Assembly: GCF_024298765.1 (NCBI RefSeq)
Contig: NZ_CP101218.1
Source of the DNA: Escherichia coli
GTDB taxonomy: Bacteria > Pseudomonadota > Gammaproteobacteria > Enterobacterales > Enterobacteriaceae
Length of the DNA: 2,543 nt
Direction: 5' to 3' (one strand)
Part shown: piece by piece, positions 1-2,543 of the stretch
How the letters are laid out: each line of letters starts with the position of its first letter
How positions within the stretch are numbered: position 1 is the stretch's first letter
The notes under the pieces: generated by a model
What the model saw: the letters and a program-made list of their open reading frames with translations, nothing else
What the model was told of the DNA's origin: nothing
The model's database searches: none
Program-made: the position numbers and the translations under genes

Positions 1-133
1 TGTCGAAAAGTTGCAGCGGAAAATGGGACAGGATGTGTATTCGTCATACCGCGAATACATTCGCTTGCATGAGAATACCTCCTGTCAGGGCAAGCCCCGA
101 CACCCCAAACGTGCAAAATGGAGAGTCATTGCG
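1..133 (+). promoter_or_regulatory. Leader region upstream of mobC; candidate operator or oriT-like (bom-like) region
   Basis: Seen in sequence: 14-bp palindrome GCGAAT-ac-ATTCGC (51-64), GAATAC direct repeat (53-58, 73-78), 9-bp palindrome CCTGTCAGG (81-89), and the 12-mer GCCCCGACACCC (94-105), which I recall as also present in the pBR322/ColE1 bom region. SD-like GGAGAG (119-124) lies 9 nt before the ATG at 134. The same frame is open back to position 2, so this region could instead be coding. Confidence 0.25.
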
Positions 134-559
134 ATGACTAAAAATAAACGTAGTGGTTCAGAAGTACGGCAGAGAACTAAGGTTATCACCCTTAGAGTAA
201 ATAACAGAGTCGCAAGCGAAATCAGACGGCGAGCGAAGAACGAAGGACTGACAATTTCAGAATATATCAGGACGGCAAGTTTAAATAATGAAATAAAACA
301 GCGCGTACCTTCCAGGTATTTAGATGAATTAATCCGACTTGGTCGGATGCAGAAGAAATTATTTGATAAGGGAAAGCGGCCGAAGGATAAGGAGTACCTC
401 GAGGTGATGCATAAAATAATTTTACTTTGCGATGAAATGAAAATAGTAACGAAGCGAATTTCTGATGTATATAATGAAATGGATTTAATAAAGGATGAAA
501 TAAAAATAATAAAAAGGATACATAAAGATAAATATCCAGGTTCGGATTTATTCAAATAA
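134..559 (+). CDS. mobC: Ribbon-helix-helix DNA-binding protein, MobC/MbeC-like plasmid mobilization accessory protein (141 aa). The frame is open to the window start, so alternative starts at ATG 23, TTG 11 or off-window cannot be excluded.
   Basis: ORF track frame 11..559. ATG at 134 is preceded by GGAGAG with a 9-nt spacer. The N-terminal basic tail followed by RTKVITLRVNNRVASEIRRRAKNEGLTISEYIRTASLN fits the RHH beta-strand/helix/helix pattern (R-x-I-x-L-R-V ... G-L-T-I-S-E-Y-I-R) typical of MobC-type relaxosome accessory proteins; the C-terminal half is charged and helical. TAA stop at 557-559. Confidence 0.6.
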   Translation: MTKNKRSGSEVRQRTKVITLRVNNRVASEIRRRAKNEGLTISEYIRTASLNNEIKQRVPSRYLDELIRLGRMQKKLFDKGKRPKDKEYLEVMHKIILLCDEMKIVTKRISDVYNEMDLIKDEIKIIKRIHKDKYPGSDLFK

Positions 560-562
560 ACA

Positions 563-590
563 AATAAGGTCTTTTAAAAAAGACCTTATT
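563..590. terminator. Bidirectional intrinsic-terminator-like hairpin between the convergent mobC and repL genes
   Basis: Perfect inverted repeat AATAAGGTCTTTT (563-575) / AAAAGACCTTATT (578-590) with a 2-nt centre, A/T-rich runs on both sides, starting 4 nt after the mobC stop. Confidence 0.6.
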
Positions 591-618
591 TAGATGTGCA
601 TTATTTTATTTCTTCGGT

Positions 619-627
619 TGTTATAAT
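619..627 (+). promoter_or_regulatory. Extended -10 promoter-like element (TGtTATAAT) pointing toward the 3' end of repL (antisense)
   Basis: TG at 619-620 followed by the consensus TATAAT hexamer at 622-627. No good -35, which extended -10 promoters do not require. In AT-rich DNA this could be chance. Confidence 0.25.
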
Positions 628-755
628 AGTTTCACCGTTAGGTGAATATTTAATTCTCATTTCAAACTCTCGACGCTGTTCAATTATTTTTTTCATTCAC
701 CACGAGCAAATAAATTAGGGTTCGCCTGAGCGGACACCGGATAACCCACTTATTC

Positions 756-1307
756 TTAACTAGATTTATCCTCTTGTTTTTCAATTGTATTTTTTCTCTC
801 AATCACAGTTGTAAACGCGATTCTGTCACCATTAAAAACAAAGTTAGGGTTAATGAAATACCTTCCTTGTCGCATTGTTTTTGCAATTATTTTCGCTTTT
901 TCCAATTCATTAAGACCTCGCTTAAAGGTTGCAAGACTTAGTCGTAATGGTTGTTTACTCGCAGAAACTTGGCACTGAAGAAACGCTTCTAAAACTAAGG
1001 TATCCAAATCAACTTCGTCTTTTGAGAGTGCAGAGTTCTGAACGGACCAAACTAAAACACCGAAGGCTTTAATTCCCGCAGAAGATAGCTCAAAAGTTAA
1101 GCCAATATTTGCTGTAAAAAGTTTTACAAACTGTTCGCTATCAACACGTTTATATGTTGTTACGTGAGTACCTTGAACCTCACCTGTGTTCTGATTGACC
1201 AGGATGTTATCATCACGACCTAGACGCGAAAGCCTAACTTGCTTCCCCTTGACAGGTACAACCATTCCTTCTAAAAATGGGTTTTCTTTATAGCGACCGA
1301 AGCTCAT
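756..1307 (-). CDS. repL: Plasmid replication initiator, RepL family (winged-helix DNA-binding), 183 aa
   Basis: ORF track 756..1307 (-). ATG at 1305-1307 on the minus strand is preceded by AGGGGTG (SD-like) with about a 5-nt spacer. The protein carries motifs I recognise from RepL of staphylococcal pSN2-type plasmids and phage P1 RepL: NTGEV near the N-terminus, a central FVKLF...GL segment, and a C-terminal LNELEKAKIIAK...YFINPNFVFNGDRI (compare LKILEEGNIIKRK...LMLNPELLMRGDD). Family assignment is from memory, not a search. Confidence 0.8.
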   Translation of the reverse strand: MSFGRYKENPFLEGMVVPVKGKQVRLSRLGRDDNILVNQNTGEVQGTHVTTYKRVDSEQFVKLFTANIGLTFELSSAGIKAFGVLVWSVQNSALSKDEVDLDTLVLEAFLQCQVSASKQPLRLSLATFKRGLNELEKAKIIAKTMRQGRYFINPNFVFNGDRIAFTTVIERKNTIEKQEDKSS

Positions 1308-1338
1308 TTTTCACCCCTAAAATGATACGCAGAAGCTA

Positions 1339-1367
1339 ATCATAGATGCGGGGTAGCTCAAAAACAA
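1339..1367 (-). promoter_or_regulatory. Candidate sigma70 promoter for repL (-35 TTGTTT, 17-bp spacer, -10 TATGAT), overlapped by an inverted half-iteron
   Basis: On the minus strand: TTGTTT (plus coordinates 1362-1367), 17 nt, TATGAT (plus 1339-1344). Predicted start near 1332 gives a leader of about 25 nt containing the SD. The inverted half-iteron GTAGCTCAA (1353-1361) sits in the spacer. Confidence 0.3.
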
Positions 1368-1412
1368 GCATAATTTTGAGCTACGGTAGCAACAGGATTG
1401 AGCTACCGTAGT
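1353..1412. repeat. Iteron-like repeats upstream of repL: two 15-bp direct repeats 22 bp apart plus an inverted half-copy
   Basis: TTGAGCTACGGTAGC (1376-1390) and TTGAGCTACCGTAGT (1398-1412) match at 13 of 15 positions with a 22-bp period. Each has internal dyad symmetry (GCTAC-N-GTAGC). GTAGCTCAA (1353-1361) is the reverse complement of the first 9 nt. Confidence 0.55.
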
Positions 1413-1476
1413 ACAGATCCTGAAAACACGATCCCCATTTCATGCGGGTTGCGAGAGATTCCCTTCTTAGTTCTTA

Positions 1477-1510
1477 ACGGTAGTGCGTACGTGCTCAATT
1501 TAGCTACCGG
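1477..1510. repeat. Degenerate additional copies of the GCTAC/GTAGC iteron motif
   Basis: ACGGTAGT (1477-1484) and TTAGCTACCGG (1500-1510) match parts of the 15-bp iteron. Between them lies the palindromic core TGCGTACG. Confidence 0.3.
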
Positions 1511-1515
1511 TTCTT

Positions 1516-1573
1516 TTCCGCTTCCTCGTCGATTCGCTCACTACGTTCGGTCACCGACTTGCGGCGAGCGGTA
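1516..1573. other. Primosome-assembly-site-like segment (ssi/pas) resembling the region just downstream of the pMB1/ColE1 origin
   Basis: Window sequence TTCCGCTTCCTCG...CGCTCACT...GTTCGG...TGCGGCGAGCGGTA shares, in the same order and orientation, an 11-13-mer, an 8-mer and a 14-mer with the pBR322/pUC backbone (CTTCCGCTTCCTCGCTCACTGACTCGCTGCGCTCGGTCGTTCGGCTGCGGCGAGCGGTATCAG) as I recall it. Not verified by a search. Confidence 0.4.
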
Positions 1574-1595
1574 ACAACACTCGCGCATTGCCGTC

Positions 1596-1621
1596 GATCC
1601 CGTTTTTGATCTGCGACGATC
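1596..1621. other. Cluster of three GATC (Dam) sites within 26 bp
   Basis: GATC at 1596-1599, 1608-1611 and 1618-1621. The window has 7 GATC in total, none in the first 1415 bp and 6 between 1416 and 1727. Confidence 0.5.
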
Positions 1622-1697
1622 GCGCCGTTTGAAGGCCTCAGGAGCACCAGAACGCGTTTTTGAGGGTCTGTCAGGGGTTTGGGCGCCTTTGGCCCTT

Positions 1698-1710
1698 AAA
1701 CGCGCTCAGA
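1698..1710 (+). repeat. 13-bp direct repeat AAACGCGCTCAGA, copy 1
   Basis: Exact 13-mer also found at 2076-2088, 378 bp away. Confidence 0.9.
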
Positions 1711-1739
1711 AGCTCCCAGACGCGATCAAATGCCAACAG

Positions 1740-1755
1740 ATGCCCGTCAGGGCAT
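1740..1755. repeat. Perfect hairpin ATGCCC-gtca-GGGCAT
   Basis: 6-bp stem (1740-1745 with 1750-1755) and a 4-nt loop. Confidence 0.7.
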
Positions 1756-1932
1756 GGGAGGCGCGAAAAATGCTTACAGAGGCTCTCAGGAGGTCAGGCG
1801 CGCCGATACCCCTAACCAGGGGCTTTCAGGTCGCCAGGAACCGCGCCAGCCTCCTGCAAAGCCGATTAGCACGGAACAGGAAGCTACTCGGTTGGGAGGA
1901 GGTCGTAGACCGTCGGTGTTGCAGCGATGGGG

Positions 1933-1986
1933 GTCTGGGGTACTCCCCAGACGGTTTCCGGTTGCGCTCAAGGCGCTGCCGGAACC
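1933..1986. repeat. Tandem GC-rich stem-loops
   Basis: GTCTGGGG-tact-CCCCAGAC (1933-1952) is a perfect 8-bp stem. It is followed immediately by GGTTTCCGG...GCGC-tcaag-GCGC...CCGGAACC (1953-1986), an 8-bp outer stem with one bulge plus a 4-bp inner stem. Confidence 0.7.
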
Positions 1987-2075
1987 GTGGCGGCTTCGGT
2001 GGTGAAGGGTGAGCGCGTTTCCAAGAGGTTCTCGAGACAACGGCATGACTGAACTGAACAGATGGAACGAGGAAG

Positions 2076-2088
2076 AAACGCGCTCAGA
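2076..2088 (+). repeat. 13-bp direct repeat AAACGCGCTCAGA, copy 2
   Basis: Exact copy of 1698-1710. The related motif CAGACGC occurs at 1717-1723 and 2085-2091. Confidence 0.9.
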
Positions 2089-2110
2089 CGCTTTGTAGCG
2101 CGCTTTTCTG
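2079..2110 (+). terminator. Weak terminator-like hairpin followed by a T-run on the plus strand
   Basis: CGCGCT (2079-2084) pairs with AGCGCG (2097-2102) around a 12-nt loop, followed by CTTTTCTG (2103-2110). The large loop and short stem make this weak. Confidence 0.2.
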
Positions 2111-2225
2111 TGTCAGGCAAGTTTGTTGTGTCTTTTGCCTTTCAGGTTGTCAGCAGCTGGCGGAGCACTGCACGGGGATTAATGCTCCCATTGCCAGGAT
2201 GAAATAAAGATTAGGAGCGACGTTA

Positions 2226-2236
2226 AGTTATATTTT
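2226..2236 (+). repeat. 11-bp direct repeat AGTTATATTTT, copy 1
   Basis: Exact 11-mer repeated at 2269-2279, 43 bp apart, in the AT-rich region immediately right of the GC-rich island. Confidence 0.8.
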
Positions 2237-2268
2237 TAATATATAAACGCGATATCAATAACTCACAT

Positions 2269-2279
2269 AGTTATATTTT
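2269..2279 (+). repeat. 11-bp direct repeat AGTTATATTTT, copy 2
   Basis: Exact copy of 2226-2236. Confidence 0.8.
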
Positions 2280-2389
2280 ATGCATATGCTACCATCTTGC
2301 TCTTTTGCCTCCTGCTCTCTGGACGAATCCCGCATTACCAACAGGCAATGGATTATATAACCAAGAAGATCTAATCTTTATTCCTCTAA

Positions 2390-2398
2390 TAATCCACA
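2390..2398 (+). promoter_or_regulatory. DnaA-box-like 9-mer TAATCCACA
   Basis: 8 of 9 match to the DnaA box consensus TTATCCACA. A single site in AT-rich DNA. Confidence 0.2.
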
Positions 2399-2432
2399 AA
2401 CGACAGACAACAAAGACATCAATTAATTCGGT

Positions 2433-2449
2433 GTTATTTATTAAATAAC
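2433..2449. promoter_or_regulatory. 17-bp perfect AT-rich palindrome GTTATTTA-t-TAAATAAC
   Basis: 8-bp arms with a 1-nt centre, about 40 bp upstream of a possible ATG at 2487. Confidence 0.25.
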
Positions 2450-2543
2450 AAGCAATAATTTTTAAAATCTGTGTAAATAATATTGAATGAAGCATCATTT
2501 TTTTGTATCAGAAATACCAGGTTACGACGCGGTATTTTATTTT

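Follow-up and report, generated by a model that had tools for sequence, protein, structure and literature searches.

A 2,543-bp cryptic plasmid of Escherichia coli: a likely single RepL replicon with a mobile pas–core module and an IncI-type oriT

The stretch of DNA analysed here (the window, 2,543 nucleotides) is one full circle and is plasmid-borne, not chromosomal. It is a complete circular cryptic E. coli plasmid of a common, previously sequenced kind, overall ordinary and already known. The same plasmid is represented by pGF4-G (NZ_CP172224.1; E. coli, chicken meat, Switzerland), with 99.2% identity across the full circle, and by contig ABXVID010000296.1 (GCA_047837525.1), which has the same length of 2,543 bp and 99.9% identity. 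The differences from pGF4-G amount to 12 substitutions and one 8-nt indel, TAAACAAA (557–564). Both records have, like the window, RepL and MobA as their two genes (the PGAP annotation of pGF4-G has the same 426-nt mobA CDS as window 134–559), and their non-coding parts carry no annotation. The original prediction had described a mosaic and had named, as findings that would speak against it, a chromosomal location or a whole-length match to a described plasmid family in which the GC-rich region has a known function. The location is not chromosomal; a whole-length match does exist in pGF4-G, but the GC-rich region is without annotated function in the records examined. PlasmidFinder types the group to which the window belongs as Col(MG828).

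Positions 1–133 (minus strand) form an oriT of the IncI-complex (R64-type), recognised by an 85-nt match, about 76% identical, with the intergenic stretch that immediately precedes nikA–nikB in IncI-gamma/K1 plasmids. Its alignment with the IncI-gamma/K1 oriT, pKL1-like plasmids and pMG828-1 reveals invariant blocks, among them GGGACAGGATGTG at 25–37 (reading CACATCCTGTCCC on the minus strand), the presumed nick region; this block would correspond to the nick-site consensus of MOBP oriTs, and the nicked strand is likewise presumed. Two inverted repeats are also present, at 36–43/52–59 and, as GTCAGGGC..GCCCCGAC, at 84–91/94–101. The gene mobA/nikA (134–559, plus strand) encodes a 141-aa ribbon-helix-helix relaxosome accessory protein that matches the NikA-like family of Pfam (60.7 bits, 1.5e-16) and NCBIfam MobA NF041264 (99.3 bits vs a cut-off of 80, 1.3e-28). 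It is 43% identical over 101 aa (E 2e-25) to the NikA of IncI-gamma/K1 plasmids, and differs from I-complex NikA in having a 40-aa C-terminal extension. A perfect hairpin with 14-bp arms and T-runs on both sides (561–592), which the indel noted above adjoins, is likely a bidirectional terminator after mobA.

The gene had been taken for an orphan mobC without a relaxase. The absence of a relaxase stands, with no such ORF anywhere in the window, including downstream of 134–559; the MobC identity is rejected in view of the NikA/MobA-type matches. NikA with an IncI-type oriT is a known relaxase-in-trans arrangement. In the pU302S, NTP16 and pCERC7 group, as in the R64/I-complex oriT–nikA–nikB region, oriT lies immediately 5′ of nikA, and the nick-region and inverted-repeat blocks are conserved with the window. 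That group also lacks a relaxase and its mobilisation by IncI1 has been demonstrated experimentally, although its members are ColE1-type (RNA-primed) replicons whereas the window is RepL-driven. A plasmid with only oriT and nikA was experimentally mobilised by IncI1, not by IncX. Since the IncI-type oriT and NikA are present and the relaxase is absent, the window plasmid would be expected, by analogy, to be mobilised by a co-resident I-complex plasmid supplying NikB and the mating apparatus.

The second gene, repL (756–1307, minus strand), encodes a 183-aa winged-helix replication initiator (clade a) that matches Pfam PF05732 (RepL) with 30.4 bits vs a cut-off of 20.3; an identical protein, named RepL by NCBI, occurs on 785 public contigs. 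Its AF2 model has a pLDDT of 74–90 over residues 60–160 and matches winged-helix domains only, weakly. No His-hydrophobic-His motif was found on direct reading of the RepL sequence, and the protein is therefore without the classical rolling-circle nuclease signature. Upstream lies a RepL-specific cis region, the putative origin/operator (1320–1478, minus strand), recognised by its repeats and conserved architecture. Read on the minus strand, it includes the conserved stretch TTAAGAACTAAGAAGGGAAT (1458–1477), 3′ of which come two direct iterons (1398–1411 and 1376–1389), a −35 element TTGTTT (1362–1367), an inverted iteron (1352–1363) and a −10 element TATGAT (1339–1344); both hexamers were read by eye and score under the threshold of the stringent promoter scan. 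With up to one mismatch allowed, five copies of the GGTAGCTCAA repeat lie upstream of repL, compared with an expectation of 0.16 (0/200 shuffles), and three of them are within the repL promoter region, so that a RepL-family gene with its own iterons, as originally proposed, is confirmed. This architecture is kept upstream of clade-a repL in plasmids with 71–81% identical RepL, and in CP053244 the three iteron copies have all changed together, from GTAGCTCAA to GTCTATCAA.

The window has a GC-rich island, as had been noted, with a GC content of 0.53–0.65 over about 1400–2200 against 0.25–0.46 elsewhere. Within it, positions 1482–1612 (minus strand) are assigned to a phiX174-type primosome assembly site (n′-pas or ssi) homologous to the pas of ColE1. 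Positions 1513–1573 are 81% identical over 62 nt to ColE1 1307–1367, and an nhmmer search with a family profile gave E values of 8e-14 for ColE1 and 1.8e-17 for the pas of the ColE1-type plasmid pEC27-6, in agreement with the resemblance to the pMB1/ColE1 pas previously suspected. The ColE1 counterpart lies 100–200 nt downstream of the ColE1 origin. The motif GAAGCGG (window 1518–1524, minus strand) is on the viral strand of phiX174 and on the lagging-strand template of ColE1, and these therefore match the window minus strand. Since the pas folds no better than shuffled sequence (z +0.4) and the core is too conserved for base-pair covariation to be informative, the ssi assignment is based on position and on the likeness to the homologous ColE1 site; its PriA dependence is predicted. 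An ssi is a standard accessory element of ColE1-like replicons, and the ColE1/pMB1 origin region has in common with the window about 100 nt of pas, with GAAGCGG on the same strand, whereas RNAII, RNAI, rop and the origin itself have no homologue in the window, where the pas is joined to a Rep-protein origin.

The pas is followed by a spacer (1613–1695) that alignments show to be present or absent by lineage, and then by a GC-rich, hairpin-rich non-coding core of 308 nt (1696–2003), nearly invariant between plasmids. Its hairpins include ATGCCC-GTCA-GGGCAT, CCCCT-AACC-AGGGG, GTCTGGGG-TACT-CCCCAGAC and CGGTTTCCGG..CCGGAACCG, its folding as ssDNA gave z values of −2.7 and −3.3, and Rfam has no match for it. 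The core occurs in 754 PLSDB records, with at least 80% coverage in 571. In the 1.5-kb plasmids that keep it, one fifth of the sequence is core, and it has 40-nt invariant runs between plasmids, which suggests a greater importance than that of a dispensable helper. The core also lies about 125 nt from the pas on the ColE1-origin side, a position compatible with a DNA-synthesis start site. Beyond it, an extension that varies by lineage (2004–2143) includes a GC hairpin followed by a T-run (2079–2108); among relatives, it was found only in pGF4-G, in 2.34-kb plasmids (94.7%) and in an IncX1 plasmid (81%). The motif AAACGCGCTCAG is present in four copies against 0.23 expected, one of them inverted in the spacer (1648–1659) and two in the extension (2009–2020 on the minus strand and 2076–2087 on the plus strand).

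The succession of rep (minus strand), iterons, pas and core is found in the same order and orientation beside unrelated Rep genes, namely RepL of clades a, b and c (with a mutual identity of about 20%), pKL1-type RepA, an Arsenophonus RepL, and the Rep genes of IncX4 and an IncX-like mini-plasmid. Of the core, IncX4 has kept no more than the left 90 nt, and the IncX1 copy is deletion-ridden. In pEC27-6 the core is present without a RepL/RepA gene, and the plasmid is typed Col(MG828); the core is probably the PlasmidFinder marker of that name. Each of about 15 module-bearing plasmids inspected has a Rep-protein gene or, in pEC27-6, a separate ColE1 replicon. The island is a non-coding module, pas plus 308-nt core, that moves with unrelated Rep-protein replicons. 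Pas and core are absent from 22 loci encoding RepL 71–81% identical to that of the window. These include assemblies whose terminal overlaps point to complete circles of about 2.0–5.2 kb, representing complete plasmids from metagenomes, and because of them the island appears to be dispensable for related RepL plasmids; their hosts may be ones in which other signals substitute.

Other small plasmids typed Col(MG828) include pMG828-1 (NC_008486, 1,902 bp), the pKL1-like 1.5-kb plasmids and the 2.31-kb nikA plasmids such as AP026524. All have in common with the window the IncI-type oriT and the pas with its GC-rich core (pas and core together 85–90% identical); nikA and the AT-rich segment (98–100% identical) occur in the 2.31-kb group as well, while the 1.5–1.9-kb plasmids, unlike the window, lack nikA. 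The AT-rich segment (2144–2543) is specific to the NikA/RepL E. coli plasmid group and has no supported ORF; it occurs in only 34 PLSDB records, annotated there with two 'hypothetical protein' calls and nothing else. A scan for DnaA boxes returned a single near-match, TAATCCACA at 2390, and no Xer (cer/dif-like) site is found anywhere in the plasmid. As initiators these relatives have pKL1 RepA or a RepL of another clade, about 20% identical to the window RepL, and the window repL cassette comes from another lineage. Segments 2–729 and 2144–2543 are 98–100% identical to 2.31-kb plasmids such as AP026524, whereas segment 730–1695 (repL, iterons and pas) is only 78–80% identical to its nearest PLSDB relatives; for 1420–2022, identity to CP055732 is 90%. 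DNA homology to AP026524 stops at about 730. At 604–728 (minus strand), 42 codons survive, frameshifted, from the 3′ end of another repL allele, one of clade b; a tblastn search with the AP026524 RepL gave 30/30 and 13/14 identical residues in two frames. This is a recombination scar, the remnant of a displaced repL allele. The idea of a plasmid assembled from modules of at least two lineages is supported by these segment identities and this remnant, and the plasmid would have arisen when a different repL allele, resident in a nikA/oriT backbone, gave way to a repL–iteron–pas cassette.

The original prediction had suggested that the island might be a second origin. An RNA-primed origin of the ColE1/pMB1 type (RNAII/RNAI, Pol I-dependent), giving the plasmid two replicons, would build on a true homology to the ColE1 pas; the scale also matches, the ColE1 origin lying 100–200 nt from its pas and the RNAII promoter about 550 nt beyond, which would place the window equivalents at about 1700 and, adjoining the AT-rich stretch, about 2250. 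Moreover, the core can sit on a genuine ColE1-type plasmid, pEC27-6. Nonetheless, the window gave no RNAI hit at E≤1 in the Rfam search, and eight relatives gave no family at the gathering threshold, while the same search recovered the RNAI of ColE1 (73.8 bits) and pEC27-6 (80.8 bits). The stringent scan found no promoter-like site in the island (1480–2300), and the profile search against ColE1 found no homology beyond the pas, of about 100 nt. In pKL1-type plasmids the core is only about 125 bp away from the repA end, too short a distance to accommodate an RNAII promoter. The ColE1 replicon of pEC27-6, with RNAI, origin, its own pas and rop, lies entire at 927–1854 and apart from the core at 2548–2902, and the 15 or so inspected plasmids all have a Rep-protein gene or, in that one case, the separate ColE1 replicon. 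A ColE1-type origin is therefore very improbable and largely refuted, and with it the notion of two replication modules, the island being an accessory module beside many different Rep-protein genes and dispensable for related RepL plasmids. It is hardly credible that the island instead encodes a small basic protein (a 91-aa ORF at 1730–2005 or a 127-aa ORF at 1629–2012). Of 17 relatives, 11 keep the 91-aa frame open, in pMG828-1 it lengthens to 182 aa, and PGAP sometimes calls a 'hypothetical protein' here; but the frame is broken by single-nucleotide indels or stop codons in the other six, annotated ORFs vary in position and strand from record to record, and none matches Pfam. The variable sites of the core are spread evenly over the codon phases (29/29/32), with no codon periodicity, and nonsynonymous codon differences (583) exceed synonymous ones (283).

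The reading that we favour, and consider likely, is that of a single RepL replicon with an accessory single-strand priming module and an IncI-type oriT/NikA without relaxase, arisen by repL-cassette replacement. Two other roles for pas and core can be envisaged. They might be an essential part of the origin, a leading-strand start or helicase-loading site common to the RepL, pKL1-RepA and IncX initiators; the main task of the iterons would then be to recruit Rep and mediate autoregulation. The constant order and orientation relative to rep despite unrelated initiators, the extreme conservation of the module while Rep proteins drop to 20% identity, its retention in 1.5-kb minimal plasmids and a ColE1-like pas–core spacing all point this way. 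We nevertheless regard it as unlikely, given that the module is entirely absent from complete circles with 71–81% identical RepL and the same iteron architecture, that IncX4 and IncX1 carry truncated or deletion-ridden cores, that the analogous ssi of the pHW126 family is dispensable for replication, and that the oriV of pKL1 is placed upstream of repA, not in the pas–core region. It is unlikely, slightly more so, that the core serves plasmid stability or multimer control, or is a selfish passenger spread by small-plasmid recombination, with the AAACGCGCTCAG copies as protein-binding or recombination sites. These copies bracket the core in alternating orientation and far exceed expectation, the module has been shuffled among many backbones (including a ColE1 plasmid in which it lies away from any Rep gene), the lack of an Xer site means that another route of monomer maintenance may be needed, and loss of the ssi region leads to multimers in pHW126-type plasmids. 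However, the plasmid has no gene for a recombinase or binding protein, neither a target-site duplication nor transposon-like ends are seen, and the fixed orientation beside rep favours a replication-linked role.

In the favoured reading of one RepL replicon with an accessory module, RepL would bind its iterons within the 160 bp that precede repL and would probably also repress its own promoter, because one of the iterons is situated between the −35 and the −10 element. The island would act as an accessory module directly upstream of the RepL origin, on the strand carrying the repL message. Its pas would probably let the host PriA, DnaB and DnaG prime the displaced or lagging (minus) strand in vegetative replication and, probably too, the transferred strand after conjugation. 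The core may add priming signals or contribute to monomer maintenance, a role that the ssi region has in pHW126-type plasmids. A precedent is the REP module of pHW126, pIGRK and pIGMS31 (from Rahnella and Klebsiella), described as ssi, conserved region, iterons and rep, with distantly RepL-like Rep proteins and an ssi that is non-essential but whose loss causes multimers and instability. As judged from the published description, the window has the same order of parts, including a winged-helix Rep that is probably autoregulated; the precedents have four 20-bp iterons whereas the window has two direct and one inverted 14-bp repeat, and nicking activity and mixed rolling-circle/theta intermediates have been shown for the precedents. 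In pKL1, similarly, oriV has been described upstream of rep, with Rep-binding sites. In one survey, Col(MG828) plasmids are classed by its authors as 'rolling-circle'. If this holds, the module would act as a single-strand origin and not as a lagging-strand site, which would alter the mechanism in its details but not its kind.

The window, 2,543 bases long, is a small circular plasmid read once around. When the sequence was aligned with a doubled copy of pGF4-G (NZ_CP172224.1), a 2,535-bp plasmid of E. coli from chicken meat, positions 2-2543 were covered by a single HSP running over the junction at 99.2% identity. Assembly GCA_047837525.1 contains a contig whose length is exactly 2,543 bp and which matches the window, circularly permuted, at 99.9% identity. 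The whole length thus corresponds to one plasmid already described, an outcome that had been named beforehand as counting against the original prediction. A chromosomal location is excluded; the matches in complete E. coli genomes (532 of 5,426 match part of the window) are nearly all plasmid-borne. In PLSDB (2024), 626 records match the window partially and none reaches 80% coverage. The plasmid is a common cryptic plasmid of E. coli, ordinary in kind, and previously deposited and annotated. The sole gap relative to pGF4-G is an 8-nt indel at 557-564 (TAAACAAA); it starts at the TAA that terminates mobA (557-559) and stops beside a terminator hairpin.

Two genes are real, namely mobA/nikA (134-559, + strand) and repL (756-1307, - strand), and about 60% of the plasmid is non-coding. 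The non-coding part comprises an oriT (1-133), the terminator hairpin (561-592), the RepL cis region (about 1320-1478), and a GC-rich island (1482-2143) with a GC content of 0.53-0.65 against 0.25-0.46 elsewhere. Between the island and oriT lies a 400-bp AT-rich segment (2144-2543) that is found in only 34 PLSDB records and contains no credible ORF; its features are a sequence close to a DnaA box (TAATCCACA, at 2390) and, at 2226 and 2269, the two copies of an 11-nt direct repeat (AGTTATATTTT). Neither a perfect DnaA box nor an IHF consensus was found in the window. The modular history claimed for this DNA is real, the nearest relative changing from one segment to the next, but what it involves is alleles of a single kind of replicon. 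Positions 2-729 and 2144-2543 are 98-100% identical to AP026524, a 2.31-kb nikA plasmid; a 2.34-kb plasmid matches 1696-2543 at 94.7% identity; and 765-2105 is only 78-80% identical to plasmids of 3.1-3.9 kb. The RepL proteins fall into three clades (a, b, and c), and the window gene belongs to clade a. On the - strand at 604-728, a frameshifted remnant of another repL preserves 42 codons from the C-terminal end of a clade-b RepL, with no difference from those of AP026524, and the homology to that plasmid ends at about 730. It follows that a repL-iteron-pas cassette replaced another repL allele, and 604-728 is the scar of this replacement.

The replicon is taken to be 1320-1478 plus repL. RepL scores 30.4 bits against Pfam PF05732 (cut-off 20.3, E 3.4e-7), and an identical protein, named RepL by NCBI, occurs on 785 public contigs. 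The PDB holds no sequence relative of it. Its AF2 model has a mean pLDDT of 66, rising to 74-90 over residues 60-160, and the best PDB matches of the model are all winged-helix domains, at a weak level (E >= 0.036). Upstream of repL, repeats of the GGTAGCTCAA type are present in five copies at no more than one mismatch, against 0.16 expected. Along the repL strand, a conserved stretch (TTAAGAACTAAGAAGGGAAT) is followed in turn by two direct repeats, the -35 element, an inverted repeat, the -10 element, and the start codon; the same architecture is seen in plasmids from unrelated metagenomes whose RepL is 71-81% identical. In CP053244, with a RepL 73% identical, all three promoter-proximal repeats are altered together, from GTAGCTCAA to GTCTATCAA, as would be expected of initiator binding sites. 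Because one of the repeats sits inside the promoter, RepL probably regulates its own synthesis.

Regarding mobilization, the gene at 134-559 had been described as an orphan mobC, an identification that did not hold: the protein has no MobC match in Pfam or NCBIfam, and its best matches are NikA-like PF21983 (60.7 bits, cut-off 27) and MobA NF041264 (99.3 bits, cut-off 80). It is 43% identical (E 2e-25) to NikA of an IncI-gamma/K1 plasmid. The DNA at 20-106 is about 76% identical to that lying directly upstream of nikA-nikB in plasmids of this kind, with GGGACAGGATGTG and GTCAGGGC..CCCCGACACCCC invariant in the alignment and with the position and orientation of the IncI-gamma/K1 plasmid. Region 1-133 is accordingly predicted to be an oriT of the IncI complex (R64 type), with a conserved nick region and the inverted repeat of the NikA site, directly upstream of nikA. 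The same oriT is found in pKL1-like plasmids and in pMG828-1, which lack nikA. Mobilization by IncI1 helpers, and not by IncX, has been reported for a plasmid that carries oriT and nikA alone, so that the absence of a relaxase is a known strategy and no anomaly. MOB-suite classifies plasmids with nikA and oriT as "non-mobilizable", and some 1.5-kb plasmids with the same oriT and no nikA as "mobilizable". The labels for this group of plasmids are unreliable, the "non-mobilizable" one being in contrast with the IncI1 mobilization shown for the same arrangement.

The GC-rich island has two conserved parts. The pas occupies 1482-1612, and the core, 308 nt long, occupies 1696-2003; the spacer between them varies, and in the lineage of the window the island is extended to 2143. 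The resemblance to the pas region of pMB1/ColE1, noticed at the outset, is correct: positions 1513-1573 are 81% identical (62 nt) to ColE1 1307-1367, and a profile of the island family matches ColE1 in nhmmer with an E value of 8e-14. Rfam places the ColE1 RNAI at 645-749 (-), and hence the ColE1 origin near 1195, which puts the matching stretch 100-200 nt further downstream. We take this stretch to be the factor-Y/PriA effector site of the pBR322/ColE1 literature.

A ColE1-type origin in the island would require more than this site, and the idea of two replicons on one small backbone was not borne out. With both the nhmmer profile and blastn, only ColE1 1296-1396, that is the pas, could be aligned, and there was no homology to RNAII or the origin. 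Neither RNAI (RF00106) nor any other Rfam family was detected on either strand of the window at E <= 1, nor did any Rfam family reach the gathering threshold in eight relatives; RNAI was recovered by this search from both positive controls, with 73.8 bits in ColE1 and 80.8 bits in pEC27-6. A consensus scan of 1480-2300 gave no sigma-70-like promoter, and in pKL1-type plasmids the island and the end of repA are only about 125 bp apart, too close for a primer promoter to fit between them. The island was also considered as protein-coding, and this was rejected. Its variable sites are spread evenly over the three codon phases (29/29/32), there are twice as many nonsynonymous as synonymous differences, and in 6 of 17 relatives the longest frame is interrupted by a stop codon or an indel of one base. 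Annotation pipelines call "hypothetical proteins" there, in places and on strands that vary between records.

As single-stranded DNA, the core folds better than shuffled sequences on both strands (z -2.7 and -3.3) and the pas does not (z +0.4). RNAalifold of the pas and of the core on both strands, with 17 family members, found almost no double-sided changes, the sequences being 80-95% identical and too alike for covariation to speak for or against a structure. The core is surrounded by four copies of a 12-nt motif, AAACGCGCTCAG, with at most two mismatches and in alternating orientation (1648-1659 -, 1698-1709 +, 2009-2020 -, and 2076-2087 +); 0.23 copies were expected, and four were reached in none of 200 shuffles. 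We know of no protein that binds this motif. No Xer core (dif/cer/psi) with 15 or more of 22 matches was found on either strand of the whole window; small enterobacterial plasmids rarely lack such a site, and its absence bears on the idea that an ssi region helps to maintain monomers.

Among PLSDB plasmids, 754 contain the core, most of them E. coli plasmids of 1.45-1.9 kb. The module keeps one order and orientation (rep on the opposite strand, iterons, pas, and core) beside five kinds of initiator gene, namely the three RepL clades (about 20% identical to one another), the pKL1-type RepA (below threshold on the RepL model), an Arsenophonus RepL, the pir-type gene of IncX4, and the rep gene of an IncX-like 5.2-kb plasmid. 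In IncX4 the pas is retained but the core is cut back to its first 90 nt, and one IncX1 plasmid has a copy of the module full of deletions. RepL replicons also exist without the module: none of 22 loci encoding a clade-a RepL 71-81% identical has pas or core, and several of these are complete circles, as judged by terminal overlaps of their assemblies. A clade-a RepL plasmid free of pas and core, the sul2-carrying L043, has GC-rich hairpin repeats at the equivalent place on the repL-sense strand (1923-1935 and 2034-2043); they contain CAAGCGAAGCGCG, which matches phiX174 exactly over 13 nt in its F-G intergenic region (at 2355), and may represent a different ssi in the same position.

The pas of the window is a putative primosome assembly site of the phiX174 type (n'-pas/ssi), homologous to the ColE1 site; its similarity to the phiX174 n' site itself is at chance level (score 20-22, shuffle mean 20). 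The motif GAAGCGG marks the viral strand of phiX174 and the lagging-strand template of ColE1. In the window it lies on the - strand, which is the strand of the repL message, and the strand assignment of the pas is given only by this short motif. The same strand is presumably also the one nicked at oriT, if the nick consensus is read correctly. The module is thus situated immediately upstream of the RepL origin, and on the strand that synthesis in the direction of repL would displace; this is the usual position of single-strand origins in rolling-circle plasmids. The window lacks the signature of a classical rolling-circle plasmid (HUH Rep, dso, and sso), as RepL has no HUH motif and a single His in the whole protein; one survey has labelled Col(MG828) plasmids as "rolling-circle", with no data shown, and replication may be of either the theta or the rolling-circle mode. 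The layout is also that of pHW126, pIGRK, and pIGMS31, whose Rep proteins are distant relatives of RepL and whose modules, compared by the order of parts in the published description, follow the order of the window: ssi, conserved region, iterons, and rep. In these plasmids the ssi is dispensable, its loss leads to multimers and instability, and both rolling-circle and theta intermediates have been seen. From its position and strand, together with this layout, the pas may be read as a host-dependent priming site for the - strand, to which the core would be an adjunct. A bolder proposal, which we regard as rather unlikely, treats pas and core as one cis-acting DNA element that is self-contained and has not been described before, such as a monomer-maintenance site or a composite signal for single-strand initiation or helicase loading. 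In Enterobacterales, replicons of at least five unrelated kinds would have exchanged it, and a host protein recognizing the AAACGCGCTCAG repeats and invariant hairpins would keep its sequence under strong constraint.

Contigs of about 1.5 kb that are 88-92% identical to the core are also present in assemblies of Streptomyces, Micromonospora, Flagellimonas, Clostridium, Bradyrhizobium, Mycobacterium, Halobacillus, and others, and are almost certainly contamination by an E. coli plasmid of the pKL1/Col(MG828) type. A scan of genome contigs for more divergent copies of the module returned only 1.5-kb contigs about 90% identical, most of them apparent contaminants. Three deposits named "Escherichia phage" (OR844749.1, OR844798.1, and OX638291.1; 1.4-1.9 kb) are the same small plasmids, with pas and core at 84-88% identity.

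The core, very widespread and nearly invariant, has a consequence for plasmid typing. The ColE1-type plasmid pEC27-6 (NZ_CP060878.1) has a complete replicon at 927-1854, with RNAI, its own pas, and rop, and encodes neither RepL nor RepA; its copy of the core is detached, at 2548-2902, 700 bp away, and the plasmid is typed Col(MG828). AP026524, the pKL1-like plasmids, and pMG828-1 (with the core at 1026-1337) have differing initiators and receive the same type. These cases indicate that the non-coding core is the putative Col(MG828) marker. The type is apparently set by a non-coding accessory segment and not by a replication gene or origin, and a single "replicon" label would thus be shared by plasmids with quite different initiators, a true ColE1 plasmid included.

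Follow-up and report, generated by a model that had tools for sequence, protein, structure and literature searches.

A probable R64-type transfer origin beside a private nikA gene on a small Col(MG828) plasmid of Escherichia coli that carries no relaxase gene

Positions 25-106 of the window (the whole 2,543-base stretch of Escherichia coli DNA that was analyzed) very probably make up an 82-bp transfer origin (oriT) of the R64/I-complex type (MOBP, NikA/NikB), located directly upstream of a nikA-like gene. In all likelihood this oriT is a functional one, on a 2.5-kb RepL plasmid that has its own NikA and no relaxase, and the plasmid is probably mobilizable in trans by a large I-complex plasmid. 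The original prediction had placed a possible oriT, resembling the ColE1 bom region, upstream of an RHH gene. The oriT has held up, but the ColE1 bom type has not: the type is that of R64 and the I complex, and ColE1 shares the distal box only.

BLAST against PLSDB identifies the window as a small plasmid of E. coli with a Col(MG828) replicon. In relatives such as AP026524 and OW967010, position 2543 is joined straight to position 1 or 2, so the window closes into a full circle, on which the left edge is an arbitrary point. Two genes are recognizable, one for a 141-aa RHH protein (134-559, plus strand) and one for a RepL-family replication protein (756-1307, minus strand). No relaxase ORF or domain was found across the 2,543 bp by inspection of ORFs and profile search, and none of the remaining ORFs, including those of the GC-rich stretch 1500-2100 searched for a hidden relaxase, has a Pfam match. 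A scan of the whole window against Rfam at E <= 1 returned no RNA family. The Col(MG828)/RepL family records examined are labeled non-mobilizable by MOB-suite. Among 5,426 complete E. coli genomes, 45 have the same oriT type, in every case on a plasmid of 2.2-3.9 kb and in many cases from poultry; at least two of the host strains also harbor an IncK2/Z plasmid, an anecdotal count matched by strain name.

Elsewhere on the plasmid, the AT-rich 400 bp at 2144-2543, on the leading side of the predicted nick, are 99.75-100% identical to 2.3-kb relatives, whereas the repL segment (730-2143) is replaced or far more diverged in them. A perfect 12-nt inverted repeat (2203-2214/2371-2382) lies inside these 400 bp, which have no Rfam match. 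Nested repeats, both inverted and direct, closely precede the repL start (1307, minus strand) at 1352-1411; they read GGTAGCTCAA and TTGAGCTAC(C/G)GTAG, have a third copy at 1498-1509, and are probably a RepL operator or origin iterons. A piece at 1513-1573, distinct from the oriT box, matches ColE1 (NC_001371, 1307-1367, minus orientation) with 81% identity across 62 nt and E = 4e-9. Its ColE1 counterpart lies between oriV and bom, in the region of a PriA-dependent primosome assembly (n') site, and the piece suggests a single-strand initiation signal in a RepL plasmid. Between the convergent nikA and repL genes, a hairpin at 561-592, with a 14-bp stem and flanking runs of T and A, has the look of a bidirectional terminator; relatives also contain it as an inverted copy.

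The nick region of the predicted oriT occupies positions 25-37 on the minus strand. On the T strand it reads 5'-CACATCCTG/TCCC-3', the slash marking the predicted nick between 29 and 28. When the region was checked for a relaxase nic motif, as had been proposed with the original prediction, a 13-mer identical to that of R64, I-gamma and K2/Z was found here, CACATCCTGTCCC (37-25, minus strand), and it is the sole match in the window. In multiple alignments, the nick region GGGACAGGATGTG (window 25-37) also appears in R64, I-gamma and K2/Z. The conserved I-complex nick motif, ACATCCTG/T on the transferred strand, is present in the window, and the nick region is invariant in seven members of the Col(MG828) family. 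A nick at 29/28 is what homology with R64 predicts, and the exact R64 nick was reportedly given by Furuya and Komano in 1991. For pCTX-M3, the nick region has been given as ACATCTTGT, by similarity to R64 (PMC7440800).

The main inverted repeat begins 8 nt from the predicted nick, the same spacing as in R64. The title of a 1997 paper by Furuya and Komano, cited in PMC4743918, states that a precise location of the NikA-site repeat is required. The nick-proximal arm, GTATTCGTCAT (37-47), is the equivalent of R64 repeat A, as judged from the fold and from pairing in relatives, and is where the plasmid's own NikA is predicted to bind. The distal arm, ATGAGAATAC (69-78), corresponds in the same way, by fold and pairing, to R64 repeat B. 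Between the arms, the apex hairpin GCGAAT-AC-ATTCGC (51-64) forms an inner 5-bp stem of the long stem-loop; it has no counterpart sequence in other oriT types, in which the apex is variable. The outer stem partner, CTCCTGTC (79-86), pairs with nick region 27-35 (27-36 and 77-86 are 90% complementary), so the nick sits within the base of the long folded hairpin. The palindrome CCTG-T-CAGG (81-89) is where this outer stem (CCTGTC with GACAGG of the nick region) overlaps the distal repeat. The CCTG/CAGG pairing is predicted in the four I-complex/pCERC7-type oriTs that were folded, and a similar outer stem is seen in the Klebsiella oriT. Both palindromes had been located correctly in the original prediction, as a direct reading of the letters bears out for the second. 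By themselves, the two could occur by chance in a sequence of 2.5 kb; both are parts of the larger hairpin structure, whose nick region (25-37) and main inverted repeat (37-47/69-78) were absent from the original list.

The distal conserved box, CCTGTCAGGGCAAGCCCCGACACCCC (81-106), contains the 12-mer GCCCCGACACCC (94-105) and an imperfect 8-bp inverted repeat, GTCAGGGC / GCCCCGAC (84-91/94-101). The spacer of this repeat is 2 nt in the window versus 3 nt in every other type compared, and the repeat folds as an 8-bp hairpin in all other oriT types. With this second short repeat, the box completes the minimal oriT of roughly 90 bp expected of the R64/I-complex type. The original prediction had traced the 12-mer to the ColE1 bom region, and correctly: it is found exactly in ColE1 (NC_001371, 1510-1521), 44 nt from the ColE1 nick region. 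There is one exact match, with 0.08 expected by chance at up to two mismatches, and the 12-mer is invariant in nine of nine aligned oriTs, ColE1 included. The box is said to have a role in transfer termination, according to work by Furuya and Komano in 2000. Taken as a whole, the T strand from 106 to 25 folds at -17.8 kcal/mol, compared with -9.3 +/- 2.2 for shuffled sequences (z = -3.9), and none of 200 shuffles folds as low.

A sensitive search with positions 1-133 matched about 800 plasmids. Window 20-106 is 74-78% identical to the I-gamma/K1 and K2/Z conjugative plasmids, in which the matching segment lies immediately upstream of nikA-nikB and in the same orientation. R64 aligns likewise, with its oriT upstream of nikA-nikB and oriented as in the window, and the overall identity between the window oriT and the I-complex oriTs is 70-79%. 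Similarity beyond the 12-mer, the check suggested at the outset, therefore extends over the whole 82-bp core in R64-type oriTs. Matches also occur in small relaxase-less plasmids, either with nikA (pCERC7-type) or without any mobilization gene. The eight I-complex-type oriTs compared consist of three modules, namely the nick region, a variable hairpin, and an invariant distal box. The consensus of the box is CTGGTCAGGGC-nnn-GCCCCGACACCCC, unchanged even in ColE1, and the 12-mer is its second half. The arms of the window differ in sequence from those of R64, IncK2, pCERC7-type, and Klebsiella oriTs, but each keeps a long hairpin at the same place.

The core is also conserved within the plasmid's own family. 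Compared with the CP120561 clade, the window has a nikA dS of about 1.0 and an 82-bp non-coding core that is 95% identical; across the family, the core is 95-100% identical where nikA dS is about 0.3-1.0. Part of this conservation could come from recent recombination rather than selection. The changes in the core include a compensatory C42T/G73A pair as well as C68T, which turns a G-T pair into an A-T pair, and the main repeat positions are paired throughout in six distinct family sequences. Read as pairing changes, C42T/G73A and C68T support the predicted long repeat 37-47/69-78 over local palindromes. The statistics of compensation are weak, since the pair arose in one evolutionary event and the score is reached in 34 of 500 shuffles. 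The comparison across oriT types is stronger because the arm sequences differ and yet the hairpin is always present.

The gene downstream is nikA/mobA (134-559, plus strand), identified by profiles and homologue alignment as encoding a 141-aa RHH relaxosome accessory protein. The original prediction had called it MobC/MbeC; the RHH accessory role was right, and the family is instead NikA/MobA. The protein scores 99.3 bits against the NCBIfam MobA model NF041264 (cut-off 80) and 61.3 against the Pfam NikA-like model PF21983 (cut-off 27). It is 50% identical to R64 NikA, 39-43% to I-gamma/K2 NikA, 42% to pCERC7-type NikA, and 18% to ColE1 MbeC. A Shine-Dalgarno-like GGAGAG (121-126, plus strand) stands 7 nt upstream of the nikA ATG and is weakly conserved, since GGAG becomes AGAG in a diverged clade of the family. 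The dN/dS ratio within the family is about 0.18, so nikA is a functional protein under purifying selection. NikA residues ~111-141 (window 464-556) are a K- and I-rich C-terminal extension of about 30 aa that includes DLIKDEIKIIKRIHKDKYPGSDLFK; it is conserved within the family and absent in R64, IncK2, pCERC7-type, and Klebsiella NikA.

Natural cointegrates bear on the use of the nick site. Two blaCMY-2 IncK2 conjugative plasmids, pTMSA992 (KR905387) and p5312.29 (KR905385), both from one study, each contain an entire Col(MG828) mini-plasmid at the IncK2 oriT, where it separates the leading region from nikA-nikB. A 2.3-kb fragment between yggA and nikA was recorded without explanation by the IncK2 authors (PMC5350095). 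That the events were independent is suggested by the inserts themselves, which are distinct variants with differing NikA proteins and with junctions 93.5% identical. At the left junction, both plasmids run from the IncK flank through GGGACAGGATGTG into the small-plasmid repeat, and at the right junction from the small-plasmid flank through GGACAGGATGTG into the IncK2 repeat and nikA. All four crossovers fall inside the shared 12-nt nick region GGACAGGATGTG. Such crossovers appear to be the signature of oriT-by-oriT recombination mediated by the NikB relaxase, because a cut at one oriT followed by rejoining to the other gives this product. R64 NikB is described as catalyzing oriT-specific recombination, stimulated by NikA, in work of Furuya and Komano (2003) as cited in PMC5714925. 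Microhomology-mediated recombination at the sole shared 12-mer could in principle give the same cointegrates. A search of PLSDB with the hybrid junction as query found no cointegrates besides the two IncK2 records.

The right-hand hybrid oriT of these plasmids (NZ_KR905387, 6436-6440; NZ_KR905385, 6600-6604) shows a further change at the base equivalent to G25, which is replaced by T in one plasmid and by A in the other. Counted 3' from the nick along the T strand, G25 is the fourth base; it is invariant in seven free mini-plasmids, and the pCERC7-type oriT naturally has A there. The change might stabilize the cointegrate.

How else could positions 1-133 be read? It is very improbable that they are coding, either as an N-terminal extension of NikA (from TTG11 or ATG23), which the original prediction had offered as its alternative, or as a small ORF (33-137) whose TGA overlaps the nikA ATG. 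The nikA frame is open to position 2, as had been noted, and on the circle back to 2491 (2491 to 559), while frame 3, open over 2477 to 137, terminates at the ATGA overlap. Of six relatives, however, five have an in-frame TAG at 14-16 and three have ACG in place of ATG23. Annotated homologues all start at the equivalent of 134, their N termini all align at M134, the profiles begin at residue 12 of 141, and the translated upstream stretches match no family; the extension was rejected. The 33-137 frame is open in R64 too, but there the translation of the aligned DNA is an unrelated peptide across the repeat region, and the observed changes keep DNA pairing and not amino acids. The small ORF was set aside as a by-product of conserved DNA. 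There is equally little probability in a ColE1-type bom/oriT nicked by an MbeA-type (MOBP5/HEN) relaxase, even though ColE1 has the exact 12-mer and the 23-nt box (84-105) 44 nt from its nick, and the RHH protein is distantly related to MbeC. Those 23 nt align at E = 0.6, with no similarity beyond them and only a weak hairpin, and the box is found equally in R64-type oriTs, which align over the entire core. The ColE1 nick sequence, GTATACTGG/CTTAAC, has no match in 1-133. The sole match with three mismatches, AAATATTGGCTTAAC to GTATACTGGCTTAAC, is at 1096-1110 (minus strand) in repL and is probably due to chance, 12 of 200 shuffles giving at least one such match. The protein is also much closer to R64 NikA than to MbeC, and the plasmid has no mbeA-type relaxase operon.

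A less improbable reading, though still an unlikely one, is that the region is the decayed relic of an oriT after the loss of nikB, left as a NikA operator or promoter only or with no function at all, on a plasmid that is truly non-mobilizable. The missing relaxase gene, the MOB-suite label, a main repeat shorter than in R64, and the shortened distal spacer would all suit a relic. On the other hand, a nick region of 13 nt that is invariant, a spacing of exactly 8 nt, a compensatory change, and 95% identity of the core where synonymous sites are saturated would not be retained in a relic. The cointegrates, moreover, indicate that the IncK2 relaxase used the nick site at least twice, and a relaxase-less plasmid with nikA and oriT, NTP16, has been mobilized by R64 in experiments (PMC9282650). 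As for a relic promoter, a scan for consensus sigma-70 sequences found no promoter near 1-133. The region may also be a nikA operator, which is compatible with the oriT reading. Slightly more probable than a relic, but still improbable, is that relaxase hijackers of a distinct, hitherto unrecognized lineage are to be seen in the Col(MG828)/RepL mini-plasmids. With its divergence and its unique C-terminal extension, their NikA would redirect the IncK/I-complex NikB to a private repeat, might compete with helper transfer, and would regularly form oriT cointegrates that travel in the conjugative plasmid; the change at position 25 could lock such cointegrates.

If positions 25-106 are a functional R64/I-complex-type oriT, which remains the favored reading, mobilization could proceed as follows. 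A dimer or tetramer of the plasmid's NikA would bind the nick-proximal arm (37-47) and bend the DNA. A co-resident I-complex plasmid (I1, I-gamma, B/O, K, or Z) would provide NikB in trans, and NikB would recognize the identical nick region, cleave the minus strand between 29 and 28, and stay on the 5' end. Contact with NikB might be made, speculatively, by the conserved C-terminal half of NikA (LxELxRLGRxQKxLF..GKR..DKEY). The minus strand would then be transferred 5' to 3', from 28 to 1 and from 2543 onward, through the type IV secretion system of the helper, so that nikA would enter last. The long hairpin (27-86) and the distal repeat (84-101) would re-form in the single strand, where NikB would recognize the incoming oriT and reseal the circle. 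Helper mobilization would depend on ACATCCTGT and would be expected to be lower with CGAACTAGT in its place. We propose that the plasmid has retained its own nikA because its repeat arms differ from those of the helper. These steps are modeled on homologous systems, and the cointegrates support only the action of an IncK2 relaxase at the nick site. Some caution is also in order, as the window NikA is just 41-50% identical to the NikA proteins of I-complex systems and the recruitment of a foreign NikB is presumed.

Few small-plasmid markers are commoner in E. coli than the Col(MG828) replicons. For example, they are reported to be present in 530 of 880 ST131 genomes, in which their role has been called unknown (PMC6949217). 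With an intact R64-type oriT and a private NikA, the Col(MG828) plasmids would be reclassified as mobilizable in trans by IncI-complex plasmids. The previously uninterpreted 2.3-kb insert of the blaCMY-2 IncK2 plasmids would find its explanation as an oriT-mediated cointegrate, and the distal box common to oriTs from ColE1 through R64 is a handy signature for finding others of this kind. That a plasmid without a relaxase can carry nikA and oriT is an established principle; the Col(MG828)/RepL family is set apart by the replicon (RepL), the NikA lineage, and the repeat arms. No paper on this oriT, or on mobilization of the family, was found when the literature was searched for Col(MG828) in combination with oriT or nikA.

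The likeness to known systems can be stated part by part. The 13-nt nick region is identical in R64 (IncI1) and in the I-complex plasmids I-gamma, B/O, K, and Z. R64 also shares the nick-to-repeat spacing of 8 nt, the 82-bp core, and the position and orientation upstream of nikA, and in R64 and the I complex, as in the window, a long hairpin precedes an imperfect 8-bp repeat that has the invariant GCCCCGACACCCC. The main repeat of the window is shorter than that of R64 (10 bp with one bulge versus 17 bp), and its arms are different. Unlike R64 and the I-complex plasmids, the window has no nikB after nikA, and its NikA, half identical to that of R64, has the C-terminal extension that theirs lack. 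The bom region of ColE1/pBR322 (MbeA-D) resembles the window in having the distal box CTGGGTCAGGGCnnnGCCCCGACACCC, 12-mer included, and in its RHH accessory protein, which belongs to the same superfamily. Its nick sequence and repeat differ, the box is 44 nt from the nick compared to 65 nt in the window, and ColE1 encodes its own relaxase operon, which the window plasmid does not.

Among small plasmids, the oriT-only "mimic" plasmids (pEC156, 2.5-kb Enterobacter plasmids, and a 1,976-bp ColpVC plasmid), like the window, have an R64-type oriT; they need the relaxase of a helper, and the pBuzz-like plasmids are oriT-only mimics as well. One of them, pEC156, has an R64-type oriT and is mobilized by R64 (PMC4743918). 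The mimics have no nikA and have arms near those of the helper, so they presumably rely on the helper's NikA, whereas the window has diverged arms and a NikA of its own. The small ColE1-like plasmids pCERC7, NTP16, and pU302S, reportedly described by Moran and Hall in 2017, are said to have a "pEC34A-type" oriT. This group has nikA and an R64-like oriT and no nikB, and NTP16 is the member mobilized by R64 (PMC9282650). The pCERC7-type NikA, WP_000166966.1, is 53% identical to R64 NikA, in agreement with the published figure (PMC9282650). Like the window, these plasmids thus pair an R64-like oriT with a private nikA and lack a relaxase. Their oriT is 76.5% identical to that of the window, with arms of about 20 bp compared to 8-10 bp, and they have a ColE1-type replicon with rop where the window has RepL/Col(MG828). 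One identical NikA protein is found across the pCERC7 group, and the window NikA is 42% identical to it. The window therefore has neither the same NikA nor the near-identical oriT by which that group is defined; the strategy is the same and the lineage is different.

Follow-up and report, generated by a model that had tools for sequence, protein, structure and literature searches.

A 2.5-kb RepL plasmid of Escherichia coli with an R64-type oriT and its own nikA as a likely hitch-hiker on I-complex plasmids

Genes and features of the plasmid

We analyzed a 2,543-bp stretch of Escherichia coli DNA, referred to here as the window, and found it to be a complete circular plasmid. It is 99.2% identical from end to end to the circular plasmid pGF4-G (2,535 bp, NZ_CP172224.1) of E. 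coli GF4, a chicken meat isolate, and its two ends adjoin each other in related circular records. The window holds two credible genes, nikA and rep, which are listed with the other features in Table 1. An earlier, sequence-only reading had described the first of these as an orphan accessory gene with no adjacent relaxase, and this was borne out for the plasmid as a whole. Because the window is the entire circle, a relaxase gene hidden just beyond it, which that reading had considered, is impossible. When the NikB proteins of three I-complex groups were compared with the window by tblastn, all matches had E values of at least 0.1 and crossed a stop codon. A weak match at positions 1494 to 1715 came up repeatedly (E, 0.1 to 0.4) and was rejected as a chance match, with 25% identity, a 12-residue gap, and a stop codon crossed.

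A Pfam scan of eight further open reading frames in the window gave no significant match, and when the entire window was searched against Rfam (E, ≤1), no family was detected, neither ColE1-type RNAI/RNAII nor any other known RNA. Outside nikA and rep, the plasmid was therefore noncoding in all of the tests run (Pfam on the open reading frames and Rfam). No resistance genes are present. A G+C-rich block of 310 bp (positions 1693 to 2004) is 88 to 91% identical to hundreds of the 624 matching plasmids, most of which are 1.5-kb plasmids typed as Col(MG828).

Table 1. Features of the plasmid in order of position
Feature	Position	Strand	Description
R64/IncI-type oriT	about 19-113	- (nicked strand)	Aligned with the regions 5' of nikA in I-complex plasmids
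Nick core GGGACAGGATGTG	25-37	-	Minus-strand reading 5'-CACATCCTG|TCCC-3'; predicted nic between 29 and 28
Inverted repeat, nick-proximal arm GTATTCGTCAT	37-47		Presumed NikA binding site; corresponds to R64 repeat A
Inverted repeat, distal arm ATGAGAATAC	69-78		Equivalent of R64 repeat B
Conserved box GTCAGGGC..GCCCCGACACCCC	84-106		Between the repeat and nikA
Shine-Dalgarno-like GGAGAG	120-125	+	8 nt 5' of the ATG; read from the sequence
nikA	134-559	+	NikA-like relaxosome accessory protein, 141 aa; ATG at 134, TAA at 557-559
Lineage-specific C-terminal extension of NikA	443-556	+	Codons 104-141, 24% G+C; heptad coiled coil that prolongs the terminal helix
Palindromic hairpin between nikA and rep	562-591		Probable bidirectional terminator; kept in relatives
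rep, RepL-family replication gene	756-1307	-	PF05732, 30.4 bits (cutoff, 20.3); outside the transfer module

The nikA reading frame, located where the sequence-only reading had placed it, is a genuine gene, and comparison with its homologues shows purifying selection. It is not a chance reading frame, since it matches the Pfam NikA-like family (PF21983; 61.3 bits; cutoff, 27; E, 9.5e-17) and its dN/dS ratio is about 0.15. A longer open reading frame with a TTG start spans positions 11 to 559. We assign the start to the ATG at 134 rather than to this TTG because the homologous NikA proteins align from the methionine, a GGAGAG motif precedes it, and PGAP calls proteins of 141 aa in relatives. 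Some depositors or gene callers run the nikA reading frame back through oriT (e.g., P0049). A sigma-70 consensus scan found no promoter 5' of nikA, either in the window or in a relative whose upstream DNA is contiguous.

The rep gene belongs to the RepL family and is convergent to nikA, as had been read, with its terminus 164 nt past the intervening hairpin. The DNA of the rep region has 78% identity to that of pSCU-106-10. In the 2,310-bp relatives, a different rep region takes its place, and the rep terminus lies right at the hairpin. The hairpin begins 2 nt past the nikA stop codon, not 4 bp as previously stated, and has a stem of 13 to 14 bp. Its fold energy is -13.9 kcal/mol on the plus strand and -14.9 kcal/mol on the minus strand (z, about -5), and the hairpin is thus real. 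However, the stem contains only 3 G-C pairs, and a consensus terminator scan accepted its T-tail on the minus strand only, so that the description of a strong terminator for nikA is justified only in part. In view of the adjoining rep terminus in the 2,310-bp relatives, the hairpin is best seen as a probable bidirectional terminator shared by nikA and rep.

An origin of transfer lies immediately upstream of nikA; it was absent from the sequence-only reading and is the key to the interpretation of the locus. The 115 nt located 5' of nikA align with the same region in IncI-gamma/K, IncI1/B/O, IncK2, and pCERC7-type plasmids. The nick core is identical in the window, in its relatives, and in the native oriTs of IncI-gamma/K (L004), IncI1/B/O (L006), and IncK2 (L024) plasmids. 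We take nic to lie within the core at the place given in Table 1, and we take the core to resemble the R64 and RP4-type nick-region motif. In the fold of the nicked strand, the two repeat arms pair with each other to form a long hairpin that ends at the nick core, as in the IncI-gamma/K (L004) and IncK2 (L014) origins. The sequences of the arms are lineage specific, with GTATTCGTCAT/ATGAGAATAC in the window, GCAATTGTAATA/TATTACAATTGC in IncI-gamma/K (L004), and GGGAATGTC/GACATTCCC in IncK2. The sole change inside the repeat stem is a compensatory pair found in two relatives (L007 and L008), in which C42T is accompanied by G73A. Between the repeat and nikA, the GCCCCGACACCC part of the conserved box is invariant in all of the aligned I-complex and small-plasmid oriTs, and this box may contain the nikA promoter or operator.

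The NikA protein and its C-terminal tail

Profile and structural matches assign the window protein to the NikA type, not the MobC type, of ribbon-helix-helix (RHH) relaxosome accessory proteins. In addition to PF21983, it matches the NCBIfam equivalog NF041264 with 99.3 bits (cutoff, 80). The PGAP name attached to NF041264 is "plasmid mobilization protein MobA," which is confusing; MobA is the name usually given to relaxases. The structure of R64 NikA(1-51), an RHH domain (2BA3) and the only solved relative, aligned over its whole length with residues 6 to 51 of the window protein (E, 1e-6). The window protein has 50% identity to IncI-gamma/K NikA (residues 6 to 103), compared to 42% identity to the NikA of a pCERC7/NTP16-type 3.0-kb plasmid (L005).

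The sequence-only reading had named the protein a MobC-like accessory factor. The functional class, an RHH relaxosome accessory protein encoded without a relaxase, was correct, but the family was not. An impression of likeness to MobC is understandable in that MobC, MbeC, and NikA are all RHH relaxosome accessory factors (PMC8136818, PMC9282650). If it were a MobC/MbeC-family protein, it might serve the MOBQ or MOB-HEN relaxase of a co-resident ColE1-like or RSF1010-like plasmid. However, the Pfam search of the protein gave no match to MobC (PF05713) at an E value of ≤1, the MbpA model scored 31 bits against a cutoff of 90, and the oriT beside nikA, with its YATCCTG|Y core, belongs to the IncI/MOBP type rather than the ColE1 or RSF1010 type. 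We consider such a role extremely unlikely.

An AlphaFold2 model built from an alignment of 46 sequences had a mean pLDDT of 84. In the model, an extended segment is followed by helices at residues 24 to 36 and 41 to 49, a helix at residues 60 to 78, and an uninterrupted helix at residues 86 to 133. The RHH domain comprises about residues 12 to 50; the model is of a single chain, and the beta-ribbon of an RHH fold forms only in the dimer. A Foldseek search against the PDB returned nothing at an E value of ≤0.001, with weak matches to the RHH proteins Arc and AtaR and to generic coiled coils.

RHH proteins also act in plasmid maintenance, and the window protein could in principle be mainly a repressor, a copy number regulator, or an antitoxin of the CopG, ParG, or RelB kind, with its likeness to NikA being historical. 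Weak matches below the cutoffs were seen to CopG_antitoxin (19.3 bits; cutoff, 28), DUF6290, and RelB (21.8 bits; cutoff, 50), and the PGAP GO term of the protein is "regulation of transcription." Furthermore, the nikA promoter must be in or near oriT, so autoregulation is plausible. However, the CopG and RelB antitoxin matches arise because the RHH fold is held in common, and the NikA-specific models score far higher and above their cutoffs; the unrelated RHH families named in the sequence-only reading thus gave no better match. According to the open reading frame list and Pfam, the plasmid, which consists of nikA and rep only, carries no toxin gene and no partition partner. In addition, nikA is always accompanied by oriT, even where the rep region is exchanged, and the conservation with NikA reaches residue 103, well past the RHH domain. 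A role mainly in maintenance is therefore improbable. Reuse of NikA as a regulator is not needed to explain the locus, and regulation may be a side role of the protein.

The sequence-only reading had also called the C-terminal half K/I/E-rich and coiled-coil-like, and the model agrees with this. The helix at residues 86 to 133 (block pLDDT, 79 to 95) carries an unbroken 3-4 hydrophobic repeat over residues 95 to 126 (I95, L98, M102, V105, I109, V112, M116, I119, I123, and I126), which is conserved in relatives. The NikA proteins of conjugative plasmids are about 110 aa long and lack this tail, whereas the window protein is 31 residues longer. The tail was present in all of the 2.2- to 3.9-kb relatives examined, with dN/dS ratios of 0.05 to 0.32. 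Among 2,853 NikA-matching records in PLSDB, 35 cover at least 80% of the window protein, and all of these are plasmids of 2.2 to 3.1 kb or one of the two cointegrates described below. A distant long form, P0045 (152 aa, 43% identity), is encoded on a relaxase-less 2.8-kb contig with an R64-type oriT; it surfaced only in an exhaustive search, as the word-indexed homologue search yielded close relatives only. In the searches run, the tail was thus found only on the NikA proteins of relaxase-less small plasmids (2 to 4 kb) and of the two cointegrates.

The tail could add oligomerization or contact with the helper. A more specific proposal is that it is a hijacking adaptation, in which the longer oligomerization or contact helix captures a noncognate NikB or coupling protein from several I-complex groups. 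We put this forward tentatively, and it is rather doubtful. If it were so, the orphan NikA might even outcompete the helper's own oriT, and a +4 substitution that recurs in the hybrid oriT of both cointegrates would mark selection on relaxase processing.

Conservation of the module and supply of the relaxase

The sequence-only reading offered a decayed mobilization module as one explanation of the missing relaxase. In that case, a nikAB operon would have lost its relaxase, nikA and oriT would persist as inert relics, and conjugative transfer would be gone. The failure of the NikB tblastn and of Pfam on the open reading frames to find a relaxase or a recognizable remnant of one agrees with this, as does the MOB-suite verdict, which was non-mobilizable for all relatives. 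However, purifying selection on both nikA and oriT contradicts decay. The pairwise dN/dS ratio of about 0.15 holds in both halves of nikA among relatives with dS values of up to 1.1, and the gene is free of frameshifts and premature stop codons in ten relatives with 72 to 99% protein identity. Positions 25 to 106 are 95 to 100% identical among relatives whose nikA dS is 0.4 to 1.1, and oriT is therefore more constrained than the synonymous sites of nikA. The compensatory pair in the repeat stem also argues against inert DNA. Among 5,426 complete E. coli genomes, 45 carry the module, in every case on plasmids of 2.2 to 3.9 kb, and these have several different rep backbones. Finally, the nick core has been a site of recombination with IncK2 plasmids, which implies that cutting still takes place there. 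Decay of the module is very unlikely.

This recombination is seen in two IncK2 plasmids, pTMSA992 and p5312.29, in which whole small plasmids of the nikA-oriT family are inserted at the IncK2 plasmid's own oriT, between a 336-bp gene and nikA-nikB. The authors who sequenced these plasmids, after transformation into laboratory strains, reported only "a fragment of 2.3 kb between yggA and nikA" (PMC5350095). The inserts belong to two lineages, one of 2,310 bp with a NikA 98.6% identical to that of the window and one of 2,328 bp with a NikA that is 72% identical. Compared to the parental sequences, both cointegrates show a clean reciprocal exchange with junctions within the 13-nt nick core. The crossover is placed inside the core because the core is the only sequence common to both parents there. 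R64 NikB is cited as catalyzing oriT-oriT recombination (Furuya and Komano 2003, as cited in PMC4902927). Most simply, the cointegrates would be two independent joints made by a relaxase, although both stem from a single study, and misassembly or homologous recombination in 13 bp might in principle account for them. Two relaxase-made joints would mean that an I-complex NikB can cut an oriT of the window type.

The distribution of the module points in the same direction. Roughly 43 genomes carried IncK2-type nikB at an identity of at least 95%, and 6 of the 45 carrier genomes were among them, compared to an expected 0.36 (hypergeometric P, about 1e-6); this test concerns the IncK2-type subgroup among the best 60 of 796 nikB records and is confounded by poultry origin and by the near-clonal isolates PK8261 and PK8275. 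Strain GF4, the host of pGF4-G, also holds an 88.6-kb IncI1-type plasmid with nikA, nikB, trbABC, and tra genes. There is also an experimental precedent, as the relaxase-less nikA-plus-oriT plasmids NTP16 and pU302S were mobilized by IncI1 but not by IncX plasmids (PMC9282650, PMC8623487). Another explanation that had been offered for the orphan gene, a relaxase supplied in trans, is thus supported, with an I-complex plasmid as the predicted source.

We consider it likely that this 2.5-kb RepL plasmid, with oriT and its own nikA as its only transfer functions, borrows the NikB and the mating machinery of I-complex plasmids. In this mechanism, for which we infer DNA binding by NikA, contact between NikA and NikB, mobilization, and a role for the coiled coil, NikA, dimerized through its N-terminal RHH domain, would bind the inverted repeat of its own plasmid at the nick-proximal arm and would oligomerize via its C-terminal helices. 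The adjacent conserved nick core would thereby be offered to the NikB of a co-resident I-complex plasmid (IncI1, I-gamma, K, B/O, or Z), which would cut the minus strand at CATCCTG|T. The cut strand would be exported by the coupling protein and type IV secretion system of the helper, nikA would be the last part to enter the recipient, and RepL would restore the plasmid there. That the window NikA can recruit a foreign NikB is assumed, its identity to the helper NikA proteins being only 50%. Indirect support for binding at the nick-proximal arm and for nicking by NikB comes from the compensatory pair in the repeat and from the recombination at the nick core. The plasmid's own repeat has diverged from those of the helpers, and a helper NikA presumably cannot bind to it, which would explain why nikA is retained.

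Borrowing the relaxase and mating machinery of another plasmid is a known route by which tiny plasmids spread. On the sequence evidence, small plasmids that MOB-suite types as non-mobilizable look built to ride I-complex conjugative plasmids, and the recognition of nikA-plus-oriT modules would sharpen the prediction of plasmid mobility. In both poultry and humans, I-complex conjugative plasmids rank among the main vehicles of ESBL and AmpC genes. The natural cointegrates suggest that hitch-hikers can also fuse physically with resistance plasmids at oriT.

Comparison with known systems

The closest well-studied counterpart is the R64/IncI1 relaxosome. The window shares with it an accessory protein of the PF21983 family, which matches 2BA3 and has 50% identity to IncI-gamma/K NikA (residues 6 to 103). 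In both, nikA is placed directly 3' of oriT, and oriT has the same nick core, the same architecture of the inverted repeat, and a GCCCCGACACCC box. In R64/IncI1, however, nikA is followed by nikB and there are tra/trb genes, whereas the window has none of these and has a hairpin and a convergent rep gene instead. The window also has its own repeat sequence and a coiled-coil tail that makes its NikA 31 residues longer, and the backbone is a 2.5-kb RepL plasmid. The RHH relaxosome accessory proteins ColE1 MbeC and RSF1010 MobC are likewise encoded beside oriT, but they belong to another Pfam family (PF05713), are accompanied by their own relaxase, and act with another type of oriT.

The pCERC7/NTP16/pU302S group resembles the window in having an R64-like oriT and its own NikA with no relaxase. 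The nick core of this group (L005) is AGGACAGGATGTG, of which only the first base is unlike that of the window. The pCERC7/NTP16 group (Moran and Hall 2017) is reported to share one identical NikA that is 53% identical to R64 NikA (PMC9282650); the window NikA lies outside this shared protein, with 42% identity (L005). The replicons also differ. The pCERC7/NTP16 plasmids have a ColE1-like RNAI/RNAII replicon (with a Rop gene in L005), whereas the window is of the RepL/Col(MG828) type with no RNAI/RNAII in Rfam. The inverted repeats are different as well, and the window plasmid has a coiled-coil tail on NikA and no resistance genes.

Other tiny cryptic E. coli plasmids carry oriT only. pBuzz and further "pOriT" plasmids have an I-complex oriT and depend on a helper relaxase in trans (PMC9282650, PMC11389934). 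The 1.5-kb Col(MG828) plasmids share the 310-bp block with the window and have an I-complex-type oriT, but this oriT copies that of IncI1 almost exactly, down to the repeats, and no nikA accompanies it, whereas in the window both the repeat and NikA are the plasmid's own. On the simplest reading, there would be two strategies for hitching, either to mimic the site of the helper NikA or to bring a NikA together with its own repeat and need only the relaxase of the helper. The two kinds of plasmid, on related replicons, provide a clean specificity pair, with own NikA and own repeat on one side and oriT mimicry without nikA on the other. A literature search for nikA combined with RepL returned nothing relevant, and the RepL/Col(MG828) lineage with a long-tailed NikA was not found in it. 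The kind of hitch-hiker is known from the nikA-only plasmids of the pCERC7/NTP16 type, and the long-tailed RepL/Col(MG828) lineage is new.

Mosaic structure and distribution of the nikA plasmids

The window plasmid is a mosaic. The module made up of oriT, nikA, and the hairpin matches the 2310-bp plasmids at 97.8% identity, and the rep region is a different allele from theirs, with 78% identity to pSCU-106-10 (window 730-2143 compared with the related plasmid L002). We additionally compared nikA with that of L011, another small relative. There were 0 synonymous differences in codons 1-103 and 8.5 in codons 104-140, which form the divergent end of the gene (window 443-559). This contrast indicates a recombination breakpoint within nikA.

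Three different small plasmids of 2535, 2354, and 2236 bp (NZ_CP172224, NZ_CP172225, and NZ_CP172226), all with the oriT-nikA module, were found in E. coli GF4. Their presence in one strain implies that the rep variants are mutually compatible. Near-identical 2310-bp plasmids are also on record from Actinobacillus pleuropneumoniae (NZ_CP031857) and Klebsiella pneumoniae (NZ_CP045685), which points to a wider host range or, alternatively, to contaminated or mislabelled records.

In some annotations (L003 1-549, OY754451, and the homologous protein P0049), the nikA start is placed at an upstream TTG or the gene is otherwise lengthened, so that the "protein" runs through oriT. Such extended versions probably reflect a recurring artefact of gene calling. 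A spacer of 164 nt separates the hairpin from the rep stop codon and contains a 31-amino-acid ORF (window 601-696, minus strand) and a second small hairpin (window 631-646, plus strand), the latter also being present in L002, where it lies within the annotated rep gene.

Cointegrates with IncK2 plasmids

The blaCMY-2 IncK2 plasmids pTMSA992 (L014, NZ_KR905387) and p5312.29 (L015, NZ_KR905385) each contain an entire 2.3-kb nikA-RepL plasmid. The two integrated plasmids are of different lineages, and in both cases the insertion site is the IncK2 plasmid's own oriT. The crossover is contained within the 13-nt nick core in both cointegrates, a pattern characteristic of oriT-oriT recombination carried out by a relaxase. 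The original paper (PMC5350095) offers no interpretation of this arrangement.

In the hybrid oriT located 5' of the IncK2 nikAB genes, the same base is substituted in both cointegrates (L014 8204 and L015 8220, equivalent to window position 25). The substitution is G to T in one cointegrate and G to A in the other and is absent from both parents. The substituted base is at +4 from the predicted nic, and the mutation may stabilise the cointegrate against resolution.

Coordinates of oriT-associated features and cointegrate junctions
Feature	Sequence	Location
Outer inverted repeat	GACAGGATGT / ACCTCCTGTC	window 27-36 and 77-86
IncI-like oriT, Col(MG828) plasmid L016		~355-515
IncI-like oriT, Col(MG828) plasmid L017		~1500-1552, wrapping to 1-110
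Cointegrate junctions, L014		5850-5960 and 8160-8270
Cointegrate junctions, L015		5850-5960 and 8180-8290

Col(MG828) plasmids and the shared G+C-rich block

The 1.5-kb Col(MG828) plasmids (L016 and L017) lack nikA, and their oriT is almost the same as that of IncI plasmids, down to the repeats. MOB-suite typed these plasmids as "mobilizable," whereas their nikA-bearing relatives were typed as "non-mobilizable." A G+C-rich block of 310 bp (window 1693-2004) recurs in PLSDB: of 624 plasmids with a match, hundreds share it at 88-91% identity, and these are mostly very small E. coli plasmids (~1.5 kb). The block had no significant protein-family match and no match in an Rfam search. It seems to be what gets typed as the Col(MG828) replicon and may act as an origin or priming site.

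Outer inverted repeat at oriT

The outer inverted repeat places the nick core within the hairpin stem of oriT and also yields, on the plus strand, a CTCCTG|TC motif that resembles a nick site. The I-complex plasmids examined differ at this position, having TGGTC instead (CCATCTGGTC, CCTCCTGGTC, or CACCTGGTC). The plus-strand motif may represent a candidate second, inverted nick site, comparable to the one that pBuzz reportedly possesses.

Follow-up and report, generated by a model that had tools for sequence, protein, structure and literature searches.

Where does transcription end when two genes of a very small plasmid point at each other, and is the palindrome found between them the element that ends it? 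The question is raised by a 2543-nucleotide stretch of Escherichia coli DNA, the whole of which is referred to here as the window. Positions 2144-2543 followed by 1-729 are collinear, at 98-99.5% identity, with positions 2189-2310 followed by 1-1000 of the plasmid AP026524, and because this collinearity runs across the ends of the window, the window represents a complete circular plasmid of 2543 bp. By its sequence it is a small RepL/NikA E. coli replicon of the Col(MG828) type, to which its relatives are assigned in PLSDB. The same backbone (2144-2543 plus 1-729, 98-99.5% identical) is carried by 2.3-kb cryptic plasmids of this type, including AP026524 (pMTY13926_NA4) and NZ_OW967010, whereas the rep/ori module of the window (730 to ~2143) differs from that of the 2310-bp Col(MG828) plasmids and comes from another lineage. 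The NikA-like gene is named mobA or nikA in the records of these relatives, and the literature found on MG828/RepL consisted only of surveillance papers that list the replicon type. The parental mobA-dyad-repL region is also present in a 2437-bp contig of a Pseudomonas sp. assembly (L015; NZ_JAHBDQ010000059.1), where it is identical to the E. coli type across the 171 nt read and would reflect either a wider host range or contamination, and in NZ_CP031857, which is labelled Actinobacillus pleuropneumoniae. Features of the locus are collected in Table 1.

Table 1. Features of the mobA-repL intergenic region of the window, and hairpins found downstream of mobA in related plasmids (positions are those of the window).
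Feature	Position	Strand	Sequence or remark
mobA	134..559	+	141 aa, NikA-like ribbon-helix-helix relaxosome accessory protein; Pfam NikA-like, E = 9.5e-17
8-bp imperfect tandem duplication	553..560		window-specific; CAAATAAA beside CAAATAAG
Dyad/hairpin	562..591	both	putative two-way terminator and 3'-end hairpin
Dyad A-tract	562-567		AAATAA
Dyad left core stem	568-575		GGTCTTTT
Dyad right core stem	578-585		AAAAGACC
Dyad T-tract	586-591		TTATTT
Parental Col(MG828)-type repL 3'-end relic	601..729	-	129 nt; old stop codon 601-603
Extended -10-like motif	619-627	+	TGTTATAAT; inside repL relic, directed away from dyad, antisense to repL
Small hairpin	631..646	+	TTCACCGTTAGGTGAA then TATTTAATTC; terminator-like by pattern only, within relic
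Recombination junction/filler	730..766		supplies the present repL stop (756-758) and last few codons
Present repL	756..1307	-	183 aa; RepL-family initiator, Pfam RepL
L008/L009 hairpin			AAACCCTGCTC...GAGCGGGGTTTAT; classical GC-rich terminator
L001/L006 hairpin			TTAGCCGATATATC...GATATATCGGCTAA
L004/L010 hairpin			AACCCGCC...GACGGGC
L005/L007 hairpin			ATAGGTCTT...AAGACCTAT; only GGTCTT core in common with window

As the first-pass annotation had stated, the palindrome is located between two convergent genes, mobA on the plus strand and repL on the minus strand, and the repL stop codon lies 165 nt from its right arm (591 to 756); the mobA stop, TAA at 557-559, is positioned 2 nt ahead of the left arm. 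The same annotation described a perfect 28-bp dyad with 13-bp arms at 563-590. Its position was correct, but each arm was drawn one base too short, since AAATAAGGTCTTTT (562-575) and AAAAGACCTTATTT (578-591) are 100% complementary over 14 nt, and the word perfect, which is accurate for the arms, is slightly loose for the whole, because the 2-nt AA spacer at 576-577 is not self-complementary. Parental plasmids carry a T at 576, which yields a true 30-bp perfect palindrome, and apart from this central base the dyads of the 2.3-kb Col(MG828) plasmids and of the sibling plasmid pGF4-G are the same as that of the window, which has an A. The stem comprises 13-14 bp and is AU-rich, with only three G-C pairs (GGUC/GACC). 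In 300 dinucleotide-preserving shuffles of the window, with a spacer limit of 10 nt, the longest perfect inverted repeat did not exceed 12 (mode 7), against observed arms of 14, and when 1-760, which is AT-rich, was shuffled 500 times, the longest was no more than 11. RNA folding of both strands had been proposed as a check, and a stable hairpin forms on each (-13.9 kcal/mol on the plus strand and -14.9 kcal/mol on the minus strand; z = -5.1 and -5.2, respectively), a stability that none of 200 shuffles matched; the core stem alone contributes -6.4 kcal/mol. Folded as single-stranded DNA, the dyad reaches -10.9 kcal/mol on the plus strand and -10.7 on the minus strand (z = -5.6 and -5.3).

In the RNA, AAAUAA stands before the core stem GGUCUUUU/AAAAGACC and UUAUUU after it, and the layout is the same when read from either strand; the AAATAA / TTATTT arrangement matches the symmetric layout of bidirectional intrinsic terminators. 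A terminator pattern scan flagged the minus strand only, with 14 pairs, three of them G-C, and the tail TTTATTTGAA; three G-C pairs is the minimum of that scan, and is weak for E. coli. On this strand the U-tract, UUAUUUGUUUAUUUG, passes the scan; on the plus strand, in the direction of mobA, it is short (UUAUUU, then AGAUG). A d'Aubenton-Carafa-type discriminant gave +11 for the minus strand and -8 for the plus strand of the window dyad, and about -9 in both directions for the parental allele. Because this discriminant was run with modern (ViennaRNA) energies, is uncalibrated and returns mostly negative values, it serves as a relative measure only, placing the minus strand of the window above the others. 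From the repL stop to the dyad the minus strand contains no other terminator-like site, and at E <= 1 none of the Rfam 15 covariance models matched any part of the window.

Taken with the hairpins of related plasmids described below, these features make it likely that the dyad is a bidirectional terminator and 3'-end hairpin common to the convergent mobA and repL units, and we consider it nearly as likely that it would set the 3' ends of both, through a signal that is weak by intrinsic-terminator criteria. The first-pass description of an ideal bidirectional terminator therefore survives as the best-supported reading of the element, given its stability on both strands, its A- and T-tracts, the convergent genes and the hairpins in relatives, but not as ideal, as the stem is AU-rich with three G-C pairs and only the minus strand scores positive. 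According to this model, a polymerase arriving from either side would transcribe an A-tract, the GGUCUUUU/AAAAGACC stem and a U-rich tract, and the nascent hairpin would pause and destabilise the elongation complex; termination would keep transcription of one gene from continuing antisense into its neighbour. As the hairpin is AU-rich and weak, the efficiency of termination would probably be tied to head-on polymerase collisions. Single-molecule work on bidirectional terminators of E. coli has shown that weak hairpins between convergent genes act by pausing combined with polymerase collision, the hairpin positioning the head-on collisions, after which trailing polymerases release the complexes (bioRxiv 10.1101/2022.10.23.513370). 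The hairpin of the window would probably shield the mRNA 3' ends as well.

The strongest argument for a role in termination or at the 3' end is supplied by comparison. DNA downstream of the mobA stop was extracted from ten related plasmids, and a stable hairpin follows the stop directly in all ten, although the hairpin sequences fall into unrelated types (Table 1); in six other lineages the hairpin at this position is unrelated to the window dyad. In NZ_CP091537, NZ_CP053244, NZ_CP075636 and NZ_CP075712, for example, stable stem-loops after the mobA stop face a convergent rep-side gene. Some of the hairpins in other lineages are GC-rich classical terminators and others have no U-tract. Their sequences differ entirely from that of the window, with the exception of NZ_CP075712 and NZ_AP022103, in which a GGTCTT/AAGACC core is shared; the L005/L007 type differs from that of the window by a single A:T to T:A double change adjoining the shared GGTC core. 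A fixed position and a conserved structure combined with turnover of the sequence fit a function in termination or at the 3' end and do not fit a sequence-specific protein site. A scan of genome contigs with the dyad detected no wider family of the sequence: its 22-nt core was found elsewhere only in the same-type plasmid contig labelled Pseudomonas and in a Parvularculaceae metagenome-assembled genome. In the latter, an unrelated alphaproteobacterial assembly (L014, 11519-11546), a near-identical hairpin, GTAAGGTCTTTTAAAAAAGACCTTAT, lies at the 3' end of an ORF whose stop falls within the right arm; it looks like an independent occurrence.

Many of the positionally equivalent hairpins are without good U-tracts, and it follows that what is conserved may be a polymerase-pausing 3' hairpin and not a strong, canonical intrinsic terminator. 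This bears on the first of the alternatives, in which the hairpin is mainly a stabiliser of RNA 3' ends against 3'-to-5' exonucleases, or a pause site, and termination is left to Rho or to collisions. Besides the frequent lack of U-tracts among the equivalents, such an account is favoured by the AU-rich and weak hairpin, by the negative discriminant on the plus strand and in the parental form, and by the published collision model for weak bidirectional terminators (bioRxiv 10.1101/2022.10.23.513370). However, a pure stabiliser would not need the symmetric A- and T-tract flanks, and the minus strand satisfies intrinsic-terminator criteria. We regard it as unlikely as a separate explanation, and it largely overlaps with the bidirectional terminator.

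The asymmetry of the locus, in which mobA ends beside the dyad and repL ends 165 nt from it, can be traced to a replacement of the rep module. In the parental plasmids of 2310 bp, where mobA runs to 837 and a different repL allele to 871, the palindrome occupies the 33-bp gap between the convergent stops; in AP026524 the left arm of the dyad contains the mobA stop, and 9 nt separate the right arm from the repL stop. Positions 596-729 of the window align almost perfectly to the last ~43 codons of the parental repL, but in the window the frame is disrupted by a 1-bp deletion at 694/695. Homology to the parental gene ends at 729/730, and from 767 onward the window shares 88-91% DNA identity with the repL/iteron module of NZ_CP041119, in which another gene follows repL. 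These alignments show that a foreign rep module replaced the original at ~729/730, leaving behind the original putative terminator together with 129 nt from the end of the old gene. As a consequence of the swap, the new repL must be read through the 165-nt relic before the same putative terminator is reached. The long 3' UTR proposed in the first-pass annotation thus exists as a gap of 165 nt, but 601-729 is the displaced 3' end of another repL, and the gap is on this evidence a scar of the replacement and not a regulatory region. That the long gap beside the dyad is such a scar is the result added here.

Small motifs within the relic can be viewed in the same light. The extended -10 element that had been noted on the strand opposite to repL is present at 619-627 on the plus strand, but the promoter scan did not call it; in the parent it corresponds to the repL codons ATT ATA ACA, and its position within former coding sequence is most simply explained as a by-product of AT-rich codons, so that it is probably incidental. 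An ORF of 31 aa at 601-696 (MKKIIEQRREFEMRIKYSPNGETIITTEEIK) was considered as a small gene and rejected: from KKIIEQ on it matches the parental RepL C-terminus, which ends in KKIIEQRREFEMRIKYSPNGETIITTEEIK, it is thus a frameshifted remnant, and its sole Shine-Dalgarno-like motif abuts the ATG.

The 8-bp duplication at the end of mobA is found neither in AP026524 nor in the sibling plasmid pGF4-G (L013; NZ_CP172224, 2535 bp, RefSeq). It places the mobA stop outside the stem and its left arm, and it adds to the length of the T-rich tract located beyond the hairpin in the repL direction; the positive discriminant of the minus strand results from this extension of the T-rich run. pGF4-G is the same recombinant as the window, and 13 substitutions and one 8-bp indel separate the two. 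Apart from the duplication at 553-560, the window has A rather than T at 576 and three changes within 594-598, and the differences near the dyad form a cluster (527, 576, 594, 597 and 598). Twelve of the 13 substitutions, and the indel, fall within 1-598, with a single one (957) in the remaining ~1,945 bp, and this skew suggests that a second and later event, an exchange or conversion involving another Col(MG828) variant, affected the mob module; the right boundary of this event would lie between 598 and 957.

A further possibility is that the palindrome acts as DNA, a site prone to cruciform formation or slippage and serving as recombination hotspot or module boundary, with the RNA hairpin incidental. 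Homology of the mob module between lineages does stop at 543-580, at the mobA stop or the left arm, the 8-bp duplication abuts the dyad and the variants relative to pGF4-G cluster at it, and single-stranded DNA of the dyad folds at ~-10.8 kcal/mol (z ~-5.4). The documented rep swap nevertheless avoided the dyad, its left junction at 729/730 being 138 bp off; homology would be expected to fade where a gene ends, as intergenic DNA is less constrained; the variable positions 594-598 are non-coding spacer; and the presence of unrelated hairpins at the equivalent position elsewhere in the family indicates selection for structure. That the dyad, besides terminating transcription, is a DNA-level hotspot that marks and promotes exchange of rep and mob modules, with the 8-bp duplication as an adaptive repair that restores efficient termination for the new repL, is quite improbable, and a palindrome acting purely as DNA is more improbable still.

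Least probable of all is the alternative that had also been offered for the dyad, a protein-binding site, whether operator or accessory, for a dimeric protein such as the ribbon-helix-helix MobA/NikA, RepL or a host factor. The perfect two-fold symmetry of the arms would suit one, and the plasmid encodes both a ribbon-helix-helix protein and a winged-helix Rep. A search of the whole plasmid allowing up to three mismatches, however, recovered half-sites at the level of chance (4 matches versus 4.0 expected, the two extra ones carrying 3 mismatches each), and on this basis a model of an operator or iterated site was dropped. Furthermore, the dyad sits at the 3' ends of genes and not at a promoter, in the oriT-like region (20-106) or among the iterons (1375-1510); the iterons, TTGAGCTACSGTAG, and the oriT-like region are unrelated to it in sequence; and it was retained when repL was swapped for an allele with different iterons. 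Although mobA DNA is 76-90% identical among lineages, the hairpin sequences are entirely different, and lineages with homologous MobA conserve no common site. The suggestion of a protein-binding site is therefore not upheld. A XerCD/cer-like site just right of the dyad (L003, GGTGCGCATTA) was rejected, as there is no match to a XerD arm and the parental sequence extends from the spacer into the repL end. The dyad was also considered as a single-strand origin, a reading rejected by inference, known single-strand origins being far larger than its one 30-nt hairpin.

Other regions of the plasmid deserve brief description. The inverted repeat GTATTCG...CGAATAC and the motif CCTGTCAGGGCAAGCCCCGACACCCC are found at 20-106, and this region, probably an I-complex-type oriT, is ~77% identical to unannotated DNA that in conjugative plasmids of the I-complex, for example IncK2/Z NZ_CP126939, lies just upstream of nikA/mobA and a MOBP relaxase. 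As a NikA-like gene is present and a relaxase is not, transfer would depend on a co-resident I-complex plasmid; relatives have been typed as non-mobilizable by MOB-suite. Upstream of repL are iteron-like direct repeats, TTGAGCTAC(G/C)GTAG, at 1375-1389, 1397-1411 and 1498-1509, two of them 22 bp apart, which presumably represent the RepL binding sites of the origin. The promoter scan returned fewer sites overall than expected by chance, and its sole sigma-70-like match (1249-1278 on the plus strand; TTGACA, an 18-nt spacer and AAAAAT) lies on the strand opposite to repL, within the 5' end of that gene, and is directed across its start codon; from this predicted promoter a countertranscript to the repL leader could be made, for control of copy number. 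Finally, a GC-rich segment of ~310 bp (1693-2003; ~60% GC) has counterparts at 85-93% identity in more than 600 plasmids, including many tiny replicons of 1.5 kb, and almost none of these plasmids carries an annotated feature there. ORFs in it, such as 1629-2012, resemble GC-rich artefacts, and the segment could be a conserved non-coding element, for instance an origin, a priming site or a second oriT.

The dyad provides a plausible transcription boundary in a family of tiny E. coli plasmids that is very common and whose database records give coding genes only. If the terminator is as weak as scored, mobA transcripts that read through would lie antisense to repL, with a possible effect on copy number. 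Elements of this kind are well known and the plasmid family is well sampled; the dyad is an ordinary example, and beyond annotation it matters little.

Among characterized systems, the putative terminator of the window most resembles the bidirectional intrinsic terminators of convergent E. coli gene pairs, for example ynaJ-uspE, known from SEnd-seq work (Wang et al., bioRxiv 10.1101/2022.10.23.513370), in that one palindrome with A-tract and T-tract flanks lies between convergent stop codons. The dyad, like that type, is weak in each direction, and the same sequence of pausing, collision and release would be expected. Unlike the ynaJ-uspE type, the dyad is plasmid-borne and much more AU-rich, with three G-C pairs, and, as a result of the module swap, one of the two genes that it appears to serve now ends 165 nt away.

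Follow-up and report, generated by a model that had tools for sequence, protein, structure and literature searches.

The gene at 756-1307 of this DNA raises the question of what it does for the molecule that carries it, and of how its RepL-type product came to lie beside sequences resembling those of ColE1. A sequence-only reading took it for a RepL-family initiator in an enterobacterial-style context that is GATC-rich and ColE1-like, and saw in this combination an exchange of modules between replicon types. We analysed the whole stretch of 2,543 nucleotides (the window) together with its relatives. The best overall explanation, which we regard as highly probable, is that the gene, repL, codes for the single-winged-helix initiator of a cryptic plasmid, with a putative operator and origin and a presumptive mode of replication.

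It is strongly supported that the window is the entire circular cryptic plasmid of E. coli and Shigella, roughly 2.54 kb in size. Its ends join in tandem metagenome assemblies, and the circular plasmid pGF4-G from E. coli GF4 (NZ_CP172224.1, 2535 bp) covers 100% of the window with 99.2% nucleotide identity. The two differ by 8 bp in length and by about 0.8% substitutions, with nothing functional affected, and the RefSeq annotation of pGF4-G consists of RepL and MobA only, a gene pair identical to that of the window. The identical RepL protein is present in NCBI as WP_000007848.1, "replication/maintenance protein RepL", and occurs (cluster P0001) on about 785 contigs. The gene, its protein and the plasmid are already known, RefSeq carrying the same annotation, and RepL is not out of place in its enterobacterial setting, as had been supposed. 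The setting itself was correctly recognised: plasmids matching the window number hundreds and come from E. coli, Shigella and Klebsiella. In PLSDB, about 200 plasmids carry related repL genes; they come from Escherichia, Klebsiella, Bartonella, Zymomonas and Bacteroides (pBI143-like).

The repL coding sequence (756-1307, minus strand) is an intact, ATG-started open reading frame of 183 amino acids. Its start codon is backed by the N-terminus MS..RYKxNPF, conserved in homologues, and a Shine-Dalgarno sequence AGGGGTG can be read 4 nt before it (1312-1318, minus strand). The product is the only Rep candidate found on the 2.54-kb circle, its replication function being shown for homologues only, and the assignment of the gene as repL, sole replication gene of the plasmid, is strongly supported.

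Membership of the protein in the RepL superfamily, together with pSN2 RepL, pBI143 RepA, pBGR1 Rep and the Reps of pHW126 and pIGMS31, is likewise strongly supported by sequence comparison. The Pfam model RepL (PF05732) matches residues 35-180 at profile positions 14-143 of 164, with 30.4 bits (gathering threshold 20.3) and an E-value of 3.4e-7, and no non-replication regulator matches better, so that the original family call stands. The score is modest; sister RepL proteins reach 29-30 bits, and the S. aureus reference RepL 242 bits. When a profile of 77 homologous sequences was compared by hhalign to S. aureus pSN2-family RepL, 118 columns were aligned with a probability of 93.6% and an E-value of 2e-7. 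In BLASTP, the Rep of a Col(IMGS31)-typed plasmid, which is pIGMS31-like and not pIGMS31 itself, was found with 32% identity (E 2e-25). Identity reaches 79.7% with pBGR1 Rep and about 31% with pBI143-like RepA.

Structure prediction (pLDDT 81) gives a helix and strand order of a winged helix, which strongly supports RepL as a predicted small single-winged-helix protein with its core at residues 57-152 and a flexible N-terminus bearing the clade-specific RYKxNPF motif. The fold can be assigned to winged helices in general terms only, because a PDB sequence search returned nothing below E 0.6 and a Foldseek search of the model against PDB nothing below E 0.1; no NCBIfam model matches the protein either. 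Signs of an HUH or Rep_trans enzyme were sought as well: Pfam gave no match to such domains, the model displays no nuclease fold, and among 77 homologues there is neither a conserved histidine nor an invariant tyrosine.

Upstream of repL, conserved hexamer positions point to a promoter on the minus strand (1339-1367), with a -35 element TTGTTT (1367-1362), a 17-nt spacer and a -10 element TATGAT (1344-1339). The patterns TTGnTT and TAnnAT keep their positions in six of seven aligned upstream regions (the exception is L007); a generic promoter scanner missed the promoter because its -35 element matches at only 3 of 6 positions. A palindrome with 11-bp perfect arms, GTAGCTCAAAA-N10-TTTTGAGCTAC (1353-1384), is superimposed on it, the repL-proximal arm (1353-1363) occupying the spacer between -35 and -10. 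Six of seven relatives have a palindrome at nearly this distance (that of L008 is placed further upstream), and changes in one arm are compensated in the other; the spacer of the window's palindrome is AT-rich. We propose the palindrome as the RepL operator and an origin binding site. It is joined by two direct 14-bp repeats, TTGAGCTACGGTAG (1376-1389) and TTGAGCTACCGTAG (1398-1411), which are placed 22 bp apart and present iteron-like putative RepL sites. The repeat core varies with three RepL residues: K129, N133 and R149 go with GCTCAA, and A129, A133 and V or W149 with TATCAA. This covariation makes the repeats over the repL promoter likely RepL binding sites.

Several other candidates in this region were abandoned. 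A third "iteron" at 1498-1509 was rejected, as plasmid pSCU-106-10 retains the sequence though its own iterons differ. TACTACG in the distal repeat was weighed as a nick site of the pMV158 type, but sister plasmids do not conserve it, and CTTGAT-like words in the palindrome spacer, considered as a pC194-type nick, are better explained by the conserved -35 hexamer. A cer/Xer site near 1478-1509 was dropped, its XerD arm being a poor match to the consensus. A scan for DnaA boxes gave no exact match; one-mismatch matches numbered 11, with 6 +/- 2.6 expected, and none of them lies in the repeat region.

Directly origin-distal to the repeats, a pair of GATC (Dam) sites flanks a conserved TTTTCAG (1416-1433). 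The pair is kept in enteric relatives, and the alphaproteobacterial plasmid pBGR1 has GATTC and GAATC in the same places. The description of the plasmid as GATC-rich does not hold for the window as a whole, which contains 7 sites against 8.5-9.5 expected; it fits only a local cluster adjoining the origin region, where six of the seven sites fall within 1416-1727 against 1.3 expected. Next comes a conserved box, TAAGAACTAAGAAGGGA in repL orientation (1460-1476, minus strand), whose position matches the "conserved region" (CR) of pHW126-like origins. Four of six aligned sister plasmids share its 15-nt core without change, and pBGR1 and a Zymomonas plasmid have a near-identical one, whatever the iteron class. 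In shuffle tests p was 0 for pBGR1 and Zymomonas and 0.015 for a Legionella plasmid; similarity to pIGMS31-like (p 0.115), pBI143-like and staphylococcal plasmids was not significant, and the box is absent from Col(MG828) and 1.5-kb plasmids. With no significant match to the pIGMS31-like plasmid, box and CR can be equated by position only.

Further upstream lies a PriA-type primosome assembly site (n'-pas, a single-strand initiation site; 1513-1573, minus strand), which is 81% identical to ColE1 1367-1307 over 62 nt (E 4e-9). With the geometry fixed by ColE1 RNAI (minus strand, 645-749), the strand equivalent to the active strand of ColE1 is the repL-sense strand. As single-stranded DNA, the pas strand folds no better than its shuffles (z -0.29). 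Most of the sister plasmids examined share the element, which also turns up in about 1900 PLSDB records. The ColE1-like context that had been described is thus borne out for the pas and not for the replicon: an Rfam search of the whole window (E <= 1) found neither RNAI/RNAII nor any other RNA, while the ColE1 control gave RNAI with 73.8 bits. The sequences called bom-like found no confirmation, the ColE1 nic GTGTATACTGGCTTAAC having no match in the window with up to 3 mismatches and the ColE1 bom area giving only GC-rich matches of 12-23 nt (E 0.6-2); in addition, positions 19-106 are 73% similar to a 1.5-kb plasmid.

The remainder of the plasmid speaks to the origin of its modules. The gene mobA (134-559, plus strand) codes for a NikA-like ribbon-helix-helix relaxosome accessory protein (Pfam NikA-like, 61 bits; NCBIfam MobA NF041264, 99 bits with a cut-off of 80) and is context, outside the replication module. 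Between the convergent mobA and repL a perfect 14-bp hairpin (562-591) resembles a bidirectional terminator. A non-coding element at 1690-2022, delimited by composition and similarity, is GC-rich (58-65%) and dense in hairpins, and is 87-90% identical to counterparts on plasmids with different Rep proteins; RNAalifold found many invariant hairpins in it and essentially no covariation. Open reading frames of 127, 91 and 69 amino acids in the GC-rich and AT-rich regions have no Pfam match, and pSCU-106-10 does not preserve the 127-aa and 91-aa frames, only a 59-aa CDS being annotated there. Over the mobA backbone the window matches Col(MG828) 2.3-kb plasmids with 97-100% identity, while these have nothing that corresponds to positions 730-1480. 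Sequence comparison thus presents the repL cassette (about 730-1480) as one of several interchangeable RepL-type cassettes on shared small-plasmid backbones. As far as these alignments go, the module exchange is real, and it is between small plasmids of one broad kind. The original idea of exchange between replicon types survives as a cassette swap among similar small plasmids, and loses the pas as a token of exchange with ColE1, because pHW126-like modules as a rule have an ssi ahead of conserved region, iterons and rep.

Experiments on relatives guide the reading of the upstream region. In pHW126, pIGRK and pIGMS31, Rep is a dimeric wHTH protein that represses its own gene, the ssi is dispensable and prevents multimers, a nick was mapped just upstream of CR, and two-dimensional gels revealed both rolling-circle and theta intermediates (10.1101/2022.12.05.519187). 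From its own sequence and the comparison with relatives, RepL would bind a site of 10-14 bp that occurs three times directly upstream of its gene, as two direct repeats 22 bp apart and as one inverted copy forming the palindrome across the -35/-10 spacer. Such binding may repress repL transcription and at once define the origin. As pHW126-like modules and strand geometry suggest, initiation would take place in or next to the conserved box (1460-1476), with the leading strand running in the direction of repL transcription and the repL-sense strand being displaced. The pas, lying on the displaced strand just upstream of the origin, could then prime lagging-strand synthesis. On these grounds we lean slightly towards replication that is rolling-circle-like, or mixed rolling-circle and theta, over pure theta.

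The most serious competitor, possible although we think it somewhat improbable, is pure theta replication under iteron control, where RepL melts the adjacent AT-rich stretch, recruits host helicase and primase and never nicks, the pas being an ordinary lagging-strand primosome site. The RepL fold suits it, as it is a winged helix only, free of nuclease motifs, and a recent initiator phylogeny places PF05732 in the supergroup of initiators with a single winged helix, to which the theta-type RepA_N belongs (10.1101/2024.09.03.610885). So do the AT-rich palindrome spacer and the combination of iteron-like repeats with a putative autoregulatory operator, noted as theta hallmarks for pIGMS31, which itself shows theta intermediates (10.1101/2022.12.05.519187). 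However, from an origin located at the repeats, the strand and side of the pas would be exposed only once the fork has circled the plasmid, and DnaA boxes are neither exact nor enriched at the origin. The pSN2 family, moreover, is classed as rolling-circle, with ssoA (PMC5703833), and pHW126 loses a duplicated origin as rolling-circle plasmids do, a two-origin deletion assay that supports this mode (PMC2831885). Against a nicking RepL stands its lack of a visible catalytic basis, given that HUH and Rep_trans motifs and an invariant tyrosine are all missing, and the published nicking by RepM also occurred non-specifically on pUC18 (10.1101/2022.12.05.519187). It is a rather unlikely proposal that RepL-superfamily proteins, this one included, might start rolling-circle-type replication with only a winged helix and RYKxNPF, either nicking at the TAAGAACTAAGAAGGGA box by an undescribed mechanism or recruiting a host nuclease. 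If true, the superfamily would form a class of rolling-circle initiators unrelated to HUH and Rep_trans enzymes, and the natural swaps of RepL cassette on a common backbone, with their covariation of recognition helix and iterons, would offer a ready-made test system.

Two further explanations remove the origin from the region upstream of repL. The protein could be a winged-helix transcriptional regulator only, replication being driven elsewhere, for example from a ColE1-like origin that is primed by RNA and lies in the GC-rich region by the pas. The GC-rich element and the pas are indeed common to plasmids with different "Rep" proteins, the element being present in three of three plasmids typed Col(MG828) by PLSDB whatever their Rep; ColE1 geometry puts the origin upstream of the pas, so that an origin in the GC-rich element would suit it equally well; and besides the modest Pfam score, a pIGMS31-like homologue has no Pfam match at all. 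We nevertheless consider it very improbable, as similarity to ColE1 is confined to the 62-nt pas, with its RNAs undetected in the window, and pBGR1, Zymomonas and pBI143-like plasmids retain the repL cassette and lack the GC-rich element. Homologues have also been linked to replication by experiment, pIGMS31 RepM being required for it (10.1101/2022.12.05.519187) and the RepL gene of pLA6_12 alone sufficing (PMC6789725). Slimmer still is the chance of a P1-type RepL with the origin inside its own coding sequence. The shared name recommends it, as do the AT-richness of repL (36-41% GC) and the location of P1 oriL inside repL, dependent on an AT-rich segment (PMC9948254; P1 annotation). P1 RepL, which had been put forward as a relative, nonetheless has no Pfam match at E <= 0.01, PF05732 included, gives E 4.4 in BLASTP against the window protein and reaches an hhalign probability of 12%, covering the HTH only; the conserved repeats, too, lie upstream of repL and not inside it. 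At the family level this reading is effectively refuted, and a joint phylogeny with P1 RepL would not be meaningful because the protein is no relative.

The initiator reading, which we prefer, brings little by way of discovery: RefSeq already lists gene, protein and plasmid under this annotation, and small plasmids of proteobacteria commonly carry initiators of the RepL type. It is of use in correcting a name collision, the "RepL" of P1 standing outside the Pfam RepL family, and as a compact case of cassette exchange among tiny enterobacterial plasmids, a pattern also known from pBI143, whose versions diverge in repA. The plasmid also adds one more minimal member to a widespread family of initiators that may work by rolling circle, by theta or by both.

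Among known systems, phage P1 shares with the window the name RepL alone, with no detectable homology, and ColE1 shares the 62-nt n'-pas, its RNAI/RNAII, ori and nic being absent from the window. The Col(MG828)-type 2.3-kb plasmids (e.g. pPK8275-2.3kb) share the backbone, with mobA, terminator and AT-rich region 97-100% identical, the GC-rich element 87% and the pas 72%. Their 165-aa RepL, in contrast, has no BLASTP similarity to that of the window and is homologous at profile level only (19% identity); it has links to Bacillus and Priestia RepL, and its repeats (GTAACGTGT...) differ from the window's. Staphylococcal pSN2-family RepL, the seed group of PF05732, shares a homologous winged-helix core (window residues 25-162 against 7-125, 24% identity), and both proteins are small and each the sole Rep of a tiny plasmid. 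The window protein differs in a 7-residue insertion near residue 90 and in about 18-24 extra N-terminal residues bearing RYKxNPF (residue 25 aligns with staphylococcal 7, and 35 with profile position 14), fewer than the 40 of the sequence-only reading, and the C-terminal 33 residues of staphylococcal RepL have no counterpart in it. The window has a Gram-negative host and a PriA-type pas, whereas the pSN2 family uses an RNA-polymerase-dependent ssoA (PMC5703833).

In pBGR1 of Bartonella grahamii, Zymomonas pZMOBP6, and Klebsiella and other E. coli RepL plasmids, RepL is 70-91% identical and the upstream architecture is the same, including the TAAGAACTAAGAAGGGA box, whereas the backbones differ and bring MOBV relaxases or other cargo. 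Neither the ColE1-like pas nor the GC-rich element is present in the alphaproteobacterial members, and pBGR1 has GANTC where enteric plasmids have GATC. The only experimentally dissected close relatives are the pHW126-like plasmids (pHW126, pIGRK, pIGMS31). They have four roughly 20-bp iterons, where the window has two direct and one inverted 10-14-bp repeat, and a MOBV relaxase in the transfer module, where the window has a NikA-like MobA and no relaxase; the GC content of the window is above the 31-37% reported for pHW126 and pHW121 (PMC2831885). An N-terminal K-NPF motif and a wHTH are common to the window RepL and the Rep of the Col(IMGS31)-typed plasmid, and an inverted repeat that may serve as operator at the rep promoter is, at sequence level, present in the window as in pHW126-like plasmids. 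The order of elements is also alike: ssi, CR, iterons, IR and rep in pHW126-like plasmids parallel pas, conserved box, repeats, inverted repeat and rep in the window.

The sequence-only reading placed the gene exactly: repL is an intact open reading frame of 183 amino acids (756..1307, minus strand), with an ATG start and a Shine-Dalgarno sequence, AGGGGTG, readable 4 nt upstream of it. Its product matches the Pfam family RepL (PF05732) with 30.4 bits, above the gathering threshold of 20.3 (E 3.4e-7), residues 35-180 being aligned to profile positions 14-143. No rival Pfam family comes anywhere near this score, and NCBIfam holds no model for the protein. An alignment of 77 homologues was drawn from a full scan with HMMER, covering 1.84 billion representatives (989 matches at E <= 0.001), and its profile matches RepL of the S. 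aureus pSN2 family with an hhalign probability of 93.6% (E 2e-7, 24% identity); the staphylococcal protein used scores 242 bits against PF05732. Because of these two matches the proposed RepL assignment is correct. The N-terminal extension over pSN2 RepL, previously put at 40 residues, amounts to about 18-24. It carries the motif RYKxNPF, with N9, P10 and F11 at least 90% conserved across the clade, and since this motif is conserved the extension is real, a start-codon artefact being excluded. The motif is also present in the pIGMS31-like Rep. A supposed kinship with RepL of phage P1 has to be dropped: the P1 protein has no Pfam match at E <= 0.01, reaches only E 4.4 against the window RepL by BLASTP, and is given a probability of 12% in a profile comparison that covers 38 generic HTH columns. 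Judged by these comparisons, the shared name is a collision. A crAssphage preprint says that its "RepL" search used PF01719, the family given as Rep_2 (pE194 type) in a staphylococcal review (PMC5703833). The name covers unrelated things, and pooling RepL annotations across papers requires a family check first.

The window is a complete plasmid, since tandem metagenome assemblies join its base 2543 to base 2. In RefSeq, plasmid pGF4-G (E. coli GF4; circular, 2535 bp) matches the whole window at 99.2%; its annotation comprises two genes and no more, RepL (WP_000007848.1) and MobA. An identical 183-aa protein is listed at NCBI as [quoted passage not shown] and is found on about 785 contigs (1496 index blocks). 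In a chromosome-sized record of 5.44 Mb (OU349840.1, 5,383,273-5,389,824) an identical repL, with an IS1 transposase next to it, is flanked by two copies of mobA that stand about 2.5 kb from each other; either a tandem copy of the plasmid has integrated beside IS1, or the assembly is at fault. Relatives were detected by tblastn on 196 PLSDB plasmids, from E. coli (54 records), Klebsiella, Arsenophonus, Bartonella, Zymomonas and Bacteroides/Parabacteroides, with RepL identities of 79.7% for pBGR1 of Bartonella, 72% for Zymomonas and about 31% for the pBI143-like plasmids of Bacteroides/Parabacteroides. RepL-type plasmids are present in many phyla (PMC6789725). The repL feature is an ordinary plasmid initiator, annotated already, and the remaining interest is confined to the mechanism of the RepL superfamily.

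The original observation was thus largely right, and its interpretation partly right. What is ColE1-like in the surroundings of repL is one element, a PriA-type primosome assembly site (pas) at 1513-1573, which matches that of ColE1 at 81% over 62 nt (E 4e-9); neither RNAI/RNAII, for which the ColE1 control was positive, nor the ColE1 nic sequence is present in the window. A bom-like sequence is likewise not borne out, with nic absent and matches to the ColE1 bom area of just 12-23 nt, GC-rich, at E 0.6-2. Nor is the window rich in GATC: seven sites are observed against 8.5-9.5 expected, six of them clustered within 1416-1727, where 1.3 are expected. An 8-bp inverted repeat (TGTATTCG...CGAATACA) and a GC-rich motif, CCTGTCAGGGCAAGCCCCGACACCCC, lie within positions 19-106, a stretch with 73% similarity to a portion of a 1.5-kb plasmid on which a ColE1-like bom is present as well. 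The transfer gene content is a NikA-like ribbon-helix-helix MobA (NF041264; 134-559) alone, without relaxase, so any transfer would need a relaxase in trans.

Module exchange, also put forward by the sequence-only reading, is real, because segments of the window match different plasmids best, but its partners are small enterobacterial plasmids, all with RepL-type cassettes, and not a Firmicute or P1 module and a ColE1 replicon. Positions 2-729 and 2144-2543 (mobA, terminator and AT-rich region) are 97-100% identical to the 2.3-kb Col(MG828) plasmids. The repL cassette (730-1480) has no counterpart there and matches an E. coli plasmid of 2920 bp (NZ_CP041119.1) at 88% and pSCU-106-10 at 78%; the pas segment (1485-1622) matches Col(MG828) plasmids at 72%, and a GC-rich element (1693-2022) matches plasmids of 2.3, 2.9, 3.1 and 1.5 kb at 87-90%. 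The Col(MG828) plasmids code for a RepL of 165 amino acids without BLASTP similarity to the window RepL, a distant superfamily member by hhalign (93.9%, 19% identity), whose nearest relatives are RepL proteins of Bacillus and Priestia. A divergent rep gene on a conserved backbone is also the pattern of pBI143. On three metagenome contigs (L014, L019, L020) the window repL cassette and the 165-aa cassette are joined via the shared mobA backbone. The joins may be real cointegrates, or the assembler may have collapsed plasmids that reside together; whatever explains them, both cassettes seem to be present in the same samples.

The GC-rich element (1690-2022; 58-65% GC) is non-coding and dense in perfect hairpins, ATGCCCGTCAGGGCAT, CCCCTAACCAGGGG and GTCTGGGGTACTCCCCAGAC among them. 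It is kept at 87-90% on plasmids with three different Reps, namely the window RepL, the 165-aa RepL and a 158-aa HTH_36 protein, the last on 1.5-kb plasmids, and is the only sequence common to the three plasmids typed as Col(MG828) by PLSDB. It lacks Rfam matches, covariation and any credible ORF; it might serve as a single-strand origin, as a signal for transfer or as a resolution site.

Upstream of repL, in the orientation of the gene, the pas (1573-1513) is followed by a 17-nt box, TAAGAACTAAGAAGGGA (1476-1460), two GATC sites around TTTTCAG (1433-1416), two copies of a direct repeat 22 bp apart (1411-1398 and 1389-1376), an inverted copy (1363-1353) and, last, the -10 element, Shine-Dalgarno sequence and ATG. 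Together with the inverted copy, the second of the direct copies makes up a palindrome with perfect arms of 11 bp around an AT-rich spacer of 10 nt. This layout is common to seven plasmids with RepL proteins 69-91% identical. The repeat sequence varies by plasmid (GGTAGCTCAA, GTAAGCTCAA, CACGGCTCAA or GGTCTATCAA), both palindrome arms changing together in each. Among the seven, repeats with a TATCAA core (pSCU-106-10 and the Zymomonas plasmid) pair with A129, A133 and V/W149 of RepL, and those with a GCTCAA core with K129, N133 and R149. These residues belong to the recognition helix and wing (window ~861-923, minus strand), and their pairing with the repeat core is a candidate protein-DNA recognition code. 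TTGnTT and TAnnAT are both conserved, the former 17 nt upstream of the latter, which means that the spacer of the promoter is taken up by the proximal arm of the palindrome. We infer that the repeats at 1353-1411 are RepL binding sites, through which RepL would both repress its own gene and recognise the origin. A further iteron at 1498-1509, ATTTAGCTACCG, was rejected: it agrees at 11 of 12 positions, yet is kept in pSCU-106-10, whose iterons differ, and therefore belongs to the pas flank, being probably no RepL site.

The 15-nt core of the box is identical in four of six sister plasmids and near-identical in pBGR1 and the Zymomonas plasmid, independently of iteron class. A Legionella plasmid has the box too (p 0.015); similarity to pIGMS31-like, pBI143-like and staphylococcal plasmids is not significant. 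In enteric plasmids the two GATC sites flank the conserved TTTTCAG beside the repeats; in pBGR1 their places, some 100-125 nt upstream of rep, are taken by GATTC and GAATC, and in the Zymomonas plasmid one of the two places is taken by GAATC. GATC is the site of Dam and GANTC that of CcrM in alphaproteobacteria, and the two alphaproteobacterial examples hint at host-matched methylation control of origin or promoter.

The AlphaFold2 model of RepL, with the 77-sequence alignment as input (pLDDT 81, pTM 0.73), has a confident core at residues 57-152 in the order H-H-E-H-H-E-E and disorder at residues 20-34; named alongside it are ORC/Cdc6 winged-helix domains, PadR, Fur and HrcA. A phylogeny of initiators groups PF05732 with single-winged-helix initiators (10.1101/2024.09.03.610885). 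Invariant among the 77 homologues are P10, K62, A142 and G160; they have neither a conserved histidine nor an invariant tyrosine, so that an HUH-type or Rep_trans-type nuclease is ruled out.

The window RepL shares 32% identity (E 2e-25) with Rep of a pIGMS31-like plasmid from Enterobacter, typed as Col(IMGS31), and this makes the literature on pHW126-like plasmids the decisive context. Reps of pHW126, pIGRK and pIGMS31 were tied to pSN2 RepL by PSI-BLAST, and pHW126 behaves like rolling-circle plasmids in deleting an origin that has been duplicated (PMC2831885). Their Rep, a wHTH protein that varies at its N-terminus, is dimeric and represses its own gene; supercoiled DNA is relaxed by it in vitro, the nick falling just upstream of the conserved region, and pUC18 was also nicked, non-specifically; loss of the single-strand initiation site (ssi) leads to multimerisation, and rolling-circle and theta intermediates are both seen in 2D gels (10.1101/2022.12.05.519187). 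Because RepL has no visible nuclease chemistry, the replication mode of the window plasmid stays in balance, a rolling-circle-like or mixed mode seeming slightly the likelier over pure theta.

ColE1 RNAI lies on the minus strand, so the ColE1 leading strand runs in the plus direction and the pas, downstream of ori, is on the displaced plus strand; its equivalent in the window is the minus, repL-sense strand. If the origin is at the box and repeats and fires toward repL, the pas would thus be exposed last. Such exposure would fit the classic arrangement, in which the single-strand origin lies just upstream of the double-strand origin. The module order of the window also matches that of pHW126, pIGRK and pIGMS31, which runs from ssi through a conserved region, four iterons and an inverted-repeat operator to rep (10.1101/2022.12.05.519187).

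Follow-up and report, generated by a model that had tools for sequence, protein, structure and literature searches.

Direct repeats upstream of repL in a small cryptic plasmid of Escherichia coli: probable RepL binding sites and a predicted autorepression operator

Upstream of repL, a 2,543-bp stretch of Escherichia coli DNA, analysed here as a whole and called the window, carries two direct repeats and a shorter inverted copy of them, which raises the question of what these sites do. A sequence-only reading had seen in them Rep binding sites at a replication origin, combined with autorepression of the rep promoter. The DNA of the window is that of a small cryptic plasmid of enterobacteria with genes for MobA and RepL: mobA (134-559, plus strand) encodes a NikA-like MobA, and repL (756..1307, minus strand) a protein of 183 residues that belongs to the Pfam family RepL (PF05732). 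The two ends of the window lie side by side in L002, a plasmid of 2.3 kb, which makes it probable that the window is a complete circle of 2,543 bp.

Two 15-bp direct repeats at a 22-bp period are indeed present, on the minus strand at 1398..1412 (DR1) and 1376..1390 (DR2). In the sense of repL they read ACTACGGTAGCTCAA and GCTACCGTAGCTCAA (plus-strand letters TTGAGCTACCGTAGT and TTGAGCTACGGTAGC), they agree at 13 of 15 positions, and their cores begin at −100 (DR1, core GGTAGCTCAA) and −78 (DR2) from the ATG. The array thus comprises two repeats 22 bp apart, start to start, in helical phase beside repL, which is the minimum for an array. The inverted half-copy was also correctly placed inside the −35/−10 spacer and proves to be a perfect copy of the 10-bp core: at 1352..1361 (minus strand; start at −54) the sense strand reads TTGAGCTACC and the plus strand GGTAGCTCAA, and the segment is 100% complementary to 1398-1407. 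With at most one mismatch, the core TTGAGCTACC occurs five times in the window against 0.10 expected, a number reached in none of 200 shuffles.

The predicted repL promoter, read from the sequence, occupies 1339..1367 on the minus strand and consists of a −35 hexamer TTGTTT (1367..1362), a 17-nt spacer (TTGAGCTACCCCGCATC), which holds the inverted copy, and a −10 hexamer TATGAT (1344..1339); on the same strand, the Shine-Dalgarno sequence AGGGGTGA follows at 1318..1311 and the ATG at 1307. A generic promoter scan of the window did not call this promoter, because its −35 hexamer agrees with only three of the six consensus positions. Among the relatives, TTGATT-17-TAAAAT, -TAAGAT or -TAGAAT is conserved in register at the identical position. 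The 3′ part of DR2 doubles as the distal arm of a perfect 11-bp palindrome (1353..1384, no strand assigned; arms 1353-1363 and 1374-1384), whose 10-nt loop holds the −35 hexamer; the generic promoter/terminator scan found no terminator there. The palindrome is a probable dimer-binding operator, and the inverted copy at 1352..1361 is the predicted operator for RepL autorepression.

To place these sites in context, we compared the upstream regions of 23 plasmid loci with RepL homologues (20-91% protein identity) and of 8 further loci from IMG/VR contigs. Set side by side, the regions align almost gap-free and share one order of elements: a segment containing GAGGAAGCGGAA, the near-invariant TAAGAACTAAGAAGGGA, AACCCGCATGAAATGGGGATCG and TTTTCAG, two direct repeats, a TTG-containing −35 with the inverted repeat copy, the −10, the Shine-Dalgarno sequence and the ATG. 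The relatives have two or three repeats per plasmid, and for 14 of 18 a spacing of 22 bp fits their direct repeats best. Irrespective of sequence, the sites of the core family begin at −100, −78 and, inverted, −54 relative to the ATG, and identical distances from the start codon are found in about 24 related RepL plasmids. What changes is the sequence of the repeats, whose cores are specific to lineages (GGTAGCTCAA, GGTCTATCA, which is the L001-type iteron, GTAAGCTCA, AAACGACA, AACGTATCA, GTTATCA and AATCAAA), and in each plasmid an inverted copy of its own core stands at the same place. DR1 and DR2 of one plasmid agree at 9.4 of 12 positions, whereas a given site agrees at 4.55 of 12 between plasmids; the corresponding values for DR2 and the inverted copy are 6.9 and 4.4. 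Neither within-plasmid value was reached in any of 20,000 permutations. Fixed positions combined with concerted sequence evolution within each replicon are as expected of the binding sites of a replicon-specific protein.

Six of the IMG/VR loci (L027-L032), on contigs of 18-85 kb that are classed as viral, encode RepL homologues and show the same layout of conserved region and repeats; L032 has three 22-bp repeats. Two of the six come from one IMG genome and match Arsenophonus plasmids, and the RepL sequence of L027 is that of L010. These contigs could be phage-plasmids or misclassified plasmids.

The protein in question might be other than RepL. MobA is encoded about 800 bp away, and ribbon-helix-helix proteins of relaxosomes bind short repeats, so that the repeats could be sites for the NikA-like MobA as an oriT accessory protein; they could also bind a host factor, or be a product of chance or a by-product of recombination. 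We regard this group of explanations as scarcely credible. Variation in the repeats goes with RepL, and their position is unchanged where mob is absent or different (L003, L006, L010, L014, L016, L018), whereas L002, with a near-identical mobA and a RepL of only 20% identity, has different, unrelated 22-bp repeats (TGTAACGTGTA...). Chance is excluded by the excess of core copies over shuffled sequences and by the permutation tests.

RepL of the window matches PF05732 over residues 35-180 with 30.4 bits (cut-off 20.3; E = 3.4e-7). An AlphaFold model built from an alignment of 22 sequences is moderately confident (mean pLDDT 64, and 67-89 in core residues 57-152), and its topology appears to be that of a winged helix. 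A Foldseek search of the model against the PDB gave no significant match, the top hits all being winged-helix domains, and a sequence search of the PDB gave only marginal winged-helix matches (TubR, LrpA; E > 0.1), so that support for the fold class is weak. According to the model, the third helix (residues 125-137, LATFKRGLNELEK) is likely to be the recognition helix. An HUH motif is absent from RepL, there were no matches to Pfam Rep_1, Rep_2 or Rep_trans, and no tyrosine occurs in the invariant or nearly invariant columns of the 22 homologues.

Two positions in the putative recognition helix vary together with the repeats. K129 and N133 are paired with (A/G)GCTCA in 10 of 10 plasmids, and A or W at 129 together with A or K at 133 with CTATCA in 6 of 6; further combinations are M/R with GTTATCA, Q/S with AACGACA and T/K with AATCAAA. 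This covariation follows the clades, so that the cases are not phylogenetically independent, yet the direction in which it points is clear.

A literature search found no functional study of the RepL clade to which the window belongs. Its RepL does, however, find the Rep of a Col(IMGS31), pIGMS31-like plasmid in tblastn (E = 5e-17, about 33% identity, full-length alignment), and thereby the pHW126-like family, with pHW126 of Rahnella and pIGRK and pIGMS31 of Klebsiella, which has been dissected experimentally (PMC6854812; 10.1101/2022.12.05.519187; PMC2831885). The REP module of these plasmids consists of an ssi-like palindrome, a conserved region (CR) of roughly 20 bp, four iteron-like repeats, IR/DR sequences at the promoter, and rep; their Rep is without HUH and Rep_trans motifs and is distant kin of the RepL of pSN2 (PMC6854812; 10.1101/2022.12.05.519187; PMC2831885). 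The four iterons are of 20 bp with 2-bp spacers, which amounts to a 22-bp period, and in pIGRK and pIGMS31 the minimal origin is CR plus iterons (PMC6854812; 10.1101/2022.12.05.519187). In these two plasmids the iterons exert incompatibility and are needed in cis together with CR (PMC6854812), and Rep binds both iterons and IR/DR operators in EMSA; repression by Rep of its own promoter has been found in pIGRK, pIGMS31 and pHW126 (PMC6854812; 10.1101/2022.12.05.519187).

The window has the same order of elements and, as far as the model goes, the same kind of initiator, a small winged-helix Rep without HUH motifs. Next to the repeats, on the minus strand, lies a CR (1420..1476) that is nearly invariant across the relatives and comprises the boxes TAAGAACTAAGAAGGGA (1476..1460) and AACCCGCATGAAATGGGGATCG (1450..1429) and the heptamer TTTTCAG (1426..1420). 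A CR box of the form (C/T)AACCCGCAT(G/A)AA is common to the window and the pHW126-like plasmids; the window's CTCGCAACCCGCATGAA and its counterpart there, CTCGTAACCCGCATAAA, agree at 17 of 21 positions, as do CTCTCGCAACCCGCATGAAAT in the window and GTCTCGTAACCCGCATAAACA in the pHW126-like plasmid L022. Because the CR box is recognisably the same and the Rep proteins are detectably homologous, the module of the window is, on these sequence comparisons, homologous to the characterised pHW126-like kind and not just similar to it in layout.

The window's RepL clade is a sister of the pHW126-like group and not closely nested in it, and the modules differ in several ways. Where pHW126-like modules have four iterons, the window has two, with the same 22-bp period and at the same position. 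Their IR/DR operator shares sequence with the iterons and has a counterpart in the window at the sequence level only; here the operator is an exact inverted iteron core in the −35/−10 spacer, palindromic with the proximal iteron. The window further has the extra CR box TAAGAACTAAGAAGGGA and a higher GC content, and its RepL scores above the Pfam RepL threshold, whereas the pIGMS31-like Rep scores below it.

Conserved positions, concerted evolution, covariation with the helix and homology to the pHW126-like module all support the proposal, made from the letters alone, of RepL binding sites with an autorepression operator, and we consider it likely that the repeats are RepL binding sites that serve both the origin and autoregulation. 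RepL binding, the requirement in cis for replication, autorepression and the mode of replication are properties that we infer for the window. The layout of repeats, CR and operator is already known from related small plasmids studied in the laboratory, among which the window is ordinary. The sequence-only reading had also held that upstream iterons would be notable, on the grounds that the origin of RepL-family plasmids lies inside the gene. This expectation has to be given up: the closest relatives that have been characterised carry their origin upstream of rep, with iterons at a 22-bp period, so that upstream repeats are what one should expect and no exception.

An origin inside the gene is instead a property of phage P1 RepL, to which the window's RepL has no detectable homology. 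P1 RepL has 281 residues, and oriL lies within its gene (NC_005856 annotation). Its likeness to the window's protein is confined to the gene name and a generic helix-turn-helix: P1 RepL has no PF05732 match, hhalign gave a probability of 9% against the family profile, and tblastn gave no match. On these results we reject homology with P1 RepL, which corrects a false lead that came from the shared name.

Classical iteron plasmids of the theta type (pSC101, R6K, F, P1 oriR, RK2) offer another comparison. In these, in-phase direct repeats beside rep bind a winged-helix initiator, and autorepression relies on dimers bound to inverted partial copies within the rep promoter; in P1 the iterons of oriR/incC overlap PrepA (NC_005856 annotation). 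Their initiators are, however, of the Rep_3/RepE type without detectable homology to the window's RepL, and the window differs from them in having only two repeats, next to which stand CR and an ssi-like segment instead of DnaA boxes and an AT-rich element. We found no match to the DnaA box within 1300-1600 and no overall enrichment (12 compared with 7.6 expected), and there is no AT-rich unwinding element near the repeats, around which the GC content is 42-50%. Because neither a DnaA box nor an AT-rich element is near, this is not a classical theta-iteron origin, and the model of such origins does not transfer directly to the window.

The lack of a DNA unwinding element or DnaA box flanking the repeats would also suit another explanation, that all copies (DR1, DR2, the inverted copy and a further one at the start codon) are operators that autoregulate repL, and that the origin consists of CR and/or ssi without a need for the repeats in cis. 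The repeats abut and overlap the promoter, as this explanation would have it, and in EMSA with pIGMS31 the strongest shifts were obtained with IR operator fragments, iteron fragments being bound weakly (10.1101/2022.12.05.519187). Against it stands that the iterons of pIGRK and pIGMS31 were required in cis with CR and exerted incompatibility (PMC6854812). Moreover, some 30 bp separate DR1 from the −35 hexamer downstream of it. Across the family the repeats keep a fixed 22-bp phasing and a constant distance from CR, a regularity that suggests a structural role at CR beyond promoter occlusion. On balance, we judge a purely regulatory function of the repeats to be unlikely.

A third explanation concerns the palindrome, which might form a hairpin or cruciform and present a rolling-circle nick site in its loop, as in a dso of the pT181 or pMV158 type. 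Its stem is perfect and as single-stranded DNA it folds at −9.3 kcal/mol (z = −5.0); furthermore, earlier work has counted RepL and pHW126-like plasmids among the rolling-circle replicons and reported a relaxing activity of Rep (PMC5703833; 10.1101/2022.12.05.519187; PMC2831885). The loop, however, is not conserved among the relatives except for the TTG of the −35 hexamer, whereas CR is nearly invariant; in a dso it is normally the nick site that is conserved best. This contrast between loop and CR makes a nick hairpin unlikely, and two further points weigh against it: the nick of pIGMS31 was mapped just upstream of CR (10.1101/2022.12.05.519187), and RepL has neither an HUH motif nor a tyrosine that is invariant across the 22 homologues. 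We therefore consider a nick site in the loop highly improbable; CR is the candidate site of nicking or opening.

If the repeats are indeed RepL sites for both origin and autoregulation, replication could proceed as follows. The small winged-helix RepL would recognise the roughly 10-bp core GGTAGCTCAA; in occupying DR1 and DR2 beside CR, on the same face of the helix, it would mark and activate the origin. Nicking or opening would take place at or near CR, and the lagging strand would be primed at ssi. RepL, probably as a dimer, would also bind the palindrome formed by DR2 and the inverted copy, cover the −35 hexamer and the spacer, and so repress the repL promoter; the repression may be reinforced by a degenerate copy at the start codon.

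This degenerate copy, a further inverted one (TGAGCTTCGGTCGC, 1293..1306, minus strand), overlaps the repL start codon and matches inverted DR2 at 12 of 14 positions; we assign it with moderate confidence. Five relatives (L028, L029, L006, L008, L013) have copies of their own motifs at the start codon or close to it. Two of these, L008 and L013, have a perfect copy that falls on an in-frame TTG located downstream of the start as annotated, and the annotated repL of these two may start too far upstream and thus be too long.

The remaining copies of the core do not appear to be functional sites. A search for the motif inside repL, which the sequence-only reading had proposed, did yield one copy with a single mismatch (1084-1093), but this is due to conserved F-E-L-S codons, shows no covariation and has no counterpart in the other iteron classes. 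The copy at 1499-1508 was rejected as well: the stretch in which it lies is conserved whatever the iteron class, and the copy is missing in L003 and L004, plasmids of the same class.

The ssi named in the mechanism is a segment at 1513..1585 (minus strand) that resembles a primosome assembly site; in the sense of repL it contains GAGGAAGCGGAA and CCGCTCGCCGC. In PLSDB, 1,298 plasmid records of many replicon types contain similar DNA, among them 1.5-kb pKL1/pKST21-like plasmids, ColE1-type plasmids and large conjugative plasmids; a Rop-encoding ColE1-type plasmid, L026, is 79.7% identical to it. L026 is called ColE1-type because of its annotated rop gene; Rfam found no RNAI in it. At the corresponding place ColE1 and pBR322 have a PriA-type primosome assembly site with a GAAGCGG motif. 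The segment also occupies the position that ssi has in pHW126-like modules. Neither of its strands folds better than shuffled sequences. Based on the similarity to plasmid segments, the site of ColE1/pBR322 and the position in pHW126-like modules, we assign 1513-1585 as a putative ssi. In pHW126-like modules ssi is non-essential and prevents multimers.

At the junction of CR and DR1 there are two GATC (Dam) sites 14 bp apart (1416-1419 and 1430-1433), a pair (GGGGATCG...CAGGATC) that is kept in most enterobacterial relatives. Control of the origin by methylation or SeqA through these sites is possible.

The rest of the plasmid has a different history from its replication module. Parts of the window are common to hundreds of small Escherichia and Klebsiella plasmids, none of which covers at least 80% of it. 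The backbone, which comprises mobA and non-coding parts that are rich in AT or in GC, shares about 96% identity with L002-type plasmids; for the mobA segment in common with L002 the figure is roughly 97%. In contrast, repL and its upstream region are unlike those of L002-type plasmids and closest to L003, whose RepL is 91% identical to that of the window, and to L001, with 78% DNA identity across 765-2022. Directly downstream of the resident repL, at 600-729 on the minus strand, lies a 3′ remnant of about 43 codons (...IIEQRREFEMRIKYSPNGETIITTEEIK) of a second, L002-type repL. Because of this remnant and the near-identity of the backbone, the sequence comparisons indicate that the entire REP module was swapped by recombination; its junctions are near 730-765 and 1620-1700.

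Between mobA and the remnant is an AT-rich hairpin with a 14-bp stem (561-592), after which, on the minus strand, comes a T-run; this terminator-like element may act in both directions. The stretch 1600-2150 is rich in GC (about 58-60%), all of its open reading frames are unsupported, and within it 1696-2022 shares 87.5% identity with L002-type plasmids; possible functions of the stretch are those of an oriT for the NikA-like MobA or of a site for multimer resolution. Scanned against Rfam at a permissive threshold, the window gave no match to an RNA family, and no RNAI or ctRNA-type control element was recognised.

For the window alone, the outcome is an assignment of origin and operator for a common type of cryptic E. 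coli plasmid. Most useful as a by-product is a natural series of initiators matched to their iterons in a fixed geometry, with which one could test how one winged helix changes its DNA specificity and how incompatibility groups come about. To the same protein family belong the pSN2-type resistance plasmids and the very abundant gut plasmid pBI143.

These more distant members, the pSN2-family RepL plasmids of Firmicutes and pBI143 of Bacteroides, share PF05732 with the window (pBI143-like E = 6.3e-8) and likewise have a small initiator (about 18-21 kDa) with a helix-turn-helix; their RepL is about 30% or less identical to that of the window. The pSN2 plasmids have been classed as rolling-circle, with dso and ssoA assigned by similarity (PMC5703833), and the replication mode of pSN2-type plasmids and of pBI143, whether rolling circle, theta or mixed, is still debated (10.1101/2022.12.05.519187). 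In a pBI143-like Bacteroides plasmid (L023, 1105-1545), a box upstream of RepL with TAAGAATAGAAGAAA and TAAGAATAGAAGAAATAG resembles the window's CR box, and several direct and inverted GGAAA/TTTCC motifs follow it upstream of rep. The same origin logic may thus apply to pBI143. Extended to the whole RepL superfamily (the window's clade, pHW126-like plasmids, staphylococcal pSN2 and pBI143), the idea would be that initiation is directed by iterons at a shared CR and carried out by a winged helix without a tyrosine nuclease centre, and is hence not canonical rolling-circle, while incompatibility would be set by one or two residues of the recognition helix (129 and 133 here) that co-evolve with three or four variable bases of the core. 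We put this forward tentatively, as a generalisation that may well fail.

The typing label "Col(MG828)" was considered as a marker of RepL of the window's type and rejected, as 1.5-kb pKL1/pKST21-like plasmids, which have a different Rep, bear it too (PMC8148099), and so does L002, whose RepL, as noted, is far diverged from that of the window. The label may detect the ssi-like module. One plasmid that bears it, the 1,549-bp pKL1/pKST21-like L036, encodes a Rep of 158 residues that is faintly similar to RepL (25% identity over 81 residues, pairwise E = 0.003). The similarity spans the winged helix and the Y-x-(I/L)-(N/D)-P motif that follows it, and this Rep may be a very distant member of the RepL superfamily.

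Follow-up and report, generated by a model that had tools for sequence, protein, structure and literature searches.

A putative phiX174-type primosome assembly site in a small RepL/MobA plasmid of Escherichia coli

The question raised by this locus is what a sequence resembling the primosome assembly region of pMB1 and ColE1 is doing in a small Escherichia coli plasmid, on which strand it would act, and whether it reveals the direction of the replication fork. An earlier note on positions 1516-1573 of the window (the whole 2,543-base stretch of DNA analysed here) had proposed the resemblance from oligomers shared, in the same order, with the pBR322/pUC sequence about 150 bp downstream of the origin, and had taken it to suggest a conserved lagging-strand priming site and, by analogy, a fork moving from right to left.

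The plasmid and the homology of the element

The 2,543 bases of the window make up an entire small circular plasmid: in L004, a related plasmid, the sequences of its two ends adjoin each other (833 to 835), and pGF4-G, a 2,535-bp E. coli plasmid in which mobA and repL are the only annotated features, matches 100% of it at 99.2% identity. The repL gene (756-1307, minus strand) encodes 183 aa with a modest match to the Pfam RepL family (PF05732, E = 2.3e-6), is so annotated in the RefSeq records of relatives, and has a product 71-73% identical in amino-acid sequence to the RepL proteins of L004 and L005. The mobA gene (134-559, plus strand), encoding a NikA-like ribbon-helix-helix relaxase accessory protein, scores 99.3 bits against the NCBIfam MobA model NF041264 (cutoff 80); no relaxase gene is found in the 2,543-base plasmid. 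The window has no Rfam match of any kind, even at E<=1, and hence no RNAI, with a tool that detects RNAI in ColE1 and eight other loci, and the best similarity to the ColE1/pMB1 origin within 1574-2400 is 25 bits, as against up to 31 bits for shuffled sequences. The presence of a ColE1-type replicon is rejected on these two grounds, and the plasmid is of the RepL/MobA type, approximately 2.5 kb in size and not ColE1-like.

The resemblance of the element itself to the pMB1/ColE1 primosome region was nevertheless borne out. Both TTCCGCTTCCTCG (1516-1528) and TGCGGCGAGCGGTA (1560-1573) are single-copy in the window, with a start-to-start spacing of 44 nt, and both are found at the identical 44-nt spacing in a pMB1-derived vector (L016, positions 260 and 304) and also in ColE1, where they lie on the opposite strand. 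Local alignment (SW) of window 1478-1580 gives a score of 32 against pMB1 and 38 against ColE1, which is 10-14 SD over the values for 200 shuffles (14.7 +/- 1.7, maximum 21). BLASTN of the element finds 80.6% identity to ColE1 over 62 nt and 75.4% to pMB1 over 65 nt. The alignments as a whole span 62-91 nt at 71-81% identity with the same flank spacing, and the homology is well beyond chance. The pMB1/pUC reference used in the comparison proved 100% identical to vector-derived records. The proposal that three oligomers occur in the order seen in pBR322/pUC stands only in part: TTCCGCTTCCTCG and TGCGGCGAGCGGTA are homologous, while CGCTCACT (1535) keeps its order but not its offset, starting at +19 in the window and +11 in pMB1. 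This difference of 8 nt in register implies that it reflects the internal CGCTC repetition of the element and not a homologous match.

The conserved block is wider than first flagged. In ColE1 and several other plasmids its left edge lies at about 1483 (GTGCGTA..GTGCTCAAT), and the full block, 1483-1573 on the minus strand, aligns with ColE1 1396-1307 at 71% over 91 nt; L001, L002, L004, L006 and L015 match from approximately the same position at 74-95%. The core flagged earlier (1516-1573, minus strand) largely coincides with the most widely conserved portion, around 1508-1572, and nhmmer detects one copy of the element in the window, a minus-strand hit spanning 1575-1514 with E = 6.6e-19. 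The centre, ACGYTCGGTC, is likewise conserved between ColE1/pMB1 and the window. In ColE1/pMB1 this stretch is described as ssiA, or n'-pas, at which the lagging-strand primosome assembles in a PriA-dependent manner (PMC3167613, PMC5778457). The block at 1483-1573 is probably a phiX174-type primosome assembly site (an n'-pas, homologous to ColE1/pMB1 ssiA) that functions on the minus strand.

Distribution, structure and selection

The element is an ordinary, widespread plasmid module. A 103-nt block containing it matches 4,653 PLSDB records, and the backbones that carry it include 1.5-kb pKL1 or Col(MG828)-type plasmids, small Rep_3 plasmids, ColE1-type, IncX1, IncFIA, IncR, IncI2 and RepL plasmids, and plasmids of Arsenophonus, among which the sequence flanking the element is unrelated. 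In a pattern scan of genome contigs, 150 of the 205 matches had no conserved centre and were discarded as chance occurrences in GC-rich genomes. Ten ColE1-type origins could be located through RNAI, and every one of them has the element downstream of its predicted RNA/DNA switch. The core is about 50-175 nt past the origin in nine, and the remaining one has a restriction-modification cassette between the two. The position of about 150 bp downstream of the origin, as put forward earlier, therefore holds for ColE1-type plasmids, and the arrangement agrees with what has been published on ssiA, or n'-pas (PMC3167613). Outside plasmids, seven contigs of approximately 8 kb from Ff-like inoviruses carry one or two tandem copies between M13-type genes I and IV (gene I, phrog_1675, 4e-51; gene IV, phrog_1012, 7e-117). 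In a curated phage collection in which the inovirus lineage is unrepresented, the sole matches are 1.4-1.9-kb records resembling pKL1-type plasmids.

The closest relatives of the element are found in plasmids of the pHUSEC2011-3 type. The annotation 'phiX174 primosome assembly site' is reported for the counterpart in pHUSEC2011-3 (a 1.5-kb plasmid of E. coli O104:H4, of pKL1 or Col(MG828) type) and in pColZ, a relative 98.5% identical to the O104:H4 copy being so labelled (PMC6668396). The 1549-bp pKL1-type plasmids match the window at 84% over 1482-1612 and at 90% over 1693-2000, and in pHUSEC2011-3-type plasmids an oriT-like stretch abuts the element. They differ from the window in encoding an unrelated HTH RepA and in having no mobA, whereas in the window oriT and element are separated by about 1.4 kb, occupied by a module of mobA and repL.

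One alternative is that the element is a non-functional hitch-hiker, a crossover point shared by small plasmids that has been inherited at a module boundary and has no priming role here. Homology to unrelated plasmids (L001, L002, L006 and L202) does start abruptly, at 1482-1485, placing the element at a module junction in what is a highly mosaic plasmid family, and its fold energies, described below, are unremarkable. Against this, RepL plasmids that share just 71-74% identity all have the element in one orientation and at a constant distance of about 175 bp from the start of repL, and all ten RNAII origins agree in the way the element is oriented towards them. Compensatory arms and invariant flanks, retained across thousands of plasmids and in phages, also argue for purifying selection on structure. 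Such a passive role is accordingly regarded as highly improbable.

The structural comparison used 33 unique true copies of the element, the consensus of which is CCGCTTCCTCG - arm - TCGCTCRCT-ACGYTCGGTC - arm - (Y)TGCGGCGAGCGG. The two arms form a helix, H2, pairing 1528-1533 (GTCGAT on the plus strand) with 1553-1558 (ACCGAC on the plus strand). They are complementary within each copy and vary between copies, with about 10 arm types in 23 combinations (GTCGAT/ATCGAC, GTTTAT/ATAAAC, CTCAT/ATGAG, GTCTGT/ACAGAC, GACC/GGTC, GATC/GATC, CCCA/TGGG and GCCA/TGGC being among the pairs seen). Column covariation on a MAFFT alignment was unusable, as bulges and indels shift the H2 arms out of register, and an arm-swap permutation was substituted: a copy's own arms pair at -4.8 kcal/mol, as against -2.85 for swapped arms, and the observed mean was reached in none of 5,000 permutations. 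The own-arm energies are equal on both strands, and hence the test does not tell the strands apart. Individual pairs are more informative in this respect, since 1532:1554 is a T.G wobble on the minus strand and an A.C mismatch on the plus strand, although in L011 and L012 the trend is opposite, at least one terminal H2 pair being G.T on the plus strand. Of all the copies, those of the ColE1/pMB1 subtype have the most weakly pairing H2 arms, whereas the window copy is well paired; given that ColE1/pMB1 is the subtype studied experimentally, H2 may not be what PriA needs.

Enclosed by H2 is the conserved centre (1534-1552, minus strand; TCGCTCACTACGTTCGGTC on the plus strand), as defined by the alignments. 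Positions 1540 and 1546 within it co-vary (A/T with G/C) in 32 of the 33 copies, which could be linkage, given their separation of 6 nt. A second, candidate helix, H3, is the only one returned by RNAalifold on the MAFFT alignment, with changes that are one-sided; it would pair 1569-1564 (GCTCGC on the minus strand, in the 5' flank) with 1541-1536. Its pairs are standard on the minus strand in all 33 copies, and the sole variation is between G:C and G.T, seen at two pairs in 12 copies each; on the plus strand, the G.T would become C.A. H3 crosses H2, implying a pseudoknot or alternative states. The fold energy of the single-stranded element, on either strand, is no better than that of dinucleotide-shuffled sequence (z of about 0.2), and a fold constrained to contain H2 is less favourable than the minimum free energy fold. 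An outstanding fold energy is no strict defining feature of a primosome assembly site, and a pseudoknot or a protein-stabilised fold would escape such a test. Taken from the alignments, the compensatory helix and the invariant flanks indicate that the element is under selection on structure.

As covariation in the helix fits an RNA or either DNA strand equally, another possibility is that the element acts in a different mode, as a transcribed RNA or as a double-stranded site for binding or recombination (an Xer-like half-site at GTGCGTA, or a site for Rep or a host protein). The GTGCGTA with which the block starts resembles the XerC arm of cer, and the extended block is overlapped by a fourth copy of the TTAGCTACCG repeat, at 1498-1509. 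In L005 and L002, however, this copy is not conserved as a repeat of the Rep type, and a BLAST of the whole of ColE1, including cer, against the window returned the primosome site match alone. No Rfam family matches the element, its counterpart in ColE1/pBR322 has, according to the literature, been defined by experiment as an effector site for PriA (factor Y), and its strand-specific placement in single-stranded DNA phages favours a role in single-stranded DNA. A different mode of action therefore appears very unlikely, and a primosome assembly site remains the preferred reading.

Active strand, origin and fork direction

The motif GAAGCGG, found at 1518-1524 and read from 1524 to 1518 on the minus strand, includes AAGCGG, the hexamer common to factor Y or n' sites. 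In phiX174, GAAGCGG is on the viral strand, in the hairpin between genes F and G. In ColE1 it is found on the RNAII-sense strand, at 1356, and in all ten RNAI-defined origins it is this RNAII-sense, displaced strand that carries it. In the inovirus contigs it is on the coding strand, which in Ff-type phages is the packaged single strand. These placements, together with the wobble pairs that are standard only on the minus strand, are the reason for regarding the minus strand as active; the element presumably works on this strand when it is single-stranded. In this respect the strand polarity implied by the earlier note was right, as the GAAGCGG strand is the minus strand of the window, and DnaB loaded there would translocate 5' to 3', from right to left.

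The direction of the fork is a separate matter, which depends on where the origin lies. A repeat search identified an inverted repeat (GGTAGCTCAAAA / TTTTGAGCTACC, with a 10-nt spacer) and a direct repeat (TGAGCTACCGTAG) at 1352-1411. They lie between repL and the element, 70-130 bp to its left. The architecture of these repeats is constant while their sequences differ by plasmid (GAGCTACCGTAG; GATAGACCGTCT in L004 and L203; GAGCTTACAAGG in L005), and they are best read as RepL-specific sites, a candidate operator and/or origin (dso or oriV). Between these sites and the element lies a 20-mer, TCCCTTCTTAGTTCTTAAC (1459-1478), that is invariant in four RepL plasmids. The same arrangement is seen more generally: at the Rep-protein loci examined (RepL type 1, the L202 type, pKL1 RepA, Rep_3 in L001 and L065, IncX1, IncFIA, IncR, L012 and L184), the rep gene or Rep sites are always left of the element in window orientation, whereas the RNAII origins of ColE1-type plasmids are right of it in 10 of 10 cases. 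The polarity of the element relative to the origin is thus opposite in Rep-protein plasmids and ColE1-type plasmids. The suggestion that the ColE1 analogy fixes the fork direction was consequently not upheld, the plasmid encoding RepL, containing no RNAI and having its RepL repeats on the left.

To the right of the element lies a hairpin-rich, non-coding GC block (1735-1990), which accompanies it in plasmids with three unrelated rep modules, being found also beside RepA in L204 and in the IncX4 plasmid L205; this implies that the block is Rep-independent. Considered as coding sequence, the region (1573-2003) has no codon periodicity (53/59/59), and considered as a structured RNA it has many hairpins and zero compensatory pairs in five sequences. 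In the window as a whole there are 11 one-mismatch matches to the DnaA box, where 6 +/- 2.6 are expected, none of them close to the element.

It is the GC block that makes a ColE1-style use of the primosome site conceivable: from a host-driven, Rep-independent origin on the right (about 1600-2000), leading-strand synthesis would displace the minus strand, on which the site would start lagging-strand synthesis, with the fork moving from right to left. Such an arrangement would explain why element and block move as one module across three unrelated rep genes, why the block is extremely conserved despite being non-coding and rich in hairpins, and why plasmids bearing it are typed as 'Col(MG828)' whatever their rep gene; it would also put the origin on the same side as in the ten ColE1-type origins. 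Several observations argue against it. As described above, RNAI is absent and 1574-2400 is not ColE1/pMB1-like beyond the level of shuffles, while the block shows none of the compensatory changes that would support an RNA. A promoter scan of the window, uninformative in itself, returned a single weak promoter-like site, outside the block. The Rep-specific, co-varying repeats are on the left, and pKL1-type plasmids are reported to use RepA, with oriV upstream of rep and hence on the other side (PMC3832669). This version of a functional site is thus considered unlikely.

The opposite polarity leaves three geometries for the vegetative exposure of the minus strand, namely displacement from the right, exposure by a helicase from the left, and displacement of the minus strand during rolling-circle replication; the ColE1-like approach from a right-hand origin is the least likely of these routes. 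The third is suggested by the order of features on the minus strand, where the element, the inverted repeat (1384-1353) and repL follow one another as do sso, dso and rep; alongside this inverted repeat, no rolling-circle nick site or nicking motif was identified. Enterobacterial RepL plasmids are not known to replicate by a rolling circle. Plasmids of the RepL/PF05732 (RepL/pSN2) family are classed as rolling-circle replicons, which need a single-strand origin (PMC5703833, PMC9600348).

Conjugation offers another route by which the same strand could be exposed. Positions 20-106 are an IncI-type oriT on the minus strand, 76-77% identical to the corresponding sequence of I-complex plasmids of approximately 90 kb, where its homolog in the IncI-gamma/K plasmid L201 lies immediately upstream of a mobA(nikA)-relaxase locus, and homologous also to L002 396-481. 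The oriT core, TACACATCCTGTCCC, is conserved; on the minus strand it reads TACACATCCTG and then TCCC, with the nick predicted between 29 and 28. Under the MOBP rule, the nicked strand is the one transferred and mobA enters last, so that the minus strand is predicted to be the conjugative T-strand, the same strand as that on which the primosome site would be active. The mobilisation by R64 of NikA/oriT plasmids devoid of a relaxase is known (PMC9282650).

Proposed mechanism and relation to known priming systems

These observations can be combined into a model, patterned on the established pathway of ColE1 and phiX174, in which the minus strand, once exposed and coated with SSB, would fold through the 6-bp helix 1558-1553/1533-1528 around the conserved centre, flanked by CCGCTCGCCGC and GAGGAAGCGG. 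The folded strand would be recognised by PriA, after which PriB, DnaT and DnaC would load DnaB to run 5' to 3' along the minus strand, from right to left, and primers made by DnaG would be extended rightwards, converting the exposed minus strand to duplex. In vegetative replication, exposure may follow from initiation at the RepL repeats (1352-1411), which come shortly after the element when the minus strand is read 5' to 3', whether by displacement of the minus strand in a rolling-circle or strand-displacement round or by helicase unwinding from a RepL-opened origin; in conjugative entry, it would follow from nicking and transfer of the minus strand at the oriT (20-106). The dependence of the window copy on PriA, the route of exposure and the nicked strand are all points that we infer by analogy. 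The conserved lagging-strand priming site of the earlier note is therefore retained as a homolog of the PriA-dependent ssiA, or n'-pas, that is under selection, while the geometry of a lagging strand behind a ColE1 origin does not carry over.

Comparison with characterised systems places the element between several of them. The L-strand n'-pas, or factor Y site, of ColE1/pMB1 (ssiA of pBR322) is a direct homolog with GAAGCGG on the same relative strand, within an RNAII/RNAI replicon instead of a RepL one and with the candidate origin on the opposite side of the element. The complementary-strand origin of phiX174 (the n' site between F and G) shares the proposed mechanism, in which PriA acts on a hairpin in SSB-coated single-stranded DNA (PMC5778457), and has GAAGCGG on the single-stranded form; it shows no extended sequence homology, and the strand that it turns into replicative form is that of an entire phage genome, as opposed to an exposed plasmid strand here. 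The single-strand origins of rolling-circle plasmids (ssoA, ssoU and ssoW, including those of the RepL/pSN2 family) have in common with the element the order of element, inverted repeat and rep, and are similarly orientation-specific, non-coding, structured and exchanged as cassettes. Those of Gram-positive plasmids differ in being mostly primed by RNA polymerase and unrelated in sequence, and a rolling-circle mode is only a candidate for the window plasmid. Finally, the G-site or ssi signals, such as that of R1 oriR, are priming signals located some hundreds of bp from an origin opened by a Rep protein, on the strand that templates synthesis away from it, and the element has this same polarity in the Rep-protein plasmids compared above. 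The R1 G-site, compared by description alone, is a primase-only signal of the G4 type and not of the PriA type.

A more general reading, which is possible but at present doubtful, is that in Rep-protein plasmids the primosome assembly site serves as a portable complementary-strand origin of opposite polarity, with the rep gene or Rep sites 3' of it on the active strand, and not as a start for the lagging strand downstream of an origin. It might then act as the sso of a RepL plasmid with rolling-circle or strand-displacement replication, prime the T-strand in the recipient cell and, having been captured by filamentous phages, provide them with an extra minus-strand origin; in this reading it would fold as an H2/H3 pseudoknot.

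The element is standard equipment of enterobacterial plasmids, and its basic identity and mechanism are already textbook knowledge. Recognising it nonetheless aids annotation of very small cryptic plasmids such as pGF4-G, a large part of which is non-coding, and it shows where plasmid modules have repeatedly been joined by recombination. The new points are modest, consisting of the compensatory helix, the consistent strand in single-stranded DNA phages, and the finding that Rep-type and ColE1-type plasmids have the origin on opposite sides of the element. Such comparative points could guide work on how complementary-strand synthesis starts in small Rep-protein plasmids and in mobilised plasmids.

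Transfer origin and the interval between repL and the pas

An IncI-type oriT is found at 20-106, immediately 5' of mobA/nikA, with its core at 38-25 on the minus strand. This minus-strand core, TACACATCCTG|TCCC, is common to the window, an IncI-gamma/K plasmid and 1.5-kb pKL1-type plasmids. The minus strand is predicted to be both the strand that is transferred and the strand on which the primosome assembly site (pas, 1483-1573) would be active.

Upstream of repL, an inverted repeat and a direct repeat occupy positions 1352-1411. The units of these repeats vary among RepL plasmids, with all copies switching jointly between GAGCTACCGTAG, GATAGACCGTCT and GAGCTTACAAGG; they are probably the binding sites specific to RepL, or the origin. 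Between the Rep repeats on one side and the pas on the other lies the 20-mer TCCCTTCTTAGTTCTTAAC (1459-1478), identical in four RepL plasmids within a surrounding region that is approximately 27% divergent.

Variation and distribution of the pas

Within the conserved centre of the pas, positions 1540 and 1546 co-vary, the two bases being A and T or else G and C, in all but one of the 33 unique copies (32/33). The state of the two positions changes even inside otherwise identical arm types, the variants of the surrounding helix. This co-variation could reflect a base pair, or mere linkage of sites only 6 nt apart.

The element is also carried by Ff-like filamentous phage contigs of about 8 kb from IMG/VR (L149, L150, L157, L158, L159, L160, L161 and L164), as one copy or as two tandem copies approximately 340 bp apart, in the spacer that separates genes I and IV. 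In every case the strand-marking motif GAAGCGG is on the coding strand. No close relative of this Ff-like lineage was found in the curated phage collection. Two larger IMG/VR contigs, L185 (46 kb) and L187 (85 kb), have three to four copies inside about 5 kb, in both orientations. Matches of 84-90% to the element were observed in three records of the phage collection submitted as Escherichia phages (OR844749.1, OR844798.1 and OX638291.1; 1.4-1.9 kb), which by size and content look like pKL1-type cryptic plasmids and not phages.

The GC block and the right-hand segment

The non-coding, hairpin-rich GC block (approximately 1735-1990, or 1573-2003 in its wider extent) is almost unchanged across plasmids with three unrelated rep modules, and portions of it are also found beside RepA in the 28.6-kb plasmid L204 as well as in L205, an IncX4 plasmid. 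A search of the block for codon periodicity, an Rfam match and compensatory pairs found none of these. It is this block that Col(MG828) typing seems to detect. The adjoining segment, 2003-2143, is missing from every close relative (L002, L004, L202 and L203), and contains a perfect 12-nt inverted repeat (2010-2021/2075-2086). In this segment, hairpins that look terminator-like by eye precede T-runs at about 2078-2146 of the plus strand.

The pas as a possible boundary between plasmid modules

The common 2.3-kb relatives, among them the 2310 bp plasmid L202 (AP026524.1), carry oriT-mobA together with the pas and GC block, as the window does. Their 165-aa rep ORF (871-1368 in L202) is named RepL in RefSeq relatives; neither BLASTP similarity to the window RepL nor an NCBIfam match was found for it. 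In the ColE1-type plasmid L011 (NZ_CP104531.1, 4496 bp), a ScaI-family restriction-modification cassette separates the RNAII origin from the pas; the downstream distance to the pas is consequently approximately 2.3 kb instead of about 100 nt. Homology with the otherwise unrelated plasmids L001, L002, L006 and L202 begins sharply at 1482-1485, the left edge of the pas. This abrupt start in the alignments suggests that the pas is a recurrent recombination junction at which plasmid modules are joined.

Follow-up and report, generated by a model that had tools for sequence, protein, structure and literature searches.

A conserved hairpin cluster fused to a ColE1-like primosome assembly site in a 2.5-kb Escherichia coli plasmid: a candidate portable single-strand initiation module

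The window, by which we mean the whole 2,543-nt stretch of Escherichia coli DNA that was analysed, is a single complete turn of a 2.5-kb plasmid closely similar to pGF4-G, with repL, a NikA/MobA-like gene, an IncI1-type oriT and a GC-rich island. Comparison of about 90 distinct homologues divides the island into four parts: a primosome assembly site (pas), a linker (B), a hairpin cluster (C) and an extension (D). The features are as follows.

20..106, minus strand: IncI1-type oriT, 77.5% identical to the stretch directly 5' of the mobA(nikA)-relaxase gene of an IncI1/B/O plasmid
134-559, plus strand: gene for an RHH accessory protein of the MobA/NikA type, adjoining oriT (NCBIfam MobA NF041264, E 1.3e-28)
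756..1307, minus strand: repL, the plasmid's initiator gene (RepL annotation in pGF4-G; match to Pfam RepL PF05732, E 2.3e-6)
1352..1411, no strand assigned: presumed RepL operator or iteron repeats, GGTAGCTCAA / TTGAGCTAC(C/G), from a repeat search, with the binding function suggested by the layout
1483..1592 (core 1513-1573), minus strand: predicted primosome assembly site of the ssiA / n'-pas type, from ColE1 homology and stem covariation
1593..1692, no strand assigned: variable linker B, from sequence comparison across homologues
1693..2003, no strand assigned: conserved hairpin cluster C, 62% GC, from homologue comparison
2004..2200, no strand assigned: lineage-specific extension D, from a repeat listing and homologue comparison

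Within oriT we place a presumed nick-region motif, CACATCCTG/T, at 37-29 on the minus strand, after P-type and I-type oriT sites. A candidate repL promoter identified by promoter score (TTGTTT-17-TATGAT, minus strand 1367-1339) is overlapped by the repeats at 1352..1411, and a fourth copy of the presumed RepL repeat lies at 1499-1508, within the left edge of the pas module. By BLASTP the window RepL has a weak local winged-helix match to the RepA of pKL1 (25% over 81 aa, E 0.003), and tblastn with the same protein found no match in pKL1-type plasmids. Mobilization was considered as an account of the island and ruled out: the oriT lies outside it, and non-mobilizable carriers retain the island.

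The island stands out by composition, with a GC content of 0.57-0.65 over about 1500-2200 against 0.25-0.44 in the flanks. The initial annotation had described this block as lacking coding potential in spite of three overlapping open reading frames, and both observations hold. The frames (1629..2012 and 1730..2005 on the plus strand, 1786..2046 on the minus strand) are present and their products would be rich in Arg, Gly and Pro. The frame at 1730..2005 is open in 61 of 88 homologues, and some records annotate a hypothetical protein over it. Set against a real high-GC gene in any of the three, variable columns among the 88 homologues fall 55/47/52 by coordinate modulo 3, with no excess at a third position, and length differences are not a multiple of three in 30 of them. 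Of the 88, 86 have the 1629 frame closed and 53 the minus-strand frame, and in DNA of 62% GC open frames are expected by chance. The periodicity and frame comparisons rule out the protein-coding reading, and we give it a negligible probability.

The pas is the part of the island with a known relative. The core at 1513-1573 matches ColE1 1307-1367 at 80.6% identity (BLAST, E 4e-9), so what had been called a pas-like segment is genuine, and by sequence 1483-1592 is homologous to ColE1 ssiA and would be a PriA-type primosome assembly site. The role of ssiA in ColE1 has been described (PMC3167613). The minus strand of the window bears GAGGAAGCGGAAAAG, the equivalent of the strand displaced in ColE1, where the matching segment lies 110-170 nt downstream of the RNA/DNA switch (about 1192-1201). 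We found the same segment in pKL1, pMG828-1, pIGWZ12-type, IncX and ColE1-type plasmids. Among 73 distinct copies the outer stem changes in a compensatory manner from CCGCU/AGCGG to GUGCU/AGCAC, and the inner stem occurs in three or four complementary versions, including GUCGAU/AUCGAC, GCCCA/UGGGC and CUCAU/AUGAG. The likeness to ssiA of ColE1 and pMB1 (n'-pas, of the PriA-dependent φX174 type) extends to the hairpin bearing AAGCGG and to a position beside an origin. It differs in that ssiA of ColE1 adjoins an RNAII origin, whereas the pas described here flanks protein-initiator origins (RepL, RepA, Rep_3, pir), and in that ColE1 lacks cluster C, whereas here the pas is fused to these additional 310 bp. 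The conserved unit spans 1483-2003, pas included.

Cluster C is made up of the following paired elements.

1740-1755: hairpin 1
1760-1765 with 1799-1804: closing stem GGCGCG/CGCGCC
1809-1822: hairpin 2
1901-1911: small hairpin
1933-1952: hairpin 3
1953-1986: hairpin 4

By sequence comparison no other segment of these plasmids is as well conserved as C. Its 94 distinct homologues are 72-93% identical to the window, and C is conserved at 84-95%; when pKL1 is compared with plasmids that have unrelated rep genes or rep genes of 69-71% identity, the identity of C is 90-95%. The edges of conservation are sharp. The right boundary falls directly after CCGGAACCGTG (at about 1989), and different cargo is joined exactly after hairpin 4.

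Selection acts on the stems of C. Stem columns have an entropy of 0.049 and 77% of them are invariant, as compared with 0.304 and 10% for loops, which makes the stems six times less variable. Stem cells are paired in 99.1% of cases and double changes occur at three pairs, values that were reached by 0-2 of 500 shuffles, and in one homologue (L109) the tip of hairpin 4 is inverted with pairing kept. Covariation across homologues is present as a few compensatory changes but is sparse: 25 of the 41 stem pairs show no variation at all. The description of the island as rich in perfect hairpins fared likewise: the comparison of homologues supports the hairpins, but their number is unremarkable, as the window contains just two perfect hairpins with stems of at least 6 bp (1740-1755 and 1933-1952), and a count as high was found in 35 of 500 dinucleotide shuffles.

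A structured RNA would be expected to tolerate G·U pairs on one strand. Among approximately 3600 stem cells of C we counted 8 G·T and 6 A·C mismatches, and the absence of strand bias in the former fits hairpins formed in DNA. Folding energies were alike on both strands: C alone gave z scores of -2.1 and -1.8 when folded as RNA and of -2.8 and -2.7 when folded as DNA. Values for the control segments, repL and AT-rich sequence, were near or above zero (+1.4 to -0.65). Neither G·T asymmetry nor fold energy gave a signal for the active strand of C. The whole block 1580-2200 folded as RNA gave moderate z scores of -3.2 for the minus strand and -1.8 for the plus strand. A minus-sense RNA of C would contain 104 C and 90 G. 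Some unpaired stretches, for example GGTCGTAGACCGTCGGTGTTACAGCGAT, are conserved almost completely, which hints that there is more to C than its hairpins.

Signals for transcription are scarce. A consensus scan of 1300-2543 detected no promoters or terminators, and reading the sequence of C by eye gave no -35/-10 pair. A weight-matrix scan returned weak candidates for a minus-strand promoter, at 2258-2230 and at 2266-2238, both within AT-rich sequence. Reading by eye for a Xer core (cer/dif-like), a Tus ter site or a phage cos site likewise gave no convincing match.

On either side of C the sequence is far less constant. Linker B contains an imperfect inverted repeat (1641-1659 / 1698-1716); in pKL1 and two further carriers (L006, L009) the segment 1613-1692 is missing and what remains of the linker differs in sequence. 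In extension D a perfect inverted repeat of 12 bp (2010-2021 / 2075-2086) has arms 53 nt apart, additional hairpins follow up to about 2200, and the arm motif AAACGCGCTCA recurs at the left edge of C (1698-1708). D is shared with L009 only, at about 94%. Carriers L006 and L008 have other sequence in its place, yet a 14-bp stem at the same spot, and pKL1-type plasmids lack D.

The position of a GC-rich, structured, non-coding block of about 0.5 kb beside a homologous pas resembles a ColE1-type RNAII/RNAI origin, and the initial annotation had put forward an RNAII-like preprimer. That the block is non-coding, structured and adjacent to a ColE1-like pas is correct, but identification of the GC-rich island as a gene for a ColE1-type RNA primer is not supported. 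A scan against all Rfam families (E up to 10) detected neither RNAI nor any other plasmid RNA, and the sole match in the window was a chance snoRNA match inside repL; as a control, the same library gave RNAI scores of 73.8 bits for ColE1 and 80.8 bits for a ColE1-type locus (L011). BLAST with 7-base words aligned nothing but the pas to ColE1, and a profile of 88 C sequences gave no nhmmer match to ColE1 at E up to 100. Two resemblances noted by eye were discarded. One, between GCCCGTCAGGGC and ColE1 1540-1551, is marginal against shuffles and on the wrong side of the pas for a ColE1-like layout; the other, between ATGC(C/T)CGTCAGGG...GAAAAACGC and the ColE1 switch region, is equally marginal against shuffles and on the wrong strand. 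Matches of 12-13 nt to ColE1 were reached by 4-5 of 300 shuffles.

The AAAAACG motifs that had been likened to the RNA/DNA transition signal have two copies on the minus strand, at 1601-1607 and at 1655-1661, a number at chance level: 1.07 copies are expected per window, and at least two were present in 57 of 200 shuffles. Both copies fall within linker B, are altered or deleted in homologues, and lie 28-88 bp from the pas core, where 90-150 bp had been stated. The agreement of the island's length with a 550-nt preprimer is a coincidence, as the conserved unit includes the pas. The reading also fails because the sequence to the right of 2003, which would have to hold the RNAII promoter and the RNAI target, is unrelated between carriers, and because every carrier inspected either encodes an initiator (Rep) protein or has a ColE1 origin, as does L011, whose own complete ColE1 origin lies elsewhere on the plasmid. 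The island thus differs from a ColE1-type origin in lacking RNAI, RNAII homology, a conserved switch motif and a conserved promoter region. The fallback that had been offered, an uncharacterised structured element, holds for 1693-2003.

The layout of the module is constant among its carriers: rep gene, operators or iterons, pas and then C, all in one orientation. The carriers and what they hold are as follows.

RepL plasmids: the window, L002, L006, L008, L010
pKL1 RepA plasmids: L004, L005, L138
Rep_3 plasmid: L007
IncX pir plasmids: the pas and only 1695/1740-1787 of C
pIGWZ12-type Rep_3 plasmids: the pas alone

C has the same orientation beside RepL, pKL1 RepA, Rep_3 and IncX pir; the Rep_3 and IncX carriers retain only part of it, and in IncX plasmids the fragments of the module adjoin the iteron origin. 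One record that seemed to carry the module without an initiator (L004) was dismissed, as its repA spans the record ends. In 25 of 34 distinct contexts the open reading frame closest to C on its right side is read from the minus strand and stops 14-260 bp short of C. Among these frames is repA of the pKL1-type plasmids, where C comes directly after the stop codon. In the window itself no gene enters the island.

Sequences resembling the island are present in 1,914 records of PLSDB, in many of which the pas is the sole match, and in 530 of the 5,426 complete E. coli genomes; the 1.5-kb cryptic plasmids, which are ubiquitous, are among the carriers. A scan of a genome collection returned mostly tiny contigs in Streptomyces, Mycobacterium and Rhizobium; these look like contamination with small E. 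coli plasmids and were therefore left out of the host range. Matches in a phage collection were limited to short records that represent these small plasmids and a single match to the pas; none was to a known phage single-strand origin.

We infer for C an action as DNA and a role in priming. The reading we favour, and to which we give roughly even credence, is that the pas and C together form a non-coding, portable replication accessory: a single-strand initiation unit acting as DNA, and not an RNA-primer gene. Opening of the duplex beside the initiator's binding repeats, or alternatively entry of the plasmid minus strand into a recipient from the IncI1-type oriT, would allow the pas to fold, and the folded pas would recruit the host primosome (PriA, DnaB, DnaG). 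The five to six GC-rich hairpins of C would then provide a second single-strand initiation or lagging-strand-origin signal, serving the other strand or stabilising the unwound state, so that the pas and C might be paired by analogy with ssiA/ssiB of ColE1, the paired ssi of IncQ origins or the sso of rolling-circle plasmids. Since such a module would need host factors only, it could move by recombination among small plasmids with different initiators. This reading is suggested by the homology of the pas to ColE1 ssiA and the covariation of its stems, by the same order and orientation beside different initiators, by the conservation of C with selection on stems and no G·T strand bias, and by the scan that found no promoter or terminator.

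Known systems provide partial parallels. The REP modules of pHW126, pIGRK and pIGMS31 contain a RepL-related Rep, iterons and a non-essential ssi, loss of which leads to higher copy number and multimers (PMC6854812; bioRxiv 10.1101/2022.12.05.519187). These modules (ssi, conserved region, iterons, rep) likewise belong to small plasmids of enterobacteria. Their Rep is a winged-helix protein and a distant relative of RepL, repeats lie close to the rep promoter, and a palindromic, ssi-like element serves as an accessory; the Rep and the conserved region are likened here by description. They differ in that the ssi is their outermost element, whereas in our module a 310-bp cluster lies beyond it. 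The single-strand origins of ssDNA phages and rolling-circle plasmids, G4-type primase sites and the ssiA/ssiB of the IncQ oriV are also non-coding, orientation-specific hairpin clusters that depend on host or priming factors only and are exchangeable between replicons, but in our search they had no sequence similarity to C, and C is longer. It counts against the single-strand reading of C that it exceeds the length of classical ssi signals, approximately 70-140 nt, that no known ssi resembles it, that its invariant palindromes could also be sites at which dimeric proteins bind duplex DNA, and that the minus-strand genes ending shortly before its right edge also fit a role that depends on transcription.

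Such a role would make C a transcript-primed leading-strand origin, similar to that of ColE1 or pAMβ1 without RNAI. Minus-strand transcription, started at a promoter in the AT-rich block or arriving from a rep or cargo gene, would enter C, the RNA would become a primer near its left edge, DNA polymerase I would extend it leftward, and the displaced minus strand would expose the pas 120-180 bp downstream. This is possible as a claim about the way the element works and not about membership of the ColE1 family. The orientation and distance of the pas (from 1693 to 1573-1513) are roughly those between switch and ssiA in ColE1, the bias to minus-strand genes at the right edge has been given above, and the weak promoter candidates lie inside an AT block (2222-2262) that hardly differs in L006, L008 and L009, where the sequence on either side diverges. 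The fold of the minus-strand RNA would also agree. We nevertheless think it unlikely, because the missing RNAI, RNAII homology and conserved minus-strand switch motif are joined by deletion of the linker in pKL1, L006 and L009, so that the distance between C and pas is not kept. The excess of C over G in the minus-sense RNA does not favour a persistent RNA-DNA hybrid, tolerance of G·U has no strand bias, the inspected carriers already have an initiator or a ColE1 origin, the IncX and Rep_3 carriers make do with part of C, and the window lacks a gene reading into the island. We would be more sceptical still of C as a self-contained unit of an undescribed kind, be it a leading-strand start without RNAI that is fed by read-through and uses host factors only, or a new class of single-strand origin. 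If this were true, the 'Col(MG828) replicon' of hundreds to thousands of enterobacterial genomes would be C and not an initiator system.

C might also function as a duplex or cruciform element, a site for binding or topology at which, for example, gyrase, a recombinase or a nucleoid protein would act. It would keep the plasmid in monomeric form or assist in controlling copy number, and the par locus of pSC101 offers a parallel. Invariant perfect palindromes with variable centres do resemble operator-like sites, the sharp edges with cargo joined exactly after hairpin 4 recall recombination hot spots, and loss of the ssi causes multimerisation in pIGRK and pIGMS31. However, the palindromes are five different sequences, which would call for several proteins, while the compensatory changes and the inverted hairpin tip preserve pairing and not sequence, and the reading by eye gave no Xer-type core or Tus ter consensus; a stability element is accordingly improbable in our judgement. 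A structured regulatory RNA, either a small RNA for copy-number control or host targeting or a 3' untranslated region or terminator of the upstream gene, would explain why the hairpins are conserved and fold more stably than shuffled sequence, and why C directly follows the repA stop codon in pKL1-type plasmids. It has against it the lack of an Rfam match, of a predicted promoter, U-tract terminator or discrete transcript ends, and of strand bias in G·U; in the window and the other RepL plasmids C is not in the 3' flank of any gene. We regard this, too, as improbable.

The assignment bears on replicon typing. The closest relatives in layout are pKL1 and pMG828-1 (1.5-1.9 kb, 'Col(MG828)' in PlasmidFinder and MOB-suite), which share the pas and C at 84-90% identity in the same order of rep, operators, pas and C. 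The window differs from pKL1 in having RepL in place of the pKL1-type RepA and in adding linker B and extension D. A paper citing the pKL1 work places the oriV of pKL1 upstream of repA, with IHF and RepA sites (PMC3832669). In the accessible literature we found no description or function of C. The window matches the reference pMG828-1 over 1482-1612 at 85% and over 1692-2003 at 89%, and C is the sole region common to all records typed as Col(MG828). Because it is the only sequence they share, we place the typing marker in the module, which by sequence appears to be what the typing tools report as Col(MG828). As a non-coding accessory shared across initiators, the module would make Col(MG828) a label that defines neither a replication system nor an incompatibility group.

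Conservation is tighter in C than in the rep genes, in plasmids that can be as small as 1.5 kb, which argues for an important role in cis. Whether that role lies in priming, origin function or stability, it bears on the replication and movement of the smallest enterobacterial plasmids, and C could provide a compact vector part dependent on host factors only.

The GC-rich island noted in the initial annotation was confirmed, with a GC content of 0.57-0.65 over positions ~1500-2200 against 0.25-0.44 in the flanks. Its non-coding character also held, since none of the three ORFs present is a gene: among 88 distinct homologues the variable columns numbered 55, 47 and 52 by coordinate modulo 3, without three-base periodicity, two of the three ORF frames were mostly closed, and length differences that were not multiples of three were common. 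These observations ruled out a protein-coding gene, to which we leave only a vanishing probability. The description of the island as rich in perfect hairpins was justified only modestly, as the two perfect hairpins with stems of at least 6 bp were matched in 35 of 500 shuffles. Fold z-scores were -1.8 to -3.2 for the island; control regions, at +1.4 to -0.65, were close to zero or higher. For the segment 1690-2005 the values were -2.1 and -1.8 when folded as RNA, -2.8 and -2.7 when folded as DNA.

Of 5,426 complete E. coli genomes, 530 contained island-like sequences, as did 1,914 PLSDB records, and a metagenome pattern scan gave ~100 further loci. Alignment of the homologues splits the island into a primosome assembly site (pas), a linker B, and segments C and D. 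These are listed below with the other features of the window, which spans one full circle of a small E. coli plasmid (pGF4-G, NZ_CP172224.1, 2,535 bp, is 99.2% identical).

Features of the plasmid and of the island.
20-106, IncI1-type oriT, so called because it is 77.5% identical to DNA immediately upstream of the nikA-relaxase (nikA-nikB) genes of an IncI1/B/O plasmid
134-559, plus strand, MobA/NikA-type ribbon-helix-helix gene (NCBIfam MobA, E 1.3e-28)
756-1307, minus strand, repL (Pfam RepL, E 2.3e-6)
within 1339-1411, minus strand, good candidate repL promoter, TTGTTT-17-TATGAT
1352-1411, repeats GGTAGCTCAA / TTGAGCTAC(C/G), overlapping the candidate promoter; fourth copy at 1499-1508, within the left end of the pas module
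1483-1592, pas; core 1513-1573 is 80.6% identical to ColE1 1307-1367
1593-1692, linker B; 1613-1692 is absent in pKL1, L006 and L009, and the remainder diverges in sequence
1601-1607 and 1655-1661, minus strand, AAAAACG motifs, both inside linker B
1693-2003, C, with a sharp right edge directly after CCGGAACCGTG
1740-1755, hairpin hp1 in C
1760-1765 with 1799-1804, closing stem in C
1809-1822, hairpin hp2 in C
1901-1911, small hairpin in C
1933-1952, hairpin hp3 in C
1953-1986, hairpin hp4 in C
2004-2200, D, common only to close relatives; long hairpin 2010-2021 with 2075-2086

The ColE1 match to the pas core lies 110-170 nt downstream of the ColE1 RNA/DNA switch, which we located by the RNAI match plus the GAAAAACGCC motif, and ssiA, a PriA-dependent primosome assembly site, has been described at that position (PMC3167613). 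Across 73 distinct copies the outer stem of pas covaries (CCGCU/AGCGG to GUGCU/AGCAC) and the inner stem occurs in several complementary versions. The sequence thus shows pas to be structured and homologous to a characterised primosome assembly site. Identity of C to the window was 72-79% in five lineages and 82-93% in the other 88; C is 90-95% identical between pKL1 and other plasmids whose rep genes are 69-71% identical or unrelated. Variability in the stem columns of C was one-sixth of that in terminal loops or the remaining columns (entropy 0.049, 0.304 and 0.294, respectively; 88 sequences), and invariant columns were concentrated in the stems (77% vs 10%). Stem cells were paired in 99.1% of cases, with both-side changes in three pairs, a result equalled by 0-2 of 500 shuffles; covariation is thin because 25 of the 41 pairs are invariant. 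In a divergent lineage hp2 changes from CCCCT/AGGGG to CCCGC/GCGGG, and L109 has an inverted hp4 tip. In L006 and L008 unlike sequence takes the place of the D hairpin and forms a 14-bp stem there. Four copies of an 11-nt motif, AAACGCGCTCA, alternate in orientation (1698-1708, 2010-2020, 2076-2086 and ~1650-1659); one pair flanks C as perfect inverted repeats separated by 301 nt, and another flanks the loop of the D hairpin. An AT-rich block at 2222-2262 is near-identical in L006, L008 and L009, where its flanks have diverged, and near it lie a direct repeat, AGTTATATTTT, in two copies 43 bp apart (2226-2236 and 2269-2279) and a DnaA-box-like TAATCCACA (2390-2398). This region may serve for unwinding, as a promoter directed into the island, or as a binding site.

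The module formed by pas and C was found beside different initiators in constant order and orientation (rep gene, operator repeats, pas, C). It accompanies RepL in the window, L002, L006, L008 and L010, pKL1-type RepA in pKL1, pMG828-1 and L004, and Rep_3 in L007, where C is kept only up to ~1876. IncX plasmids carry pas and only 1695/1740-1787 of C upstream of a pir-type initiator gene, pIGWZ12-type Rep_3 plasmids carry pas alone in the same place, and L011 combines C and a pKL1-type repA with a complete ColE1 RNAI/RNAII origin (antisense RNA and preprimer) bearing a separate pas. Among these, Rep_3, pir and RNAII clearly represent distinct systems. A weak winged-helix match between RepL and pKL1 RepA (L005 913-1389; BLASTP E 0.003) indicates that these two may be distant relatives. 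A 139-aa protein of L009 (1587-2006) has no Pfam match and a short RepL-like N-terminal motif (E 0.099); it, RepL and RepA may represent early-diverging lineages within a single RepL-like superfamily. Because the repeats overlap the candidate repL promoter, the arrangement suggests that RepL autoregulates repL. The module also occurs on 0.4-1.6-kb contigs (L013-L018, L022) in assemblies of Streptomyces, Mycobacterium, Rhizobium, Pseudomonas and others, which look contaminated with 1.5-kb plasmids of E. coli and not like genuine hosts.

The headline reading of the initial annotation, an RNAII-type origin, was not supported. We found no RNAI in the window in searches whose positive controls scored, no ColE1 likeness outside pas and no conserved switch motif among the homologues, and all carriers inspected possess either an initiator or a ColE1 origin elsewhere. 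An RNAII promoter and RNAI target would be expected right of 2003, where the DNA is unrelated between carriers. In ColE1 a G-rich stretch of the RNA is needed for a stable hybrid, whereas minus-sense RNA from C contains 104 C vs 90 G. The AAAAACG motifs, previously likened to the ColE1 transition, occur at chance frequency (at least two copies in 57 of 200 shuffles). Two further ColE1 matches were spotted by eye: the hp1 12-mer GCCCGTCAGGGC recurs at L012 (ColE1) 1540-1551, ~175-240 bp beyond ssiA and roughly at the expected ssiB location, and the 13-mer ATGCTCGTCAGGG lies immediately upstream of the switch (L012, region 1150-1200). Both were rejected as marginal against shuffles and on the wrong side or wrong strand.

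In favour of a transcript-primed origin that dispenses with RNAI, the orientation of pas and its distance from the left edge of C are ColE1-like, the conserved AT block holds weak minus-strand promoter candidates, and in 25 of 34 distinct contexts a gene on the minus strand, in most cases repA, has its end 14-260 bp from the right edge of C. We nevertheless consider such an origin unlikely, since the pas-C distance is not conserved and the missing switch motif and the initiators or separate ColE1 origins count against it too. That C is a duplex or cruciform stability site is less probable again, and a structured regulatory RNA or 3' untranslated region slightly less so than that. An RNA is expected to tolerate G·U on its own strand; would-be wobble mismatches in the stems of C were equally rare for the plus strand (8) and the minus strand (6), a symmetric perfect pairing that is weak evidence in favour of DNA hairpins over RNA. 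A consensus scan of 1300-2543, C included, predicted no promoter or terminator.

The mechanism we rank first, at about even odds, is that the module is a single-strand initiation unit requiring host factors only. The pas strand bearing GAGGAAGCGGAAAAG is the minus strand of the window, and by the orientation of the putative oriT nick motif, assigned as in P-type and I-type oriT sites, this strand would also be the first transferred in mobilisation. The oriT adjoins the NikA/MobA-type accessory gene on a plasmid without a relaxase, which must therefore borrow one from an IncI1/B/O helper; the same oriT abuts pas directly in pKL1-type plasmids. In the proposed unit, the initiator would open the neighbouring repeats (1352-1411 and 1499-1508), or the transferred strand would enter a recipient, pas would then recruit PriA, DnaB and DnaG, and C would be a second single-strand signal, serving the other strand or stabilising the unwound state. 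The arrangement would resemble ssiA/ssiB of ColE1, the paired ssi of IncQ origins or the single-strand origins of rolling-circle plasmids. It has a precedent in the RepL-related plasmids pHW126, pIGRK and pIGMS31, which have iterons and a non-essential ssi, loss of which leads to higher copy number and multimers (PMC6854812; bioRxiv 10.1101/2022.12.05.519187). The pKL1 oriV is placed upstream of repA in a paper citing the original pKL1 work (PMC3832669).

The pas is known biology. No description of a function for C was found in the literature searched, which touched the original pKL1 work through that citing paper. C is abundant and appears already to be in use as a typing marker. Replicon type 'Col(MG828)' has pMG828-1 (L138) as its reference, and the module alone (L138 969-1329) is common to it and all records so typed that were compared with it (L005, L006, L009, L011 and L137). 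Their initiators differ, being RepL, pKL1 RepA, the 139-aa protein, which is unassigned, or a ColE1 RNAI/RNAII origin. The typing marker would thus be this non-coding DNA and not an initiator, and since the typed plasmids share only the pas-C module, 'Col(MG828)' marks an accessory module and stands for neither a replication system nor an initiator system. We place the island with plasmid single-strand initiation modules, with one component, C, lacking an assigned function. The result overturns no existing view; it poses a question, clear and open to testing, about an element that is very common.

Follow-up and report, generated by a model that had tools for sequence, protein, structure and literature searches.

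The window, that is, the whole stretch of 2,543 nucleotides analysed here, is almost certainly a complete small E. coli plasmid, since its ends are contiguous in a related circular plasmid and an NCBI sequence of exactly 2543 bp encodes a RepL protein 99% identical to its own. Its two protein-coding genes specify a NikA-like mobilisation accessory protein and a RepL-family initiator (Table 1). The latter matches Pfam PF05732 above the cut-off (E = 3.4e-7, 30.4 bits; cut-off 20.3), and the B. grahamii (Bartonella grahamii) Rep, UniProt Q8G8P8, is related to it at 80% identity; a search of genome contigs with RepL matched only two Bartonella loci. Together with the iterons and a box shared across hosts (see below), these are the hallmarks of a RepL-type replicon. 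The plasmid, like its relatives, is typed Col(MG828); the hosts of the relatives are Escherichia in 535 of 626 records, with Klebsiella, Shigella and Salmonella also present. These genera, like other enterics, possess Dam and SeqA, so the hosts are those in which a Dam/SeqA-type origin could operate.

Some 900 bp past repL are noncoding. Aligning it with 9 plasmids from databases and 62 loci from metagenomes divided this stretch into the features of Table 1. A search of both strands of 1250–2543 for promoter-like sites gave none, and terminator-like sites were also absent; hence a promoter or terminator at the GATC cluster described below was rejected. DnaA boxes were absent from 1316–2277, even with one mismatch allowed, and Rfam gave no match at E ≤ 1, RNA I and RNA II included. 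A ColE1-like RNA II/RNA I origin was likewise rejected, as Rfam returned nothing and BLAST against ColE1 matched the primosome assembly site only; the RNA I/RNA II pair and the primer promoter of a ColE1-type replicon are thus missing from the window.

Table 1. Features of the window discussed in the text (coordinates are those of the window).
Feature	Position	Strand	Remarks
NikA-like mobilisation accessory protein gene	11–559		
repL, plasmid initiator gene	756–1307	minus	183 aa; Pfam PF05732
RepL-type-specific iterons	~1352–1411		
Iteron-proximal GATC pair	1416/1430 (1416–1433)		
Conserved box CCCTTCTTAGTTCTTA	1461–1476		End of conserved block
Putative ColE1-ssiA-like primosome assembly site	1513–1573	minus	
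Variable unstructured spacer with GATC triple	1574–1692		
Conserved hairpin-rich noncoding module	1693–2003	plus	
Sixth GATC	1724–1727		5′ edge of conserved module; lineage-specific

The sequence-only reading had described a pas-like segment next to the GATC sites, and this segment turned out to be a genuine homologue of the lagging-strand primosome assembly site of ColE1. Positions 1513–1573 align with ColE1 1307–1367 at 81% identity over 62 nt (BLAST, E = 4e-9); measured along the RNA II-sense strand, the ColE1 copy is located about 95–155 nt beyond the origin, and it corresponds to ssiA (PMC3167613). The stem arms covary between the two main haplotypes of the site (GCCCA/TGGGC versus GTCGAT/ATCGAC). 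On the minus strand it carries the hexamer AAGCGG common to phiX174-type sites (plus-strand CCGCTT at 1518–1523). Homology, hexamer and hairpin potential, that is, the sequence features of phiX174-type (PriA, n′) assembly sites, are therefore all present, and we regard 1513–1573 as a putative phiX174-type (PriA) primosome assembly site homologous to ssiA. To act as such, its minus strand would have to become single-stranded; an active minus strand would in turn imply a fork moving leftward toward repL, with initiation taking place rightward of 1573, either within the triple-bearing spacer or past it. A query segment containing the assembly site matches 1271 plasmid records. In PLSDB, the module is carried by roughly 800 records and RepL by about 170.

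The module that follows the spacer (about 310 bp) is approximately 90% identical in the pKL1-like 1.5-kb plasmids. It folds better than expected on both strands (z about −3.3), and 20 of its base pairs show compensatory double changes. On its plus strand G-T cells number 427 against 18 A-C cells, which points to the plus strand as the one that would be functional, either as RNA or as single-stranded DNA. In the assembly site next to it, the other strand would be the active one. It is a possibility that the module is a priming signal for a leftward leading strand. A kinship with G4-phage-like priming signals was rejected at the level of sequence, the only phage matches being mislabelled small plasmids, while a structural analogy is possible. 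An ORF at 1629–2012 was also discarded as a protein-coding gene because of frameshifting indels in relatives and of the compensatory stem changes. Perfect inverted copies of an 11-mer (AAACGCGCTCA / TGAGCGCGTTT) bracket the module at 1698–1708 and 2010–2020, and a third copy, in direct orientation, lies at 2076–2086, 66 bp further on.

Assembly site and module together behave as a cassette (1507–2003); across the metagenome contigs and plasmid records that were compared, it is combined with five or more different Rep/iteron types. In the pKL1-like plasmids, typed Col(MG828) as well, site and module are about 84–90% identical to those of the window and have the same orientation to rep; unlike the window, these plasmids encode a 158-aa RepA, an oriT-like sequence next to their assembly site substitutes for the iterons and box of RepL, and their spacer contains 0–2 GATC. 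The Col(MG828) label is thus given to plasmids with unrelated rep genes (RepL versus the 158-aa pKL1-like RepA), probably because they have the cassette in common. What Col(MG828) typing detects appears to be the module. The label appears to follow a portable noncoding cassette and not one replication gene, which affects how plasmid typing is to be read.

The window contains 7 GATC sites, at 1416, 1430, 1596, 1608, 1618, 1724 and 2368. The clustering described by the sequence-only reading is real: three of them (the triple) fall within 26 bp (1596–1621), separated by 12 and then 10 bp, six fall within 312 bp (1416–1727, previously given as about 310 bp), and the first 1.4 kb has none (zero sites in 1–1415). 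The total is not enriched: dinucleotide shuffles contain 8.6 ± 2.6 sites, the window 7. A group of three within 26 bp occurred in 1.2% of dinucleotide shuffles of the whole window, in 0.14% of shuffles of the GC-rich block 1401–2210 and in 0.7% of trials in which 7 sites were placed at random; these values are to be read with the caution that some three-in-26 cluster is found for 25 of the 256 tetramers in the window, chiefly AT-rich words. Base composition, against which the sequence-only reading had proposed to set the cluster, therefore does not explain the triple (P about 0.001–0.012). The same block holds six GATC where 2.4–3.5 are expected (P = 0.02 for at least six), so that both the triple and the block have the local density of a Dam/SeqA-type origin. 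The GATC-free stretch 1–1400 has P = 0.012. Since the repL and mob genes of relatives do contain GATC, this gap is specific to the window, and restriction avoidance was rejected as its cause because the relatives do not share it.

A directly repeated 9-mer, CGTTTTTGA, had also been pointed out. Its first copy is indeed at 1601–1609, while the second is at 1655–1663, one base away from the 1654–1662 given before, within a segment (~1632–1688) missing from most relatives. The repeat is specific to this window and statistically unremarkable (a near repeat of this kind turns up at least once in the block with P = 0.14); being neither significant nor conserved, it was rejected as a set of iterons. 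The sixth GATC, at 1724, is found only in the window and in its relatives L001 and L004, the other relatives having GACGCACGAAACGG at the same spot.

The two GATC at 1416 and 1430 (the pair) have a different standing. They directly follow the last of the RepL iterons or operator repeats, which consist of TTGAGCTAC(G/C)GTAG at 1376 and 1398 with inverted copies at 1352–1363 and whose sequence changes with the RepL type among relatives. All 10 distinct enteric-type RepL origins have at least two GATC in the 50 bp between last iteron and conserved block, and these are kept despite at least six iteron types and shifting exact positions. Indeed, GATC is the only tetramer present in 10 of the 10 intervals, the next best reaching 5. 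As judged from these alignments, the pair is a conserved Dam-site cluster of the replicon clade and behaves like an origin feature. The box that ends the conserved block is kept in the RepL origins of E. coli, Bartonella, Zymomonas and Vibrio, and the RepL plasmids of Pseudomonas and the origin region of pBBR1 contain related versions of it; pBBR1 is more distant, similar in origin architecture only, and its Rep is annotated differently.

Outside the enterics, the sites next to the iterons vary with the host, at least in part. A close known counterpart is pBGR1 of Bartonella grahamii, which belongs to the RepL family (the 80%-identical relative mentioned above) and has the same layout of iterons, methylation-site pair and CCCTTCTTA box. 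Unlike the window, the Bartonella plasmids have GANTC in place of GATC: in two plasmid types, one of them that of the B. grahamii Rep family, ACAGATTCTGAAAATTGAATC stands at the pair positions and forms two GANTC sites (GATTC...GAATC). GANTC is the CcrM motif of alpha-proteobacteria. The interval in question is 1416–1433 in the window, about 380–400 in L006 and about 1616–1634 in L075. Inspection by eye, supplemented by BLAST in the case of L006, revealed no ColE1-like assembly site and no Col(MG828) module in the Bartonella sequences retrieved. In Zymomonas the origin interval holds three GANTC, one at a pair position and two close by, and zero GATC; a Vibrio plasmid has 4–5 GATC in this interval. 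GC-rich backbones related to Pseudomonas and beta-proteobacterial (Burkholderia-type) plasmids have neither motif at or near these positions, and the pair is also absent from the RepL origins of Pseudoalteromonas, Providencia and Arsenophonus. These three genera are expected to have Dam, and strict tracking of the host by the pair was therefore rejected in favour of a partial one. Furthermore, GATTC at the first pair position occurs in a Burkholderia-labelled contig as well, which makes a conserved protein-binding motif an alternative explanation for the pair. Overall, the pair in all ten enteric-type origins and the GANTC sites in Bartonella and Zymomonas indicate that methylation sites may matter to the RepL replicon family.

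These comparisons would fit a more general scheme, in which RepL origins carry, beside the initiator repeats, methylation sites matched to the cell-cycle methylase of the host, and changes of one or two bases re-tune the control of a small multicopy replicon when the host changes, the triple being an extra, lineage-specific dose. We consider the scheme in this full form rather doubtful.

The triple, in contrast to the pair, occupies the segment with the lowest conservation and the least structure. Identity of the spacer to non-sister relatives is 48–67%, against 69–93% for the assembly site and 74–89% for the module, and positions ~1632–1688 exist only in 'long-form' relatives; the spacer haplotype of the window is matched by 3 PLSDB records. 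Folded as a single strand, the spacer is not more stable than its shuffles (z = +1.6 to +1.8), and since it in fact comes out less stable than these, a hairpin or cruciform built by the GATC sites was rejected. No iterons, AT-rich unwinding element or DnaA box were found in 1574–1692, and the GC content of the region is 59%. Conservation was counted over 50 distinct variants of the stretch from assembly site to module. All three GATC are present in 9 of them, belonging to two lineages, whereas the other 41, with the same assembly site and module, have 0–1 GATC at the triple. Most of the latter differ by single bases (GATT, GTTC, GATG): 12 variants read GATC/GTTC/GGAT, 10 read GATT/GTTC/GGAT and the rest diverge further. 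Similarly, the P0023-type enteric RepL plasmids keep the iteron-proximal GATCs and have another copy of an assembly site; they do not have the module and show no GATC after the assembly site. The triple thus falls short of the conservation seen in Dam/SeqA-type origins, and, being missing from most relatives with the same flanks, it is not a required origin element.

The two lineages that keep the triple are a 'long form' (the window, L001, L004 and L032) and a 'short form' (L003, L015, L030, L031 and L043). All 12 GATC columns are identical between them, whereas the remaining spacer is 58% identical, and the L003 spacer has its closer match (73%) in the GATC-poor majority. Of the 14 non-GATC positions inside the 26-bp cluster, 8 match (~57%, counted by hand from the alignment), so that a recent conversion patch is unlikely. 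Agreement of the 12 GATC bases between lineages otherwise 58% identical in the spacer hints at lineage-restricted selection on the triple; the corresponding naive binomial value (0.58^12 = 0.0015) is post hoc and concerns two lineages. The sites are spaced by 12/10 bp in the window and by 11/10 bp in L003, which places them on one face of the helix, in the geometry preferred by SeqA, a protein that favours paired hemimethylated GATC on one helix face (PMC2691817).

GATC clusters are well known as Dam/SeqA handles at oriC and P1 oriR, whose GATC sites are conserved, required and embedded in the unwinding repeats. The window resembles these origins in having a local GATC cluster in the origin region, mostly Dam-positive hosts and a SeqA-suited spacing (PMC2691817), as well as a second GATC group, the pair, abutting the initiator repeats. 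It differs from them in that its triple is set in a variable, GC-rich spacer and most relatives do without it, only the pair being conserved, and in that the pair abuts the last iteron rather than lying inside the repeats. As for ColE1, the likeness consists in the ssiA homologue and in the three clustered GATCs that its replication region also has; in ColE1 these sites belong to the primer promoter, roughly 600 bp upstream from the origin, and none lies between origin and ssiA, and the window has a RepL initiator and iterons instead of any homology to RNA I/RNA II.

We tentatively favour the view, to which we give somewhat less than an even chance, that the triple is an optional, lineage-restricted candidate Dam/SeqA patch in the origin region, reinforcing a methylation-coupled control centred on the pair. 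Each passage of a fork would leave the three sites hemimethylated, all facing the same side of the helix, and the pair at 1416/1430 would become hemimethylated simultaneously; SeqA could then bind the sites and briefly hide the priming or loading zone, so that re-initiation would be delayed. The triple would in this way be an optional reinforcement of the conserved pair, not the element that defines the start of replication. This interpretation is favoured by a real cluster that composition leaves unexplained, by its place inside the origin region beside the ssiA homologue, by relatives residing mostly in Enterobacteriaceae, which are Dam-bearing hosts, by the 12 identical GATC bases with their SeqA-suited spacing, and by the second cluster kept in 10 of 10 enteric-type RepL origins. 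It is weakened by the 41 of 50 relatives, presumably viable plasmids, with 0–1 GATC, by the P0023-type RepL plasmids without GATC past the assembly site, by a selection signal that is post hoc and drawn from two lineages, by the incomplete host tracking of the pair and by the fact that multicopy plasmids do not need cell-cycle control.

Much of the same evidence could mean that the triple has no function. It would then be a neutral state hitchhiking in two lineages, reached by drift from near-GATC words (GATT, GTTC, GATG), a sizeable possibility in our judgement, if well short of even. The least conserved spacer of the region (48–67% identity) is where such a state would be expected, and the commonest alleles are one base from GATC in 12 and 10 variants; moreover, the triple occurs in only 9 of 50 variants, the haplotype of the window matches three records, 25 of 256 tetramers produce some cluster of this kind and the spacer contains no structure, promoter or DnaA box. 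Drift accounts less well for the 12 GATC bases shared by lineages 58% identical elsewhere in the spacer, for the helical phasing preserved in both and for the significance of the cluster (P = 0.001–0.012). The sequence-only reading had proposed that the cluster may mark the replication start zone, as GATC clusters are characteristic of Dam-controlled origins such as oriC and P1 oriR; the cluster would then be the actual start or unwinding zone, comparable to the oriC 13-mers and the P1 oriR heptamers. Several elements of this reading hold, namely the real cluster, the Dam-bearing hosts, the ssiA homologue, the SeqA geometry and the orientation of the assembly site: with that site active on the minus strand, the displacing leading strand should begin to the right of 1573, and by analogy with ColE1, in which the site is about 95 nt past the origin, the start might fall near 1600–1700, in a spacer that as single-stranded DNA folds less stably than shuffles. 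What does not hold is the role given to the triple, which is not conserved among relatives with the same flanks and sits in GC-rich (59%) sequence with no AT-rich unwinding element, iterons, DnaA box or promoter; the RepL iterons and the conserved box are about 130–240 bp leftward, the origin-like GATCs are those of the pair, and no mapped start site was found in the literature for any family member. As a whole, a start zone at the triple thus seems unlikely. Still less probable, to a degree that makes it very unlikely, is that the GATCs are incidental to the binding site of another factor or to a methylation-controlled promoter like the ColE1 primer promoter. ColE1 does have three GATC within 43 bp at the RNA II promoter, which according to Patnaik et al. 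in 1990 reportedly affect promoter strength, and a 12-mer, CGATCCC(C/G)(A/T)TTT, occurs in the window at both 1429 and 1595; nevertheless, neither strand of 1250–2543 has a promoter-like site, Rfam finds neither RNA I/RNA II nor any other family, and the bases around the three sites are not the same in the two triple-bearing lineages.

In the literature on Col(MG828)/RepL plasmids, pKL1, pIGWZ12 and pBGR1 we found nothing on origin structure or Dam dependence, nor any description of GATC-based Dam/SeqA handles for cryptic E. coli plasmids of the very common Col(MG828)/RepL kind. Should the sites be functional, they would open the timing of copy number to simple genetics in a replicon family found in enterics, Vibrio, Bartonella and Zymomonas, and would exemplify a plasmid that exchanges Dam for CcrM sites upon a change of host; if they are not, the triple is an ordinary lineage-specific quirk of sequence. 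The finding is in any case a modest one, possibly a new member of Dam/SeqA-type control in a common, uncharacterised replicon.

The remainder of the plasmid shows a modular make-up. The mobilisation module (2144–2543 plus 1–729) is 97–99.5% identical to that of L003. The segment 2023–2143, which forms its junction with the replicon module (765–2022), is missing from L001, L003 and L004, the nearest relatives of the replicon; this absence and its position between two modules suggest that it may be a recombination joint. An oriT-like region is found at 20–105, overlapping the start of the NikA-like ORF, where the minus strand reads ACATCCTG|TCCC, a nick motif of the IncP/IncI type, followed by the inverted repeat GTCAGGGC...GCCCCGACACCC. 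The same nick motif adjoins the primosome assembly site in the pKL1-like 1.5-kb plasmids. Upstream of the mobilisation region, an AT-rich stretch contains an exact 11-nt direct repeat, AGTTATATTTT, at 2226–2236 and 2269–2279.

Follow-up and report, generated by a model that had tools for sequence, protein, structure and literature searches.

The 13-mer AAACGCGCTCAGA, of which a small Escherichia coli plasmid carries two exact copies on the plus strand at 1698-1710 (copy 1) and 2076-2088 (copy 2), pairs in both places with an inverted copy of itself further upstream and so forms the downstream arm of a stem-loop. The two stem-loop units, of whose dispersed family the 13-mers are the AAACGCGC arms, are independent of each other and form neither an obligate pair nor the ends of an insertion. 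From their pairing, their placement beside a conserved non-coding block and a primosome-assembly-site-like hairpin, and their company of unrelated Rep genes, we tentatively propose that the units may act as accessory elements of a Rep-independent single-strand initiation region.

The window, by which we mean the whole stretch of 2,543 nucleotides analysed here, is a complete circular plasmid of 2.5 kb with RepL and NikA-like genes, and its relative AP026524 connects position 2543 to position 2. Among 5,426 complete E. coli genomes a single plasmid, pGF4-G of E. coli GF4, matches it over the full length (99.2% identity), and both 13-mers are kept there. A scan of genome contigs yielded for the most part contaminating copies of these same plasmids, with little extra diversity. 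The oriT of the window adjoins the NikA-like gene and is of the same type as that of the array-bearing L058 described below; its nick presumably lies where the R64 consensus would place it. The features referred to in the text are collected in Table 1.

Table 1. Features of the window, with positions counted from its first nucleotide.
Feature	Position	Strand	Basis or remark
R64/pEC34A-type oriT	20..110	-	inverted repeat GGGGTGTCGGGGC..GCCCTGAC; ACACATCCTG / TC on the minus strand; read from sequence
NikA-like relaxosome accessory gene	134-559		Pfam 9.5e-17
repL-family initiator gene	756..1307	-	Pfam RepL, E = 3.4e-7, 30.4 bits against a cut-off of 20.3; annotated RepL in pGF4-G
Iteron-like repeats TTGAGCTACsGTAG upstream of repL	1376..1411, third copy 1498-1509		repeat families D4 and D14
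GC-rich non-coding region	~1480 to 2200
ssi / primosome-assembly-site-like (pas) hairpin	1482..1575	-	GAGGAAGCGGAA on the minus strand
Arm E	1641..1659	+	inverted copy of D, upstream arm of unit 1; inverted repeat I5, 19 nt, 79% complementary
Conserved GC-rich non-coding block	1692..2003	no strand	88-92% identity across plasmids with unrelated backbones
Arm D (13-mer copy 1)	1698..1710	+	B-type arm of unit 1, left edge of the block; exact match
Variable cassette V1 with unit 2	2004..2143	no strand	three versions (V1, V2, V3), unrelated
Arm C	2008..2021	-	inverted copy, upstream arm of unit 2; inverted repeat I19
Arm B (13-mer copy 2)	2076..2088	+	B-type arm of unit 2; exact match
Arm A	2096..2106	-	degenerate third copy; local pairing with B, 6 bp + GAAA/UUUC; motif scan, stem list

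The repeat and its chance level

The exact 13-bp direct repeat from which this analysis started, pointed out in an earlier note on the same DNA, is present in both places, and it is part of a longer direct repeat in which 16 of 17 bases are alike (1698-1714 and 2076-2092; repeat family D6). A relative of AAACGCGCTCAGA with two mismatches lies on the minus strand at 2008-2020. Of 500 dinucleotide shuffles of the whole window, 5.2% contained an exact direct repeat of at least 13 nt, and of the shuffles of the 701-nt GC-rich core 1% did; the 13-mer alone is therefore moderately significant and suggestive at most. The claim that such a repeat is improbable by chance in 2.5 kb thus stands as far as its non-randomness is concerned, while its degree is moderate. 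The stronger signal is the motif family: with up to two mismatches, GAAACGCGCTC occurs five times in the window (on the plus strand at 1697 and 2075, on the minus strand at 1650, 2011 and 2098), as compared to 0.4 expected occurrences and a maximum of three in 300 shuffles.

One could argue that GC-rich and CGCG-rich DNA will produce such a repeat by chance, and the share of window shuffles that reach 13 nt lends this reading something. We consider it very improbable, as the core shuffles reach that length far less often, as the motif copies exceed their expected number, and as unrelated plasmids contain these arms too, with covariation between them.

Two further details of the earlier description hold in part. 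The heptamer CAGACGC does occur twice, at 1717-1723 and 2085-2091, and nowhere else in the window, with the qualification that its second occurrence overlaps copy 2 instead of adjoining it. A GC-rich core is bracketed by the two copies only roughly, since the GC-rich stretch extends from about 1400 to 2200 and both copies consequently lie inside it; what actually lies between the 13-mers is the conserved block (1711-2003) followed by arm C. That a non-random repeat is located in an origin-associated region was borne out.

Two stem-loop units and the evidence for pairing

In unit 1, arm E (1641-1659) pairs with arm D (1698-1716) over 19 positions and a 38-nt loop, between the ssi/pas hairpin and the block, whereas unit 2, at the other end of the block, consists of arm C (2008-2021) and arm B (2075-2088) with a 53-nt loop, C forming a perfect 12-bp stem with 2075-2086. 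Arm A is not conserved in other units, as judged by reading the sequences. Both stems are present in all four minimum-energy folds, that is, on both strands and with RNA as well as DNA parameters (z from -2.3 to -3.7).

The pairing itself is best seen in a hand-anchored alignment of the arms of 18 units from 10 plasmids. In this alignment 74.7% of the cells pair, as compared to 15-44% if the register is slid, and there are 17 double-sided changes against 7.5 expected, with a covariation score of 0.132 against 0.081; none of 500 shuffles had as many double-sided changes or as high a score. Within the stem formed by E and D, one compensatory change converts a G:C into an A:T pair (1641/1716). 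The two arms differ in their constraint: AAACGCGC in the B-type arm is invariant in 18 of 18 units and the partner arm varies, which fits the observation that copy 1 is conserved where E is absent. Arm E lies within an optional insert of about 55 nt that is found only in the window, L001, L006, L030, L050 and L055, and copy 1 is kept at the edge of the block in nearly all lineages, including IncX4, in which it reads AAACACGCTCAGAAGCTCTCAGACGC. Since most lineages keep copy 1 without E, pairing cannot be the sole constraint on copy 1. The exact identity of the two 13-mers is not maintained either, as copy 1 reads AAACGCGCTCAAA in L005, the closest V1 relative.

A different explanation for these arms would be a site that is bound as duplex DNA by a host protein or a widely shared plasmid protein, with the motif AAACGCGYTC present in both orientations and the complementarity of the arms being a by-product of paired inverted sites. 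The invariance of AAACGCGC next to a degenerate partner arm, the conservation of copy 1 without a partner and the five motif copies in the window would agree with such a site, and so would Arsenophonus, in which the motif is found at the same place in the opposite orientation. We nevertheless regard a duplex binding site as quite unlikely, because the excess of compensatory double changes implies selection on the pairing, the spacing of the arms varies from about 25 to 55 nt, and the plasmids that carry the motif have no protein in common. Further, we know of no E. coli factor with a site of the AAACGCGYTC type.

Unit 2 is part of the variable cassette. Its V1 version is found in the window, L005, L056 and pGF4-G and, as a decayed remnant, in the IncX1 plasmid L009. 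In V2, copy 2 is altered to AAACGCGCCCTGA and a homologous hairpin is formed whose arms have changed in a compensatory manner (GAGGCGCGTTTCCGG / CCGGAAACGCGCC). The loop of V2 (CAAACCATCCCCATGG) has its homologue in a unit of L057/L058, the stem of which differs by compensatory changes. V3, the version of the pKL1-like plasmids and L006, has no copy 2.

The conserved block between the repeats

The anatomy of the GC-rich region was resolved by alignments of 15-29 homologues, and the interval between the 13-mers turned out to be its most conserved and most widespread segment. The block matches 791 of the 72,556 plasmid records in PLSDB. A protein-coding function of the block was considered and can be ruled out, as substitutions are spread evenly over the codon phases (21/20/22), no frame is open in all homologues, L005 and other homologues interrupt the open reading frame, and Pfam gives no match; consequently, the "rep protein" coding sequence annotated over the block in NZ_CP026493.1 is unsupported. 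As the block is the only sequence common to the records typed as Col(MG828), we infer that this replicon type apparently detects the block.

The module of pas and block is found together with at least six Rep-like genes that are unrelated to each other or barely related, namely RepL, pKL1-like HTH proteins, two further small proteins, the IncX4 initiator, the Rep of a 5.2-kb Shigella plasmid and a RepA with a PK-repBA leader. Rep genes have been swapped between otherwise near-identical backbones, and every carrier of the module examined, down to a size of 1197 bp, encodes a Rep-like gene.

These distributions bear on the functions that had been suggested for the repeat, which were the boundaries of an inserted or duplicated segment, a pair of recombination sites, or repeated protein-binding sites in an origin. 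The earlier note had added that relatives with a single copy in an otherwise collinear sequence would speak against a functional pair, and exactly this situation is common: hundreds of plasmids, among them the pKL1-like plasmids of 1.5 kb, L006 and IncX4, have copy 1 only and an otherwise collinear block, and a copy 2 of the V1 type is found in about 28 PLSDB records. A synthetic empty site, composed of the left flank, one 13-mer and the right flank, gave no spanning match among the 72,556 PLSDB plasmids, and in all records in which both flanks matched the block was present between the two. Since nearly all carriers have a single 13-mer, copy 1, and an empty site is missing altogether, insertion boundaries are refuted, and so is an obligate pair.

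It is true that a target-site duplication at the ends of an inserted or duplicated 378-bp segment, or a site-specific recombination pair, would explain the direct orientation and exact identity of the copies, and the shared block does begin on the left at copy 1. On the right, in contrast, the block ends at 2003 and not at copy 2, the interval usually occurs with one copy, and it is neither variably present nor less conserved than its flanks, as a mobile element would be. The window moreover encodes no recombinase or transposase and has no XerC/XerD core by a pattern scan that detects the core in ColE1 and L057, so that the recombination-site pair is dismissed as well and the whole reading appears extremely improbable to us. 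Since copy 1 is a mosaic boundary at the left edge of the shared block, a role of this copy as a recombination-prone homology patch is possible.

The third suggestion, read as iterons bound by Rep, is unlikely, because the motif is associated with the six or more unrelated Rep genes listed above and also with Rep-less ColE1-type plasmids. Iterons belong to one Rep family and lie adjacent to its gene, which does not apply to the 13-mer motif.

The putative initiation site and the strand that may carry the signal

Positions 1513-1573 of the window are 80% identical to the ssi region of ColE1 (ColE1 1307-1367) in the same polarity, and the alignment of homologues revealed a compensatory change in the stem of the pas (GTCGAT/ATCGAC as compared to GCCCAC/GCTGGGGC). 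By its homology to a characterised ssi and its conserved stem-loop the hairpin resembles the phiX174-type primosome assembly sites, and, like the ssi of ColE1-type plasmids, it would lie downstream of the origin on the displaced strand. The polarity of its AAGCGG motif assigns it to the minus strand. Order and orientation are fixed in 14 of 14 carriers, in which the pas is always found 190-245 nt to the left of the block core and the rep gene is co-oriented with the pas strand. A cluster of GATC sites follows the pas hairpin and precedes the optional insert with arm E.

We imagine that the units would fold whenever the minus strand becomes single-stranded. During RepL-driven replication this strand would be the lagging-strand template or the displaced strand, given that it bears the active polarity of the pas site, and the same strand is the one predicted to be transferred from the plasmid's own oriT. 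As the nick motif of the oriT is on the minus strand, the GC-rich region would lie within the leading 0.5-1.1 kb, and if the R64 rule for the transferred strand holds, which we assume here for the oriT of the window, the AT-rich spacer would enter the recipient first, followed by unit 2, the block, unit 1 and the pas. In both situations the stem-loops could serve as accessory structural elements for the priming of the complementary strand, irrespective of the Rep protein.

Several lines of evidence modestly indicate the minus strand. Among the one-sided changes in the units, 20 cells preserve a G.T pair on the minus strand (A.C on the plus strand) as compared to 6 with the reverse (p = 0.009 by cells), a bias that is not significant if distinct events are counted (7 versus 3). 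Events that favour the minus strand are seen in the stem of E and D (7 versus 1) and in the block hairpin h1 (2 versus 0), and the z-scores of the folds are slightly better on this strand, with -3.70 for the minus-sense RNA and -2.31 for the plus-sense RNA. The units of pPCP1 and pDETEC83 have the same orientation relative to the direction of RNA II as those of the window, whereas in L062, a Rep_1 rolling-circle plasmid, their orientation is reversed with respect to the strand that is usually displaced. Consensus folding of the block gave similar scores for both strands and little covariation. A rule that ties the orientation of the units to the direction of the fork is hence equivocal, as it holds in the window and the ColE1-type plasmids and fails in L062, and the ColE1-type contexts are not independent tests since they have synteny in common.

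A different possibility is that the region acts as RNA. A minus-sense transcript running from 2200 to 1640 would form the stems B:C and D:E and could, as B matches D and C matches E, switch to C:D and B:E, which would then enclose the block, so that the units might represent a conformational switch or a processing stem comparable to ColE1 RNA II. The fold z-score of the minus-sense RNA and the excess of G.U-compatible changes on this strand are consistent with such an element, the position relative to the pas matches the ori-to-ssi spacing of ColE1, and AAAAACGCG at 1664-1656 resembles AAAAACGCC at the ColE1 ori. In addition, a hypervariable segment adjoins the conserved body, and the block of pKL1-like plasmids comes immediately after the rep gene, on the strand of that gene. 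We nonetheless consider an RNA element unlikely. Neither a promoter nor a terminator was detected in 1300-2543, the scan for intrinsic terminators (short-loop GC stem followed by a T run) finding none there and the stem of B and A having a 12-nt loop and a weak T tract. RNA I was searched for with Rfam (E <= 1) and found neither in the window nor in 17 module-bearing loci, while ColE1, pPCP1 and pDETEC83 were detected as controls. Furthermore, arm C of V2 covaries with B instead of D, E is dispensable in many lineages, as is the C/B unit, and all carriers have a rep gene.

As a candidate in its own right, a ColE1-like RNA II/RNA I origin was tried by aligning the whole GC-rich region by eye and was rejected, because only the ssi is similar and no RNA I is present. 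Likewise, the match to pPCP1 had raised the possibility that the units are stem-loops of RNA I/II, which was discarded as they are located upstream of rop, about 1.5 kb away from the real RNA I.

Units in other plasmids

The stem-loop unit is not confined to the block. It also occurs in arrays beside R64-type oriTs and, as two units, in pPCP1 of Yersinia pestis. The arrays comprise 4-5 units of the pattern TGAGCGCG(T/A)(T/A)TC, 25-55 nt, GAAACGCGC, and are found in ColK/ColE1-type plasmids of 6.7-11 kb, an IncFIA/FIC plasmid and a Rep_1 rolling-circle plasmid, where they adjoin one of two inversely oriented R64-type oriTs that flank a gene of the ANR family. The V1 cassette is 76-79% identical to units of L057/L058, and 166 nt at the V position of NZ_CP075673.1 are 100% identical to L058 units (H178), which indicates that the V position exchanges with the arrays.

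Exchange of this kind brings us to a serious alternative, namely a selfish or neutral palindromic repeat that spreads and is homogenised by recombination or template switching, marks the junctions of modules and has no function, with the identity of the 13-mers reflecting recent common descent or gene conversion. This would account for the variable number of units (4-5 per array, two in pPCP1, one or two in the window), for the mosaic exchange seen in NZ_CP075673.1 and for the clustering of homology breakpoints at copy 1 (1692-1698). A slippage deletion of 10 nt at copy 1 between CTCAGA repeats, which in L006 leaves the 16-mer of copy 2, and the decay of the IncX1 remnant can be explained in the same manner. 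On the other hand, divergent units have covarying arms and an invariant AAACGCGC, their placement and orientation beside ssi and oriT are fixed, and no cognate transposase or RAYT-type gene is found on these tiny plasmids, so that a purely selfish repeat, serious as it is, seems improbable to us.

A bolder version of the proposal that the units are accessory elements of single-strand initiation would be that the AAACGCGC units are undescribed plasmid-borne single-strand signals, located at the two sites where small plasmids of enterobacteria turn single-stranded, beside the ssi and the origin block as well as in the leading region of R64-type oriTs, which prime or protect complementary-strand synthesis and double as homology patches for the shuffling of origin, rep and oriT modules, and that the 310-bp Col(MG828) block represents a new type of Rep-independent lagging-strand origin. 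We regard this as conceivable but doubtful. If the block and the units indeed formed a generic module for complementary-strand initiation, this would explain why the "replicon type" does not track the rep gene, how tiny cryptic plasmids come to exchange their rep and oriT cassettes, and by what means plasmids without a relaxase become established after transfer. If the units were only selfish palindromes, in turn, the finding would be an ordinary one.

Comparison with known systems

The ssi and the replicon type of the window are of known kinds. The block, as the apparent target of Col(MG828) typing, and the AAACGCGC units are undescribed in the accessible literature.

Origins of the ColE1 family consist of RNA I/II, oriV, ssi and terH (PMC5935869, PMC2831885). 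The window resembles their ssi (phiX174-type, n'-pas) in the stem-loop with compensatory changes described above and in the distance between pas and copy 1, which with about 80-130 nt is comparable to the ori-to-ssi spacing of ColE1. It differs in that the described ssi have neither 13-mer units nor a 310-bp block, and in that the ssi of the window goes with replicons that encode a Rep, where ColE1 has an RNA II primer. With ColE1 RNA II and RNA I it has in common a structured GC-rich region of about 550 nt upstream of the ssi, AAAAACGCG at the ori-equivalent place and a hypervariable distal segment, whereas RNA I, promoters and any similarity outside the ssi are missing; replication without a plasmid-encoded Rep, as is typical for ColE1, does not apply to carriers that all encode a Rep-like gene.

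The plasmids pHW126, pIGRK and pIGMS31, which are related through RepL, share with the window a RepL-family initiator (here above the Pfam cut-off), iteron-like repeats upstream of rep and an ssi beyond the iterons, the order ssi, iterons and rep being the same (Table 1). In pHW126-like plasmids the ssi is palindromic and non-essential, and its loss leads to a higher copy number and to multimers (10.1101/2022.12.05.519187; PMC2831885). Unlike the window, these plasmids are rich in AT, and descriptions of them mention neither a GC-rich block nor AAACGCGC hairpin units.

A broader likeness exists to the sso of rolling-circle plasmids and to the ssi clusters of F, R6K and R100 (Nomura et al. 1991, cited in 10.1101/2022.12.05.519187). 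Like these, the module is structured and non-coding, has a fixed orientation, is independent of the Rep type and is exchanged between unrelated Reps, and it would be situated on the strand that becomes single-stranded. Unlike them, its ssi activity is putative and the block has no sequence similarity to complementary-strand origins of phages: a blastn search of 50,697 phage records revealed no similarity to the origins of the G4, alpha3 and St-1 kind, and the only "phage" matches were mislabelled plasmids of 1.4-1.9 kb. Known plasmid G-sites are themselves only weakly similar to phage origins, so that the missing match decides little. To our knowledge, long loops of 25-55 nt together with a conserved arm sequence have not been described for any known type of sso or ssi.

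The arrays mentioned above are the same as those in the two-oriT module of pBuzz-like and ColE1-type plasmids (Moran and Hall, cited in PMC9282650), and hairpin units go unmentioned in the accessible literature on this module. The window has the same type of oriT and a NikA-like gene, and differs from the module in having one oriT, no array and single units on each side of the origin block.

Finally, a cer-like site was considered and rejected, as the window is devoid of a Xer core. The apparent likeness to ColE1 cer/Rcd is a short one: GAACGCGTTTT, the 11-mer of arm E, is found in cer just 5' of the XerC arm, and some units share with cer GC-rich inverted arms of 8 bp that are about 50 nt apart and followed by GTTTTAGCG.

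Exchange of replication modules around a stationary origin block

Comparison of the window plasmid with its relative L002 showed that rep has been swapped, as one cassette together with its iteron-like repeats (window 756-1411 versus L002 871-1368), while the surrounding backbones are otherwise 96-100% identical and the module formed by the ColE1-ssi-like hairpin (pas) and the conserved GC-rich block has not moved. In NZ_CP107158.1, a repA gene whose leader matches the PK-repBA pseudoknot (Rfam) is flanked by two inverted pas-like copies, and some 400 nt downstream of repA comes the block core. The 29.8-kb T4SS plasmid NZ_LR890201.1 carries three copies of the ~180-bp block core (window 1751-1928), two of which flank ccdAB with no pas adjoining either.

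Coordinates of features in the window plasmid and in compared plasmids
Feature	Location	Strand	Remark
R64/pEC34A-type oriT	window 20-110	minus	inverted repeat GGGGTGTCGGGGC..GCCCTGAC
NikA-like gene	window 134-559	plus	oriT directly upstream
Perfect 14-bp inverted repeat, 2-nt loop	window 562-591		AAATAAGGTCTTTT / AAAAGACCTTATTT; between convergent mobA and repL
R64-type oriT pair	L061 6114-6188 and 7376-7450	plus and minus	inverse orientation
pas-like copies	NZ_CP107158.1 489-576 and 2476-2569	plus and minus	flanking repA
Block-core copies	NZ_LR890201.1 1501-1678, 2357-2534		third copy elsewhere in the record

Mobilisation functions

In the oriT of the window plasmid, the predicted nick motif ACACATCCTG|TC adjoins a 7-bp inverted repeat. 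Since the plasmid encodes no relaxase alongside its oriT and NikA-like gene, it should be mobilisable in trans only, whereas MOB-suite calls its relatives 'non-mobilizable'. The inverted repeat between mobA and repL is likely to act as a bidirectional terminator. In four other plasmids (L061-L064), namely ColK/ColE1-type plasmids and one Rep_1 rolling-circle plasmid, an ANR-family regulator gene is enclosed by two inversely oriented R64-type oriTs, which resembles the arrangement reported for pBuzz, and arrays of hairpin units adjoin one of the two oriTs.

Variation of the hairpin units

In window 1698-1723, copy 1, the downstream arm of one GC-rich hairpin, precedes a near-tandem repeat of 10 nt (GCTCAGA / AGCTCCCAGA). 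L006 lacks these 10 nt, leaving AAACGCGCTCAGACGC, the same 16-mer as at window copy 2, and the loss resembles slippage at the CTCAGA/CCCAGA repeats. The V3 version of the variable cassette in pKL1-type plasmids (L004, L006, L032; aligned to window ~2065-2100) forms a different hairpin, whose GTTAAC loop is conserved and whose stem shows compensatory changes (ACGT..ACGT versus ATGT..ACAT).

In ColE1 (region 3885-3910), GAACGCGTTTT lies within cer, immediately 5' of the XerC arm, and is identical to the core of window arm E, the upstream partner of copy 1. The cer layout, with GC-rich inverted arms ~50 nt apart followed by GTTTTAGCG, is similar to that of some hairpin units.

Database annotation

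The 194-aa 'rep protein' CDS annotated over pas and block in NZ_CP026493.1 (1-585) is probably spurious, because substitution pattern and ORF conservation show the region to be non-coding. Small contigs of 0.4-2.3 kb bearing this E. coli-type plasmid module (L015, L016, L020, L025, L029, L031-L036, L041, L045-L049) occur in assemblies filed under Streptococcus, Streptomyces, Mycobacterium, Clostridium, Flagellimonas, Rhizobium and other names, and most likely represent contamination. Three 'Escherichia phage' records of 1.4-1.9 kb (OR844749.1, OR844798.1, OX638291.1) share 85-88% identity with the pas-plus-block module and look like pKL1-type plasmids rather than phages.

Follow-up and report, generated by a model that had tools for sequence, protein, structure and literature searches.

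The DNA analysed here, referred to below as the window, is a stretch of 2,543 nt from Escherichia coli. Its GC island (1480-2200) matched plasmid pGF4-G (NZ_CP172224.1) of E. coli GF4 at 100% identity; this circular record of 2535 bp comes from chicken meat and has only repL and mobA annotated as genes. The whole window is essentially this 2.5-kb plasmid. The G+C content is 57-65% at about 1482-2200 as opposed to 25-45% in the remaining plasmid, and the following features were located:

134-559, plus strand: mobA, encoding a NikA-like ribbon-helix-helix protein (PF21983)
756-1307, minus strand: repL, encoding the replication/maintenance protein RepL (PF05732)
1350-1411: GAGCTAC-containing direct and inverted repeats, upstream of repL and between it and the module
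1482 to about 2003: conserved non-coding, origin-adjacent module of RepL-type and pKL1-type small plasmids, with the hairpins as its distal end
1484-1573, minus strand: homologue of the ColE1 phiX174-type primosome assembly site (pas; n'-pas / ssiA region)
1695-1932: GC-rich, highly conserved core between the pas and the hairpins
1933-1952: hairpin 1, a perfect 8-bp stem (GTCTGGGG/CCCCAGAC) with the 4-nt loop TACT
1953-1986: hairpin 2, a composite 12-14-bp hairpin (GGTT/AACC, CCGG(T)/(G)CCGG and GCGC/GCGC) interrupted by a bulged T and a small internal loop
2003-2122: extension of the module, present only in pGF4-G, 2.3-kb RepL plasmids and one IncX1 plasmid

The repeats at 1350-1411 are presumed to be RepL binding sites or an operator, by analogy with the iterons of the pHW126 family. 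The presumed RepL-binding motif occurs a third time at 1498-1509, abutting the pas (ATTTAGCTACCG, compared with ATTGAGCTACCG at 1397-1408), at a position where other plasmid families carry different bases. Upstream of the NikA-like mobA, an oriT of the RP4/R64 type was observed at about 20-62. It reads AATGTATTCG-CGGTATGA-CGAATACAC-ATCCTG/TCCC on the minus strand (the slash marks the nick), with the nick motif YATCCTG/Y placed 8 nt past an inverted repeat; since pGF4-G has no relaxase, this oriT would need an IncI1/IncP-type relaxase in trans. Between the convergent mobA and repL genes, a near-perfect 12-bp palindrome with T-rich runs flanking it on both strands (ATAAGGTCTTTT-AA-AAAAGACCTTAT, 563-588) is probably a bidirectional terminator.

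With regard to the hairpin pair itself, hairpin 2 starts directly after hairpin 1 and reads GGTT-T-CCGGT-T-GCGC(T)-CAA-(G)GCGC-T-GCCGG-AACC on the plus strand, and the loops of the two hairpins measure 4 and 3-5 nt, respectively. A previous sequence-only reading of this DNA had described a perfect 8-bp hairpin adjoined by a composite one of about 12 bp, and had proposed folding of both strands as a check. Folded as RNA, the plus-strand 54-mer reached -37.5 kcal/mol (z -6.6, with none of 200 shuffles as stable) and the minus-strand 54-mer -33.6 kcal/mol (z -6.2), both far beyond the shuffled sequences. When both strands of the 721-nt GC island were scanned, 1933-1986 was its most stable 54-nt segment; the best segments of 60 dinucleotide-shuffled islands averaged -26.0 ± 2.7 kcal/mol with an extreme of -35.2, and none of the 60 reached the observed value. 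Sequence, coordinates, folding and shuffling thus agree that the earlier description was accurate and that the structure is no product of chance.

The same reading had stated that neither hairpin is followed by a U-run and that they are not simple terminators, and our results are in line with this: a T/U run after either hairpin was absent on both strands within the window, and a terminator scan of 1300-2543 was empty. No sigma-70-like promoters were found in 1300-2543, so none flank the hairpins, and the window gave no match to an Rfam family. A credible ORF was not found in the GC island; the coding potential of the island ORFs was unsupported and the region was treated as non-coding. An intrinsic terminator was rejected on the basis of the missing adjacent U-run, T-runs being present only in some relatives and 10-14 nt away. 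More generally, we consider it improbable that the hairpins serve as a terminator or insulator shielding the origin module from read-through. Such a role would suit the 1.5-kb pKL1-type plasmids, in which the hairpins lie about 100 bp past the rep stop codon, as well as the lineages with plus-strand T-runs; however, neither the window nor most variants have a U-run beside a stem on either strand, and in RepL plasmids no gene runs into the hairpins.

Alignments of plasmid and metagenome sequences resolved the module into a left part of very high conservation (1514-1573), a stretch at about 1615-1693 that varies and is partly deleted in relatives, the core (1714-1932 in these alignments) and the hairpins. 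The core forms local hairpins of its own, including ATGCCC-GTCA-GGGCAT and CCCCT-AACC-AGGGG. Identity was 0.9-1.0 over 1714-1993, with values of 0.96-0.99 in the hairpin columns, and past 1993 it fell to 0.76 and then to 0.56. Furthermore, at least 8 unrelated downstream contexts start within about 10 nt of hairpin 2. This sharp loss of conservation, together with the variety of downstream contexts, indicates that the hairpins are the distal end of a discrete module.

Several further elements were observed in and around the module. Just past the hairpins there is a perfect 12-bp inverted repeat (TGAGCGCGTTTC...GAAACGCGCTCA, 2010-2021 / 2075-2086), and a 17-nt motif, AAACGCGCTCAGA(A/C)GCT, occurs at 1698-1714 and again at 2076-2092, 378 nt apart, with an imperfect inverted copy at 1641-1659. 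The extension at 2003-2122 resembles a partial copy of 1641-1716. The variable stretch between pas and core contains three GATC sites in 31 nt (1594-1624, CGATCCCGTTTTTGATCTGCGACGATCG), which are specific to pGF4-G and the lineage of one related locus (L001). No DnaA boxes were found in the island, and a search for a Xer (cer/dif-type) site gave no match to the combined XerC/XerD arm pattern; the XerD arm occurred at chance level and outside the island. In many records of 1.5-kb plasmids, the pas is covered by 41-aa ORFs called 'replication protein', 'rep protein' or 'hypothetical protein', for instance L006 615-740 and L007 503-628 (corresponding to about 1500-1625 of the window), and these ORFs were probably called in error on a priming signal that does not code for protein.

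A blastn search with the island matched 1914 PLSDB records, most of them over the first ~90 nt only, whereas the stretch around the hairpins (1880-2050) was found in 671 PLSDB records, mostly at 90-99% identity. Among 5426 complete E. coli genomes, 530 had a plasmid matching the island, and plasmid pG of the O104:H4 outbreak strain was one of the carriers. Carriers comprised RepL plasmids of 2.2-3.1 kb, 1.5-kb cryptic plasmids of the Col(MG828)/pKL1 type, whose RepA has a helix-turn-helix and is distantly RepL-like, and a 4237-bp family. The latter appears without rep in the PLSDB gene table; the notion of a rep-less family carrying an autonomous island was rejected, given that tblastn and blastn located a RepL gene of 70% identity across the record start of L002 (CP088783.1, 4237 bp), at 1-356 plus the record end.

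The relationship between the module and rep was rigid. In all 76 copies with a locatable rep, which span RepL at 30-100% identity and pKL1-type RepA at 45-100%, rep was on the opposite strand, and the module lay upstream of it in constant orientation. The distance from the core motif to the rep start was about 497 nt for RepL and about 755 nt for pKL1-type RepA. In a Rep3-type plasmid (L082) the order was rep, five iterons, an AT-rich region, the pas and the first part of the core. The oriT, by contrast, varied: it is of the RP4/R64 type at about 20-62 on the minus strand in pGF4-G, of the same type but directly beside the module in some pKL1-type plasmids, and a ColE1 bom on the other strand in other pKL1-type plasmids. 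As the relation to oriT is not conserved while that to rep is rigid, the module is tied to vegetative replication and not to transfer. An oriT inside the island was likewise rejected, since oriT position and transferred strand vary relative to the island while the orientation to rep is constant.

The ColE1 bom/oriT (ColE1 1462-1526) recurs at 95% identity next to the pas in the 1.5-kb plasmids, for instance in a 1549-bp one of the pKL1 type (L007 226-290 and 480-576), and it is owing to this copy that they are called mobilizable by MOB-suite despite having no mob gene. Module fragments were also found in large plasmids (L011 2367-2652, IncX1, Salmonella; L081 3501-3679, IncF), and a 49-nt hairpin piece was located directly beside IS26 (L013 2501-2549). 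Four metagenome contigs (L014, L026, L041 and L057) contained 2-3 module copies with differing flanks, with three in 5.3 kb in L041; these represent either assembled concatemers, small-plasmid cointegrates or assembly chimeras.

At the start of the module, 1484-1573 aligned in BLAST with ColE1 1307-1396 (71% over 91 nt, E 4e-10, Plus/Minus), that is, with the CTTCCGCTTCCTCGCTCACTGACTCG...GCGGCGAGCGGTA region, which lies downstream of the ColE1/pBR322 origin and is established there as a phiX174-type primosome assembly site. The ColE1/pBR322 pas acts as a folded single strand. The minus strand of the window corresponds to the RNAII-sense (lagging-template) strand of ColE1 and, by analogy with ColE1, would be the active one. 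No ColE1 homology was found elsewhere in the window, and hairpins 1933-1986 had no similarity to ColE1 or to a pas. In the RepL plasmid pColZ, a homologous 583-bp region is labelled 'putative origin' and contains a 'phiX174 primosome assembly site' (PMC6668396).

The sequence-only reading had also raised the possibility of ColE1 RNAII stem-loops, and this part of it did not survive the comparison. That the hairpins belong to a ColE1-type RNAII primer / RNAI antisense control region is very unlikely, even though they are tandem, GC-rich and near a pas homologous to that of ColE1, and even though synteny would place a ColE1 origin on the hairpin side. ColE1 RNAI/RNAII has three stem-loops with kissing loops of 6-7 nt, convergent promoters, an RNAI terminator with a U-run and no plasmid-encoded initiator. 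In contrast, the window has two hairpins with small loops, neither promoters nor a U-run terminator in 1300-2543, and its own Rep with putative binding repeats; RepL or pKL1-type RepA was present wherever a rep match was possible (76/76). The Rfam RNAI model (RF00106) was unmatched in the window at E<=10, and none of 7 relatives matched it at the gathering threshold, whereas the ColE1 control scored 73.8 bits. There was no ColE1 homology beyond 1484-1573, and the would-be ori stretch (about 1615-1693) is deleted in 1.5-kb relatives. A ColE1-like origin, suggested by the CTTCCGCTTCCTCG...GCGGCGAGCGGTA motif, was rejected on the same grounds, namely BLAST homology at the pas only and a negative Rfam RNAI search.

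Loss of pairing among homologues had been set beforehand as the result that would speak against a conserved structure, and this test was run. Scanning metagenome contigs with a core motif situated outside the hairpins (67 loci) and adding the plasmid loci yielded 34 distinct hairpin-region sequences. Across these variants, the 22 proposed pairs were standard pairs in 96.3% of cases, as against 33-50% when the 3' partners were slid by 1-3 columns. Changes on both sides were found at 3 pairs, a number reached by 6 of 500 shuffles, although related sequences can outperform shuffles without structural constraint. These compensatory changes were T-A to C-G in hairpin 1 (one variant), C-G to T-A in hairpin 2, and an alternation of A-T and T-A at an internal position of hairpin 2. 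As these sequences share 90-95% identity, covariation gives only a small signal. In hairpin 1, the loop was the most variable element (TTCT, TACT, GTCT, CTCT, AGAA, AGAC) and the stem almost invariant. The pairing data argue modestly for structure; alone, they do not separate selection from shared ancestry.

A second kind of variation consisted of inversions. The interior of hairpin 2 was exactly inverted, from CCGGTTGCGCTCAAGGCGCTGCCGG to CCGGCAGCGCCTTGAGCGCAACCGG, in two distinct sequence contexts, L008 (~1550-1575) and L045, and hairpin 1 was inverted in L063 and L077, where the loop TTCT became AGAA or AGAC. Such flips are the expected product of template switching inside a real fold-back; occurring independently and each preserving the structure, they are the signature of sequences that truly fold back during replication. 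The flipped variants are natural structure-preserving mutants that could serve in experiments.

We also considered which strand the variation favours. Single-sided changes gave plus-strand wobbles in 4 variants and minus-strand wobbles in 2, and owing to G-T wobbles the plus-strand hairpins were the more stable ones in 15 of 17 variants. An RNAalifold consensus of the plus strand retained both hairpins, while in a consensus fold spanning the module, pairs over long distances showed almost no covariation, none of it convincing. The wobbles are indecisive as to strand choice, the counts (4:2 and 15/17) pointing to plus but coming from variants that share descent; furthermore, in the flipped forms, which persist, the asymmetry between the strands is reversed.

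These observations bear on the possibility that the hairpins are an RNA structure (a 3' end, a pause or a stabiliser) in a plus-strand transcript running through pas and core. Such a transcript would start from a rep-divergent or origin promoter and have an origin-activating or primer role, as has been proposed for pIGMS31 and pIGRK, in which Rep-regulated promoters with no known product point into the origin. The G-U-compatible pairs, the greater plus-strand stability and the retained consensus hairpins suit this explanation, as does a T6-T8 run located 10-14 nt past hairpin 2 in some lineages (L007, L009). Nevertheless, we regard it as rather unlikely in view of the empty promoter and terminator searches of 1300-2543, the lack of a T-run and of an Rfam match in the window, the near absence of covariation in the long-range pairs, and the flipped variants, which persist with the asymmetry reversed.

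The hairpins were not present in every relative. In the RepL plasmids L018 and L044, as well as in L010, rep, pas and core were kept and the module ended just before hairpin 1. In the IncX1 plasmid L011, the 5' arms of both hairpins were deleted, and the hairpins had decayed in large plasmids. As natural relatives without the hairpins keep rep, pas and core, the hairpins are not essential. This dispensability would fit an accessory element, as reported for the ssi of the pHW126 family.

It would also be compatible with quasi-palindromes that have no dedicated function, in other words a recombination-prone boundary or a double-stranded protein-binding site, kept mainly by recent ancestry. The break of family homology within about 10 nt past hairpin 2, and just before hairpin 1 in L018 and L044, points in that direction, and so do the decay in large plasmids, the low overall divergence and a strand preference that could not be proven. 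On the other hand, few positions of the module are as conserved as the stems, in contrast to the variable loop; pairing is restored by compensatory changes, and the two hairpins occur in hundreds of records, in several Rep families and in several hosts. We see this explanation as rather unlikely.

Our tentative preference is to see the hairpins as structural parts of a single-strand initiation (ssi/sso-like) module next to the origin, with the order pas, core and hairpins. The hairpins exist, their pairing is conserved, they share the module with a pas homologue, and the position and orientation of this module are locked to rep. In the mechanism that we envisage, Rep would open or nick the origin at the repeats (1350-1411), whereby the neighbouring module would become single-stranded. 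The pas (1484-1573) would then load the PriA primosome, and the GC-rich hairpins would extrude from SSB-coated DNA as a second, structure-dependent signal or as a boundary. This signal would lead to priming of complementary or lagging-strand synthesis, i.e., to a function of the ssi or single-strand-origin type. Of this, an action of the hairpins on single-stranded DNA and a share in priming are inferred, as is the choice of the active strand. Against the ssi reading, the plus-strand version is the more stable one in 15/17 variants; ColE1 homology predicts action of the pas on the minus strand. A single-strand initiation signal had been among the suggestions of the sequence-only reading; the context of the hairpins, an orientation-locked, rep-adjacent module with a pas homologue, fits this suggestion, while the hairpins themselves showed no homology to the G4 origin.

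Within the single-strand initiation reading, a more specific variant was considered, in which the minus-strand series of hairpin 2', hairpin 1', 8 nt and CTG would be a primase-only 'G-site' of the G4 type that fixes the leading-strand start. The start would be located about 520-580 bp from the Rep-binding repeats, as in plasmid R1, and extension of the primer pppAGCGAUGGGGG... would proceed in the direction leading away from rep. This analogy-based variant is a long shot; with no sequence homology and with a different spacing, the G4-type reading is a lead. If it were true, a portable cassette of pas and G-site would be common to three unrelated initiator families (RepL-like, pKL1 RepA and Rep3), and theta-style replication of the RepL-type E. 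coli plasmids would begin at a distance from their iterons.

As for what this means, cryptic plasmids of 1.5-4 kb are very common, and their replication has barely been studied. These particular hairpins are uncharacterised; as a kind, the pair is an ordinary origin-associated element and involves no new principle. A portable, orientation-locked cassette of pas, core and hairpins that travels with different initiators would help to annotate origins that are now mislabelled as 'rep protein' ORFs. In addition, second-strand priming and multimer avoidance in RepL-like plasmids could be studied on defined targets, namely the two stems, of which compensatory and flipped versions exist in nature.

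In comparison with known systems, the ColE1/pBR322 n'-pas (ssiA/rri) is homologous to 1484-1573 and, like it, origin-adjacent and non-coding, but hairpins 1933-1986 lie outside its homology. Phage G4 oric resembles the pair in having tandem GC-rich stem-loops on one strand with CTG 3' of the last stem. In G4, 3 nt separate the 8-bp stem-loop I from CTG, while on the minus strand here 8 nt (CCCCATCG) lie between the 8-bp hairpin and CTG. Apart from this spacing, G4 differs in having three hairpins instead of two and in showing no sequence homology; 1575-2200 gave no phage matches, and a G4 oric query found no plasmid. The minus-strand CTG triplet was kept in 33 of the 34 variants, with neighbouring bases kept equally well. 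Like the 'G-site' of plasmid R1, which is located downstream of oriR, the hairpins are a few hundred bp away from the presumed Rep-binding repeats.

Single-strand origins (sso) of rolling-circle plasmids are structured and non-coding as well, with a fixed orientation just upstream of origin and rep; they are non-essential but stabilising, and occur at recombination-prone module boundaries. Fixed orientation and position were found for the present module (76/76), as was extensive conserved secondary structure, while the ssoA motifs (RSB, CS-6) were not identified in it. By analogy with distant relatives, pGF4-G may replicate by a rolling-circle mechanism.

The distant relatives in question belong to the RepL-related pHW126 family, for which a layout of ssi, conserved region, iterons and rep, evidence of rolling-circle or mixed replication, and an ssi that is dispensable but whose loss leads to multimers and instability have been described (PMC2831885, PMC6854812, bioRxiv 10.1101/2022.12.05.519187). 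pHW126, pIGRK and pIGMS31 share with pGF4-G a winged-helix, RepL-related Rep and the arrangement of rep, repeats, a conserved region and a palindromic ssi, upstream of and divergent from rep. Their ssi, which affects multimerisation and copy number and is dispensable, is likened to the hairpins here by published layout and not by sequence; it is a single palindrome in an AT-rich plasmid. pGF4-G, in contrast, has a GC-rich block of about 520 bp with a ColE1-type pas at its near end and the two hairpins about 360 bp further out.

Follow-up and report, generated by a model that had tools for sequence, protein, structure and literature searches.

Overall Organization of the Plasmid

The analysed DNA (the window) is a stretch of 2,543 bp representing one whole copy of a small circular E. 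coli plasmid (positions 1–2543), which belongs to a RepL/Col(MG828)-typed family with sizes ranging from 2.3 to 3.9 kb. Its best match is the circular plasmid pGF4-G (2,535 bp), with 99.2% identity across the whole window, and megablast places it among small E. coli plasmids annotated with only RepL and 'MobA'. The record of pGF4-G has its origin elsewhere, so the join between positions 2543 and 1 is internal to that record. Furthermore, an artificial junction formed by the last 300 nt and the first 300 nt of the window is present as a single contiguous piece in 27 plasmid records, with identities of up to 99.3%, and no indel occurs at 2543/1 in two alignments comprising 4 and 10 relatives. 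The molecule is circular with contiguous ends, as an earlier note on this DNA had suspected; an overlap between the two ends, which that note had proposed to look for, is absent. The position 2543/1 is an arbitrary linearisation point situated 28 nt from the predicted nick site of an IncI-complex oriT, and the features at the window edges are artefacts of where the circle was cut. The family is found in approximately 0.8% of complete E. coli genomes; further records come from Klebsiella, E. fergusonii, and, in one case, Actinobacillus. The single strains GF4 (NZ_CP172224/225/226), STEC2018-607, and B771 each carry two or three different members, implying that variants with different repL modules are mutually compatible.

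The plasmid carries two recognisable genes. The first, mobA (134–559, plus strand), is preceded by a candidate Shine–Dalgarno sequence, GGAG, at 120–123 and encodes a NikA-like ribbon-helix-helix (RHH) relaxosome accessory protein of 141 aa. MobA scores 61 bits against the NikA-like family of Pfam (cutoff 27) and 99 bits against the MobA family of NCBIfam (cutoff 80), and its residues 6–51 match the RHH domain of R64 NikA (PDB 2BA3, E = 1e-6). It is 50% identical to the IncI NikA and 43–50% identical to the known NikA proteins, carries a 40-aa C-terminal extension, and is the product of the same mobA gene that PGAP annotates in pGF4-G. The second gene, repL (756–1307, minus strand), encodes a replication/maintenance protein of 183 aa (Pfam RepL, 30 bits with a cutoff of 20.3) and is likewise annotated in pGF4-G. 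No relaxase is encoded in the whole window, where no ORF exceeds 183 aa and no product other than MobA and RepL can be recognised. Because no NikB is encoded in cis, the oriT depends on a relaxase supplied in trans and is not a self-sufficient MOB module.

Immediately after the mobA stop codon, a perfect palindromic hairpin of 30 nt (AAATAAGGTCTTTTAAAAAAGACCTTATTT, 562–591), detected by self-match, likely acts as a bidirectional terminator separating mobA from repL, which are convergent. The repL module (729–1495), together with the repeats upstream of it, has been exchanged relative to that of the 2.3-kb relatives. Meanwhile, the adjoining segment 596–728 shares conserved sequence with the 3' end of the different repL allele of these relatives, and looks like a relic of repL allele exchange. 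Upstream of repL, at 1352–1415, a hairpin (GTAGCTCAAAA...TTTTGAGCTAC) is accompanied by repeated GAGCTACCGTAG-like units, and these elements are candidate RepL operator or iteron sites.

A GC-rich segment (approximately 1692–2000) matches part of over 600 small plasmids at 88–92% identity, among them 1.5-kb cryptic plasmids typed as Col(MG828). The segment contains several strong conserved hairpins (RNAalifold, −114 kcal/mol, with a covariation term of +2.4) and gives no match in Rfam, and the ORF located there (1629–2012) gives no match in Pfam or NCBIfam. In one record of the 1.5-kb plasmids, a 'rep protein' label is placed over this segment, but it has no family support and matches the ORF 1730–2005, not 1629–2012. 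The label is probably a spurious ORF.

Architecture of the Origin of Transfer

Beside the junction, on the minus strand, the nick region (25–37) reads CACATCCTG/TCCC, where the slash marks the predicted nic between positions 29 and 28. The nick consensus of MOBP systems is YATCCTG/Y. A match to YATCCTGY occurs only once in the window, compared with 0.17 expected: the minus strand reads ACATCCTGT over 36–28, and the complete motif, ACATCCTG/TC, covers 36–27. The nick position 29/28 is predicted from this consensus, and transfer is predicted to involve the minus strand, with a 5' end that would run from 28 through 1 into 2543.

The region was compared with the actual sequences located upstream of nikA in IncI-gamma/K1, IncI1/B/O, and IncK2/Z plasmids and in a pOSAK1-like small plasmid. 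The nick block GGGACAGGATGTG (25–37) is identical at 13 of 13 positions in all four oriTs, and a second block, GTCAGGGCnnGCCCCGACACCCC (84–106), is common to the same four; both blocks lie just upstream of nikA in each compared plasmid. The gap between the blocks is 46 nt here and 45 nt in IncI, and it is occupied by an inverted repeat of unrelated sequence. A local alignment of the region to the IncI oriT yields a z-score of 12.8. The R64-homologous core covers 18–106. The earlier note had placed an oriT-like region across the junction; an oriT does exist at the junction, but its core is situated wholly to the right, and only a family-specific block crosses the join. In pCTX-M3, a homologous nick region (ACATCTTGT) was predicted from R64, and its mutation abolishes oriT function (PMC7440800).

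Between the nick site and mobA, two inverted repeats are arranged in succession. The long imperfect repeat (27–86), with arms at approximately 27–49 and 67–86 and an inner stem at 51–55/60–64, begins right after GATGTG, as in the IncI oriTs, and differs in sequence from the repeat of every helper subtype. The transferred strand folds here into a 60-nt imperfect hairpin with 25 pairs, and 96.7% of the pair cells are complementary among 13 family members. One compensatory change (C42–G73 to T–A) is a double substitution in the insert of p5312.29; the covariation is weak, since the region hardly varies and 52 of 500 shuffles do as well as this single compensatory pair. The long repeat is the positional equivalent of the 17-bp repeats A/B of R64 and is presumed to be bound by the plasmid's own NikA-like protein. 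The short repeat, GTCAGGGC-aa-GCCCCGAC followed by ACCCC (84–106, the repeat itself at 84–101), is located between the long repeat and the nikA homologue, and is common to IncI-complex oriTs and the ColE1 bom. A scan of the whole window against Rfam gave nothing at E ≤ 1.

Among I-complex plasmids, at least four repeat subtypes are situated beside an identical nick region (NZ_CP100531.1 4080–4150 versus NZ_KR905387.1 6825–6875, and others), and two of them both occur within plasmids typed as IncK2/Z. Such an arrangement suggests that NikA/repeat specificities are modular and that the NikB target stays constant.

Taken with the absence of a relaxase, this architecture is best explained by an oriT of the IncI-complex (R64-type, MOBP) type, not by a pBR322/ColE1 bom, on a plasmid that hitches by means of a relaxase supplied in trans; we place the probability of this overall explanation at about 85%.

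Conserved Block on the Leading Side of nic

A family-specific, near-invariant block occupies the leading side of nic (2459–2543, continuing into 1–24). From 2459 through 2543 to approximately 133, pairwise identity within the family is 98–100%, compared with 71–88% in the flanks, and conservation of this oriT block exceeds even that of mobA. In a distant blastn search, the left part of the block was present only in 34 family records, including two cointegrates, and no IncI homologue of it (2459–2543 plus 1–24) was found. Given the predicted polarity of transfer, and by analogy with R64, the left block would be the first DNA to enter a recipient.

Inside the block, a small inverted repeat (2512–2538) is formed by AAATACC (2512–2518) and GGTATTT (2531–2537), and the sequence CGCGGTAT (2528–2535) is complementary to the loop ATACCGCG (46–53) of the long repeat. 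Both the small repeat and this complementarity could be due to chance. At the edge of the block, a near-perfect palindrome, GTTATTTA-T-TAAATAAC, is located at 2441–2457 and is largely kept within the family, with one substitution in one member.

Natural Cointegrates with IncK2/Z Plasmids

Two IncK2/Z, MOBP, MPF_I plasmids, pTMSA992 and p5312.29, each contain a complete member of the small-plasmid family, placed precisely between yggA, a gene of the leading region, and the IncK2 nikA–relaxase operon. The inserts, situated in published IncK2 blaCMY-2 plasmids, correspond to NZ_KR905387.1 4490–6830 and NZ_KR905385.1 approximately 500–2930. At the left hybrid junction, the IncK2 leading side (…gaaaaacggga) is joined to the repeat of the small plasmid; at the right hybrid junction, the leading side of the small plasmid (…ggaaaatTgga or …ggaaaatAgga) is joined to the IncK2 repeat. 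All crossovers fall inside window positions 26–37, the shared 12-bp nick region that holds the predicted nic, and each cointegrate thereby possesses a pair of hybrid oriTs and two genes of the nikA type. Strong differences separate the inserts: their mobA genes are clearly divergent, their repL modules cannot be aligned, and their mean column identity is 86% overall; the two integrations are therefore independent. Crossover at 12 bp of identity, bypassing a 23-bp homology nearby, is a prediction of relaxase-mediated nic-to-nic joining. The source paper reported 'a fragment of 2.3 kb between yggA and nikA' and left it uninterpreted (PMC5350095); this fragment is now explained as an oriT–oriT cointegrate.

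A further-reaching proposal combines the two observations: the leading-side segment of approximately 110 bp would be an undescribed functional module of hitchers, and integration into the helper oriT would be a regular route of travel or persistence. The segment could act as a single-strand promoter or priming signal upon entry, or as an additional MobA site through which a foreign NikB is adapted. As a whole, this proposal appears unlikely.

Still less probable is the explanation that the conserved junction block has a mainly vegetative replication or regulatory role, as a RepL origin or as the mobA promoter/operator, and that the cointegrates arose by ordinary short-homology recombination. 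The block is kept unchanged in plasmids where the repL module (729–1495) has been replaced by unrelated alleles, so it is not specific to RepL. A mobA promoter must be situated somewhere upstream, AT-rich palindromes lie close by, and the left block (2459–2543) has neither an IncI homologue nor an assigned function, which would leave room for such a role, but a scan of the junction region in a relative revealed no consensus promoter on either strand and no terminator. RecA recombination usually needs more than 12 bp, a requirement that the shared nick region does not reach, and both independent integrations occurred there and not at the longer 23-bp GTCAGGGC...ACCCC homology. The enriched co-residence with IncK2/Z plasmids, described below, also argues against ordinary recombination and in favour of a relaxase-dependent hitcher.

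Comparison with the pBR322/ColE1 bom Region

The earlier note had pointed to two oligomers that would lie about 100 bp apart across the join, close to the order and spacing of the same oligomers between pas and bom of pBR322. The 12-mer GCCCCGACACCC is present at 94–105 and forms part of the short inverted repeat element at 84–106. The 10-mer GCGGTATTTT is present as well, within the small inverted repeat of the leading-side block, but at 2529–2538, one base away from the position given for it (2530–2539). Across the join, the two are separated by 108 nt from start to start, with a gap of 98 nt. Their order is unchanged in pBR322-type DNA, yet they are 134 nt apart there, and their distances to nic are 90 and 44 nt, compared with 43 and 65 nt in the window. 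The pBR322 sequence used as bait matches real records at 100%.

A pBR322/ColE1-type (MOB-HEN) bom spanning the junction, marked by these oligomers in pBR322-like order and spacing, is highly improbable. By chance, the window and a 4.4-kb plasmid should have approximately 21 10-mers and 1.3 12-mers in common. The two oligomers thus carry little weight by themselves, and the 12-mer gains meaning only through its extended context. That context does point to the bom, since the extended form GTCAGGGCnnnGCCCCGACACCC is found in the ColE1 bom, which contains gggtcagggctgcGCCCCGACACCC; however, IncI oriTs contain it equally, and their alignment extends through the entire region. When the joined ends are aligned to the pBR322 bom, only the oligomers align, with a z-score of approximately 4 compared with 12.8 for the IncI oriT, and the shuffle maximum exceeds the score of the 10-mer. 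The extended 10-mer, GA[C/T]GCGGTATTTT, does match at 12 of 13 positions, but GCGGTATTT(T) is absent from ColE1. The nick of ColE1 is CTGG/CTTAA and that of the MOBP/R64 type is CATCCTG/T; no ColE1 nic motif (TACTGG/CTTAAC) exists at the junction. Neither an MbeC/MobC-type accessory protein nor an MbeA relaxase accompanies the site, and the neighbouring gene is of the NikA type. To judge from its sequence context, the 12-mer is a genuine oriT-linked element, shared through the short inverted repeat by ColE1-type and IncI-type oriTs, and the match of the 10-mer to pBR322 is best read as a coincidence.

Synteny of pas and bom is absent from the window. A sequence resembling the ColE1 pas/ssiA primosome assembly site (cttttccgcttcctcg...gcggcgagcggta) is situated at 1513–1573 on the plus strand, in inverted orientation and approximately 1 kb away from the junction. 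It aligns to ColE1 1307–1367 on the opposite strand, with a score of 63 compared with a shuffle maximum of 30, and it indicates ColE1-family ancestry of some segments of the window.

Inside repL, at 1096–1107 on the minus strand, TATTGGCTTAAC resembles the ColE1/pBR322 nic TACTGG/CTTAAC with one mismatch (ATATTGGCTTAACT matching at 13 of 14 positions), and is the only near match in the window. A 7-bp inverted repeat, TGTAAAA/TTTTACA, is located 8 nt upstream of it. In the alignment read by eye, the site was not found in the insert of p5312.29, and it is probably a chance occurrence within coding sequence.

Open Frame across the Join

The ATG at 2487–2489 opens a frame on the plus strand whose first 19 codons extend to 2543; joined to position 1, the frame continues through 23 further codons to a TGA at 70–72 (1–72 with the stop), giving 42 aa (MKHHFFVSEIPGYDAVFYFCRKVAAENGTGCVFVIPRIHSLA). 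These features, and the lack of a purine-rich Shine–Dalgarno sequence in the upstream AAATAATATTGA, agree with the description in the earlier note. Among 10 family members, the variant codons comprise 1 synonymous and 11 non-synonymous changes, distributed over the codon positions as [5,6,2], compared with 14 synonymous and 12 non-synonymous changes and [8,5,15] in mobA. Rare 'hypothetical protein' labels exist near the frame, and the one checked (p5312.29) is on the opposite strand.

That this frame encodes a real small protein is scarcely credible: the ATG and the open frame are kept in 10 of 10 members compared, but this is explained by DNA that is nearly invariant, the changes show no third-position bias, the peptide has no match in Pfam or NCBIfam, the frame has no Shine–Dalgarno sequence and overlies the nick region and the long inverted repeat, no inspected record has a plus-strand CDS annotated over it, and a 42-codon ORF is unremarkable because 15 ORFs of at least 42 aa exist in the 2.5-kb window. 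On this pattern of change, we judge the frame not to be a gene; it appears to be non-coding and a by-product of conservation at the DNA level.

Co-Residence with Helper Plasmids and Proposed Mobilisation

Of 5,426 complete E. coli genomes, 45 contain the family oriT block, in every case on a plasmid. A helper relaxase was defined by at least 95% identity to the relaxase of the IncK2/Z plasmid pLH10-b-1-A. Among the matches listed, a small family member is present in the strains of 5 of the 16 records with such a relaxase, corresponding to a hypergeometric P of 1.3e-7, or approximately 1e-4 with related isolates collapsed, and this co-residence is confounded by niche, as the isolates are mostly from poultry and several come from the same studies. 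Meanwhile, MOB-suite types the whole family as non-mobilizable, a call that reflects the missing relaxase and the absence of this oriT from the MOB-suite database.

From the sequence, we infer a course of mobilisation in which MobA would bind its cognate repeat beside nic and recruit a NikB-type relaxase in trans. This relaxase would come from an I-complex conjugative plasmid in the same cell, for which IncK2/Z is the best candidate. The helper NikB would recognise the universal nick region and nick the minus strand, and the strand would be exported in the 5' to 3' direction via the MPF_I system of the helper, with positions 28 to 1 and then 2543 onwards entering first and mobA last. MobA is only 43–50% identical to NikA proteins and has the 40-aa C-terminal extension, so its productive pairing with a given NikB is no more than presumed. 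A relaxase-in-trans hitcher is the best-supported model of the plasmid. An I-complex oriT together with a private NikA homologue would reclassify a 'non-mobilizable' family as hitchers of IncK2/Z-type plasmids, and perhaps of other IncI-complex plasmids. The IncK2/Z-type helpers are major carriers of blaCMY-2 in poultry.

Comparison with Known Systems

Compared with the oriT–nikA region of R64 and other I-complex plasmids (IncI-gamma, B/O, K, K2/Z), the window plasmid has an identical nick region, a long inverted repeat starting at the same position, the same short GTCAGGGC and GCCCCGAC repeat, and the same spacing of 45–46 nt. In both, the nikA homologue is situated directly downstream and transcribed away from nic, and the N-terminal RHH domains are alike. 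However, there are significant differences. The window plasmid has neither the nikB relaxase nor transfer genes, its long repeat is unrelated (TATTCGTCAT... versus CAATTGTAAT...), and its MobA shares 43–50% identity with the I-complex NikA and is 31 aa longer. Its leading side is family-specific and lacks the TATAAT found upstream of the IncI nick region.

Close parallels in organization are pCERC7, NTP16, and pU302S, which PMC9282650 describes as small relaxase-less plasmids with an R64-like oriT and a NikA approximately 50% identical to that of R64. According to the same paper, which cites Moran & Hall 2017, NTP16 is mobilised by R64, and mobilisation by an I-complex relaxase in trans is thought to apply to the others. 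Like the window plasmid, plasmids of the pCERC7/NTP16 kind are small and combine an R64-like oriT with nikA, without a relaxase or a T4SS. In contrast, pCERC7/NTP16 and the pOSAK1-like plasmids are ColE1-type (RNA-primed) replicons with a 20-bp repeat of the CAATTG type, and the replicon of the window plasmid is of the RepL/Col(MG828) type. MobA of the window plasmid shares approximately 42% identity with the proteins encoded by nikA of pOSAK1-like small plasmids, and both the repeat and the leading-side block of the window plasmid are distinct. The window plasmid follows the same working logic as pCERC7/NTP16 and is a separate lineage.

An R64-type oriT alone suffices for mobilisation in pEC156 (PMC4743918), and pBuzz is presented in PMC9282650, citing Moran & Hall 2019, as an oriT-only plasmid mobilised by an I-complex helper (B/O or R64). 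As proposed for the window plasmid, both use the I-complex relaxase of a helper in trans through an R64-like oriT. They differ from it in that they have no accessory gene and carry near-copies of the helper oriT, whereas the window plasmid has a NikA homologue and a repeat of its own. In the case of the ColE1/pBR322 bom (MOB-HEN/MOBP5), the shared element is GTCAGGGCnn(n)GCCCCGACACCC, located 5' of nic on the transferred strand; the nick (CTGG/CTTAA), the repeat, and the accessory family (MbeC/MobC) are different, and the synteny of pas and bom is not retained here.

A literature search on Col(MG828) plasmids in connection with oriT returned nothing specific. Relaxase-less hitchers with nikA and an oriT are already known; compared with them, what is mildly new is the pair of IncK2 cointegrates that had gone without interpretation, together with the invariant leading-side block.
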